Assembly (NCBI GenBank): GCA_951406725.2
Contig: OX597836.1
Coordinates: forward strand, 22,072,001-22,136,000
Direction of reading: 5' to 3'
Length of the DNA stretch: 64,000 nt
Origin: Octopus vulgaris
Lineage: Eukaryota
Shown here: positions 1 to 64,000 of the stretch, piece after piece
Layout of the letters: each line of letters opens with the position of its first letter
Position numbering within the stretch: the first letter of the stretch is position 1
Made by a program: the position numbers and the translations under genes
Notes under the pieces: model-generated
Told to the model about the DNA's origin: nothing
Seen by the model: only the letters and a program-made list of their open reading frames with translations
Databases searched by the model: none

Positions 1-17
1 TTTATTGCTTTGTCCCA

Positions 18-428
18 GGCGCAGGAGTGGCTGTGTGGTAAGTAGCTTGCTTACCAACCACATGGTTCCTGGTTCAGTCTCACTGCGTGGCATCTTGGGC
101 AAGTGTCTTCTACTATAGCCTCGGGCCGACCAAAGCCTTGTGAGTGGATTTGGTAGACGGAAACTGAAAGAAACCCGTCGTATATGTCTATATATATATA
201 TGTGTGTGTATGTTTGTGTGTCTGTGTTTGTCCCCCTAGCATTGCTTGACAACCAATGCTGGTGTGTTTATGTTGCCGTCACTTAGCAGTTTGGCGAAAG
301 AGAGCGATAGAATAAGTACTGGGCTTACAAAGAATAAGTCCCGGGGTCGATTTGTTCGACTAAAGGCGGTGCTCCAGCATGGCTGCAATCAAATGACTGA
401 AACAAGTAAAAGAGTAAAAGCGTAAAGA
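18..428 (+). mobile_element. tRNA-derived SINE family S1 (about 400 bp, internal (TA)n(TG)n); + copies also near 1879, 29486, 33341, 36280, 38133, 44068, 61968; - copies near 25437-25835, 36980-37400, 42354-42786, 45185-45443 and many fragments
   Basis: Pol III box A tggctgtgtggt and box B ggttcagtc head; near-identical body; tail gtaaaagagtaaaaga. Confidence 0.9.
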
Positions 429-614
429 GTATGTCCGTCCATTAACAGTCTTGTCTCGAGCCTGTTTCATTTTGTTATGTTTAGGTCCCATTCCTGGCAA
501 GTTTCTTGTCAGTGCCACCAGAGTGGAAGCAATATTATCGATAATGGCTGAAATTTTGTTTGGCCCCTCTGACCAATAACTAATGAGGAGTTGGTGATCC
601 TCTGTGTTTTAATA

Positions 615-1075
615 TAATAATATAATAATAATAATAATTGTGTACAGTGCTCAGGTGCACTACAACTCATCTAAAGTGTATATATAATCAGGTGTAGTTT
701 CGGCGGATTTCGGAAAGCATGAGGGCCTTAAAGGATGCAGTGTCATGGCAGTCAACAACTGACGCAGGCAGTTTATTCCATGCTTCAGCAACTCTGAGCG
801 TGAAAAAATGTTTCCGAAAGTCATGGGAGCTGTGTTGTTTTCTGACTTTGTAGGCATGTCCACGTGTGTTAGACACATGGAGATCAAAAAGGTGTTCAGT
901 GTTGTTGTTGGTGAGGTGGTTGATAACTTTGTGGGTGTTTACCAAGTCCGTCGCCAGACGCCGGAGCTTCAGTGAATCCATGCCCAGGGAAACAAGGCGC
1001 TCAGAATATGGTAGGTGTCTGATGGAGGGTATGCGTTTGGTTGCATGTCTCTGGACAGATTCTGTCCAGCTGGGT
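615..1075 (-). mobile_element. CR1-like LINE 3' fragment
   Basis: ORF 688-981 contains SLKLRRL..DL, TRGHAYK and FFTLRVAEAWNKLP, typical of the CR1 ORF2 C-terminus; (ATT)n tail. Confidence 0.9.
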
Positions 1076-1126
1076 ATTTAGTTTATGTTTATTTGTTTAT
1101 TTACTACACATTTTCTTTAATTATAT

Positions 1127-1690
1127 CAGGTCATCCCACTACCACTCTATGTCACGCTGGTGAGACCCATATTGGAGTATGGGATTCAAGCCTCTTCTCC
1201 TTATCTCCTCAAAGACATACAGCATCTCGAAAGAGTCCAGAGGCTGGCTACCCGCATGGTTCATGGTCTCAAAAATTTGTCCTACGAAGAAAGGCTGAGG
1301 ACGCTCGACCTTTATTCTCTTGAAAAACGCCGCCACCGTGGTGATCTCATTCTCGCCCACAACATCATAAGCGGGAAGTGTAACCTCTCGAAAGAGCTGT
1401 TCTTCACTCCTGCTCCGGAGCGTCGGCTGCGGGGTCATTCCGAAAAGCTCTACCTGCGACAATTTCATCTCAATCGAAGGAGAGGAGCTTTCTCCGTCCG
1501 GGTTGCGGATCCGTGGAACAAGCTGCCAGATGAGATGGTGAAGATGCCGACGACCGCTTTGTTCAAAGCCTCCCTGGACCTCAAGTGGCCTGAACTCTTT
1601 ACATGAACACCACCCTGTACTTAACTCCATGTCCCCCTACATGGCCTTGCTATTTGCTTTTGAGCCAAATTAACTAACTAACTAACTAAG
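1127..1690 (+). mobile_element. CR1-like LINE 3' fragment (different subfamily)
   Basis: ORF 1160-1606 contains RPILEY, LERVQRLATRMV, YEERLRTLDLYSLEKRRHRGDLI, RGH and FSVRVADPWNKLP; (TAAC)n tail. Confidence 0.92.
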
Positions 1691-2306
1691 TTCTGTCTGA
1701 TTTTACCTTTTCTAAAATTGAATAGAATCTAATTGTATTTTAGAATGTCTAATGGAATTAAAAATTATTTTTATGCATTTATAGAAAGCTAGATTGTGGA
1801 AGTGAAATAGAGTGTATCTGAGAGAGAGTGGAAGTGTGTGTGAGAGAGAGCATACAATTTAGTAGCTGAAATTAGTAAGGCACAGGAGTGGCTGTGTGGT
1901 AAGTAGCTTGTTTACCAACCACATGATTCCGGGTTCAGTCCCACTGCGTGGCACCTTGGGCGAGTGTCTTCTACTATAGCCTCGGGCCGACCAAAACCTT
2001 GTGAGTGGATTTGGTAGACGGAAACTGAAAGAAGCCCGTCGTATATATGTATATATATGTATGTGCGTGTATGTTTGTGTGTCTGTGTTTGTCCCCCTAG
2101 CATTGCTTGACAACCGATGCTGGTGTGTTTATGTCCCCGTCACTTAGCAGTTTGGCAAAAGAGACCGATAGAATAAGTACTGGGCTTACAAAGAATAAGT
2201 CCCGGGGTGGAGTTAAAGGCAGTGCTCCAGCATGGCCGCAGTCAAAATGACTGAAACAAGTGAAAAAAAAAAAAGAGAGAGAGAGAAAAAAAATTAGAAT
2301 ACATAC

Positions 2307-2358
2307 CAATTTCCAACAGCTCATTGGTTAAGACCAAAGCTAAATGTGCATTTCCTTG
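2307..2358 (-). CDS. P4HA: P4HA short internal exon (TPR continuation)
   Basis: 52 nt; tttgtttctttgtag| and |gtatgt, phase 0 to 1; QGNAHLALVLTNELLEI matches the QGxxxxALxLTxxLLEL segment that follows DYLSYA in P4HA proteins. Confidence 0.9.
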
Positions 2359-4533
2359 CTACAAAGAAACAAAAACAACCAACTTTACATAAAACATCTA
2401 TACTTATAACAGAGAAGGCTGCTTATTTATTAGTTTGGACTGCGTAACTTTAAGTAAAAGAAAGCACCGTCTACAGTCTACAGTGGCAAGAAAATACTTA
2501 ATTCCAAATTTAATATCCTTTGAAGTTTCTTTTATCATTGAAGATTTCAATTATAGAAATTAGTTTTCACTACGAGGTAGCATTTTTTAACACTGCAACA
2601 TAGTTGAATGCTATCTTGTCTTTTTCCTCTCTTATACATTTGGCTCAGTGGTTAGAGCGTCGAGCTTACGATCGTGAGGTTGTGAGCTCGAATCCCGGAC
2701 CGGGCTGCGTGTTGTGTTCTCGAGCAAGGCACTTTATTTCACGTTGCTCCAGTTCAGTCAGCTGTAGAAATGAATTGCGACGTCACTGGTGCCAAGCTGT
2801 ATCGACCTTTGTCTTTCCCTTGGATAACACTGGCGGCATGGAGAGGGGAGGCTGGTATGCATGGGAAACTGCTGGCCTTCCATAAACAACCTTGCCCGGA
2901 CTTGTGTCTAGGAGGGTAACTTTCTAGGTGCAATCCCATGGTCATTCATGACCGAAGGGGGTCTTTACCCTTTACATTTAAGAGTGTAATAAGAAATCTG
3001 TTATAAATTTCCAATAGTTAATTTCTTTGCTGATATCTCTGTTCATATTATCATAGTGAAGGTGTGTGGCTTAGTGGTTAGGGTACTCAGATCACAACTG
3101 TAAGGTCATGAGTTCGCTTCCTGGTGGCACTTTGTGTTCTTGAGCAAGATTCTTTATTTAAATATTGCTCCAGTCCACTCAGCTGGCAAGAATAAGTTGT
3201 ACTTGTAATTCAAAGGGCCAGCCTTGTCACATCTTGTGTCACATTGAATCCCCCTGAGTACTACATTAAGGATACTCATGTCTGTGGAGTGCTGAGCCTC
3301 ATTTCTGTTAATCTCATGAGGAGGCTTTTTCATTGATCGAATCAACTGGAACCTATGGAGTGCTAGTTTGTGTTATTGTAGTTCATGTGATGGATGGGAA
3401 TAAATACCATGTCACACCTGTAATAGTGAGTCTCTACACAGAGGTTGTTAATACTAAAATGTTCAAATATATATATTAACAGAAAAGCAATGCAGAGCAA
3501 ATAAGATATACAGTCCCATGTATTCAAACCGATGCTAAGTTTCTCAGTAAGTTTCTTTTTCCAGTACAAACTAGGTGTGCATTCCAGTTCTCTGCTATGT
3601 CAGCTTATAAAATCTTCTCATTATATATATATATGCGTGTGTGTGTGTGTGTATGGAGGCACATGGTTAGAGCAGTGGACTCGTGGTCGAGGGAATGTGG
3701 GTTCGAATCTCAGACCGGGTAATGTGTGTGCTTATGAGCAAAACACCTAAGCCCCACGCGGCTCTGGCAGAAGGTGATGGTGAACTTCTGCTGACTGTTT
3801 CGCCACAACTTTCTTTCCCTCTTTCCTCCTGCACCTTGCAGCTCACCTGTGACGGACCTGGCGTCCCGTCCAGGTGGGGAACCTATACGCCAAGGAAGGC
3901 GAGAAACCGGCCCTTATGAGCCAGGCAAGGCTTGAGAAGGAACAAACAAACTATAATAAAACTCTTGTGTTTTTCTCTGTCACAACATATGAATGAGAAA
4001 GGAAGGGGTGATGGCAAATTGGTAGTGGGAGCATTTCAACTCTGTATGAGTGTATGTATATGTATGTCAAAGGGATGTATGTGAATATTTGTGTGAGTGT
4101 GTGTGTGTGTGTGTGCAATGGAAGTGGGATGGTTAACATTCAAAGGTGAAAAGAAAAATCAAACAGCATTTCAACTGTAAAATATGACAATTAGCTGTCA
4201 TTTTTCACAGAATGGGGCTAGCAAGGATATACATAATCAGTTGTAGGATTGTTAGAATCAATGTGCTTTAACATTCAGGACACCAGGAAAGGGTCGAGTT
4301 CGGCACATAGATATACATACGAAATTCATATGAATCTCCATATATACGTATACAGACACGTGTATATTCACGATCCAATGCAAGTTCTAGATCTGAAACA
4401 ACTGTAATGAAATCCAAACCCATTTGACTTCTATATATATATATGAGAAACTGGGGACTTTTATGTGACTAAGTTAAGTCAACATAATACCTGATTTCTT
4501 CATAAATTATAACACAATCTTTGAGTGGTTACT

Positions 4534-4900
4534 CATCATCATTTAGCGTCCGCTTTCCATGCTAGCATGGGTTGGACGGGTCAACTGGGGTCTGTGAAGC
4601 TGGAAGGCTTCGTCAGGCCCAGTCAGATCTGGCAGTGTTTCTACGGCTGGATGCCCTTCCTAACGCCAACCACTCCGCAAGTGTAGTGGGTGTTTTTTAC
4701 GTGCCACTTGCACAGGTGCCAGACAGAGCTGACGAACGGATGGTGCTTCTACGTGTCACCGGCACGGAGCCAGGCGATGCTGGCAACGGACACGAACGGA
4801 TGGTGCTTTTACGTGCCACCGACACGGGGCCAGACAGAGCTGGCAAACGGCCACGAACGGACGGTGCTTTTACGTGTCACCGGCACGGGGGCCAGCCGAG
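4534..4900 (-). mobile_element. RTE-related non-autonomous retroelement family with (GAT)n tail and internal minisatellite; copies near 24836, 28011, 37485, 43311 and in opposite orientation near 5530, 21858, 38670
   Basis: rc ggttggcgttaggaagggcatccagc..gtccaacccatgctagcatggaaagcggacg..(gat)n; repeated unit ggtgcttttacgtgccaccggcacg. Confidence 0.75.
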
Positions 4901-6763
4901 GCTGACAATTTAATTCTAAATTTATTTATTGAGCAATTGAGTGCTATAAAACAAATAAAGGATATAAAAGGAAATTAGACCTAACATATCAGAAAAATTA
5001 CATAAGATGGGAATCTGTTATGTAAATATTAGGTAGTGACTAGCAGAAAACCATCCTTCTGGAATTTGTTAAAGGAATATTTAACCCTTTAGTATTTAGA
5101 TTATTCTGCTAATTGTAATACTTATTAACTCCTATTATTTTGAATCAATCAAACATTATGTTGTCATTTTGAGATTTTGATGATGTGATTATTGTTTATG
5201 TTTAGAAGGACCTTAATGGGTAGACGGGAGGGGCCAGATTTAGCCAGTTTGAATATAAAAAGTGTGGAATATTTTGGCCATATCTGGCCAGTTTAAATGC
5301 TAGACATACCAGCATAATTTGATCTCTGCTATTTCTAGCATACAAAACAAACACATAGAAGATGGGACACCTTTGGGTTTGTTTAAAAAAAAAGAGAGAT
5401 TAAAACTGGAATAAAATAATTCTTTCTACTCTAGGTACAAGGCCTGAAATTTGGAGGGAGTGGGTAGGTTGCTTGTTGACCCTAGTACTTGACAGGTAGT
5501 TATTTCATTGATCCAAAAGGTACTTGGTGACCTTGTAGGTGATGGTGTCACATAAAAAGCACCAGTGCTGGTATTATGTAGAATGCACTGATGATAGTGT
5601 CATGTAAAAAAGCACCCAGTACATTCTGTAAAGTGGTTGGCATTAGGAAGGGCAACCAGCTGTAGAAACCATGCCAGAATAGACAATGGAGCCTGGTGCA
5701 GCCCCTGGCCTTACCAGCTCCTGTCAAACCTTCGAAACCATGCCAGTGAAGTTAACCTCAGCGGAATTTGAACTCAGAACATAAAGGCAGATAAAATGCC
5801 ACTAAGCACTTTGTCCAGCACGCTTACAATTCTACCAGCTCTCCATCATGACTGTGATAAAATAATGAAAGAAATATTTGCTGAGCAAGTGTGTACCATT
5901 AGACAAATAAAGGATACAAAGGAAAATTAAACGAAACATATCAGAAAAGTTACACAGATTGAAAATCAGATGTGTAAATAAAATTTGCCAAAATAATGTA
6001 TACACACTTTTGTGGAGGTAAGCTGGCAGAAACGTTAGCACGCCGGGCGAAATACTTAGCGGTATTTCATCTGCCACTACATTCTGAGTTTAAATTCCGC
6101 CGAGGTCGATTTTGCCCTTCATCCTTTCAGGGTCAATTAAATAAGTACCTGTTACGCACTGGGGTCGATATAATCGACTAAATCTGTTTGTCTGTCCTTG
6201 TTTGTCCCCTCTGTGTGACCCCTTGTGGGCAGTAAAGAAATAAAAAAACAATATATACATACTTCGGGAAAGGAAAAATATGTATAAATATTTTAATTCA
6301 GTTTTATTGCAATTTATTCAGTGTTATCGCAATTTGATAAAACATCAAAAGAGGTATTTATATTTATAGGGGTACTTGTACAAGTTACATATTTATACAG
6401 ATTTTTTCCTTTCATGAAGTATATATACATTTTTTTTTTGGCAGACTCTGTATTATTTAGGGACTAGCAGAAAACTGCCTGGAGGTTGGTCTTTCTGCTA
6501 GTAGAAAAGAATCAAAGAGTAACCAAATTCTTCACCTGGCAGATGTGCCAAGACACAAACACACACAAGACATGGACATAAAAAGAATAAAATGCAAAAG
6601 AAAGAAATTATTTTAAATCTTTCATTAAATTGAAAGTTCAAATTAAAATAATTATAAATAGAATTGGAATCACTTCTTTAGAATTCGTTAGTATTTTAAA
6701 ATGGCATAAAACAAAATGTCCAATGTGCTTCTGGCTTTTGAAATGAATTGGACAACAACAACA

Positions 6764-6800
<37 letters not shown>

Positions 6801-7547
6801 ACTTGGTTGTATAACTTGCTAGAAATAATAGCTAAATCCTCTTGAAATAACATCCTACTGTTTGAAGAAAATTCCAATTTGGATAATATTTATACAAGAG
6901 ATGGAATGGTCATTGTTGGAATACCTTTTGTCAGAGATCTGCTCAATTGGTGATGACTTAATGATAATCAACAATAATTATTTTTGCTTCTACATAATAA
7001 AAGTGTCAAACTGATGGACAAATAGATGAAGATATCTATCTGTCTATGCATACATACATATCATTTCATGTACTCAGTATAACGATACTAGCTACTAATA
7101 GTTACTTGCTGTGGAAACATGTGTCTAGGCAGGTTTTTATAACACGTCTTGTGTCTCCAAGCAATTTTTGGGCTCTGAGCACATGGTCTGTATAATATAT
7201 ATATATATATAGATATACACACACACACACACATATATGTAATGTCTATGTGGAAAGAGGTTGTTCTTTCCTAGGGATATTTATCCAAGTGTACACCCGT
7301 TTAGCTCTAGATCAATTAGCAATACTGGAAATTCCACATGTGCATATGTACTAGTGCTTATCATTGGTTCTTCTTGGATATTATTACTTTACACTTTTGA
7401 AATCTCAGTTGTCACTACAGATGCTTACATCTTTTCAATATAGGAGAAAAATTTCTAACAATACAAAGAAAATGGAGAATGTATACACAGAATAATCAAT
7501 ATATTTATTATTATAGTCAATTCATTTATTATAATAGTCAATTCATG

Positions 7548-7690
7548 TTACCTTCGCACGTTTCAGTTTCATTACTTAAGTCCATATTTATGCAATTAAA
7601 TTACATTATAAATTTGGAAAAGAAAAAAACCTTCATCAGGGCAAAAATTGACTGTTACTGAGGTAAAATAACAGTCAATTTTTGCCCTGA
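7548..7690 (-). mobile_element. Degenerate hammerhead-bearing element plus a 22-bp perfect hairpin
   Basis: rc TTGCC-CTGATGA-A-GGTTT...AAACT-GAAAC-GTGC-GAA-GGTAA (cleavage triplet GAA); inverted repeat 7636-7657/7669-7690. Confidence 0.55.
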
Positions 7691-8262
7691 CAAACAGGGA
7701 CAAACAAGGACAGACAAAGGGATTAAGTCGATTACATCAACCCCAGTATGTAACTGGTACTTAATTTATCGATCCCTGAAAGGGTGAAAAGCAAAGTCGA
7801 CCTCGGCAGAATTTGAACTCAGAACGTAACAGCAGGTGAAATACTGCTAAGCATTTCGCCCGGCATGCTAACATTTCTGCTAGCTCACCACTATGATGTG
7901 AGGAATCTATGGCCAGATTCCTCACACCAACCATCATCTGTTTCCAAGTAAGTATATATATAAGATACATTCAGTTGTGGAAATCAGCTGCCCTCTAAAC
8001 ACTAATGTGGTAAGAAAAATACAAGAGAAAGAGGACACCTGTGGACCATTGATAAGGAGTTTGCAAATCTAGAGTCTAAGATACAATTTCAGCTTCATAA
8101 CTTTATTATTGAAACAACAAGATACATACCAACTTGTCTGGAGCTTTAAAGTATAGCTGAATTTGGGTTCTTGGGGAGAGAATGCAAATCCTTAATTCAT
8201 ACTCTATCATGATATCAGGAACTAATAAAATCCGCAAGACCTTAAGACTTAAAAAATGGTAG

Positions 8263-8491
8263 TTAACCCTTTAGTGTTCACATTATTCTGCCAAAATTAA
8301 TGCTTTTTCAACCACATTGTTTTGAATTAATCATGTGTTATCTTGTAGCTATGAGATTTTGATGAGGTAACTGTTGATTTTTAAAATGATATTGTACGGT
8401 TAGTCTGAGAGACCAGATCTGGCCAGTTTGACCATAAAACAGGCAGAATACTTCTGGCCGAATATGGCCGGTTTAAATGCTAAAGGGTTAA
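8263..8491. mobile_element. piggyBac-type MITE (about 225 bp); other copies near 5082, 11797-12023, 12625-12851, 12855-13460, 17030-17234, 19720-19944, 22035-22262, 45990-46245
   Basis: TTAA-CCCTTTAG...CTAAAGGG-TTAA: TTAA target duplication and CCC/GGG termini; shared internal ccagatctggccagtttgaacataaaac. Confidence 0.85.
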
Positions 8492-8597
8492 AACAAGATA
8501 CTTTCCTTCGTAACCTTGCTATCAAGTAAGTGGCTGTTCAAAATTTACTATAAATTAAAAAGTTAAAGAGAACATACATACACACACACACACACAT

Positions 8598-9528
8598 GGT
8601 GGGCTTCTTTCAGTTTCTCTCATCAAATCCATTTGCAAGGCTTTGCCCAAGGTGCTGCGCAGTGGGAGTGAACCTGTAGCCTCATTTTCGGGAAGCAAGC
8701 TTCATAACTACACAGCCATGTCTGCACTCAACAACATAATGGCAGATGAAATACCTATTTCTTTACTACCTACAAGGAGCTAGACACAGAGAGGACAAAC
8801 AAGGACAGACAAACGGATTAACTCGATTATATTGACCCCAGTGCGTAACTGGTACTTAATTTATCGACCCCGAAAGGATGAAAGGCAAAGTCGACCTCGG
8901 CGGAATTTGAACTCAGAATGTAACGGCAGACGAAATACCGCTAAGCATTTCGCCCAGCGTGCTAACATTTCTGCCAGCTCACCACTATGATGTGGTGGGC
9001 TTCTTTCAGTTTCTCTCTACAAATCCATTTGCAAGGCTTTGCCCAAGGTGCTGCGCAGTGGGAGTGAACCTTTACCCTCATTTTCGGGAAGCAAGCTTCA
9101 TAACTACACAGCCATGTCTGCACTCAACAACATAATGGCAGACGAAATACCTATTTCTTTACTACCTACAAGGAGCTAGACACAGAGAGGACAAACAAGG
9201 ACAGACAAACGGATTAACTCGATTATATTGACCCCAGTGCGTAACTGGTACTTAATTTATCGACACCGAAAGGATGAAAGGCAAAGTCGACCTCGGCGGA
9301 ATTTGAACTCAGAACGTAACGGCAGACGAAATACCGCTAAGCATTTCGCCCAGCGTGCTAACATTTCTGCCAGCTCACCACTATGATGTGGTGGGCTTCT
9401 TTCAGTTTCTCTCTACAAATCCATTTGCAAGGCATTGGCCCAAGGTGCTGCGCAGTGGGAGTGAACCTGTAGCCTCATTTTCGGGAAGCAAGCTTCATAA
9501 CTACACAGCCATGTCTGCACTCAACAAC
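8598..9528. repeat. Tandem duplication, 396-bp unit, about 2.3 copies
   Basis: ggtgggcttctttcagtttctct recurs at 8598, 8994 and 9390; each unit is an S1 fragment plus an S3 SINE; copies nearly identical. Confidence 0.92.
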
Positions 9529-9981
9529 GCCTGCAACCTCATAATGAGGATGCGGTGGAGGAGGAGGAGGGGGATTTCGGTGTTAATCATATAATAGTTA
9601 ACAGATGCTCTTACACTAACTATATTGTGCCATTTCCCACAAAAACAAACATTTATTTCTTTTCTAATCTCCATATTTAAAATGTAGTTTTTTTTCCCCT
9701 CATTTCTTCTATTTGTGATTCTTTTTTTTCTGTTTTGCTTTGTTTTCACATCTTTGTCTATTTGTAATATGGTTTTTAGCAACTTGGTAATCTCTTATTC
9801 CATTATAGAGAATTAGAGATTTAACGGCAACTCAGCTGTTACTCCAGAAGAGTTCTCACCACTGCTTATTCATATATATACACACACACATATATACATA
9901 ATATATATGTGTGTGTAAATATGTATGTATATCATCATCATCATCATCATTTAATGTCCATTTTCCATGCATGCATGGGTA

Positions 9982-10021
<40 letters not shown>

Positions 10022-10509
10022 AATATGTATATATGTAGGTATATATTATATATGTATATGTATGTATACATATATGTATATATATCATCATCATCATCAT
10101 CATCATTTAATGTCTGTTGTCCATAACATGAGTTGGTTCCAGTCTTGTGGGAAAATGCCCAGCTATTGAGAAATACTGGCTTACTTGGAGACAGATGATG
10201 GTTGATGGCAGGAAAGGCACCCAGCTATAGATAAATCTTTCTTAACAAATTCAATTTGAAAGCATCATCATCATCATCACCATCACCACCACCACCACCA
10301 CCACCACCACCATTTAATGTTAGTTTTCCATGCAGGCATGAGTTGGATGGTTTGATGGATCTGACAAACTGCATGGTTGCGTGAAGGTCCATCAGCTTTG
10401 GGACAGTTTCCATCACTGGATGCCCTTCCTAATGCCAACCAGTGGGTACATAGCTACTTTTCTTGTGCCACTCGCAGCATGCTGTACTCACTTTATATGT
10501 ATGTGAGTG

Positions 10510-10540
<31 letters not shown>

Positions 10541-12245
10541 GTGTGTGTGTGTGTGTCTGTGCACACGGTCACACACACACACACACATGCATATTGAGGC
10601 AGAACCATGTGTCTACAACCGTCATCTTATCTGCAGACAGTAAGCCCATCCTTGTCCCTAATGACATGTCAGTTTTCTAGAAATCTTGAATTTGGACATT
10701 ATCCCCCATCCCATGTGGAGCTGGTTTTAAGTACCATTTAGTACATCCTCTGGAGGTGGCATTTGGTACATCCTCTACAGGTGGCGATAATTTTGATAAA
10801 TCAACAATTTATGTTGTATGGTATTTGATATACTTGTATTTGTCTACACACACATATGCATGTGTGTGTGTATTTACATACATATGTGCATGCATAAATT
10901 CATATATATATATATATATACACACATACTCACACACACACACACACATATATATAATTATGTATGTGTGTTCATTTTATACTGTAAATATAAAGGCATA
11001 CAGAAATCAGAAGTGTAATTTTTTTTTTTTTTAAATACTAGACAGAAAGAGAAAGAGAGAATCAGAAAGTAGAAACAAAAGCGAAAGGCGGACACACAAA
11101 AGGAAAGTAAAAGCTAAAAATGGTAAGGAATCAGATTATGTTTTCTGCACATGTTCTTTATAAATCATTCTTTTAATCGCTTGCAGATCTTTCTGAGAAA
11201 ATCTGTCAATAACAGACCAAATTTTCTTCCAATAATTTCAAAGAATCTCTTAAAACTAGATTATAATTTTTTTCATTCGCTTTTGAAACTTTTAGCTGCT
11301 TTTGATTGGAACTTCCTTTATCTTTTACTTGTTTCAGTCATTAGACTGTGGCCATGCTGGGGCACCACTTTGAAGAATTTTTAGTTGAATGAATAGACTT
11401 CAGTAGTTTTTCTTTTTTTTTAAACCTGGTACTTATTCTATCAATTATTTTTGCTGAACTGATAAGTTACAGAGACATAAACACATCAGCACCAGTTGTC
11501 AAGCAATGGTGAGGGAGAAACACAGACAAAAAGACACACACACACACACTTTGTATGAGTTGTTTTGCTTCCAGCAGCAAAACATACTGCTGCCATAACA
11601 TGCTCAATGCTCAGTCAGCTGTGCCAAATCATCGTGTTTCAATTCCTAAGGACCAGTGTTCTGGGGGAGAAAACAGACTGACAACAGTGATTATTGTAAG
11701 GGAATGGGTGGTGGTGGTGGAGGTGGTGAGGGATTGCAATGATACAAATCTTTATTAACAATGTATCCCAAAGCAAGCTCAGCTATAAACAATACTTTAA
11801 CCCTTTAGCGTTCAGATTATTCTATCAAACATAATGCCTATTGATTCCCATTGATTTGAATTAATCATGCATTATCCCATATCTTCAAGATCTTGATGGT
11901 GTAATTACTTAATGTAGAATAACATTGTAGGGTAGGTGTGAGAGCCTGGATCTGGTCAGTTTGAACATAAAACAGATTAACTATTTTGGCCGGATATGGC
12001 CGGTTTAAATACTAAAGGGTTAAAGCAGTCACAGGAAACCTGTGGTCTTTGAAACTTTCTGAACAGCATGCTTAATGAAAAAAAATCACCTTCCATTTTT
12101 TTCTAATAATGCAGCTCACCTGATGATAAGCTATGTCTTATGTCTCATGCAGCTCCCTTCTCAGAAAAGGTTGCCCATGCCTGTTTAAAGCTAGAGTTAA
12201 ATATTCCCCTCTTGAACAGAAAGAAGGCAGAAAGCTGTCTGCAGT

Positions 12246-12512
12246 CATCATCATCATTGTTCGACCGTGGTCGAGACAATGGAATTTACCATGCTACGCC
12301 AGACTTCACGGTCCATCATGGCATTACGGAGGTCCTGTTGCTGGATGCCTGTATCCCTGGAGATTACATCAGGGTAGGAGAGTGTGCGCCCTCTGGTATT
12401 GCGAGTAGATGGCTTCCAGAGGAGAAGAGTAGAAATTACTTCTTTTTCAGCTCTACAACAATGTCCAGCAAACTGGACTCTCCTACCTTTCACAAGAGAT
12501 GTCTGCAGTATT
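12246..12512 (-). mobile_element. RTE-clade LINE 3' fragment
   Basis: RRVQFAGHCCR..LLLWKP..RGR..MMDREVWR C-terminal motifs; (TGA)n tail. Confidence 0.8.
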
Positions 12513-12929
12513 AAGTTCCAAAAAAGGGTAAATCAACAAAACAAATGAGAGTGCGTGTACACATACACATACACAAACTCTAATACAAAAAGAAAAAAAT
12601 TGTTTTTTTGTTCAAAATGTCTGAACCCTTTAGCATTTAACATTTTAGCATTCAACTGGGCCACATTAGGCCAAAATATTTAACCTCTTTTATGTTGAAA
12701 CTGGCCAGATCTGGCCTCTCACCTCAACCCTACAATGTCATTCTAGAACTAAACTATCACATCGTTGAAATCTCAATACATGATTAATTGAAAACAACAT
12801 GAACCAACAAGCATTGCAGTTGACAGAAGAATCTAAATACTACAGGGTTAAGCCAGGAATATACGGCCAAAATATTCTATTTGTTTTATGTTCAAACTGA
12901 CCAGATCCAGTGTCTCATGTCTACCTTAT

Positions 12930-13323
12930 GGATGGATGGAAGCACTCCGTCGGTTACGACGACGAGGGTTCCGGTTGATCCGAATCAACGGAACAGCCTG
13001 CTCGTGAAATTAACGTGTAAGTGGCTGAGCACTCCACAGACACGTGTACCCATAACGTAGTTCTCGGGGATATTCAGCGTGACACAGAGAGTGACAAGGC
13101 CGGCCCTTTGAAATACAAGGTACAACAGAAACAGGAAGTAAGAGTGAGAGAAAGTTGTGGTGAAAGAGTACAGTAGGGATCACCACCATCCCCTGCCGGA
13201 GCCTCGTGGAACTTTTAGGTGTTTTCGCTCAATAAACACTCACAACGCCTGGTCTGGGAATCGAAATCGCGATCCTATGACCGCGAGTCCGCTGCCCTAA
13301 CCACTGGGCCATTGCGCCTCCAC
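12930..13323 (-). mobile_element. SINE S2 copy inserted into a piggyBac-type MITE
   Basis: Near-identical to the 15066 copy; TSD tctaccttat at 12920-12929 and 13324-13333. Confidence 0.92.
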
Positions 13324-13908
13324 TCTACCTTATAATCTCATTTTAAAACTAAACAATTATATCATTAAAATATTGAAGCTACAAGATGCCATAATTCATT
13401 CAATACAAAGTGAATAAATAAGTATTACACTTGACAAGTTCTGAATGCTAAAGAGTTAATGTGGCATAGTTCCAATTAGTTCCAATTTGCTACAACTGAA
13501 AATCAGTGGTGAAGTAATGAGGTGGAGGAAAGAAGTGTCTGATCTTTGGTAGGCATGTGGCAATCTGCAGTTTCTGCTACTTAACCATTCTGCTGCTAAG
13601 CTAACAGAAAGGACTGACAGAAGACTTGGTAGTAGTTGGTGCTACAAGCAGCTGTGATGGTTGCATCATTGTGTTCTGCGATGTTAGCAAAGTCTAGCAA
13701 CAACATACCAGACGTCTGATTGAAGTTGAACCTTGACAAATAATCACTATGAAAAGAAACCATGTAGACTGAACAAAAGTACTTAGTTTTAGCTGGCTGT
13801 ACTACTGAATTACTGCACACATCCTCTGTATGTGTGCTCGCATGCATCATGTATGTATGTATCTACCTACCTATTAGTCTATCTATGTTCACATGCATCT
13901 ATCTGTAT

Positions 13909-13962
<54 letters not shown>

Positions 13963-13968
<6 letters not shown>

Positions 13969-14370
13969 AGAGTTTATGAAAAAACAAAAGACGAAGACAG
14001 GTGGTGTACAAAACAAACAGATGTATTAGTATAACGCTCAGGAATAGAAAAAGTCTTTTACGTTTCGAGCCTACACTCTTCTACAGAAAGGGACACAGAA
14101 AAAACAAGGAGAGAAAAAGCAATGTGAACCAACAAACATTGCAGTTGACAGAAGACTATATATATATAGTCAATCCAAACATGAACAAGCAAGAAAAAAC
14201 AACAACATGAGGACGTGGAATAAGTACAGCATTATTGGACGCTCAGGAAAGGAAAGAAAAGAAAGAGGATTTCACGTTTCGAGCAGAGCTCTTCATCAGA
14301 AATATAGAAAAAGTTCAAAGAAGGGAAGACGGAGAAAGAAAATCGCCAAGATACACACGCGGTCACATAT
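13963..14370 (-). mobile_element. Two adjacent (TA)n-flanked Penelope-like fragments, each with a variant minimal hammerhead
   Basis: 14269-14303 rc ATTT-CTGATGA-A-GAGC TCT GCTC-GAAAC-GTG-AAAT; 14055-14090 rc CTTT-CTGTAGA-A-GAGT GTAG GCTC-GAAAC-GTA-AAAG. Confidence 0.65.
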
Positions 14371-14376
14371 TGAAAT

Positions 14377-14573
14377 GACGGTGGGCCAAAAGTCACACAC
14401 AAAATTAGGTTCAATACACTTCAGATTTGCCAAAGACATGCTTCAATTTTTCTTAAATTTAATAAAATGATGAAGAACACACACATACTTGTATATGGCA
14501 AAGAAAAATAATAATGATTATGTAATATAAATAAAAGGTCAAATGTTTTGGTGTGTGACTTTTGTCCCACCCT
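14377..14573. mobile_element. Tc1/mariner-like MITE
   Basis: Terminal inverted repeats ggtgggccaaaagtcacac / gtgtgacttttgtcccacc. Confidence 0.6.
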
Positions 14574-15065
14574 GATTTATATATGTATACACACTCACAC
14601 ATTATAGATGTCAACTTGTTAAACAAGTATGATCATGGCTGACTAAATAAAGTATATACACACACATACATACATCTATATTATCATTATCATTGTTAAA
14701 TGCCTACTTTTCCATGTGTCTGTCAGTCAGATGCCCTTCCTGTTGCCAACCCACACATGTTTTTGGCAAGGTAATGTTTCCCCCCATGGCCAGAAATGTT
14801 TTCCACAGACAACTGGAAATGAGCAATCTCGCTTGCATAACAAGGGTACATACAAACACACAACAGGCTTCTTTGAGTTGTTGTCTACCAAATCCAAGCA
14901 AAAGGCATTAGTCAGCTTAGGGCTATAGAAGAAGACATTTGCCCAAGGTACTGCACCATGGGACTGAACCTGAAACCATGTGGTTGGGAAGCTAACTTCT
15001 TAACCTCACAGCCATGCCCAATTGTTGTTATGTACACCAGCAAAAGACAATAATTACGTAAAGTA

Positions 15066-15453
15066 GGGAGGAAGCACTCCGTCGGTTACGACGACGAGGG
15101 TTCCGGTTGATCCGAATCAACGGAACAGCCTGCTCGTGAAATTAACGTGTAAGTGGCTGAGCACTCCACAGACACGTGTGCCCTTAACGTAGTTCTCGGG
15201 GATATTCAGCATGACACAGAGAGTGACAAGGCCGGCCCTTTGAAATACAGGTACAACAGAAACAGGAAGTAAGAGTGAGAGAAAGTTGTGGCGAAAGAGT
15301 ACAGCAGGGATCACCACCATCCCCTGCTGGAGCCTCGTGGAGCTTTAGGTGTTTTCGCTCAATAAACACTCACAACGCCCGGTCTGGGAATCGAAACCGC
15401 GATCCTATGACCGCGAGTCCGCTGCCCTAACCACTGGGCCATTGCGCCTCCAC
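15066..15453 (-). mobile_element. tRNA-derived SINE family S2 with 12-bp TSD
   Basis: rc head gtggaggcgcaatggcccagtggttagggc..ggtttcgattccc; TSD ttacgtaaagta at 15054-15065 and 15454-15465. Confidence 0.92.
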
Positions 15454-16488
15454 TTACGTAAAGTATGTGATGTGTAGACTAAGTATGTCATGTGTGGACT
15501 GTGTGGCCTCCATGTATTGCTGCCATGTAGAATTTAAAGCTGTTGGTGTCATAACGTCAGTTATATATTACATGGACCCTGTGTGTCATGTCATATGCAA
15601 CTGGTACTTATTATACAAGAAGTATAATACACAAAGACAGTGATATAGTAGAAGTGTGCCAACATAACCAGACCCAAAGGGCTAAAAGGTGTGCAAGAAA
15701 AATCCAACTCCTCTGTTAGCCACATCATCCTCATCATCACCATCATCTTTGTCATTTAATGTCCGTGTTCCGTGCTGGAATGAGTTGGACAGTTTGCCAG
15801 AAGAATGGAAAAGGGAAAAGCTCTTTCACCCCCCATTCTATGACTAAGTAGAAGTGGGTGGGGAGTGGCGTTAGGAAAGAGGGAGTGGATTTATGCCAGG
15901 TATGGAGATGCTGAAATATGACAAAGAGACGAGTACAGGTGTCTTGCTATAGAAGAGATACATGTCTATCCAATATTATATAATGATGAGTAATAGTAAT
16001 TGGGAAGTTGAAGGTAAAAATGTCAGAGATGGGTGCCAGTGTAAACGCATAAGGCACAAGAAGGTGAGCACAAAATGGGAGACAGGCAGTGGATCAGGGG
16101 TAGAAAGGAGAGGATGGGTAACTTCAGATGAGCGTGAAGGGAGAGTAACAGATGGTTAGAGATGGGGAAGGGTTGAGGTGAGCCTAGTGAATGATGAGCA
16201 AGGGTGGAGGTGTGGTTGATGGGAAATACCAGCACGGAGAGGGTATGAGAGAGAAAGCAGAAGCTCAAGAGGAAGGATAGATCAGAAAGTAGGGGCTTAA
16301 TTTTCAAGGTGTAGTTGAGAAAGAGGGGAATATGTAGAGGGTACATAAAGGTGGCTATAATGAATAACATGAGTTGTCCTTGTTCATGCACAAAGAGCAC
16401 AGATTTATAAAGGCAAACCGAGAATGCAAGGCATTAATGCCTTTCTGCTAGGGTATATATAAGAAAGTTTTGTTTTATGCATTCTTAC

Positions 16489-16649
16489 CATTGACATGGC
16501 ATAGGATAAATAATCGAGAATGAGTGCTCGATCGGCTGTTTTATTCAATTCTCTCGCATCCTGATCCAGAGCTTCCTGCATCCACATAATAGTATGGTAG
16601 AAGTCACGTTGGGTATAGGCATAGCGTCCTAGCTCAAAGCATTCTTCGG
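16489..16649 (-). CDS. P4HA: P4HA peptide-substrate-binding (TPR) exon, variant B (putative mutually exclusive exon)
   Basis: 161 nt; ctgttttag| acceptor, |gtaaga donor, phase 1 to 0; (A)EECFELGRYAYTQRDFYHTIMWMQEALDQDARELNKTADRALILDYLSYAMSM. Confidence 0.95.
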
Positions 16650-16931
16650 CTAAAACAGTTAAAGAATTTCAATTGGTGTCACTAAACAACAGCAAAATGT
16701 ATGTTTTCACCATGATGCAGGATTTGCAACATGGTAAATACAAAACAGTTAAAGAATAAAAGACATTTGGCAGAGTTAGATTCTTATTGTGAGGACATGC
16801 AGAAGAGCAAAAGTCCATGCTTGTGTAACAAAGTTTGCCAAAGAGACTCCTAGACCTGAGTGAGTAAGGGTTAGGGATGAAGAAGGGAGACAGTTTCAAG
16901 GGTAGAGGAAAATGTTAGTCAGCAGACTCTG

Positions 16932-17007
16932 TTTATGACCCAGCTCAGAGCATTGTGCACTTAAAACAGTTAAAGATATTAAGTGGCTTCACTAAACTAC
17001 AATAAAA
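16932..17007 (-). pseudogene. Decayed partial duplicate of the 3' splice site and 5' part of exon B
   Basis: ctttaactgttttaa-gtgcacaatgctctgagctggg aligns to exon B ctttaactgttttag-ccgaagaatgctttgagctagg at 311-bp offset (AQCSELG vs EECFELG); upstream intronic sequence is also similar. Confidence 0.7.
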
Positions 17008-19562
17008 GGACAAAAATTCATGCTCGTTTGACTCTTTAGCACTTAAACTAGCCATAATTGGCCGAAATGTTCTGTTTTATGTTCAAGCTGACCAAATTTG
17101 GCCCCTCACACAAACCTTACAATGTCATTCTAAAAATAAACAATCACAAAGCTATAAGATAATGCATGATTAATTCTAAACACTGTGAATAAATAAGCAT
17201 TACATTTGACAGGATCTGAATACTAAAGGGTTAATGCAGTTGGCCAAAATGACTCCTGAAATTGAGTGAGAAAGAAGCAAAACTGAGGGAGGTAAGAAGT
17301 GTTAGTTGGTGGGTTCAATTTAGCTGTTATTATCATGATAAAGGGTTCAATCTAAGAACAAGAGATAAATATATATGTATATATGAGCAAGCACTAAGGT
17401 ATGAATTAGTTTGCATACAAGTTCCATGCACCATTACCATATGACTAATGATGTCACATGACATCAGCAAAAATTATAAACAAGCCAATCGAGGGACTTC
17501 TATCTTGTGATTCAACAAACTAGAAATATCCGAGAAATCTCCTCTCTTAGGTCAGACGTCCTACTGTACTAAAATTATAGGAATAAAAATTTTATAAAAC
17601 TCAAAGAACACAATGGATAATGTAGTCCTAGATACACTATGTCTGAAAAAAAAAACGGGATGTGATGGTTATAGTTGGAAGGTCTTTGATACTAGACATG
17701 CTTGAAAATACGGCTGATCGTCTATTTGATCAAGCTGATTTCAGTTAACAACAGCAATAATACCTATGACAACAATGTGAGAGACCTCTACATGGTTGTT
17801 TTAAAAAAAGCTAGAAATAGCAAAATCTGCTTCAATTCTTGCACAACTGCCTTTAGAAAGAAAGGTCACATATGTATATATATGGTAGGCATATATATGC
17901 ATAAATCTATGAATAGATGCCCTTCTATATTTTTATGTATTTTCTATCTGTATAGAGGTTAATAGTGTGGCAAATTATTATCTTAATACTTATTAATTAA
18001 CACTGATTACAAATCAGCTATTATTAACCCACAAGTATTTATTAACTCACTAATAAGTTCTTGGTAACAACATTTATATGCAGTATTTCCAGGGATAGTT
18101 GAAGAGGGTACTCAGTTGACAATGAAACTCCAACACTGGTTCAGATGATCTCTCATTTTCTGTCCCCGAAGATTTTGTAAATAAAGTGTGTTTACACATT
18201 ACTATGCACACACACATACATGCACACACACATACATGCACACACACATACATGCACACACACATGCACACACAATGCTGATTTTAGGGCACCAGTTCCA
18301 AGCCATCATTGGATCTGTAAAAATTTGTAAAACTTTCATGTCTAGGAAATGCAACTATTATGCATGAGAATATGTACATAAAACAAAACATACAAATTTG
18401 CACATGTACTCTACTCCAAATATTGCACATATACATACATACAGATTGCATGTATACAAGCATACAATCTATAGATATACTTCATAGTATGGCTTAATAC
18501 ATGTGTATATAGGTAATGTAGAATACAGTGTTTTCCCCCTGCAACAGCTTTTAACCCATGGCCTATGACCCAACCATAATTTAACCATGTGTAAATCTAA
18601 GAAAAAAAATCTTTATTACAGTTTTTAATATAGGAAGCAGGGGAGAAGGTTGGTTATGAGTGGTAGTGGGTTTTGCAAGGTTATTAAAGTTAAGGGGTTA
18701 GTTGGAGATATGCTTTGATATGGAGATGGACATACAGATGGACATGTGCAGAGGATTTCAAGGGTTTTTTTTTTCTTGTTATAGATTACGGAAAGAACAA
18801 AAAAATGAAATGCACACTGTTGAAGTTGTCATTCCTAGCATCACCAGTGTTATCATCAGACATCAGCAGCACTGTTATTATAATCATCATTGTTGTTATT
18901 ATCGTCGCCACCTTCATCACCACCACCAACCTTATCACCATCACACAAGCACCACCATCATCATCATCATCATTTCCACCACAAACAACTCCTACAACCT
19001 ACCACCACCACCACCATCATCATTGTCATTTAAGATCACCACTGACACCCCACAACACCACTACCAACACCAATTTCTTTACTACCCACAAGGGGCTAAA
19101 CACAGAGAGGACAAACAAGGACAGACAAACGGATTAAGTCGATTATATCGACCCCAGTGCGTAACTGGTACTTAATTTATCGACCCCGAAAGGATGAAAG
19201 GCAAAGTCGACCTCGCCGGAATTTGAACTCGGAACGTAACGACAGACAAAATACGGCTACGCATTTCGCCCGACGTGCTAACGTTTCTGCCAGCTCACCG
19301 CCTACCAACACCACCATCACCACCATCATCGACGTTGCTATAATCAGCCATTAACATCACAATTGTTATTTATCTAACATCACTATCACCACCATTGTTG
19401 ACCTTAACATTTAAAAGAAAAAAATGTCTGGTCCTACAATCTGTGTACACATATTTTCAATAGGCCATTTACTGCAGTGTTTGTTCTCAGATAATATTTC
19501 TTGGATACTTGCTGCATTAAAAACGCAATAAATATCAGAGGAAGATGAAAATTCATCATCTA

Positions 19563-20025
19563 CTCTGGTGGTTATCAACCTGGGTCCATATAAAATTTCC
19601 TTGTTAAAATTTATCCGCAATAAATTACTTATATTTCTGAAATACACGAAATATTTTAACAATTTTTTTTAATACAATTTCTAACAATATTTAATTATGA
19701 AAATATAATAGGACATTTTTAACCCTTTAGTGTTCACATTCTGCCAAAGTTAAAGCTTTTTTAGCCACATTATTTTGAACTAATCATGCATTATCTTGTA
19801 GCTATGAGATTTTGATGTGGTAGCTGTTAATTTTTAAAACAATATTGTAGGGTTGGTGTGAGAGACCAGATCTAACCAGTTTGAACATAAAACAGGCAGA
19901 ATACTTTTAACCGGATATGGACGGTTTAAATGCTAAAGGGTTAAACATCAAATGGCTATGAGGGTGCATCTGAATAAAGTAGGGACCAAAGGAGCCCATA
20001 GGCAAAAAATGGTTGAGAAACACTG
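19563..20025. mobile_element. hAT-like non-autonomous element with nested piggyBac MITE; related copy about 58754-59072
   Basis: Termini ctggtggttatcaacc / ggttgagaaacactg resemble CAGTGGTTCTCAACC hAT TIRs. Confidence 0.55.
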
Positions 20026-20585
20026 ATCGAAGCAATGCCCGGTGTGAGTGTCAGGAGTATTTTAGCCCTTTTGAGCCTTTTCAGTGGTACAGACTTGTAA
20101 CCAACCACATACCCAGATGAGTGAATTCATTATCTAATATATTTAATATGTTTCAAGCACAGCCAAATCCATTACAGATGTTATGTCAGGACAAATGCTG
20201 CAGTAAATGGCCCATCAACTGTGTATATACATTAAGTATGATACATAGATGGCTATTTTAATTAAATACTGTTTAAATTGCATACACCAGATCCTCATGA
20301 TCATCATCATTGTTTTAATATTTACATTTTCGATGTTTGCATGGAGTGGGCAGAATTTGTTGAGGCTGAATTGCTACAGCTGGATGCCCTTGCTGTTTCC
20401 AAATGAGGTAATAGTTCCTCATGACCAGACATGGTTTCGTGGAAGATTGGAAACAAAAAGAAAACATTCTGCATCACAGTGACATTCATTTACAACCATC
20501 ATGTGATGTTAAGGCTAAAACACAGTAACACATGCACACACACCCACACACATGTATATATATATGGTGTGCTTCTTTCAGTTTC

Positions 20586-20901
20586 GTGGAAGTGCAATGG
20601 CCCAGTGGTTAGGGCAGTGGACTCGTGGTCGGAGGATCGCGGTTTCGATTCCCAGACTGGGCATTGTATGTGTTTATTGAGCAAAAAACACCTAAAAGCT
20701 CTATGAGGCTCCAGCAGGAGTTGGTGGCAAGCCCTGTTGTACTCTTTCGCCACAACTTTCTCTCACTCTCTCTTCCTGTTTCTTGAGTAACGCTGCGATG
20801 GACTGGCATCCCATCCAGCTGGGGGGAACACATACGCCACAGAAACCAAGAAACCAGGCCCATGAGCCTGGCTAGGCTTGAAAAGGGCGACGTTTTTTTT
20901 A
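20586..20901 (+). mobile_element. SINE with S2-type head inserted into an S1 SINE; related copies about 24105-24410 and 3654-3945
   Basis: Head gtggaagtgcaatggcccagtggttagggc; TSD ctttcagtttc at 20575-20585 and 20903-20913; 3' tail differs from the 12930/15066 copies. Confidence 0.85.
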
Positions 20902-21385
20902 TCTTTCAGTTTCTGTTTAACCAAATCTACTCACAAGGCTTTGGTTGGCCTGGGGCTATAGTAGAAGACACTTGCCCAAAGTGTCACACTGAGGGACTAG
21001 ATCTAAAACCATGTGCTTGGGAAGCCAACTTCTTAACCACACAGTCACATCTACACACACACACACATGCATACACAGATTCGTGATTAACTCAAAAAGC
21101 CAACAAGGTACCATTCACCAAAACATCCAACCATGCTGTAAAACCATGATCGCCATTCCTCTAAGCAATCCCCCCTCTCTCTCACACACACACACACACA
21201 CATAAATCCACGACAATGTCAGACACCCAACAAGGTTTCATTCACGAACACCACATCCAGCCTTACCACAAAACCATGATCACCATTCCTCAAAGCAGTC
21301 CAACCACACACATACACGACTATCCCTGTTATGTCTACCACCATTACAACCACCCAATCTCAGACAAGCACACAGCATCACATAC

Positions 21386-21546
21386 CTTAAACGTGGCAAA
21401 AGCCAAATAGTCCAATAAGGCATCTTTATTGATTGTCTTAACCGTTTCCTTATCATAACGCAGCAACGCTTCGTCCATCCACAGTACAGTGTGGTAGAAG
21501 TCATCATCATGATAAGCGATTCTACCAAGTTCGTAGCAGTCTGCGG
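21386..21546 (-). CDS. P4HA: P4HA peptide-substrate-binding (TPR) exon, variant A (putative mutually exclusive exon)
   Basis: 161 nt; branch-like gctaac plus gcttttttccag| acceptor, |gtatgt donor, phase 1 to 0; hand translation (A)ADCYELGRIAYHDDDFYHTVLWMDEALLRYDKETVKTINKDALLDYLAFATFK with no stops; this frame is not shown in the ORF track. Confidence 0.93.
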
Positions 21547-21776
21547 CTGGAAAAAAGCAAGCAGGTAAGCATGCGGTTAGCAGCGAAGGAGGTGGACTGC
21601 TCGGTAAATGAACAGTGGTGGTGGTGGTGGAGAGGGATGGTGGTTAATGAGATTTAAGGCACATAGTTTACAAAAGGGATATGTATGTGTGTGTATCTGT
21701 CTTTGTATGCATATGTATATATATATATATATATATATGCACACACACACAATGTAATATGTATATATAGCAAAAA

Positions 21777-21814
21777 CTGTCTGATGAACGGCAACGAGAA
21801 ACTCAGAGTAACAG
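21777..21814 (+). ncRNA. Minimal type I hammerhead ribozyme motif
   Basis: CTGT-CTGATGA-ACG GCAA CGA-GAAAC TCAGA GTA-ACAG: stem I CTGT/ACAG, short GNRA-capped stem II with A-A at the first position, GUA site; in a short element between (TA)n tracts, followed by AATAAA. Confidence 0.75.
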
Positions 21815-24800
21815 ATTTTGTTGAATTTTCTGCTGCTTTAAATAAAGCATATATGGCAGCCGTAGAAACTCTGCCAGATCAGACTGGAGCCTGGAGCAGC
21901 CCTTGGCTTCCCAGACCCCAGTTGAACCGTCCAACCCGTGCTAGCGCGGAAAACGGACGTTAAACGATGATGATGATGATGATATATATATATATACATA
22001 TACACACACATACATATTTAAAGGGCAATTTAAATTTACCCCTTTAACATTTAGATTACCCTGTCAAATGTAATTCTTCTTTAGTCATACTGTTTTGGAT
22101 TAATCATGCTTTGTCTCATAGCTTCAAAATTTTGATGATATGACTGTATATTTTTAGAATGCCATTGTAAGGTAGATGTGAGAGTCCAGATCTGGCCAGA
22201 TTGAACATAAAACACGTAGAATATTTGGGCCCAATATGGCCGTTTTAAATGCTAAAAGTTAAATTGCCAGAAGAGACACATTGCCAGCTCTTAGAACACT
22301 ATATATATTTGTGTATTTCTGAATGGAAACCAGGAGGAGGACTCATATAGGCCATGTATAAGTTGGCTGGAATCCAGTAAAATTACAAAAGAGTGTTATG
22401 CATCTCTGAAGATTAGACAGTGTAGTTTATCTATATAATTTATATTATATCATTACATCACTAATCATCCTTCTTTGTTAATGAAACACACATAAAATGG
22501 TGGAACTATTTAGTTTACAGTTTTGCCTGTTTTTGATGTGTATGTGTGTGCGCGCATATGTGTATACATGTATTATGGATACCGGCTGAGATCTTTGGTT
22601 AAAAACTTCTCTTTGTAACTCATGTGATTATATTCTTGCTTTACCATCTTAGTAAACAAATGATTCATTTTATGATGTAGTCCTAGAAACATGTATACCA
22701 GAGACTTCAAAAACAATGATGGTTTTGTTATGGGTGGCAAACATTTGATCGTATGTTTGCCGAGTCACAGCCAGCCTAGGCCTGAACACAAACAACAGCC
22801 AATGAATATTAACAGTATGTGGTTGCTTGATCTGCCAAACACAGCTGCTAAATTTCCACCATAATGTAACCTAACATCTAGACAAAGGAAGGCCACCTTA
22901 GACAATGCAGTTCTAGATATGCTGTGTCTGAATAATTGATGAGATGGGATGGCCGTGGATGGAACATCTATGATTATTGGATTGACTAGAGTATAAATAA
23001 TATGTATGCATGCGTAAATATATGTATATGTAGATATAGACATACAAGCACATTTTTGCATACACATTTACTGATACATACATATGCATTTGCATATATA
23101 TATATATATATCATCATCATCATCATATATATATATACACATACATACTCCTACATACATATACACACCAACATACATATATACACTCATACATATATGT
23201 ATATACATACACTCATACAAATCTATATAACTACATTACATACATGCATTTATACAAACCTACATACACACTTGTACACACTTATGTACATACACATGCA
23301 TAAATACATACATATACACACACATACATACACAATCATGCAGACACGCACACATACATAACACTCATAAACACACACACACACAACTATATAGAATGGT
23401 TACCTAAGGAAACCTAGCAATAATCTTCACAAAATCAATGCCATGTTCCTCTAGGCGCTGTCTAGGCTATAGCGACATGTTTGGCTTTTAGATTTCTTTG
23501 TAAAACATCAAGAAATTTCTGTTTTTCTTTGTAGTCAGCAGAACTAACCATTTTCTCTGTGCCGGTTGCAAAGAAAATACATTTTAAATAATATTTCCCC
23601 TGCAGTGATTTTCTTCCTAACAAATATTTCTTCAGCTCTTTTATTTATCTCTCTCCCTCCCTCTTTCTCTCTCTCTCTCTCTTCCTCACAACCTTTCTCA
23701 TTCTCTCCTCTCACCCTCCACAACACATACTCTACACCATGAACTGATAAAGTGGTCAATAAAAACACTGGCAGTCGGTCAGTTACAAGATGTGGCTTCT
23801 AGTTGATCTGATCGACAGAACAGCCAGCTTGTGAAATTAATGTGTAAGTGGCTGAGTGCTGGGCCATTGAAATACAGGTACTACTACTCGACTTTGCCAT
23901 TTGAGTGAATTGGAGCAAATGTGAGATAAAGTGTCTTGCTCAAGGACACAAAGCACCACTGGGATTTGAACTCACAACCTCTTTTGCCGAACCGCTAAGT
24001 TACAGGGACGTACACACAACAGCATTGGTTGTCAAGCGATGCTGGGGGACAAACACAGACATACAAACATACACACACACACACATATATATATATACAT
24101 ATATGTGGAGGTGCAATGGCCCAGTGGTTAGGGCAGCGGACTTGCGGTTGTAGAATCGCGGTTTCGATTCCCAGACTGGGCATTGTGAGTGTTTATAGAG
24201 CGTAAACACCTAAAGCTCCACGAGGCTCCGGCAGGGGGTGGTGGCGATCCCTGCTGTACTCGTTTGCTACAACTTTCTCTCACTCTTTCTTCTGTTGGCC
24301 TGCTTGCTTAGCCAGTGGGGTGGCATCGTTTGAAGGCTAAAACAATGCAAAGTGCATTGTGACCAGCGATGTATAACAACATCTGATAGCCTGGTCGGTC
24401 ACGGTGATCACAGTGCTATCTTTATATATACGAAGGGCTTCTTTCAGCCTCCGTCTACCAAATCCACTCACAAGGCTTTGGTTGGCCCGAGGCTATAGTA
24501 GAAGACACTTGTCCAAGGTGCCATGCAGTGGGACTGAACCCGTAACCATGTGGTTGGCGAGCAAGCTACTTACCACACAGCCACTCCTGCACCTATAATC
24601 TATACAACAAACATACAAAACAATAAAATAACACCAAAAACAGCAAAACAAACCACGCAACAGAGTGAACCCACCCCTCATCCCTGCATATTATGCCTAG
24701 AAGCTCACACAGTACTGCCTACATGCCTCAGGGAAATGGAGTATCTGGTGGCACAGTAACAAACTTGCACAAAACTATTGCAAATATCATGAAGATGATA

Positions 24801-26026
24801 ATGATGATGATGATGATTCTTTCAAATTTTGGCACATCATCATCATCATCATCATCGTTTAAAGTCCGTTCTCCATGCTAGCATGGGTTGGACGGTTCGA
24901 CCGGGGATCTGGGAAGCCAGAAGGCTGCACCAGGCTCCAGTCTTATCTGGCAATGTTTCTACAGCTGGATGCCCTTCCTAACGCCAACCACTCCGTGAGT
25001 GTAGTGGGTGCTTTTTATGTGCCACCTGCACAGGTGCCAGGCGAGGCTGGCAACGGCCACGGTCGGATTGGTGTATTTTACGTGCCACCGGCACGGAAAC
25101 CAGTCGAGGCGGCGCTGGCATCAGCCACGAGTCGGATAGTGCTTTTTACGTACCACCAGACCAGGGATCCTGGCTGGTTCAATTCGATTTCGATTTCGAC
25201 ATGGCTAGTAATTTTATGGGGAAGCTGGGCAAGTAGATTACATCGACTCCAGTGTTCAACAGGTACTCTTTATCGACCCCAACAGGACAAAAGACAAAGT
25301 TGATCCTCTGTAGAATTTGAACTCAGAATATCAAGACCCAGCAGAAGAAAGACTGTCAAGCATTTTGTCCAAAACACTAACGATTCTGGTCGCTCACTGT
25401 CTTAATTACTTCCAATTTTGGAACTCTCTCTCTCTCTGTTACTCTTTTACTTGTTTCAGTCATTTGACTGTGGCCATGCTGGAGCACTGCCTTTAATTGA
25501 GCAAATCAACCCCAGGACTTATTCTTTCGTAAGCGTAGTACTTATTCTATCGGTCTCTTTTGCCGAACCGCTAAGTTACGGGTATGTAAACACACCACCA
25601 TTGGTTGTCAAGCGATGTCGGGGAGACAGACACAGACACACAAACATACACACACACATATATACATATATACGAAGGGCTTCTTTCAGTTTCTGTCTAC
25701 CAAATCCACTCACAAGGCTTTGGTCGGCCTGGGGCTATAGTAGAAGACACTTGCCCAAGGTGCCACGCAGTGGGACTGAACCCGGAACCATGTGGTTCGT
25801 AAGCAAGCTAATTACCACACAGCCACTCCTATGCCTTTTTACGAGGTGGGGAAGATGATTGTTATATTAACCCCAGTATTTGGGCAGCTACTTTATTTTA
25901 TCAACTCTGAAAGGATGAAAGGCAAAGTTGACCTCAGTGGAATTTGAACTCAGAACGTAACAACAAATGAAATGCCACTGTGCATTTTGCCTTGCATGTT
26001 AACGATTCTGCCAGTTCACCACCTTC

Positions 26027-26027
<1 letters not shown>

Positions 26028-26086
<59 letters not shown>

Positions 26087-26436
26087 GTTTCAAATTTTGG
26101 TGCAAGGCCAGCAATTTTGGTGTAGGGATAAGTCAATTACATCAACCCCAGCCCACTACCTTAATTATAATAATAATAATAATAATAATAATCTTTTCTG
26201 TTTTAAGTACAAGGCCTGAAATTTAGGGGGAGGGAGATAATCAATTACATCAACCCCAGTACTCAACTGGTACTTATTTTATCAACCCTGAAAGGCTGAA
26301 AGCAAAGTCGATCTCGGTGGAATTTTAACTCAGAACGTAAAGACGGATGAAATACCAAATAATAATAATGACAACAATTCTTGCAGTAGTAGTGGTAATG
26401 GTGGTGATAGTAATAGTAGTAGTAGTAGCAGTAGAG

Positions 26437-26492
<56 letters not shown>

Positions 26493-26646
26493 TAATCATA
26501 AAATAAAAAAAGAGAAAACATTCCAGGAACAAGGGCAACAAGCTTATTGGTGAATTAACAAAAAGGTTAAAATTAAAATAAGACATTAAAAATGGAATAT
26601 TCTGGAAAGTTATGAAAAACATTTATGAAAAAAAATAAAAAGAGAA

Positions 26647-26695
<49 letters not shown>
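26028..26695. repeat. Trinucleotide microsatellites (AAT)n and (GTA)n
   Basis: (AAT)n 26028-26084 and 26648-26693; (GTA)n 26438-26491. Confidence 0.95.
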
Positions 26696-27254
26696 GAGTG
26701 AAAGAGAAATATTACAAAAGAGGAAGAAATAAATTCACACACACACACACACATGTATATAACAAGAAAAAATATTTAAAAATAACAAAAGGATTCATTT
26801 AAATAACTTAATTAACAGAAATAATAATCACTAAAATATAACAATAACAGAAACAAAATAAAAAATATTAAAAAAATATTTTTTTTTTACTACAGGCATA
26901 AAGCCAGAAATTATAGTGATTTTTTTTTTTTAATTATTATATTTAACCCTGTACTTGACTAGTACTTTATTCTATCAGTCCCAGAAGGGCAAAAGCAAAA
27001 TTGACTTTGGTGGGATTCGAATCCAGAATGTAAATTACTGCAAGGCTGTTACAATTCTGCCTGAAATTTAGTGGGTAGGGGCTTGTTGATTAAATAAGTA
27101 CCAGTATTTGACTGATACTTATTTTAATCAACCCCAAAAGGATTGAATTTAAAGTCGATTCCAGTGGCATTTGAACTCAGAATGTAAAGCTGGAAGATAT
27201 GCCACTAAGCATTTTGTCCAGTGGGCTAACATTTCAGCCATCCATCTCACCCCC

Positions 27255-27310
<56 letters not shown>

Positions 27311-27584
27311 CCTTTCTACTATAGGCAACAGGCCAGAAATTTGGGGGAGGGGATTAGTCAATTACATCGACCCCAGTGCTCAACTGGTACTTATTTCCTC
27401 AACCCTGAAAGATGAAAGGCAAAGTCAACCTTGGTGGAATTTGAACTTGGAAATGATCCATTGCTTTGGATGCCAAACAATGGCTATGCTATACTTGAGC
27501 TGGTCATCTGGACACAATGTATGATCAACTCAACCCCAGCACTTGACTATATATGATTATGCTACATGAATGCTCACTGTTGAG

Positions 27585-28012
27585 GAGAATGCAGGCCAGG
27601 TGGGCAGTCGGCTTTGTTTGAATGCCTGACACACAACTGCCCAAAATACTGTTTGACAGCGAATTGGCAGAAGGCAATCACACAGAATGTTGGCAGAAAA
27701 AGCATTTCAAAGCCTTACTTAAGTGCTTTGGCATCAACTCTGAGACCTGGGAAATGCAAGCACAGGACCACTCTGCCTGACATAGCTACACCAACAGAGG
27801 TGCCACTTCCTATGAACAGAATAGAATTGCAGGAGCATAAAGAAAATGTGAGCTGCGCAAGTCTTTCCCTTCATTCCCAGCAAATCGCCACTGCCGGACT
27901 TGTTGAACCTTCCAAGTGCACATTGGCCTGATTGGCCACATCCAGATGTACCATGACTCATCTTCTTTCCCCATGGGACATTCTGGTCATCATCAATAAT
28001 GACAAATGAACA
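27585..28012 (+). mobile_element. Degraded RTE/BovB-like LINE 3' fragment
   Basis: Frameshifted ELAEG..LKCFGINSETWEMQAQD..GATSYEQNRI..HIGLIGH, resembling the RTE C-terminus with remnant Zn-finger. Confidence 0.7.
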
Positions 28013-28369
28013 TCATCATCATCATCATCGTCGTTTAACATTCGCTTTCCATGCTAGCATGGGTTGGACGATTTGACTGAGGTCTGGTGAACCAGATGGC
28101 TGCACCAGACTCCAATCTGATCTGGCAGAGTTTCTACAGCTGGATGCCCTTCCTAACGCCAACCACTCCGAGAGTGTCGTGGATGCTTTTGCGTGCCACC
28201 GGCACGAGGGCCAGTCTGGCGGTACTGGCAACAGCCACACTCAAATGGTGCTTTTTATGTGCCACCTGCACTGGCATCGACTTCACTCTATTATTATTAT
28301 TCTGCTATATGTTTACACATAGGTTTGTTTGAGTGTATAAGAAAGAATGTTTAGATCATATATATATAT

Positions 28370-28407
<38 letters not shown>

Positions 28408-28441
28408 TGATAGATAGATATAGATAGAACACAATATATAC

Positions 28442-28603
28442 CTGTGAGTTCTTGGGTTTTCACACCACCAACTTCCCCACGTGCAATATCAGCAGTATCC
28501 AACTGGTAGGTGTCTTGCAGTCGCAAAAGAGCGGCCGCTGCCCCATTAAGATCTTCATAGTCAGGAAGATGTTGTCTCTTGATTTCTATCGTGGAAACTA
28601 ATT
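28442..28603 (-). CDS. P4HA: Prolyl 4-hydroxylase alpha subunit, internal exon
   Basis: 162-nt exon, ccctatag| and |gtatat, phase 1 to 1, in frame with the previous exon; (E)LVSTIEIKRQHLPDYEDLNGAAAALLRLQDTYQLDTADIARGEVGGVKTQELT contains the GAAxALLRLQDTY signature. Confidence 0.96.
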
Positions 28604-29157
28604 CTATAGGGAAGGCAAAAAAAAAAAAGGAAAAATAATAAATAATTACAAAGGAATTTTCAAACAAGATTAAAATCAACAACAAAATTTCAATAATGAT
28701 AAATTTGAAGCGAAAAACAACAAAAGGTATTCATATATTTTTCCTGAATTTTTTATTTTCTACAGAGGGATTATAGGTGCAGGCGTGGCTGCATGGTTAA
28801 GATGTTAGATTTGCAACTGCAAGGTTTCAGGTTTATTTTACATGAATTTCGACTAACAAACTTTGTGTATGCATTGGCTATTTTTGCATTTTTTAAAATC
28901 ATTTTAATATCATTTTAATATAAGCCAATGCAACAAAACCCTGTCCAGATATCTGTTTAATATTTTTAATTTAAGAAAAAATATGTGAATATTAGAAAAA
29001 CACAACATGAAATTCTTATTTTAATTCAATAATTAACAATGAAAAATAATTCAAATATTTTTTAACAAAAGAATATTTATTAGTTTTATTGCATTGCCTG
29101 CAAAAGAAAGTGGATTACAAAGAAAAATGCGGGGCACATGCATGTTAATATTCTTAA

Positions 29158-30466
29158 GTTATTACACCTGGAAAAGTACAGAACATGACTTCTACAATAG
29201 AATTTGCCTTATTTGTCACCTTTAAAAGAAACTATAAAGTACTTAAAATAAAATTCTACTGTACTTAAAATATTGGAGCTGAGAATAACATTTTTAAAAT
29301 TAAAATACATTATATTAGGTAAATCTGAGATAATCTATTTTATTTATTGTGAGAATGTAAAAAAAACAAGTCAATCTTTAAAAGCATGGTACAAAAATAA
29401 TCAAAAATAAATTTAAACAAAAATATTTTAAAAATCACGTCTTTTGAAATATACAATTAAAATAGTCATTTTATTTAGTTATATAGGTGCAGGAGTGGCT
29501 GTGTGGTAAATAGCTTGCTTACCAACCACATGGTTCCGGGTTCAGTCCCACTGCATGCATGGCACCTTGGGCAAGTGTCTTCTACTATATCCTCTGGCCA
29601 ACCAAAGCCTTATGAGTGGATTTGGTAGACGGAAACTGAAAGAAACCTGTCGTATATATGTATATATATGTGTGTGTGTGCGTGTGTATATATATTTGTC
29701 CCCCCAACATCACTTGACAACCGATGCTGGTATGTTTACGTCATCGTAACTTAGCAGTTCAACAAAAAGAGACCAACAGAATAAGTACCAGGCTTACAAA
29801 GAATAAGTCCTGGGGTCGATTTGTTCGACTAAAGGCGGCGCTCCAGCATGGTCGCAGTCAAATGACTGAAACAAGTAAAAGAGTAAAAGAGAGAGATATC
29901 AAATACAAACAATAAAGCATGAAGTTGCATATTATATTGCACAGCGTAAAATATATTAGTTAGCATTAAAACAATAGAATTAGCTTAATTCGTCTTTGGC
30001 TAATTCATTACTTTATCTAGCTCACCACTTTCAGTTTTCTCCTAGGGCTGACTAATTAGGCAAATTCTACTGTATTTTAACAAAATTAATTCTATTTTAT
30101 TTCATTTTTAAAATACTGCTTTTTCCCAAAAATAAGCCCATGGGTTTAAATACAGACTTAAATAATTTTGCTTAAATAATTTTTTCTGAAAATATTAAAA
30201 TTACTGGGGTTATACATGAAAAGAATTGCTGAATATAAGCCCGTAGGCTTAAAATCGGATGGGCTTATTTTTGGAAAAACCCAGTAATGCTTTTATAATT
30301 TTCGTTTTAACAAAATATAGTAAATTTCTAAAATGTTGTTCTCGGCTGCAATATTTTAAGTACATAGAATTTTAATTTTAAGTACTTTTTAGTTTCCTTT
30401 AGAGGTGACAAATTAGACAGATTCTACTGTAGAAATCTTGTTCTGTACTTTTCCAGGCGTAATAAC
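29158..30466. mobile_element. Non-autonomous DNA transposon with about 140-bp diverged inverted repeats, carrying a nested SINE and a nested MITE
   Basis: gttattacacctggaaaagtacagaaca..tttgtcacctttaaa vs tttagaggtgacaaa..tgttctgtacttttccaggcgtaataac; nested TA-flanked MITE 30114-30286 (aaaaataagccc/gggcttattttt). Confidence 0.75.
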
Positions 30467-30661
30467 ATGCTTGCATGTTATTACATTTTTCATTGTGATA
30501 TCTATAATGTTATATACATGCCTATGTATATAAATATCAACAGATAGGAATAGAGAGAGATAGAGAAGTGAATGGTGTGTGGATTTTAGTCACGGTGAGT
30601 GAAACTGAAGAAAAAGGGGTTTGTGGAAACATGGAAAGACAGAAGTGGACAGTATGTGTGT

Positions 30662-30665
<4 letters not shown>

Positions 30666-30723
<58 letters not shown>
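30666..30723. repeat. (GA)n microsatellite
   Basis: Direct inspection. Confidence 0.97.
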
Positions 30724-30727
<4 letters not shown>

Positions 30728-31297
30728 GGGAGAGAGAGAGTGAGAGACAAAGACAGAGAGAGCTGGAGGGTGGAAAAAGGCATGAGAGATGGTAGAGGAG
30801 GAAGGAATGAAAATAAAGAGTGATATATAAAAAAAAGAATGGGTTTGTGTATGTGTGTGCATATGTATATGTGTGTGTATATTTGTGTGACATGGATTCT
30901 TTAAATACTTGAAAAACAGCAGGGACATAACAAACTAATATTGTTGGGTATATACACACACACACACGATAGTGGGTATACACATACAAATTACAGGATA
31001 TATATACAAACACAGAATTACTGGGTACATACAAATACACACACAGTTACTGGGTAGATATAAACACACTCAATTACTGGGTATATATAAATACATAATT
31101 ACTAGGTATACATTAGCACACAAGACAAGGTATATACAAACACATAGTTATTGGATTTATATGTAAATACACAATGTTGTGTATATACAAACACACATGA
31201 TACTTGGTATATATAAATATACAAACAATATGTAAATAAGAATATACATTGTCCATTGCTTTCAGCAGATCTTTCACTAAGTAGGCCGTTCTCTGGT

Positions 31298-31745
31298 CTA
31301 ATCTCTGCAATATCTCATTATTTCATGTTGCGTCCTATGATTATAACTTGGCCAAGGTATACATAACTTCCACCTCATTGGTTTTACCTCCAACCACAAC
31401 TTAGAGACTGGGAGAGCATTCAACTCCGTGGAGGATGTGCTGAAAATGAACCTTGATGATAACACTCATGCAAACCTCTTCAATAGCATGGTTCTACCTG
31501 CAGTGCTCTGTGAAAGTGAAATATGGGCAACAACAAAGAGGGAAGAACAGTGGTTAATAACAGCACAAAGAGCCATGGAAAGGTCAATTTTGGGAATCTT
31601 GAGAGATCACATCTGAAACAAACAGACCAGAGAAAGAACCAGAGCGAACATTTGAACAAACTCAGACAGGCCAGACATGTTGCATGATGCACTGACAATT
31701 GGTGGACGTGTGCAGTTATCAAGTGGTACCCATGTGAGCAGAAAT
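31298..31745 (+). mobile_element. RTE-clade LINE fragment with inverted 5' segment
   Basis: + strand from 31401: RAFNSVEDVLK..ANLFNSMVLPAVLCESEIWATTK..AQRAMERSILG; - strand 31298-31400 encodes the preceding segment (EVE/SYVYLGQVI..NEILQRL). Confidence 0.75.
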
Positions 31746-31769
31746 GACCACTCAGACATCCAGGCAATT

Positions 31770-32425
31770 GGATAAGAAAAACAATGAGCATGTTTGGAGT
31801 GGCAGAAAATATGGAGAAATTGTCAATAAAAATATGAAACATTGGAGCACTGACTTAACTGGAAGCAAACAAAATTTTGGGAAGGTGAAAATCAGATGTG
31901 GTATATTCCAAGCTGATAGTTTATCTCCATTACTATTTGTATTGACCATGATAATGCTCAGAGCAATATTACAAAATGTCGAAATAGATTCTGTTGTGTC
32001 TGGGGAGAGTCATTTTCTTTTTGTGCCTTATAATGTAACACACTCACCGGTAAAATTTCCACTTACTTCTTATTTTTATTTTCCTAAAATTTTCATTGCA
32101 TCTTGTAACCTTTTCAATTGCAAGACGCAACGAAAATTTTAGGAAAATAAAAAGAAGAAATAAGTGGAAATTTTACCGGTGAGTGTGTTACATTATAAAG
32201 CACAAAAAAAAAAAATGACCCTCCCCAGACACAACAGAATATGCTTCAACACACAAATTCATATAACGAATCTTGCAAACCAAATCCAAAAATCAAAATA
32301 GATTATGATTTGGGAAAAATGTATGGTCAGATGAATCTGGATGATTTAAAGCTTTATGTGAAAAATGAGAAGTAGCTGGAAAGCCTTGTGCATACTGATT
32401 GTATTTTCTCAAATGAAGTAGGAAT
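31770..32425 (+). mobile_element. R4/Dong-like LINE reverse transcriptase fragment, interrupted by a foldback
   Basis: VKIRCGIFQADSLSPLLFVLTMI, then after the insertion LDDLKLYVKNEK*LESLVHT (RT motifs GIFQGDSLSP and MDDLKLY). Confidence 0.75.
31988..32240. repeat. About 250-bp palindrome inserted in the RT fragment
   Basis: attctgttgtgtctggggag...aaaattttcattgcatcttg mirrored by caagacgcaacgaaaatttt...ctccccagacacaacagaat. Confidence 0.9.
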
Positions 32426-33492
32426 GCAATGAACTGATGATATAAAGAGAACAATGGGAGCGCAACAGAGAAGGAAGATGAGATCAAAAACAGAATGGCT
32501 GAAATGCTGTGGCCAATGGATTGAAAGCGACATCTGACGGTCTGGCTGGTCAAGGTGATTGTCCATCAATATCTTAGATGAACTGAACTACTGATTCATT
32601 GAATTATAGGGCAAATAAGTAGCCGAGTATTCCAGAGACAAAGTACACTCAATGGATTATCCAGGCAAAAATCAGTTATTTTACATGGGGTGTAATAAAG
32701 CTGGACTCGTGAATTACATGTATCGTTCATCCATTGCACTCTTAACATGGTTTCTGTTGACCCAGCTTCACTCACAAGTGTTGGCCAGGGCTATGCTTGC
32801 CCAAGATGCCACAAGGCAGGATAGAACTTGGAGTATCCTGATTGCAAAGTAAATAGTTTAACCACTTGACCATGGTTTAAGCACACACGCACACATTCAC
32901 TAGAACACACACACATATACACACTTATAATGCATACACAGACATACACACACACTCTCTCTCTCTCTCATATATAATGGATATGTACACATATATATTC
33001 AATCATTACATATAATGTATATCGTTTATCTTTTACTTCTTTCAGTCATTAGACTGCGGCCATGCTAAGGCACCACCTTAAAGAATTTTTAGTCAAATGA
33101 ATCAATCCCACTAATTATTTTTTTAAAGCCTGTTACTTACTCTATTGGTCTCTTAAGGGATGTAAACACACCAACACTGGTTGTTAAATGGTGGCAGGAG
33201 ACAAACACAGACACAAACACACACACATATATGTAAATATATATGACAAGTTTCTTTCAATTTCCATCTATCATTCATAAGCCTTTAGCTGGCCTGAGGC
33301 TATAGAAACTGAAAGAAACTTGTCATATATATTTACGTTTGGTAAGTAGCTTGCTAACCAACCACATGGTTCCGGGTTCAGTCCCACTGCATGGCATCTT
33401 GGGCAAGTGTCTTCTGCTATAGCCCCAGGCCGACCAATGCCTTGTGAGTGGATTTGGTAGACGGAAACTGAAAGAAGCCTGTCATATATATG

Positions 33493-33529
<37 letters not shown>

Positions 33530-33916
33530 TTGTGTGTCTGTGTTTGTCCCCCTAGCATCGCTTGACAACCGATGCTGGTGTGTTTACGTCCCCGTCACTT
33601 AGCGGTTCGGCAAAAAGAGACCGATAGAATAAGTATTGGGCTTATAAAAGAATAAGTCCTGGGGTCGATTTGCTCGACTAAAGGCGGTGCTCCAGCATGG
33701 CCACAGTCAAATGACTGAAACAAGTAAAAGAGTAAAAGAGAGTATATATGTGTGTGTGTGTGCCATGTGGGTGGGAAGCAAACTTCGTACTACATGGCAC
33801 TCTATCACACAAACACATATGTACACATAATGTAATCACACAGACATTCAATGCTAACAAACACAGAATTGACACAATGCGTGCACACACACTGAGGTTC
33901 ATATGGTGTATAAAAC

Positions 33917-33954
<38 letters not shown>

Positions 33955-34612
33955 TAAGAATAGAGAAGAGATATAAATGAAGAGAGAGAGAGAGAAAAGT
34001 GAAGAGAAAATGAAAGAGAAAAAGAAGAGCAAGGTTACGAAAAAGTGAAGGAGAGAAATTTGAGACAAATAATGAGACAACTTGATAGCTAGACAGACAG
34101 ACAGACAAACAACCAGACAGACAGACAGACAGACAGACAAACAACCAGACAGACAGTAAGATATTTTATAATGTTAGGTGCATGCGCATGGCCTCATAGT
34201 TAGGATACTTGACTTTTGGATGTAAGATCATGAGTTCAATTCCTGGCAGACCATCGTGTCCTTGAGCAAGACTCTTTAGTTCACATTACTCCGGCCCACT
34301 CAGCTGGCAAAAATTAGTTGTACCCGCTGTATTTCAAAGGGCCAGCCTCGTCACATTCTGTGTCGTGCTGAATCTCCCTGAGAATTATGTTAAGGTTATG
34401 CATGTCTGTGGAGTACTCAGCCACTTGCGTGTCAATTTTGCAAGCAGGCTGTTCTGTTAATCGGATCAACTGAAACACTTGTCACTGAAAGTGGTGAAGT
34501 GCCAGGTAAAATGTTATTATTGACATCAAAGGAAAAGAAACCGTCATGGATTTAGTAACAGACAGGAACAAAGAGAAAAGAAACAAATAAAAAGAGTGAG
34601 GGTTCCACTTAC

Positions 34613-34764
34613 CATTTGTGATGTTGTCCTTTAAAAACTGGAATTCTTTGTCCCAGTCCACGGTGAATCGCTTGACTAGGAGAAATGCATTGACCGGATT
34701 TCCAACAAAGTGATCTGGATTTTCCAGAGCAAAAGTACTGTGCCTGTCATAATCCTCAGCAAGG
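34613..34764 (-). CDS. P4HA: Prolyl 4-hydroxylase alpha subunit, internal exon (N-terminal dimerisation domain)
   Basis: 152-nt exon, ttacag| acceptor and |gtaagt donor, phase 2 to 1; encodes LAEDYDRHSTFALENPDHFVGNPVNAFLLVKRFTVDWDKEFQFLKDNITN with the P4HA GNPVNAFLLVKR motif. Confidence 0.95.
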
Positions 34765-34874
34765 CTGTAAAAAATGCCAAACAGAAAAGAATTACCAAAC
34801 AGAACCACCACACACACACACACACACACTTGTTCCTGTTTACTACATTCATCTCGAACACACACATACACGCA

Positions 34875-34924
<50 letters not shown>

Positions 34925-35483
34925 TAATAAATAAAACATATGCATATATATATACATATATGTACGTACCTACCTCTACATGTATATATACACGCATATA
35001 TGAGTACAGGACACAAAAAAAATGTCGAACACAATGAGAAACGGAAACATAGATGCAAACACAAGGAACTGGACATTTTTCTTAAACAACAAAAAAATAG
35101 AGTACAGGACAAATAACACAAGGAAAAAACCCCTTCTTCAGTCGCCATGGTTTCATCTATTCTACGTTTCGAAGGTGAAGGCGAGACGTATCTTCGATAA
35201 GAAACTTTCCTTCCTGCGAAAAGCAAATCAAATAAAATTTGAGATCTTTTTGCAGAGGGGTAAAATGGTAACAAAACCAGGACAGTAACGACAGTACAAA
35301 ATATAAGCAGTAAAAGACAGGACAAGGAAAATAACAAGACAAGAAGGGCTGTTAATGCCGAACGAAAAAAGTATTACGAACGCTAATTTCTGTGAACGGC
35401 GAACGGAGCAAAGAAAATTGCCGTCCACACCTCAAGAAGGTCAGGCTAGAAAGACAGTAGCGGAGCTCTTGTCGCGGGTCAAC

Positions 35484-35526
<43 letters not shown>

Positions 35527-35665
35527 TGTGTGTATATATATATAATTTAGAGAAAAAACCTTCTATTAAACAATTCAATAATGAAAGATGTTATTCACAC
35601 CATATAGAAAACATATACTATAAAAACCTTATTCTAAAAATCAATAAAGTACAATAAATATGCAC

Positions 35666-35710
<45 letters not shown>

Positions 35711-35713
<3 letters not shown>

Positions 35714-35987
35714 CAAAATAAGCAACAAGAATAACTTCGGTAATTTGGTACGATCGTTTCACACTACATCTTTTTATTAAATGTTGTAAGTATTACAACA
35801 GTTTTAAAATGCTGAGCACTCGTCAGCCATTTGATATGAAAATTATGTATTAATGGAAAAACCTCTATTAATGGCTGATGAGTGCTCAGCATTTTAAAAC
35901 TGTTGTAATACTTACAACATTTAATAAAATGTAGTGCGAAACGATCGTACCAAATTACCGAAGTTATTCTTGTTGCTTATTTTGATT
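35711..35987. mobile_element. Palindromic Penelope-like remnant with an inverted pair of hammerhead motifs
   Basis: About 120-bp near-perfect inverted arms beside (TA)n; + arm TGG-CTGATGA(35875)...GC-GAAAC-GATC-GTA-CCA; - arm TGG-CTGACGA(35826-35820)...GT-GAAAC-GATC-GTA-CCA. Confidence 0.75.
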
Positions 35988-36140
35988 ATAATCATCCCAT
36001 GGATTTATAGGGATAACACCATACAAAATTCTGATGCATCTAACTTAAGTACCATACTCATTTGAATCTAAATTTTGCTGAACTTATATATATATATATA
36101 TGGCCACAGCTCATGAGCTGAAACTAGAATCAATCAATCA

Positions 36141-36198
<58 letters not shown>

Positions 36199-37183
36199 TA
36201 AATATATATAAGTATATACACAAATATATACATAGTGACTGGTAAATTCCACCATGGACTCAGAGTGTAAAGACAGATGAGTGGCTGTGTGGTAAGTAGC
36301 TTGCTTACCAACCACATGGTTCTGGGTTCAGTCCCATTGCGTGGCACCTTGGGTAAGTGTCTTTTACTATAGCCTCGGGGCGACCAAAGCCTTGTGAGTG
36401 GATTTGGTAGACAGAAACTGGAAGAAGCATGTTGTATATATATAAATATATATATATGTATGTATGTATATATTTGTGTGTCTGTGTTTGTCCCCCCAAC
36501 ATTGCTTGACAACTGATGCTGGTGTGTTTATGCCCCTGTCACTTAGTGGTTTGGCAAGCGAGACTGATAGAGTAAGTACTAGGCTTACAAAGAATAAGTC
36601 CTGGGATCAATTTGCTCGACTAAAGGCGGTGCTCCAGCATGGCTGCAGTCAAATGACTGAAGCAAATAAAAGAATAAAAGAATTCTGCCTGCAGTGCTAA
36701 TAATTCTGCCATTAAATTTATTAAATTCTTCATTGCTGTTCATAATAAACTGAGACAGTAGTTGGATACTTCAATGGACGTGTTACCACAAGTAGCTTGA
36801 AGAAAATAAAAAGCCAAATACATTTCTAACAATTATTTTTATAGAGATTATAAAATTTAAGTAAACATGTGTCAATAACATAAAATTTTTTAACAGCTTG
36901 TCATAAAAGAAAGCTAATAATCTATTCTTGCTGCTAAAATGGAAAATTCAAGATGACAAAGGGAAAGATTGGTTTTGTTATTCTTTTACTTGTTTCAGTC
37001 ATTTTATTGCAGCCATGCTGGAGCACCAAAAGGGTTTGAGTCAAAGAAATCAACCCCAGGACTTATTCTTTGTAAGCCTAGCACTTATTCTATCAGTCTC
37101 TTTTGCTAAGTTAAGGGGACATAAACACATCAGCATCGATTGCCTTGTGATGGCAGGGGGGGCAAACAGACACACACACATAA

Positions 37184-37238
<55 letters not shown>

Positions 37239-39789
37239 TACATATGTGTGTGTGTGTATATATATGTATATATACAATGGGCTTCTTTCAGTTTCTGTCT
37301 ACCAAATCCACTCACAAGACACTCGCCCAAGGTGCCACACACTGGGACTGAAACTGGAACCATGTGGTTGGGAAACAAGCTTCTTACCACACAACCATGC
37401 CTGTGTCTTCACATATTTTTTTTAACCTTGATTGGAAATAAGTAGGTTTCTCTTTAGCTTAACTACCACATTTAGGTTTGATATCATCATCATGTAACGT
37501 CCATTTTCCATGCTGGCATGGGTGGGATGGCTCGACAGGAACTGGCAAGACCAGGGGCTACACCAGTTTCATAGTCTGCTTTTGCTTGGCTTCTACAGCT
37601 GAATGCCCCTTCTTAATGCTAACCACTTCACAAAGTGAACTGGGTAGTTTTCACGTGACACCAGCATCAGTGATTTTTACATGGCACCAGCACCCATACC
37701 AATGCTTTTCTATGTAGCACCTTGGTGTATGCATGTATGTACATATAACTTATGTCTAGGTGTGCATTTGTCTTTGTATCTGCATTTGCCATTCTCTCAC
37801 ATACACACACACTGACAACCCACACTTTTTTTGTCTGTCAATCTTCCAAATAGCTACAGATGTTTCTTTGTAGTGACCTCATTTGCCATTCTCTCTATTG
37901 AAAGTTCTATGCCGGTGGAAGGACGGCAACATGTGCAGACTTTACCAGTTGAAAGCACACAGTAAGTTACAACTTTCATCTGTTGCCTATGCTTCAAAGC
38001 ATGGAAGTCCGCAGTGGGTCCGAACAATCGTCTGAGAGGTCAAGGACAGAAAGTCAGAAATGCCATTGACAAGGGACCATAAGTATAAGATGATGGTAAT
38101 ATTTGTTTGCAACCACCATATGATGGTGGTTGGTGCAGGAGTGGCTGTGTGGTAGGTAGCTTGCTAACCAACCACATGTTTCCGGGTTCAGTTCCACTGC
38201 ATGGCATCTTGGGCAAGTGTCTTCTGCTATAGCCCCGGGCCGACCAATGCCTTGTGAGTGGATTTGGTAGACGGAAACTGAAAGAAGCCTGTCGTATATA
38301 TGTATATATATATATGTATGTGTGTATTTGTTTGTGTGTGTCTGTGTTTGTCCCCTTAGCATTGCTTGACAACCGATGCTAGTGTGTTTACGTCCCCGTC
38401 ACTTAGCGGTTCGGCAAAAAGAGACCGACAGAATAAGTACTGGGCTTACAAAGAATAAGTCCCGGGGTCGATTTGCTCGACTAAAGGCAGTGCTCCAGCA
38501 TGGCCGCAGTCAAATGACTGAAACAAGTAAAAGAGTAAAAGAGATATGATGTCAAGACAATGAGACAGCAACACATAAGTGACCATGCAGTGGGATTGAT
38601 CCCAAACCATGTGGTTGGGAAGCAAACTTCTTAACCACACAGCCACTACCTAACATTTTTTATTGTTGTTGTTGAGCGAGGTCGTTGCCAGTGCCGCTGG
38701 ACTGACTTCTGTGCAGGTGGCACGTTAAAAACATCATTTCGAGCATGGCCGTTGCCAGTACCGCCACACTGGCCCTTGTGCCGGTGGCACGTAAAAGCAC
38801 TCACTACACTCTCAGAGTGGCTGGCGTTAGGAAGGGCATCCAGCTGTAAAAACTATGCCAGATCAGATTGGAGCCTGGCGCAGCCACCGCGTTCGCCAGT
38901 CCTCAGTCAAATTGTCCAACCCATGCTAGAATGGAAAGCAGACTGTTTCAAATTTTGGCAGCAGACAAGCAGTTTTAAGATGAGGAGGGGGCGAGTCAGT
39001 GCCATCAACTCCCGGACTTAGATGGCACTTTATTGTTATTGGCACTCGTAAAGATGAAACGCAAAGTTGGTGTCACCGAGACTTTTATGCAGAATACAAA
39101 ATATTGGAAGAAATTCCACCCTTATAATAATAATGATAATAATAATAATAATGATTTCAAATTTTGGCACAAGGCCAGCAGTTTTGGGGGAGGGGTTAAG
39201 TCAATATCATCAAACCCAGTACTCAACTGGTATCTATTTTATCAACCCTGAAATGATGAAAAGCAAAGTGACCTCGGTGGAATTTGAACTCAGAACATAA
39301 AGACAGATGAAATGCTGCAAAGTGTTTTGCCTAGTGCAGTAATAATTCCACCAGCTCACTGCCATAATAACAATAATAATAATAATGACAATAATATTAA
39401 TAATAATAAATACTGATTCCATCTTGTATGACATCACTTATTGTTTCAAAAGATTAATCAAAATGATAATAGAATTTGGTCAGCTTTTCAATAATATATA
39501 TGTATGTGGATATTTGTGTGTGTATACAGTACTTATGTATGTAAATAAATAAATAATTCATAGTGGTACTGATAATTATTTTACTTTATCATACAAGACA
39601 AATTAGTGAAAGTGTTCTGCAAACGAAAGAAACCAAAATGGGGAAAAAAAGAAAAAAAAAGTGAGAAATTAAAGGTGAGAGAATGAGAAAGAGAGAGAGG
39701 GTGAGAGGGAGAGAGTGAGACACTAAAAGACGAAGCCTAGTCAGATACAGATAATATAGGCACACTCACACACAAACATAAAGACAAAG

Positions 39790-39917
39790 AGTACAATACA
39801 TATATATATATATATATATATATGATTACTATTATACATCATCACATATATGCATACATACATATATATGCATAATTACATACATTATATATACATAAAC
39901 ACATACATACATGTATA

Positions 39918-39970
<53 letters not shown>

Positions 39971-39986
39971 ATATATATCTATATAC

Positions 39987-40019
<33 letters not shown>

Positions 40020-40028
40020 ACATATATC

Positions 40029-40087
<59 letters not shown>

Positions 40088-40183
40088 ATATATGTATACA
40101 CACACACATATATATATATATACATATACATACCTATATACAGATATATATATATGTGTATATATGTATATATATATATGTAT

Positions 40184-40240
<57 letters not shown>
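39790..40240. repeat. Compound (TA)n/(TG)n/(CA)n microsatellite; similar tracts 50220-51320 and 52015-52250
   Basis: Direct inspection. Confidence 0.97.
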
Positions 40241-40242
<2 letters not shown>

Positions 40243-40807
40243 TAGACACCCACACATTAAGCTAATGTTAGCATCTCTCAATAAGACCAACTAAATTCCA
40301 ATCAGTTATTGACCAATTATGACACAAACCAATCGCCCACAGACACCACCACCACCACTAACACCATGGCTACCATGATCCCCACTACCTGCACCACCAC
40401 CACCACCACTACCAAACCATTCCTAACCTATCACTGAAAACAAAAGCAAGTTGAACTAACAACTCTCATAATTATAAAGAAATGAATAATTCAACAAATA
40501 AGTGCAAGTATGGCTCATCAATTCATGACATCAATGGAGTCAAACCTGCCGTACTTTGCCATGAATCATTATAATTCCATTTTTAATTTTTTTTTTGTGT
40601 GTGTGTGTGTGTGTTAATATATATGTTATGTATGGCATGGCTGTGTAAAGACGCTTATTTCCCAACCATGTAATTTAGAATTCAGTCTGACTATGCAGCA
40701 TCTTGCACAAGTGTCTTCTACTACAGCTCCAGGCTAACCGAAGCCCTATGAGTGGATCTGGTAGATTGGAAACTGTTTGGAAGCCCAATATATTTATAAC
40801 ATATATA

Positions 40808-41303
40808 TACAAGGCTGAGTTTTAAAATCTTTCGGATTTTCACTAATGTGCTTTTGGTAACTTGTATCTCCATGTTCGGTTATTAATTTGATGCAACTTG
40901 TTGTCCAATCATTGTTCAATTCTTTATCCTCATAAGTAATATATAAACATTGTTTATTCTTTATTTTACAACCTTAATAATGTGTGGTGAAAAAGTTGCT
41001 ATTAGATTTGTTTAATACTACTGGTAGAAAAAAAAGGACCAAGTGCAAGGGCAGTGGTAAAGGGAATTAATGGTGTGGAAGGCCCAGGAACTATCAACAA
41101 AAATGTGGCACAAAACTGGTTCAGATGTTTTAAGGAAGGTGACACTAGCCTTAAAGACAAACCAAGGTCAGGAAGGCTCTTCTATTGTGGGAGATGAAGC
41201 GTTGCTTGAAATGATTGAACATCCAAGCACAAGCACTCATAAATTATTGGTAGAACTTGGTCCTTCACAAAGCACCAACAATCAATGCTTCCATAAGCTT
41301 GGC
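40808..41303 (+). mobile_element. Mariner transposase relic (N-terminal HTH region)
   Basis: GINGVEGPGTINKNVAQNWFRCFKEGDTSLKDKPRSGR..STSTHKLLVELGPSQST matches the mariner WF.RF..G..SL.D..RSGRP motif; stops and frameshifts present; begins TA-CAAGG. Confidence 0.85.
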
Positions 41304-41404
41304 TTTCTGAACGTTTTTTTAAAAATATTTAATAACGTTCTGTTTATCATTTATGCAGTCTTTGTAATTGTTATAATGTCTTGTTGTTGAGATAGGCTCT
41401 CTTT

Positions 41405-41487
41405 CTTTTCTGATGAGAAGACTGCATTTTACACCGTTTATTCTTTTGGAATAAAACCAATGTTGTCTTCGAAACATATGTCGAAAA
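41405..41487 (+). ncRNA. Type I hammerhead ribozyme motif (Penelope-like element remnant)
   Basis: TTTT-CTGATGA-GAAGAC...GTCTTC-GAAAC-ATAT-GTC-GAAA: complete core, 6-bp stem II, palindromic stem III (ACATATGT), GUC site with predicted cleavage after 41482. Confidence 0.85.
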
Positions 41488-41686
41488 TAAAAGAATTTGA
41501 ATAACATCTGCGTTCAACTCCATTTATTTACTTATACTACACAAATTACTGCACATTAACCCGGAGTTTCTACCTTTGAATAGGTCGCTTCATCCGTGTT
41601 ACTTGCGTGAATTTTGCTACCCTGGTAACTGTTTATTGAATTTTCCATGTTAACGGTAAACAAAGGATAATTCATTAATCCATTTA

Positions 41687-41723
<37 letters not shown>

Positions 41724-42567
41724 AGAGGTATACAACGACAGGCTTCTTTCAGTTTCTGTCTACAAATCCATTCCCTAGGCTTTTACCCGCCCAGTACTAT
41801 TGTAGAAGACACTTGCCCAAGGTGGGCACACACTGGGATTAAACCCAAAACCATGTGGTTTAAAAGAGAACTTCTTAACTACACAGCCATGTGAAAGAGC
41901 TTATGTCCCCATAACGTAGTGGTTCAGCAAAAATGATCAGAGTAAGTACCAGGCTTTAAAAAAAAAAGTACTCTTCAAGGCAATGCCCCAGTATGGCCAC
42001 AGTCCAATGACTGAGACAAGTGAAAGATAAAAGACAAACAATTAAAAAATTTTGACAGCTGAGCAACCTCGTCAAAGATTTTTGCAATTAAATTCTCTTT
42101 ATACGTATGCATACATTTGTATATCTGTATACACACACACACACACATCTGTATGTGTGATAATAAATGTAGAATGAAAAGTAAGACCATAACCAAACAT
42201 GTGACTAATATTAAAAAGACTAAATGGCACCAGCTATAAATATCTCTCCTACAGCATGAAAACAAATGGATAACTTATGAGGTTGAAATCTGAAGATACA
42301 GTGCATGCATGAATACATATGTATAAGCATACACACACACACACACACATACTCTTTTACTCTTTTACTTGTTTCAGTCATTTGACTGTGGCTATGCTGG
42401 AGCACCGCCTTTAGTCGAGCAAATTGACTCCAGGACTAATTCTTTGTAAGCCTAGTACTTATTCTTTCGGTATCTTTTCCCCGAACCGCTAAGTTACGGG
42501 GACGTAAACACACCAGCATCAGTTGTCAAGCGATGTTGGGGGGACAAACACAGACACACAAACGTAG

Positions 42568-42618
<51 letters not shown>

Positions 42619-44770
42619 CATATATACGACGGGTTTCTTTCAGCTTCCGTCTACCAAATCCACTCACAAGGCTTTGGTCGGCCTGAGGCTATTGTAGAAG
42701 ACACTTGCCCAAGGTGCCACACAGTGGAACTGAACCCGGAACCATGTGGTTGGTAAGCAAGCTACTTACCACACAGCCACTCCTATATTCATATATATTA
42801 ACACATACATACACATGTATACATGAATACATATACACATGCATGTATATGTTTGTGTGTGTACGTGTGCATATGTGTGTATCGTGAATGTGTGCAGACA
42901 CACACACACAAAAATGTGTATAGATATAGATATAAATATGGTTGTGTGGTTAAGGAGCTTGCTATGCGACCACATGGTTTCAGGTTCAGTCCCACTGCGC
43001 AGCACATTGGGCAAGAATCTTCAATTCAATGCCAGGAAGACTAGGAAGAAGAAGGCCTTCCATTATGGAAACAATTTGGTGCAGTAAAATCCAAAAGTAA
43101 GGTGCAAAGGCAGAGCTGAAAAAAGCAGAGGTCCAAGAGGAGAGAAGCAGAAAAGACAACCCAGGGTTGAGAGAACAGTACAGAAAAATTACTGATGACC
43201 AATGCTCCATAGGAATCAAAGGGCTTAAGTTCACATTTGTGTGGTCACCTCATATTGGAATACAATTACAACATTGGAAAATTGTAGCCTACTTCATTTC
43301 AATGCACAAACATCATCATCATCATTATCATTTAACCTCCAGTTTCCATGCTGGCATGGGTTAGAACTGGCAAAAGCTGGGATCACACTAGCTTTCATAG
43401 TCTGTTTTAGCTTGGTTTCTATGGTCAGACATCCTCTCTAATGCCAACCACTTTACAGAGTGTACTGGGTGCTTTTTTACATGGCATCATCACTAGTGCT
43501 TTTAACATGGCACCACCAACAGTGCTTTTTATATAGCACTATCACTAATGCTTTTTACATGGCACCAACACTAATGCTTTTTACGTGGCACTTTGGTTTT
43601 AGAATATCACATGTACTCACAAATGCACAAATATACACAATTTATTCAGATTTTTAAAGTTTGGCATAATAATATAATCTTTGAAAACAATCCATTCAGT
43701 CTTTTAGAGAAAACAGGTCTCTTAAGAATTCCGCTTCTGTTTTTTTTTTTTTCCTTCTCTTCCATTCTCACCCTCCTTAAAGAAATTGGCTGCTGTGGTT
43801 GTGGTGGTGGGATAGGGAGAGAGTGATTGAATGGAACAATTTCACTTTCAGAGAATTTGACAATCAAAATGTCAAGGACATTTCCTGACATTGTTGACTT
43901 CTAGTCAATTCATCCTACCACACCACAACTAACAGCTTAAAATGGATTCAACTGTTTTTCGATGAAATTGATACCAAGATTTATTAGAAATTAAAGAAAA
44001 TTCAGAATATAAGAATACCAGACATAGATATACACGATACATACACATGTTCATTAAACATACATATGTGTGATAAGAAGTTTGCTTCCCAACCACATTG
44101 TTCCGGGTTCAGTCCCACTGTGTAGCACCTTGGGCAAGTGTCTTCTACTATTGCCTTGGGCCAACCAAAGCTTTGTGAGTGGATTTGGTAGATGGAAACT
44201 AGAAGTCCATCATGGGAAAATATGTATATGCATGTGTGTATATGTGTCTTTGTATCTGTGTTTGTCCCACTACTTGACAAGTTTTGGTGTGTTTACATCC
44301 CTGTAACTTAGCAGTTTATCGACAGAGATCAATAGAATAAGTAGCAGACTTTAAAAAAGATCATACTGGGGTCGATTCATTTGACTAAATATTCATCAAG
44401 GCAGTGCCCCAGCATGGTCACAATCTAATGACCGAAACTAGTAAAAGATGAAAGATATATTTTTTTATTAATATTTAGCATAAGCAACAGTGACTCAGGG
44501 GCCGAGAAGTTTATGTGTTACAAATCAATGTGTTGTAAATATATACACTGGTGATATTGGCATTTCCCTGGAGAGTTCTGGAACAAATGAAAACTTATAA
44601 TTTGTTCCAGAGCTATCTAGGGAAATACCATTATCACTGGTATATGAATTTTTAATTCCCTTGATTTGTGACTAGTTTGGTAAGTGGTAATCTAAATATA
44701 TGTCTTGAGTTCCAGTTTTCCTGTTGACATTATTAAATCTCTCTCTCTATATATATATATATATAAATGT

Positions 44771-45064
44771 AAGAGGGATGACCACTACGTGGACATCCAT
44801 TATGCTAGAAGTAGATCCGCCATGGTCTTACCACTAAGAAAGGAATGTTCTCAAGAAAATTTAGCAAAAAAAAAAAACTTGCATAAGTGTTAAAAGTGAA
44901 ACTAGTTTATGATTAATCTATATTTTGTTTCTTTTCATTTGTCTTACTTGCTTACGTTCTGGCGTTTGCTAAATTTTCTTGAGAACATTCCTTTCTTAGT
45001 GGTAAGACCATAGTGGATTTACTTCTAGCATAATGGATGTCCATGTAGTGGTCATCCTTCTTCT
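44771..45064. repeat. Foldback element with about 95-bp inverted arms beside (TA)n
   Basis: ggatgaccactacgtggacatccattatgctagaagta...aaaatttagcaaa vs tttgctaaattttc...ggatgtccatgtagtggtcatcc. Confidence 0.88.
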
Positions 45065-45246
45065 ATGTATGTAATATAATTTTTCTGAATCTTCAGATTT
45101 TAATATGCTAGACCACTGGTTTTAAATTGATATTAATCAAATTAATATTCAATTTTTCACCCTTATTATTTTATATATATATATGATGTAAACACACCAG
45201 CATTGGTTGTCAAGCAATGTTGCGGGGGACAAACACAGACACACAA

Positions 45247-45277
<31 letters not shown>

Positions 45278-46663
45278 TATGACGGGCTTCTTTCAGTTTT
45301 CCGTCTACCAAATCCACTCACAAGGCTTTGGTCGGTCCGAGGCTATAGTAGAAGACACTTGCCCAAGGTGCCACACAGTGGGACTGAACCCAGAACCATG
45401 TGGCTGGTACGCAAGCTACTTACCACGCAGCCACTCCTGCGCCTATAATATATTTACATATATATAAATATACAAATATATATGACGGACTCTCCTGTCA
45501 AAGATGAGACATAAGCGTTCAGCTTTTGTCAAATGACCTGCACAAATGATTTGTTTATAGTGATTAAATGTATGTGCTGCACATCAGCTCATTCCCTTCA
45601 TCAGATAAGCATTGCCTGAACAGGTACACGGTGTAGAGCAACATAGGATGAAGTGTTTTGCTCAAGAACACAACTAACCACCTGGTCTAGGAACTGAAGC
45701 CATAATCGTGAGTGCAACAGCCTAACCACTAGGCCATATGTGTATGTACATGTGTCGGTATTGTTTTTTTGTTTTTTTTTGTGTTTTCCTGTTTGGATTA
45801 ACTTTAACTATATATATATATATTAGAAAAGGAAAATGGAATTCACGAGATTCTTACTTAATCACTATGACTGTTTCAACCCATCATGTATCAGTTCCTA
45901 ATGGGTGGGATTCTGTACAAATAACTGTAGTATATCATTCGGTGAAGATGTCTTGTCAGGTAACTTGTCAGAGGATAACTCATTCTTCAAGCCTTTAGCA
46001 TTTAAAGCTGCCACATCCAGCCTAAATATTCTGTTTTATGCTCAAACTGACCAGATCTGGCTTCTCACACCTGTCCTACAATTTCGTTCTAAAAATATAC
46101 GACCACGTCATTGAAATCTCAAAGCTACAATGCATGATTGTATTATTAATTCAATGCGTGATTAATTCAAAACATGATTAATTCAAAACAACATGACTGA
46201 TAAAGCATTACATTTGACAGAATGATTTGAATGTTTAAGGGTTAATCTCCGTCTCGCTTCTTTCAATTAGAATACATTTTGGTATTTGCCTGTAGCTGGT
46301 GGCATACAGGAGAAGCATGATTTAGAATGAAGAACAGTTCTCTTATAGATAATATGCTTATATATATATGTGTGTGTGTTTGTGTGTGTGTGTATGTATG
46401 TGTGTATACGCACACACACACACGTACACAAACATATATGCAAAAATGCATACAGACATTATATCCATCAAACACGCATAATTTAAAAAACATACATCCA
46501 TCCATGCATATATACATACGTATCTATATACATATATAATTACATAGATATTATATACATAAACACATATATATAACATGTATACATATATTCATATCTA
46601 TATAGATACATATTTATATTGATACATACATGTGAGTGTGTGTGTGTACATATATATATAGAC

Positions 46664-46702
<39 letters not shown>

Positions 46703-48299
46703 GACATACACATTCATAATGCTACATATGATACATGCATACAGACTTACACACAAACTACTTACAAGTTAATATAAATGTGTTATATCTTCAAATTTAT
46801 AGCAAAACAAAAAAAAAAAGAGGAAAAAGAAAAAAAAATGGGAAAAAAATAAAGATTAAAAAGAAAGCAAAAAAGATTTCTTCAGATATTTGCAAGACAG
46901 AAATGGTAGATATTAACAAATTGTATTTATAGGTGAAGGGTACTTAATAAAATATAAGTCTTTCCATTGAATAAAAGATAACCATTATAGTAGAAATTTT
47001 GCAAGAAGTTTCTAGGTCTAAAAACTTATTGAATGAACTTTTTCCATGAAATAGAAATTTTTTCAATGAAGAAAGAAATTCTGAAAAAGCATTTTAAAAA
47101 AGTAGTTCTTCTATATTTTAATAACTGCTTTTACAAAGATTATGATATATTCTTAAACTATGTCCTAATAAAACTCTTGGTTATCAGATAGACATCACCA
47201 TTTAATGTATCTTCCATGCTGGCATGGGTTGGACAGTTTGACAGAATCTGATTAGTTGTATGTATAGTGCTCCAATATCTGCTTTGGAACGGCTCCTACA
47301 GGATGCCTTCTTAGCAGAAAGCACAGAGCACCAGCACTGTTAAGTTTACCTATTTCTTTACTACCCACAAGGGGCTAAACACAGAGGGGACAAACAAGGA
47401 GAGACAAACGGATTAAGTCGATTATATCAACCCCAGTGCGTAACTGGTACTTATTTAATCGACCCCGAAAGCGTGAAGGGCAAAGTCGACCTCGGCGGAA
47501 TTTGAACTCGGAATGTAACGGCAGACAAAATACCGCTAAGCATTTCGCCCGGCGTGCTAACGTTTGTGCCATAACTCACAAGACTAAAGAGCCCTCTCAA
47601 CTGAGTGGGAGTGTAGTAAAGAGGGAGGTAGCTTGATGGTAGGTGTTGAGAGAAATAAGGAATAAGAACAGGTTTCTTGCCATAGAGGAGATACAAGGCT
47701 ACCTTGGATTACATAAGGGTAGGTGAGAGCAGATAAAGAGAGATAAAGAAGGTGTTGATGAGGTGTCAGAATGTGCCCTCAATGTACAAGAAGGTGAACA
47801 GAAGATTGGTGTGAATGGAAAGGCAGAATGTGGATAGTTTTGCAAGAGCATATGAGGAGAGGGAAAAATATCTGGTAGTATAGAAAGAGTGATCAATGTA
47901 AAATGTGAGGGGAGAAGAATGATGTTAAGAATGAAAGATACACACACACACACACAGAGCAAGATATGAGTATATAAGCAGTGTAAAACTGGAATCAAAT
48001 ATTTAGATTTGATGAAGGGCTCTTCATGACATGCCAAAAAATAGTCCAACTAGAAAGGTTGGGCTTTTTTAAAATCTTTTCTTTTGGACAAACAATTTTA
48101 TTCCACTTATAAAGTATGTTGTTCTCTAGCCCCAGGTCAAGCAGATCTAGGATCAAAGCATTCAAGTTGCAACCACCCTATCTTTTTAGATATTTGGGAC
48201 TGTAATTTCCAATGTCTTTTTATAGAGATTTGGCTGCTGTTTTTTGCATGTGGAACAAGCATGCACAGGTCTCTTCATTAGTGCAGTGTATGTATGTAT

Positions 48300-48331
<32 letters not shown>

Positions 48332-50263
48332 AGTACACATGTATGTTTATATGAATGTAGAAAGGTATGTTTCTCTGTATGCCACTGTCTACACATGTCT
48401 GTATGTACACCTGTACGTGTACATCACCAAGTTTGTTTATTTGTCTATGCATGTATATGTCACTATGTACATACATATGCAACCGTGTGCACAGATGTTT
48501 ATAGGTAAATAAATACATTTGTAGATATGTAAACAGGAAAACTCTATGCTTGAACAAAAGCATAAATAAAACAAAACAACAAACATAAATGTTATATTTC
48601 AAGAATTAATTATTTTTAAAGAATGTCCAAGAATTCTTCATTTTCTTTCAATTTCTTTAACTTGCTTCAATTACTGAACTGTGACCAAGCTGGGGCATTA
48701 CCTTGAAGGATTTTTAGTCAAACAAGTTAACCTTAGAATGTAAAAGCTGGACAAAATACCACCAAACATTTAGTTTGGCATGCTAATGACTTTTGTCAGC
48801 TTGCTGCCTTACCTATAATATTAATAATCCTTTCCATTATTGGCACGAGGTCTGAAATTTTGGAAGAAGGAGCCAGTCAATTTCATCGAGCCCCAGTGCT
48901 CAACAGGTATTTATTTTATTGTCCGAGGTCGACTTTGCCTTTCATCCTTTCGGGGTCGATAAATTAAGTACCAGTTACGTACTGGGGTCGATGTAATCGA
49001 CTTAATACCTATGTCTGTCCTTGTTTGTCCCCTCTATGTTTAGCCCCTTGTGGGTAATAAAGAAATAGGTATTTATTTTATTGACCTCCAAAACAACAAA
49101 AGGTAAAGTTAACTTTGGTGGAATTTGAACTCAGAACATAAAGACAGATAAAATGCTCAGTGTGCTAATGATTCTGCCAGCTCATAGCCTTGTGATGATG
49201 ATGATGATGATGGTGATGGTGGTGATGGTGATGATGATGATGATGATATTTCTACAAAAGCAGAAGGCCTAAAACTTTGTTGGGAGGGAGCTAATCAATT
49301 ACATCACCCCTAGTACATAACTGGTACTTATTTTATCAACTCCAAAAGAATGAAAGGTAAAGTTCACCTCGGTGGAATTTGAACTGAGAACATAAAGCAC
49401 CAGAAGGACTACCGCTAAGCATTTGATCTGACGTGCAAACAATTTTGCCACCTCACTGACATAGAATAATAGTAGTAATAACAATCCTCTCTACTAAAGG
49501 CACAAGGTCTGAAATTTGGGGGAAGGTGGTTTTTCGATTATATTGACCACAATATGTAACTGGTACTTTATTCTGTCAATTCTGAAAAGATGACCTGCAA
49601 AGTCAACTGCACAGGAATTTGAACTCAAAACATAAGGATAGATAAAATGCCATAAGCATGGTGTGCTAATGATTCTGCCAGCTTGCTGCCTGATAATAAA
49701 GATTTCTTTTATTTGCCACTTGAGTGACAAATTTAGGGAATAATATACAGAGATATAAAGTGTAGGGAGTTACATAGAATGGAATGACTTGGTAATGGTA
49801 GTAGTAGTAGTAATAATAATGCCGACTACAATTTAGTTTTATTTCTCATCTAAAGTGGAAAGGAAGTTGTGTATATAAAGATGTTGCCATTTGGTGGAAG
49901 AATAAACAAGAATTGCTTATTTCGTCATTTCCTGTAGAGCTGGAGAAGAACTCGAAATACCAAAACACGTGGCACTAGAGGACGGGTGACGTTTTCATTT
50001 ACACGTACACAAAAATATGGAATCAAGGCAAAAAAAAAATGTCTGCAGAGAATTTATATATATTTATTACTAAAGAAATAAAAGCCAAAGCCATAATTTG
50101 AAGAAATTCTCTGCAGACTTTTTATATATGTATATATGTATATTTCTTCCTTTTTATTTTTTTTGCAAGGATGGGGTTTAAAAAACCAGGGTGTTATCTA
50201 CGAAGAATACACCCATCCAGAGTGTGTGTGTGTGTGTGTGTATGTATAGAGATAGATAGATAG

Positions 50264-50308
<45 letters not shown>

Positions 50309-50669
50309 AACATATATATACATATATATATAAACACACACATATATACATGTATGTATATATGTGTACATGTATATATGTGTACATGTACATATATATA
50401 TATATGCATATATATATATACATATATATATGCATATATATATATATATGCATATATACACACACATATATATATAGATATACATACATATAAATGTATA
50501 TATATACACACACATATATATGCATATATATATACATATGTATACATAAATATATACTTATATATGCCTATATATGTATATATATATATATACATATATA
50601 AATATATATATATAAATAAATATACACACACACATATATATACATAAATATATATATATATATATATAT

Positions 50670-50796
50670 CATCATCATCATTTAGCGTCCGCTTTCCATG
50701 CTAGCATGGGTTGGACGGGTCAACTGGGGTCTGTGAAGCTCCAGTTGACCCGTCCAACCCATGCTAGCATGGAAAGCGGACGCTAAATGATGATGA

Positions 50797-50800
<4 letters not shown>
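50670..50800. repeat. Perfect hairpin of two inverted retroelement 3' ends
   Basis: (cat)n-ttagcgtccgctttccatgctagcatgggttggacgggtcaactgg / exact reverse complement-(gat)n with about 13-nt spacer. Confidence 0.93.
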
Positions 50801-50847
<47 letters not shown>

Positions 50848-50871
50848 TATATAGACAAACCTAATACATGT

Positions 50872-50918
<47 letters not shown>

Positions 50919-51097
50919 TATATATGCATTTACATATATATATATATATATACATATACATCATCATCATGACTTAATGTCATCTTTTCATGTTGGCATG
51001 GGTTGGATGGTATATATACATATATACACATATAAATATATATACATTCATACATATATATACACATATATATGTTTACATATACATATACACACAA

Positions 51098-51136
<39 letters not shown>

Positions 51137-51259
51137 TATATTTACACAAATACACACATATATAAGTGTATACACACACTCACACATACATATCAAGAAT
51201 GCGTCCCTGCATTATTTTTTTTCTTGTGTTTTTATCATGTTTTTTTTAGGGGGGGGGAT

Positions 51260-51321
<62 letters not shown>

Positions 51322-52015
51322 CTATATATATTCTCTTGTCGCGGGGGAGGGGCTAACAAACACACACACACGATGGGCTTCTTTCATTTTCTGTCTACCA
51401 AATCCACTGACAAGGCTTTAGTTGACCCAGAGCTATAGTTTAAGATGCCTACCGAAGGTGCCATGCAGTGGGACTGAACCCAGAACCATGTGGTTAGGAA
51501 GCAAGTTTCTTACCACACAGCTACACATGTATATGATATTAAAAATGTACAAAAGCAGTTCTTCCTTACATAGCAATAAAGAACCACTTTCGTTAAACGA
51601 TTTTTATAACCTTTTAATTCTTGGTTCTTTAAAGCAATAAGTTTTTAAGAGAACCTAAAAATACACACACACACACACATAATGCATGACTACCCATGCA
51701 TGTCTCCCTCCCGACAATATTTCTTCATAACTTCCAGAAAAAAATGGATAGTTTTTCAATGGAATTTTCTACAAATACGTTTCTGATGCTTTAGATTTTG
51801 ATTAAATCGGTATTTGTTCAGAAAATACTTTTCCAAGGGTAGGGAGAGGAATTTGTGAAAATTCACAAGAGTCAGATTTGCTTCCTCATAATTTTCAGAA
51901 AAACACGTAATTTTTTCAAAATGAAATCTTCTACAAATACGCTTTTGATGATATAGATTACGATTATTTCAGAATTTAATGCGAAAAAAAGAATTAGTGA
52001 GCTTAATGACACAAG

Positions 52016-52254
<239 letters not shown>

Positions 52255-52596
52255 GCAGCGAGCTGGCAGAACCTTTAGCGTGCCGGACAAAATGTATAGT
52301 GATATTTCGTCTGTCTCTACAGTCTAAGTTGAAATTTCGAAATAAAATTGTAATGCATGTTAGTATGTGTATGTAAGCCCAACAATTTGATTTTTTACAT
52401 TAAATTCCGCAATAAACGGAATCTACATAATCTGAAGCGTATTTGTAAAAAGTTTCATGTAAAAATAACTATTTTTCAGGGCGTTGTAAGGAGACAAAGT
52501 CAAGAGGGGCACACATGTGTAGGTATACCATACACACACACACGTGTATACATATACATAAAATCGCCCTCGACTTCTACAAGGAAAACTTTTATG

Positions 52597-52627
<31 letters not shown>

Positions 52628-53551
52628 CTGTGTTTGTCTCCCCAACATTGCTTGACAACCGATGCTGGTGCGTTTACGTCCCCGTAACTTAGCGGTTCGG
52701 CAAAAGGAACCCAATAGAATAAGTACTAAGGCTTACAAAGAATAAGTCCTGGGGTCGATTTGCTCGACTAAAGGCGGTGCTCCAGCATGGCCACAGTCAA
52801 CTGACTGAAACAAGTAAAAGAGAGAGAGAGAGAGAGAGAGAGTATCTGCGAAGTTTTGGCTTGCTTGCTTTTTCTTCAGGCAAGTCCGATGAAAAAAGAA
52901 CAAACCGAAACTTGTACAAGTTTAATGAATATGTCACTCTTCTAAAACTGTTATAAATAACTTGACATAAAAGCATATATATATATATATTATATACACA
53001 CACACACACACATGCACATACATGCACATATACATCCATATATACATTTTGTGTGTATGTGTGTGATAATGGTTAGTGTAGGTGAGTAATTTCTAGAATG
53101 CCTGCTGAGGAAATAAGACAGGAACAAGCCTGGTTGGCGTACGTGACTGAATTGAGAAGAAATTCGGTTCAGTTTTTATTTATTTATTTATCCAGTCTTT
53201 ATTTTGCCTAGGTAAGCAAAACCCATGTTGACGTTAGTGAAACCTAACATATTAAGCACTGAAAGAGAATATGGGCGACTGCATTTTGCATTATTCTTAG
53301 GCTCGAGTTCGCCCAGGACTCGCAGATAAATGATGGTCAAATTTAGTTTATCTCTCTCTCTCTCTATATATATATATATACCCGTTTGTTTATTTTTCTT
53401 CATTTAAACGTCGTGTCTAGCACATTGTCTAACGCAGTAGTGGTTCTCAACCATTGTACATAGAAGATTTTATTGTTACAATTTATGTGCAATAAACTGG
53501 TTGTATTTCTACAATCCACAACATATCTAAACATTTTATTTTATAAAATTC

Positions 53552-54260
53552 TTGGCGATCTTTCGTCTCTAGTAGACCTTTCCGTCGATTTCCGTAAATT
53601 TTTTTTTTTTTTTACATATGGGCTTGCGGGAACTTTTGAAGTAATATACATACATATACACATACACCGAGTAAAAAATTTAAGTTATCTCTTTCTTTCA
53701 CACATTACTCTGTCTCTTCACACACACACACACATGTACATCAATGCTTCACATGCACGGTAACTTCAAAAGAACTTCCCTCGTCATACAATCGCTTTCT
53801 CTTAGTCTCTTTCGCTCTCATTACTTCAAAAGTTCCCGCAAGCCCATATGTAAAAAAAAAAAATTTTTTTTTACGGAAATCGACGGAAAGGTCTACTAGA
53901 GACGAAAGATTGCCAAATGGCGAAGTTTCGCATGTCGTAGCGCAGATTTCCGTCGATTTCCGTAAAAAAACTTTTATTTTTTTACATAAGTAATGAGAGC
54001 GAAAGAGACTAAGAGGAAGCGATTTTATGACGAGAAGGTTTCACTTTGAAATCGGCCTGTGTGTGTTTGGTGGGGTGTGGGAGACAGACAGTATGTTGTG
54101 TAAGTGAAGTGCTTCTGTTAGTGTGTGCGAAGAGACAGAGAGAGTAATGTGTGAAAGAGAGAGATAACTGATTTTTTACTCGGTGTATGTGTATATGTAT
54201 GTATGCATGTATCTATGTATGTGTGTGTGTGTAAGTATGTGTGTGTGTATGTATGTATGG
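53552..54260. mobile_element. Complex element with two interleaved inverted repeats
   Basis: Arm A 53552-53645 is inverted at 53820-53916; segment B 53645-53822 is inverted at 53990-54205; ends in (GTAT/GT)n. Confidence 0.75.
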
Positions 54261-54332
54261 TCGATTCAGTGTAATTTTTTACTCGGTGTATGTGTATATG
54301 TCTGCATGTATGTGTGTGTGTGTATGTATCTA

Positions 54333-54363
<31 letters not shown>

Positions 54364-57300
54364 GTGTGTGTATGTATCTATGTATGTGTGTGTGTGTCAT
54401 TTCGGAATAAAATTGACTAATTTTTAGAAATAACTTTATTAAGCACACCAAGAACTTAATTATTCCCTTTAAATGTACTATATGTGGTTCAGTATAAATA
54501 TTTTAAAAAATTATTTATTGTTAGAAAATTTACATTTTTATCCTTAAATGTGATGTTCCCATTGTAGGGAGTGGGTGGTGAAAATATACCAAACATTTCC
54601 AAAGGATAAGAGGCAAAGAAAAAAGTTGAGAAAAAGTTGTTTTACATTGTAGCTCGGCATGTTAGAAATAGCAGTCAAAATCCCCCTAGCTTATACACAA
54701 CTATCACGTGTCAACGAAGGGTCTCTATGCGGTAGTTCGACACACGAGAAATAACTGTTAAACATTCTTCATATCCCACCCTGTTGTATCAAGCCATCGA
54801 AAGTTTCTATGTATATTACCTCGACATGCTAAAAATAGCAGCTAAAACGCCCTCATATCACACGCTACCATCTCAAGCCAATGAAGAAGTTTTTGCATAA
54901 TGTCTTGACATTCTAGAATAGCCGCGCACTCCTTAAATGAAAATACTGGACGATGTAGTACCTTATGTCCAAAAATAAAGAAAGAAAAAAAAGAAACGGT
55001 ATGGTCACGACTGGAATGGTATCCCTCAGAAGTCTGTCTGTTCGAGAAGAACCGAACTCAGAAGGACAACTTCACAAAAATACGAACCAAATGTGGGAGC
55101 CCTTACGTAGTTGTTCGGCCTGCTAAAATTGCAGCTAAATCTCACTCAAATCACACTATACCGTTTCAGAAATAAGAACACAATAGGTTCTCTGTGCTTA
55201 AGAGAAAAAAGTGTTACTTCTCGGCTTTCTTGAATCTAGATGTCATTTGTCGCTACGCTACATTCATCAGAACTTAAGATCTTCACTCTGCATTTGTGAA
55301 ATTGTGATCCCTTTGAGACACGACACAGAGGATTTGCAGGCCAGTCCCTCTCTGTAGAGCTTACATGTTTGGCATAACAGTGATCAGTAGGCAGAAAGTC
55401 ATCCAGGAGGATGAGGAGGTGCGAGAACACGAAAGGGGCAGTGCTAACTGGGCACAAGCTAGCGCTTAGTCAACCCTGGACGAGTTGTTTTGGTGAGGGT
55501 TTCTGATTATTGAAAGACCCAAAACACCGAATGACCGCAGGACTGATGATGTACCTGATGCATCACAGGACGATGTATGGAAAAATCTTTCCCTTGAATG
55601 AGGGCGGCTGAATGGATTTAGTTTTAAACTATTATAATTAATGGTGAAGAAGGAAAATTTAAATCGATGTAAAAAGAAAAAGAGTAACTTGTTCCAATGG
55701 AATGTCAAATTCGTCGGAGCAATGTTTATTCTGGCGTTCTGAGTTCAAATCCTGCCGATTATGCTTAGCAAAATTCTGTTGATCTAAGAAGTATAAGTTA
55801 TTAAGTCATGTCAAACTTTTTGGTGGGCTTTCAGAATAAGAAGCACTCCACCTGTTATGTCTACGAGCGATCCAGGTGCTCGAGAAATTAACGTACAAGT
55901 GGCTGAGCACTCCACAGACACGCGTACTTTTAACGTAGTTCTCAGGGAAATTCAGTGTGACACAAAATGTGGAAAGGTTGACCTTTTTGAATTACAGATA
56001 CCACTAATTTTGGCCAGCTGAGTGGACTGGAGCAACGCGAAATGACGTGCCATGCTCAAGAAAACAACGTGCCGCCGGAAATCGAACTCCTGACCTTGTG
56101 AGTGTGAGCCAAATATACTAACCACTAAACCACGCGCCTTCTGAATAGCGATCACTACCCATAGAATAAAAAATGGCAAAAAAAGAATTGGATGGGTCCC
56201 CTCCACCCACCGAACTTCAGTTTGTAATATTATTTTAGGATCATGCAAGAAGAATTGCGATTCAGAAAAAAAATTTTTTTGCTAAATATTTCAATTTTTA
56301 AAAAATATTTTGCCAACTTCCGCTCTGTATTTCGTACCATTTCCCCCTCCACGTGGGATAATCATAGCTATTCCAAAAATCCACCAAAAGATTCTCAAAT
56401 AACAAGAGTACGCCTGTTCAGAAGGCGCTAAAAACCAACTTCCTGAAGTCACTGACAAAAGTAAATATGGCGCTACATTCAAATAACATGTCGTCGCCAT
56501 AAATTTATTTGGTTTTCAAATGTGAAGTTGTATTATTAATATTTTTAGTTTTATTTACTCTGAAAATATATCTACGGACATTGTTACAGATTTCTCAAGG
56601 AAATATATACGATATACTATATGACATATTGTAAATCAACCAGGCTGCAGACATTAGAGAAATTGATGTCATAAGAATTGTAAATGTTACGTCGACACTA
56701 AGATTTGTCTGTCATTTGAGGACTTTCCCCTTCTTGTATCGCCTTAATTTATTTCTCCAATTTCATTTAATGTTACAAGACTTTCGTTTTATCATTTTGT
56801 ACTGGAAGTCGAGGACGACCTAGTTACGAATGTATTGAGCAAGATTAACTATTGCTGATCGTTTTTTAACATCGGTACAAGGTTAGAATTTCGGATGTTG
56901 GAGATTAGTCGATTAAATCAGCTTCAGTATACGACTGGTACATCATCTTATTGGCCCTGGTAGGGATGAAAAGTAAAGGTTGACTTCGAAGTGAACTGAA
57001 CTCGGAACGTTAAACGTTCGAGCAAATACTGCATTTTGTCTGACGTTTCAACCAATTCACTCATTGTAAGAGATCTTTTTGCATCGGTTAATGTTGATCA
57101 TCTACCCATCTTAACTGCTGAATTTGAGCCTAAATTGTAAAATATTTTCCCAGCTATTTCTTTACATTCTGAGTTCAATAGTCGTTAGGGTCAGCTTTGC
57201 CTTTTTATCCTTTCAGAAGCTGATAGCCTATCGAAAGCAGACAAGAGTAGCACAACGCCGATTAGTATGTCATACTCAATTTCTTTGGACGGATCAAACT

Positions 57301-60300
57301 TCAGCTCAATCTCTTTTCCTACAAACATTTCTTTTTTTAAGCCGAGATACAGAAATATAAGGTAAGTGTTTTTTTTTTAATTCTTTTATTTTAAGATTGC
57401 ATTTTAATGACATTTCAAAAACACTTTAAAGTCTGTTTCATAAGTTTTTATATAAATTATTTAATATTAATTAATGAGAATGGTTACTAACGACTCTCTT
57501 CATGTAAATTTCTAAAAAAAAAAAAAAAAAACATTAAGAATGCTTATTTAAAACCAAGAAATCCTTCATCCTTTTCCGTTATTACCGCTTTTTAATAAAT
57601 AAGAAATTTGATAAACATTTAACAAAATTAATAGAAAACAAAAATTCAGTGCTGTTACATTGATAAAATCGGAATATTTAATGTGAAATATGTTTGGTAA
57701 ATATTACTGTATCAATATTTGGCTGGAAATTAGTGAGTTTTGGCCCTAAATTACCGTGGTCTTCCAGATTTAATTCGCTAAAATAATTTTGCACCCTCAA
57801 CACTTGAATTTATTTCAGATGTTTATCGACCCCATGGATAGCCACGTAGATTTTTCAGAAACTAATATTAATTAACCACTTTACAGACAGTTAGGCCAGG
57901 ACCTAACTAAATGCCACAAGGCATTTTGTTTTGAGGTCTAAAATATAATTCGGAGGCAAATTAGTCTAACGAGTTACTTAACTAAAAAAAAAAAAAAAAA
58001 ATTTTGGCAGAAGTTTTATAACCATTTACCTCCCATTCACCCGTCCCCATAAAAAAAAGACTATTAAATTTGGCAAGCCTTCCATATTGGTACGCGACAA
58101 AACCTTTCCTCATGACACAGATAAAAAGGTTACACTGAAAAAAAAGGGGGGAGGGTGAATGACCTCGTCTCCTTACTTTGACACTGTAAACCAATAACAG
58201 AGAAAGAATGCCTTAATTTTTATTTAATTTTCTGAGATTCTAAATCTTCTTCGCCAAGTCAGTCTCCGAGTAACGAGATCGGTTGCACAAGAATTGCAAT
58301 GGAATTGCGCCAGTGTAGGACGAATTAAGCATTTGACATTTCAAGAAAAATAAATTAGGACGTGAATTTAAGATTTTCTTGTTTTCGTTTGTATGTTTAA
58401 ATGGTTGGAATGGTTCGTTGACCGAACAGCTTTATGGATAATAAGCGAGCAAAATGGTTTAAGGAAAGTTCTCTTCGTAAACCATGTAGTTCCGGGATCG
58501 GTACCATTGAATACTGAGCGACACCTAGGACAAGTATTTATCTTACTTTTGAGTAAAATTAATGCCTTGTGAGTGGAGTTTGGGTGGCGGAAACTGTACA
58601 GAAGCCTCGTGTGTATTATATATAAGCACACACACACGCGTATATGTATGTGTGCACATACACGATAGTCTGGGCAAACTCTTGAAAAGTCAGCAAAAAA
58701 ATTAATAGAATTCAAATTCTATAAAATAATATTAATACTGATGTTAGTGATCAGCAGCGGTTCCCAACCGGGATCCATATAAGGTTTTGGGGTCGCAACA
58801 AAATAGTAACTTGGGGATCCACAATGGTATTTTAAGGACCCCTAGTAAAAAAATTGCTTTAGTTGTATGTATTGCAAGAAACAGCTAGGTTTCTTTGTCT
58901 AACATTTTACAGAGCCCAGCCTACACAAGTTATTATGTGAAAAACAAAATTGAATTTTGAAAGAAGTTTCTATAAAACTAGTTTTAAACAGAATTGATAG
59001 GGGGGTCCACCGGAATAAAATAATATTTCAAGGGGGTTCGTAGATAAAGAAAAAAAATGATTGAGAACCCTTGAAATAATGTAATGCAGTGGGGTCGATT
59101 TAATAGACTTAATTAACTTCCTCTCGACAAATTCCTGACTGCTTTGTCCCTAATATTTGAATATAAGAAGAAAAAAAGGTATTCGGAAATAAAGTGGGAT
59201 TGATTTATTTAAAACTAATAAAGAGCGGGTTTTACATCATACACGATACTTGTACAATTTCGAACCCCATATGACAGTTTCACTTTTGAACAAAACAATT
59301 CTGTATTTTAGTACTTTCACTCCAGCTAGGCACTCAGCAAAAATATGAACTTATTAAAAGTGGAAGAGGCTCTCGAATAGACAGGGATTCAATCGATTTG
59401 ACTGCTACTTCGAGCGACCTCAGAAGGTAAACTGGAAGAAATCGTATGAAGTTTTAAAGCGAAAGAAAACAGTAGGAAGTGGTAGTGTAAAAACAAAAAG
59501 TCCATCCCCTCCAAAAACTTATCAGGTGCCAAACGATAATTGAATCAATTGAGGTGTGAAACTCTAAGCCGTGATTTCTAAGCGCATGCATATCTCAAGT
59601 AACGTCGGAAATTGGGTCCAAGACGTGCGCCTTAAATCGAAAATGACGTAACATAAGAAAAAATTAGCTTATATCTGTTTTAATAAATACTTTGTTACAA
59701 AATTTCATGTGTATTTTATTTCATTTTCCACTTCTGTATTGATTTTGGGATATTTTAAAAAGAAATTTTAGGTTGAAACCGACGTGAAATTTGATAAATC
59801 GACTGAAGTTGAGGTGTCCCTGTATACTGTTGCTCTGACGTGTGTGTGTGTTTTCTAGTTTGTTTAAATTAATGATAACTATGAAATTAACAAATACAAA
59901 AACTGACAATTTATAGAAAAGTACGGATTTTTATCTTATTATAATTTCATTCGAATCTTCGAAAGTCATGAGATATGTGGCCCTTTCCTTGTGTGCTCTT
60001 TCGACCCACAATTCACTTTCGAAGAGGAGTGAGTCACACTCAGTTATGTTCTATGGATCCGCAGTTATTCTAATCAAGTTCTTTTATTTTGTTAATGCTT
60101 GGATGTGCATTTTTGTTTGGTAAAAGAATGCAAAATAAAGAATGTCCTTTTTGTTTACGTTGTTTATCGTTCTCCTAAATAAACTACTTCCGGTTCTGGC
60201 AGTTGTTTTGTTTATAATCCACATATTTCTAGTGTTTTTCGTGGCTTACAATCAATACGTTCGATAAAATTTTAGGCACAGTGGTCAAGTCTTCAGCATC

Positions 60301-60699
60301 TCTCTTTCATTTCCGACGACGTGGCTCTTTCAGCTTCCGTTGCTGGCCCCCTTTATGAAGTTCTGGGGTAGTGTTACTCTTACAAATCCTAGACTATATC
60401 ATCCTGTCAGCACTCTATCCTTCAGTAACTGGCACTCCATTAGTTGTGATGACATATTCCAGTTGATCCAATCAACAGAACAGCCTGCTCATGGAGGCAG
60501 CGAGCTAGCAGAAACGTTAGCATGACGGGCGAAATGCTTAGCAGTATTTCGTCTGTCTTTACGTACTGTAGACTATATTCAGAAAGGGACCACTTCAGCA
60601 TAAAGTTACTCGCAGCACCCGTTCCACCCTCTGATCCACAAACAAGTGTCTCCTTTCTGCGTCTGTCATTTTTCTTCAGGTTATAGTAGGACCCGCTTT

Positions 60700-60935
60700 T
60701 CGGAGTTGGCTGTCGTTGTCACCTCCACTCAAGCATTCCCGACCTACTTGTCTCTCGTCTTCTCACCCCTACTTTCAAACATCTAACGCTACCCCTAGGT
60801 TCCACAAAAACCATTATTACTCCTCCAGAATATCATTCCTCTGCAATTTCCCCCTCCAAAATTATGTCTTTCTAACGGGTGTTGACCTACAAAAGTTTAA
60901 ATGGAACATCAGTGGCATCAACCTCATCGGTCAAG
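60700..60935 (+). mobile_element. Degraded LINE 3' end (L2/Crack/Jockey-like)
   Basis: SSSHPY..YYSSRISFLCNFP..YVF..DLQKFKWNISGINL resembles the SFFPRT..LWN.LP..DLQ.FK C-terminus. Confidence 0.55.
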
Positions 60936-60973
60936 CTGAGCCTACAAACGCTATGGGTACTGCCCCTTCCTCC

Positions 60974-61140
60974 ATCATCATCATCATCATCCTTTAATGT
61001 CCGTTTTTCATGCTGGCATGGGTTGGATGGTTTGACCAGAGCTGGCAAACCGGTACAGCTCTTCAGCTTGCTAGCTCTGATCAGACCATCCAACCCATGC
61101 CAGATGAAAAACGGACGTTAAAGGATGATGATGATAATGA
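60974..61140. repeat. Imperfect hairpin of two inverted retroelement 3' ends
   Basis: (cat)n-cctttaatgtccgtttttcat..gggttggatggtttga / tcagaccatccaacccatgcc..aaaaacggacgttaaagg-(atg)n. Confidence 0.88.
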
Positions 61141-62626
61141 TGCTACAGATGCAGCAGGTAAGAAAATATCTATCTTTTAAAGCGTTTGTACCAGGTTATG
61201 TGATGTGCCCATCTTAACGGGTACATTTTGTATTGTCAGTGTTTTTGTTTGATTGTTCCACAGAGGGAGGCACATTGCATGATGGCTTAACAAATAGTTT
61301 TTCATATCGAGATCTAGGGAATATGGGGATGGGAGAGAGGGGGTATGAGGCTTTGTTGCATTTCCTTTTACGTTGAACTAATTTAGAAATGAAAAGCATA
61401 GGTTGTGAGTAATGGCAACATGCTAAGGTATTTAAACTGGTGAACACTAAGTGCATATCACTGATTTAATTATAAGTGGTGGTCATGTCGTAGGAGTCAA
61501 TTGTTGCCAGTACACATTTAGATGTAGTCTTTCAATTGCCATATTGTAACCCAAGCTTCTAATAAATCTCTCTCTCTCTCTCCCTCTTTCTCTCTCTCTC
61601 TGTAGAAAATGGGAATGTGTTAGCATTATTGGGTTTGTAGGTCATCTATGAAATGTCTGTCTTAGTGAGGGCAAATTCTAGGTAAGAAAAATTCTTTTAG
61701 AATCACAATTTCCATTGTATGAGACACAGGAATACTAAGATTAAAAGCTTTCCAGTTCTTTGCTCTTTTCCTTCCCTTTGAGATAGTGATGGCTATTGGA
61801 CAAATCATTTAGGAATAACGGAATAAATAGTAAGGACTCTTGCATGGATTTAATCTGTGGTACTCTCAATATTATAATGATTACTGTTGATTTATTAGCA
61901 TTCATTATTAATTACAATTCTCTGTCCTGTAATCTGATCCTCTAGAATGCTTAATGTTGGTTCATTTAGGAGTGGCTGTGTGGTAAGTAGCTCGCTTACC
62001 AAACACATGGTTCCGGGTTCAGTCCCACTGCGTGGCACCTTGGGCAGGTGTCTTCTACTATAGCCTCAGGCTGACCAAAGCCTTGTGAGTGAATTTGGTA
62101 GATGGAAACTGAAAGAAGCCCGTCATATATATATATGTGTGTGTATATGTTTGTTTGCCACCACCCATTGCTTCACAACCGATGCTGGTGTGTTTACATC
62201 CCCGTAACTTAGCAGTTCAGCAAAAGAGACCGATAGAATAAGTACTAGGCTTACAAAGAATAAGTCCTGAGGTCGATTTGCTCGACTAAATGCGGTGCTT
62301 CAGCATGGCCACAGTCAAATGACTGAAACGAGTAAAAGAGTATCTGTATGTCTGTTTACAGAAGGCACATGGCTGTCTGGTAGGGGTTTTCGACCTACAG
62401 TTGTGATGTTCTGAGATTGATACCCAGCAGTGCACTGTGTCCTTCAGCAAGATACTTTATTTCATGTTACTCCAAGTCCACTCAGCAGGCAAAAGAGAGT
62501 GGTACATGTATTTTAAACGTCCAGCTTAATCACATTCAGTGTGTCAGGCTGAATTTCCCTAAGAACCACTTTGTGTCTGTGGAGTGCTCAGCCACTTGCA
62601 CGTTAATGTCATGAGCAGGCTGTTCT

Positions 62627-62858
62627 TATTTCTTTATTGCCCACAAGGAGCTAAACATAGAAGAAACAAACAAGGACAGACAAAGGGATTAAGTCGATTA
62701 CATCGACCCCAGTGCATAACTGGTACTTAATTTATCGACCCCGAAAGGATGAAAGGCAAAGTCGACCTCAGCGGAATTTGAACTCAGAACGTAACGGCAG
62801 ACGAAATACTGCTAAGCATTTCGCCCGGCGTGCTAACGATTCTGCCAGCTCACCGCCT
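62627..62858 (-). mobile_element. SINE family S3 (about 230 bp) with 18-bp TSD; other copies near 6015(+), 7690, 8755, 9150, 19073, 47350, 48924(+), 63402 and many older fragments
   Basis: rc ggcggtgagctggcaga..gagttcaaattcc (box B)..gcctttcatcctttcggggtcgataaattaagtacca (Nin-domain-like, from memory); TSD tcatgagcaggctgttct; the 19073 copy has TSD ctaccaacacca. Confidence 0.9.
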
Positions 62859-64000
62859 TCATGAGCAGGCTGTTCTGTTGATTGGATCAACTAGAACATG
62901 TCATCATAACTAATGGAGTGCCAGTTACTGAAGGATAGAGCGCTGACAGGATAATATATTCTTGATACATTCCAAGGGAGCAACTCCTGCTTTCCAACAA
63001 ATGTGTTTATAATGCATTCAATTCACTGGGGTAAGGGGACTTTGAGATACCAGTGTTTCAACCTGTTGCATGCCTCCTCAGCCAAAGCTACTCGGACCAA
63101 TGAATCTAACAAAATCTTTTGGCTCTTGGTTTATAAGATTCAGTTAGCAAATTATTTGGTTCTGAAATCTAGCACTAATGCATCCATTGGATAATAAGTG
63201 GTTTCTGATTGCAGTCATGAAACAAAATAAAATATGCATGAGCACAAGTGCACACAAACACACATACATATAATCACCACCACCATCCTCACTGCCATCA
63301 TCATCATCACCACCACTACTTAAAACTTTGCCCACCGAAGGTGGGCAACTGTCTAGACAGTAGGACTGAACCTGAGACCATGTAGCTGGGAAGCAAATCT
63401 CTTATTTCTTTATTGCCCACAAGGGGCTAAACACAGAGGGGACAAACAAAGACAGACAAAGGGATTAAGTCGATTACATCGACCCCAGTGTGTAACTTGT
63501 ACTTAATTTATCGACCCCGAAAGGATGAAAGGCAAAGTTGACCTCGGCAGAAGAAATACCGCTAAGCACTTTGCCTGGCGTGCTAACGTTTCTGCCAGCT
63601 TGCCGCCCTACCATACAGCCATGACTGTGTCTTTATGTGAAAAGAAAATGCTTTTTTTTTCTTGTTTTGCCCATGCATCCTGCTCAAAATAGATATTTTG
63701 AATTATTATACATTTTCCATAGGTAGGGTATCCCTCCAAGATCTTAGCTTTCATCTGTCTGGGAACAATAAAATGCATACTAGATACAGGAATTAATTGA
63801 TCTGATGGAAAATTACTACTAGCTAAAACTAAACAGATTTGAAATGTTACTGTGTGTTTTAGAATTGATCATTTGTGAATGATTACTAATGATTATGAAA
63901 GGTCAAGTAATTAATTAGTTAATGGTCTTTAGTTTAACGACCATATACTAACGGGGGGGGGGTTTACATATTCTTTATTTGAGAAGGAAAATAAGAAGGC

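Follow-up and report, generated by a model that had tools for sequence, protein, structure and literature searches.

The question raised by this locus is whether a single octopus gene furnishes one enzyme with two versions of its peptide-substrate-binding (PSB) domain by choosing between two neighbouring exons. The window, meaning the whole stretch of DNA that was analysed, comprises 64,000 nucleotides of Octopus vulgaris contig OX597836.1 (positions 22,072,001 to 22,136,000), and the gene that crosses it is, by its domains and closest structural matches, a collagen prolyl 4-hydroxylase alpha subunit (P4HA). Its predicted product (P0002, the B isoform) contains PF08336, PF23558, and PF13640 in that order, representing the N-terminal dimerisation, PSB (TPR), and 2OG-Fe(II) catalytic domains, and matches PDB entries for human P4HA1 (1e-64) and the P4HA2 catalytic domain (2e-94). 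Further, divergent P4HA-like loci are present in the octopus genome, and one extra Pfam match, below cut-off, lies on contig C10.

All exons concerned lie on the minus strand. Constitutive coding exon 2 (34613..34764), a single-copy exon encoding residues 59-110 in the N-terminal dimerisation domain, is followed by a 162-nt constitutive upstream exon (28442..28603, phase 1 to 1, residues 110-164), which falls within PF08336. Next come the two alternative exons, A (21386..21546) and B (16489..16649), each of 161 nt, phase 1 to 0, and encoding PSB helices H7-H9, separated by a GT-AG intron of 4736 nt (16650..21385), and then a constitutive downstream exon of 52 nt (2307..2358, phase 0 to 1), which encodes residues 218-235 and helix H10. 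Both A and B are preceded by AG and followed by GT, with no stop in frame 2. The equal length, shared phase, open frames, and canonical splice sites claimed in the initial annotation were all correct on recomputation, and its figure of 26/54 identical amino acids was reproduced, as 25 of 53 whole codons specifying the same residue plus an alanine split by the junction; nucleotide identity is 96/161 (E = 4e-14). The same annotation had equated the swapped segment with the PSB domain, and here the claim needs trimming: the segment does lie within the PSB/TPR domain, covering positions 2-54 of the 91 in PF23558, but in the structure model it forms helices 164-176, 180-196, and 204-217, which are the first three of five PSB helices and not the whole domain.

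The reading frame restricts how these exons can be combined. Splicing the upstream exon to A or to B and then to the downstream exon leaves the frame open in both cases, while double inclusion reads ...FATFK PKNALS and then a stop, and double skipping reads ...ELTARKCTFSFGLNQ and then a stop, as had been claimed for the use of both exons or neither. Each mRNA would, we infer, take A or B and one exon only, and the products of double inclusion and double skipping would be cleared by nonsense-mediated decay, because their stops lie far upstream of the last junction. The arrangement has the features of mutually exclusive exons derived by tandem duplication: homologous neighbours, matching splice positions and phase, and shared single-copy flanks. 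There is no third copy of the exon within the window, because the next match after A and B has an E-value of 0.95 or worse, and a search of the 2.8-Gb genome returned exons A and B as the only strong matches.

Whether both isoforms are already annotated was a check proposed at the outset, and NCBI lists both for Octopus. The A isoform is XP_029649806.1 / CAI9739423.1 (P0005) and the B isoform XP_029649805.1 / CAI9739422.1 (P0002); the Octopus sinensis entries (XP_, isoforms X1 for B and X2 for A) and the Octopus vulgaris entries (CAI) agree letter for letter with the isoforms of the window, and the NCBI isoform models differ at residues 165-217 only. These entries are automatic; they carry no interpretation, no analysis of conservation, and no mapping of the pockets. 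No description of PSB-domain alternative exons was found in literature outside subscription journals; the isoforms are in databases, and the PSB-exon swap itself is undescribed in the literature found. At the level of annotation and assembled sequence, each exon occurs alone in a spliced product, both in the NCBI Octopus isoforms and in complete ORFs of relatives (A type in P0015, B type in P0010-P0013), which must be spliced since whole ORFs fit on contigs of 2-4 kb. An oyster-like pair, P0074/P0077, is identical outside the swapped block. Six of the 129 long proteins scanned are NCBI gene models with A and B in tandem, A first, behind one upstream exon, and this both-exon fusion is a wrong gene model that predictors often make. 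When exon A alone was searched against longer proteins, 15 candidates yielded 0 matches, the A isoform being nested in a cluster led by the B isoform.

The swap extends well beyond octopus. Of 20 lophotrochozoan isoform sets, 16 exchange the same block, among them all ten clusters that were looked up, which include gastropods, bivalves, Lingula, and two nemerteans. The sets without it are Biomphalaria (P0036/P0049), Mytilus trossulus, Mytilus edulis, and a Babylonia set that consists of two different genes. At loci L041 and L077 both exons are present in the DNA, with AG/GT ends and single flanking exons. Judged from these sequences, the exon pair is common to three phyla, the molluscs, brachiopods, and nemerteans. 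In arthropods, the PSB swap appears in 0/8 isoform sets, a count that speaks for annotation and not for genomes. Among 57 loci containing the exon together with both neighbours, two have two copies and two have room for a second copy and hold one; the other 53 have no such room, their introns being short or the record spliced. When 1.84 billion representatives were searched with a profile, 600 matched, most of them single-exon ORFs, and among the 150 matches listed four contain two stretches, of which P0183 is a both-exon model of Lingula and two are fused genes. The sharing across three phyla had been missed in the initial annotation.

How old the pair is, and whether it is one pair, depends on comparison of the exons across these species. 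Within cephalopods, exons of the same type share 41-50 of 54 residues between species vs 26-28/54 across types (exon B has 50/54 identity to Argonauta and 42/54 to a cuttlefish-like record, and exon A 41/54 to P0015), and exons A and B are as conserved as the flanking exons. Comparison of octopus A with B gives nearly saturated synonymous sites (pS 0.69), and dN/dS is about 0.04-0.06, a value taken between related loci and not from the octopus exons, for which distant pairs are saturated. Cross-phylum conservation and the sorting of exons by position also bear out the earlier suggestion of an old, selected duplication, and together these data support a duplication that is old and under purifying selection. 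It is very improbable that one exon is a dead copy, or that the pair reflects two distinct genes in tandem or an assembly error: over 110 kb spanning the whole P4HA gene every constitutive exon maps exactly once, which agrees with the single-copy flanks and single gene initially proposed, the synonymous divergence of A and B speaks against it, and full-length spliced records exist for both types, each of which three phyla conserve. Several independent duplications, for example in molluscs, brachiopods, and nemerteans, with the likeness among A and among B exons being convergence in a duplication-prone gene, would be a more serious challenge, and one that we still consider improbable. Exons of this gene do duplicate readily: Lingula has four swap sites, and the next exon is duplicated in Owenia, L036, and L045. 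The Owenia model has one copy only of the swapped exon. The tree, built on 54 columns, is weak (3 of 43 branches starred, B group support 80/69), with the Tubulanus B exon placed among A exons, and clam B exons are A-like; in absolute terms L077_2 and L041_2 score on the A side (18.5 and 1.6). Against this, A precedes B in 9/9 order-known loci, including Lingula and L041, and first and second exons there sort by position and not by species in 9/9 pairs, a result matched by 2 of 512 label flips, with the provisos that related species are not independent and that gene order assigns A and B in these nine pairs and likeness in the other 11 of 20. B features are shared at columns 196, 199, and 200, and a clade of octopus A plus B is rejected (p-AU 0.031), while an all-B clade is not (p-AU 0.165). 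A single origin of the pair in an early lophotrochozoan is likely. A would be the ancestral-like exon, and B would be derived.

What the swap does for the enzyme is suggested by the residues that separate the two exon types. The best separator among the 54 columns is the equivalent of human Tyr199, which is aromatic in 20/20 A exons, 3/20 B exons (Sinanodonta, Mercenaria, and L077, which retain Tyr199), and 10/10 single-copy rows, and which belongs to the P5 proline pocket according to PMC12433258. Column 196 is Phe in 18/20 A and Tyr in 17/20 B exons. Where the human protein has Tyr196 and Tyr199, octopus exon A has Phe213 and Phe216 and exon B has Tyr213 and Ser216, while the human paralogues have Tyr and Phe at 199, both aromatic. 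Both isoforms would keep the P8 pocket, with equivalents of Tyr158, Asp192, and Tyr193 and the constitutive Arg223, and B would remodel the P5 pocket, with Tyr at 196 and a small residue at 199, so that binding of (Pro-Pro-Gly)n or polyproline would differ in B enzymes. From these residues, exon B likely grips collagen-like peptides differently from A. At 199 the B exons vary (A, M, L, G, S, T), a spread compatible both with lost constraint and with a reshaped pocket. It is also conceivable, if rather unlikely, that the exons are real alternatives with peptide preference unchanged, the swap instead tuning how the PSB domain folds, its stability or glycosylation, or its contacts with linker, catalytic domain, or partner proteins. 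Columns 156, 159, 161, 171, 177, 186, and 200 separate A from B as well, several of them away from the named pockets; cephalopod exon B adds an N-K-T sequon, at residue 199 of the octopus protein, which exon A is without; and, according to 10.1101/2023.06.28.546674, sequence specificity for short peptides resides, in the human enzymes, in the catalytic site, about 30 Å from the PSB groove. However, the top discriminating column of all 54 is a P5-pocket residue, pocket residue 196 switches too, and outside cephalopods both exon types mostly carry Asn at the sequon position. We consider it reasonably probable that A and B are tandem-duplicated alternatives of a single P4HA gene, open one at a time, that arose once in an early lophotrochozoan, with B likely changing or weakening the holding of proline-rich chains.

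The initial annotation had proposed that splicing does here what paralogues do in vertebrates. Like the octopus pair, C-P4H-I and C-P4H-II are two PSB versions on the same kind of enzyme, encoded by separate genes in vertebrates and by one gene in octopus, and PSB differences between them track polyproline and (PPG)n binding according to PMC12433258. That much of the comparison holds, but it is a loose one: the same source gives Tyr233 as the determinant of the polyproline difference, with Tyr233/Gln differing at P1 and with P5 and P8 conserved, and position 233 is encoded outside the swapped exon, by a constitutive one, both octopus isoforms having Arg there. The octopus change is instead at P5 (199 aromatic vs small), a variant absent from both human enzymes. 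The proposed difference in site from the vertebrate mutually exclusive exons stands, as these, according to PMC9676403, alter loops within the catalytic domain, namely the hairpin and betaII-betaIII loops. Human P4HA1 exons 9/10 and P4HA2 exons 12a/12b, both catalogued in PMC8373072, which dates the P4HA1 event to Bilateria, belong to the same family and use the same device of tandem-duplicated alternative exons. The octopus pair is neither event, as it encodes PSB helices; unlike those catalytic-loop events, it swaps three PSB helices, 54 residues, in a frame-locked manner.

How exclusion might be enforced was considered in octopus. Steric exclusion operates up to an intron of about 50 nt and is ruled out by the A-B intron of 4736 nt, which is far too long, and U2/U12 incompatibility is ruled out by donors that are all ordinary GTAT/GTAA, set against the U12 consensus. 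No RNA structure enforcing exon choice was found in the 120-130 nt flanks of A and B, where flank duplexes compared with shuffles gave z-scores of -0.69 for A and -0.49 for B, and local folds gave -1.14 and -2.03. A stem around exon A that had been spotted by eye is no better than shuffles, and the 2465 pairs of long inverted repeats on either side of the exons resemble copies of dispersed repeats.

Three further alternative exons of the same gene, encoding residues 432-453 of the catalytic domain, form a second cluster, which lies outside the window, was missed in the initial annotation, and occupies the place of P4HA2 12a/12b; a second hairpin-loop exon was not found in the octopus P4HA gene. 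With the PSB choice and the three catalytic-loop exons combined, a single gene could yield as many as six alpha subunits. The swap is not a new kind of mechanism. It is a third site of exon duplication for the P4HA gene (a fourth in Lingula), and with the two known events in catalytic loops, all known swaps affect a part that contacts substrate or one next to it. More tentatively, molluscs, brachiopods, and nemerteans may, from the early Cambrian or still earlier, have built collagen prolyl 4-hydroxylases combinatorially from a single gene. A splice switch would take a proline pocket out of the PSB groove and re-target the enzyme to other collagens or proline-rich proteins, in combination with alternative catalytic loops; in Lingula the swap sites number up to four. 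A natural enzyme pair differing only in three PSB helices, retained in three phyla and with a difference at a named proline-pocket residue, offers a clean experiment. The 52-nt downstream exon, which is single in octopus, is duplicated in Lingula and others.

The alternative exons A (21546-21386) and B (16649-16489) of the octopus P4HA gene lie on the minus strand, and each is 161 nt long, stop-free, preceded by AG, followed by GT, and runs from phase 1 to phase 0. The reading frame remains open with the flanking exons when A alone or B alone is spliced in; double inclusion leads to PKNALS-stop within exon B, and skipping of both leads to a stop in the 52-nt exon. Re-reading the sequence bore out every coordinate and frame claim of the initial annotation, which had proposed a mutually exclusive pair. 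The exons share 25/53 whole codons plus a split Ala (26/54) and 96/161 nucleotides, matching at E 4e-14, with the remaining window matching no better than E 0.95. Genome-wide, exon A matches only two places, A and B, and only these two pass the Pfam cut-off for the domain that binds the peptide substrate (PSB; PF23558). The A/B pair is real. NCBI already lists both isoforms, for Octopus vulgaris and O. sinensis, as the proteins P0002 (XP_029649805.1 / CAI9739422.1, exon B) and P0005 (XP_029649806.1 / CAI9739423.1, exon A), which differ solely at residues 165-217. NCBI isoform models generally rest on RNA-seq. The five listed isoforms map over 110 kb of contig C23 of the octopus genome (G000), with 13 coding exon positions and every constitutive exon present once. 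Complete open reading frames of type A (P0015) and type B (P0010-P0013) occur on 2-4 kb contigs in cephalopod-like records and, because these contigs are much shorter than the gene, come from spliced sequence. An oyster-like pair (P0074/P0077) shows no difference outside the swapped block. These records speak for expression indirectly.

By the usual criteria for steric blocking and donor type, the donors are ordinary, and the 4736-nt intron between A and B rules out steric blocking. In flanks of 120-130 nt around A and B, duplexes are no better than shuffles, and the local folds (z -1.14 for A, -2.03 for B) are not counted as evidence for RNA structure. A frame lock is the sole exclusion mechanism visible in the sequence, where wrong products, containing both exons or neither, would be lost through decay. 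An active regulator of the A/B choice probably exists.

Modeling the B isoform with AlphaFold2 (55 sequences, mean pLDDT 81.7) gives exactly three helices for residues 164-217 (pLDDT 92-96) and a fourth for the following exon; alignment with the human domain identifies them as H7-H9 and H10. According to PMC12433258, the P8 pocket comprises Tyr158, Asp192, Tyr193, Tyr196, and Arg223, the P5 pocket Tyr196, Tyr199, Asn227, Tyr230, and Phe231, and the P1 pocket Tyr230 and Tyr233; five of these residues are encoded by the swapped exon. The 40 exons of 20 pairs show no variation at positions 158 and 192, and 39 of them have an aromatic residue at 193. At position 196, Phe occurs in 18/20 A exons and Tyr in 17/20 B exons. 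Position 199 separates the types best among 54 columns, being aromatic in 20/20 A exons, 10/10 single-copy rows, and only 3/20 B exons, all clam-type (Sinanodonta, Mercenaria, and locus L077). Octopus A carries Phe213/Phe216 and B carries Tyr213/Ser216, whereas human P4HA1 and P4HA2 are both aromatic at 199 (Tyr and Phe, respectively), so that A appears ancestral-like and B a derived groove. Judged by these residues, the B groove is without counterpart in human P4HA1 and P4HA2, and, given real alternative use, the balance favors it altering or weakening proline binding. Constitutive exons supply Arg223, Asn227, Tyr230, Phe231, and an Arg at 233 to both isoforms, and thus the P1 tyrosine marking human PSB-I is found in neither. 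As X-residue specificity lies in the catalytic site, according to 10.1101/2023.06.28.546674, the swap more likely affects long-chain affinity than triplet choice. The pair offers a specific, testable change in the proline pocket. Exon B (window 16489-16649) also contains an extra N-K-T glycosylation sequon at octopus residue 199, in the loop between H8 and H9, which is shared by Argonauta and cuttlefish-like B exons and missing from both cephalopod A exons seen.

Octopus B is identical at 50/54 residues with Argonauta and 42/54 with a cuttlefish-like record, and octopus A at 41/54 with P0015, compared with 37-50 of 51-64 for flanking exons and 26-28/54 between types. Between related loci, rather than in octopus itself, dN/dS is ~0.04-0.06 for A and B types alike; octopus A versus B gives pS 0.69 and pN 0.34.

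The block swap is found among isoforms in 10/10 lophotrochozoan clusters looked up (Patella, Haliotis, Sinanodonta, Littorina, Mercenaria, Pecten, Crassostrea virginica, Lingula, Tubulanus, and Lineus) and in 16/20 isoform sets compared; it is missing from Biomphalaria, from a pair of Mytilus sets, and from Babylonia, where two genes are involved. In Babylonia areolata, P0046 and P0050 come from distinct P4HA genes located on different contigs, and an A-type exon is listed for one, a B-type exon for the other. Splice forms may here have become paralogues, or these may simply be the isoforms that happen to lead their clusters. Eight of 129 long proteins contain two exon copies: two are beetle gene fusions, and six, with a single upstream exon (Biomphalaria, Aplysia, Candidula, Tegillarca, Pinctada, and Lingula), are read as gene models fusing both exons. 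In a metagenome contig scan, 80 of 119 matching loci were kept, 57 with both neighboring exons, and two of these, L041 (161 + 161 nt) and L077 (167 + 161 nt), hold two copies between single flanks, all with AG/GT ends and with double inclusion shifting the frame. Arthropods show the swap in 0/8 isoform sets, and the only annelid model seen, Owenia, has a single copy. The old duplication suggested initially is supported, and the pair, with its swap in molluscs, Lingula, and nemerteans, is much older and wider than supposed.

Exon order was taken from DNA or tandem models for nine pairs, with the other 11 assigned to A/B on likeness and near-duplicates (two further Haliotis pairs, an oyster-like pair) excluded. 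In 9/9 order-known pairs the first exon is nearer other first exons than the second exon is, and the true labeling and its mirror are the best 2 of 512 flips (7/7 and 2 of 128 before L041 and L077 were added). An exon tree (46 rows, 54 columns, 3/43 branches starred) places 18/18 first/A rows on one side and groups 17/18 second/B rows with weak support (84/90 and 80/69), Tubulanus B sitting among A rows. A constraint grouping the two octopus exons is rejected (p-AU 0.031); one grouping all B exons is not (p-AU 0.165), which is no proof of a clade. From these comparisons, one origin predating the mollusc/brachiopod/nemertean split, dated to >500 million years, is likely.

PMC9676403 and PMC8373072 describe one homologous alternative exon event each in human P4HA1 and P4HA2, which change catalytic loops, whereas the octopus pair changes PSB helices; the P4HA1 event is dated to Bilateria (PMC8373072). 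The accessible text on the Drosophila enzyme (PMC12340787) mentions neither 'exon' nor 'splic'. Listings of openly available papers showed no description of a PSB-domain exon pair, which may nevertheless appear without comment in genome-wide catalogues of exons; the isoforms are annotated yet apparently undescribed.

A second alternative cluster of the same gene, outside the window, consists of three phase 0-0 exons of 63, 63, and 66 nt (G000:C23:22059306-22059244, 22052741-22052679, and 22050554-22050489; L031, L032), encoding residues 432-453 in the betaII-betaIII loop, where human P4HA2 has its alternative exons 12a/12b; one listed isoform lacks all three. Similar swaps occur in Mercenaria, Crassostrea, Lingula, Biomphalaria, and Mytilus, with three copies in L041. 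PMC8373072 dates the human P4HA2 event to Vertebrata only, so the event may predate that group or be convergent. In Lingula, swaps occur at four places (residues 166-217, 221-234, 358-380, and 433-450). The H10 exon (window 2307-2358) is single in octopus and duplicated in Lingula (P0175/P0168) and Owenia (P0095), with copies at L036:651-701 and 1673-1723 and up to three at L045:1400-2163.

Divergent P4HA-like pieces (29-46% identity) cluster at G000:C10:37.78-37.88 Mb (L005-L008, L023-L027, L029), with another at C10:902863-903036 (L022), so octopus has P4HA paralogues too. The long intron after exon B contains a tandemly duplicated 396-bp unit (window 8597-9528; 2.4 copies, 97% matches). A dispersed repeat of ~410 bp, presumably SINE-like from its size, occurs in both orientations, 80-93% alike, at window 23-424, 1877-2286, 25425-25837, 29486-29902, 33337-33762, 36266-36681, 38132-38555, 42332-42788, and 61954-62342.
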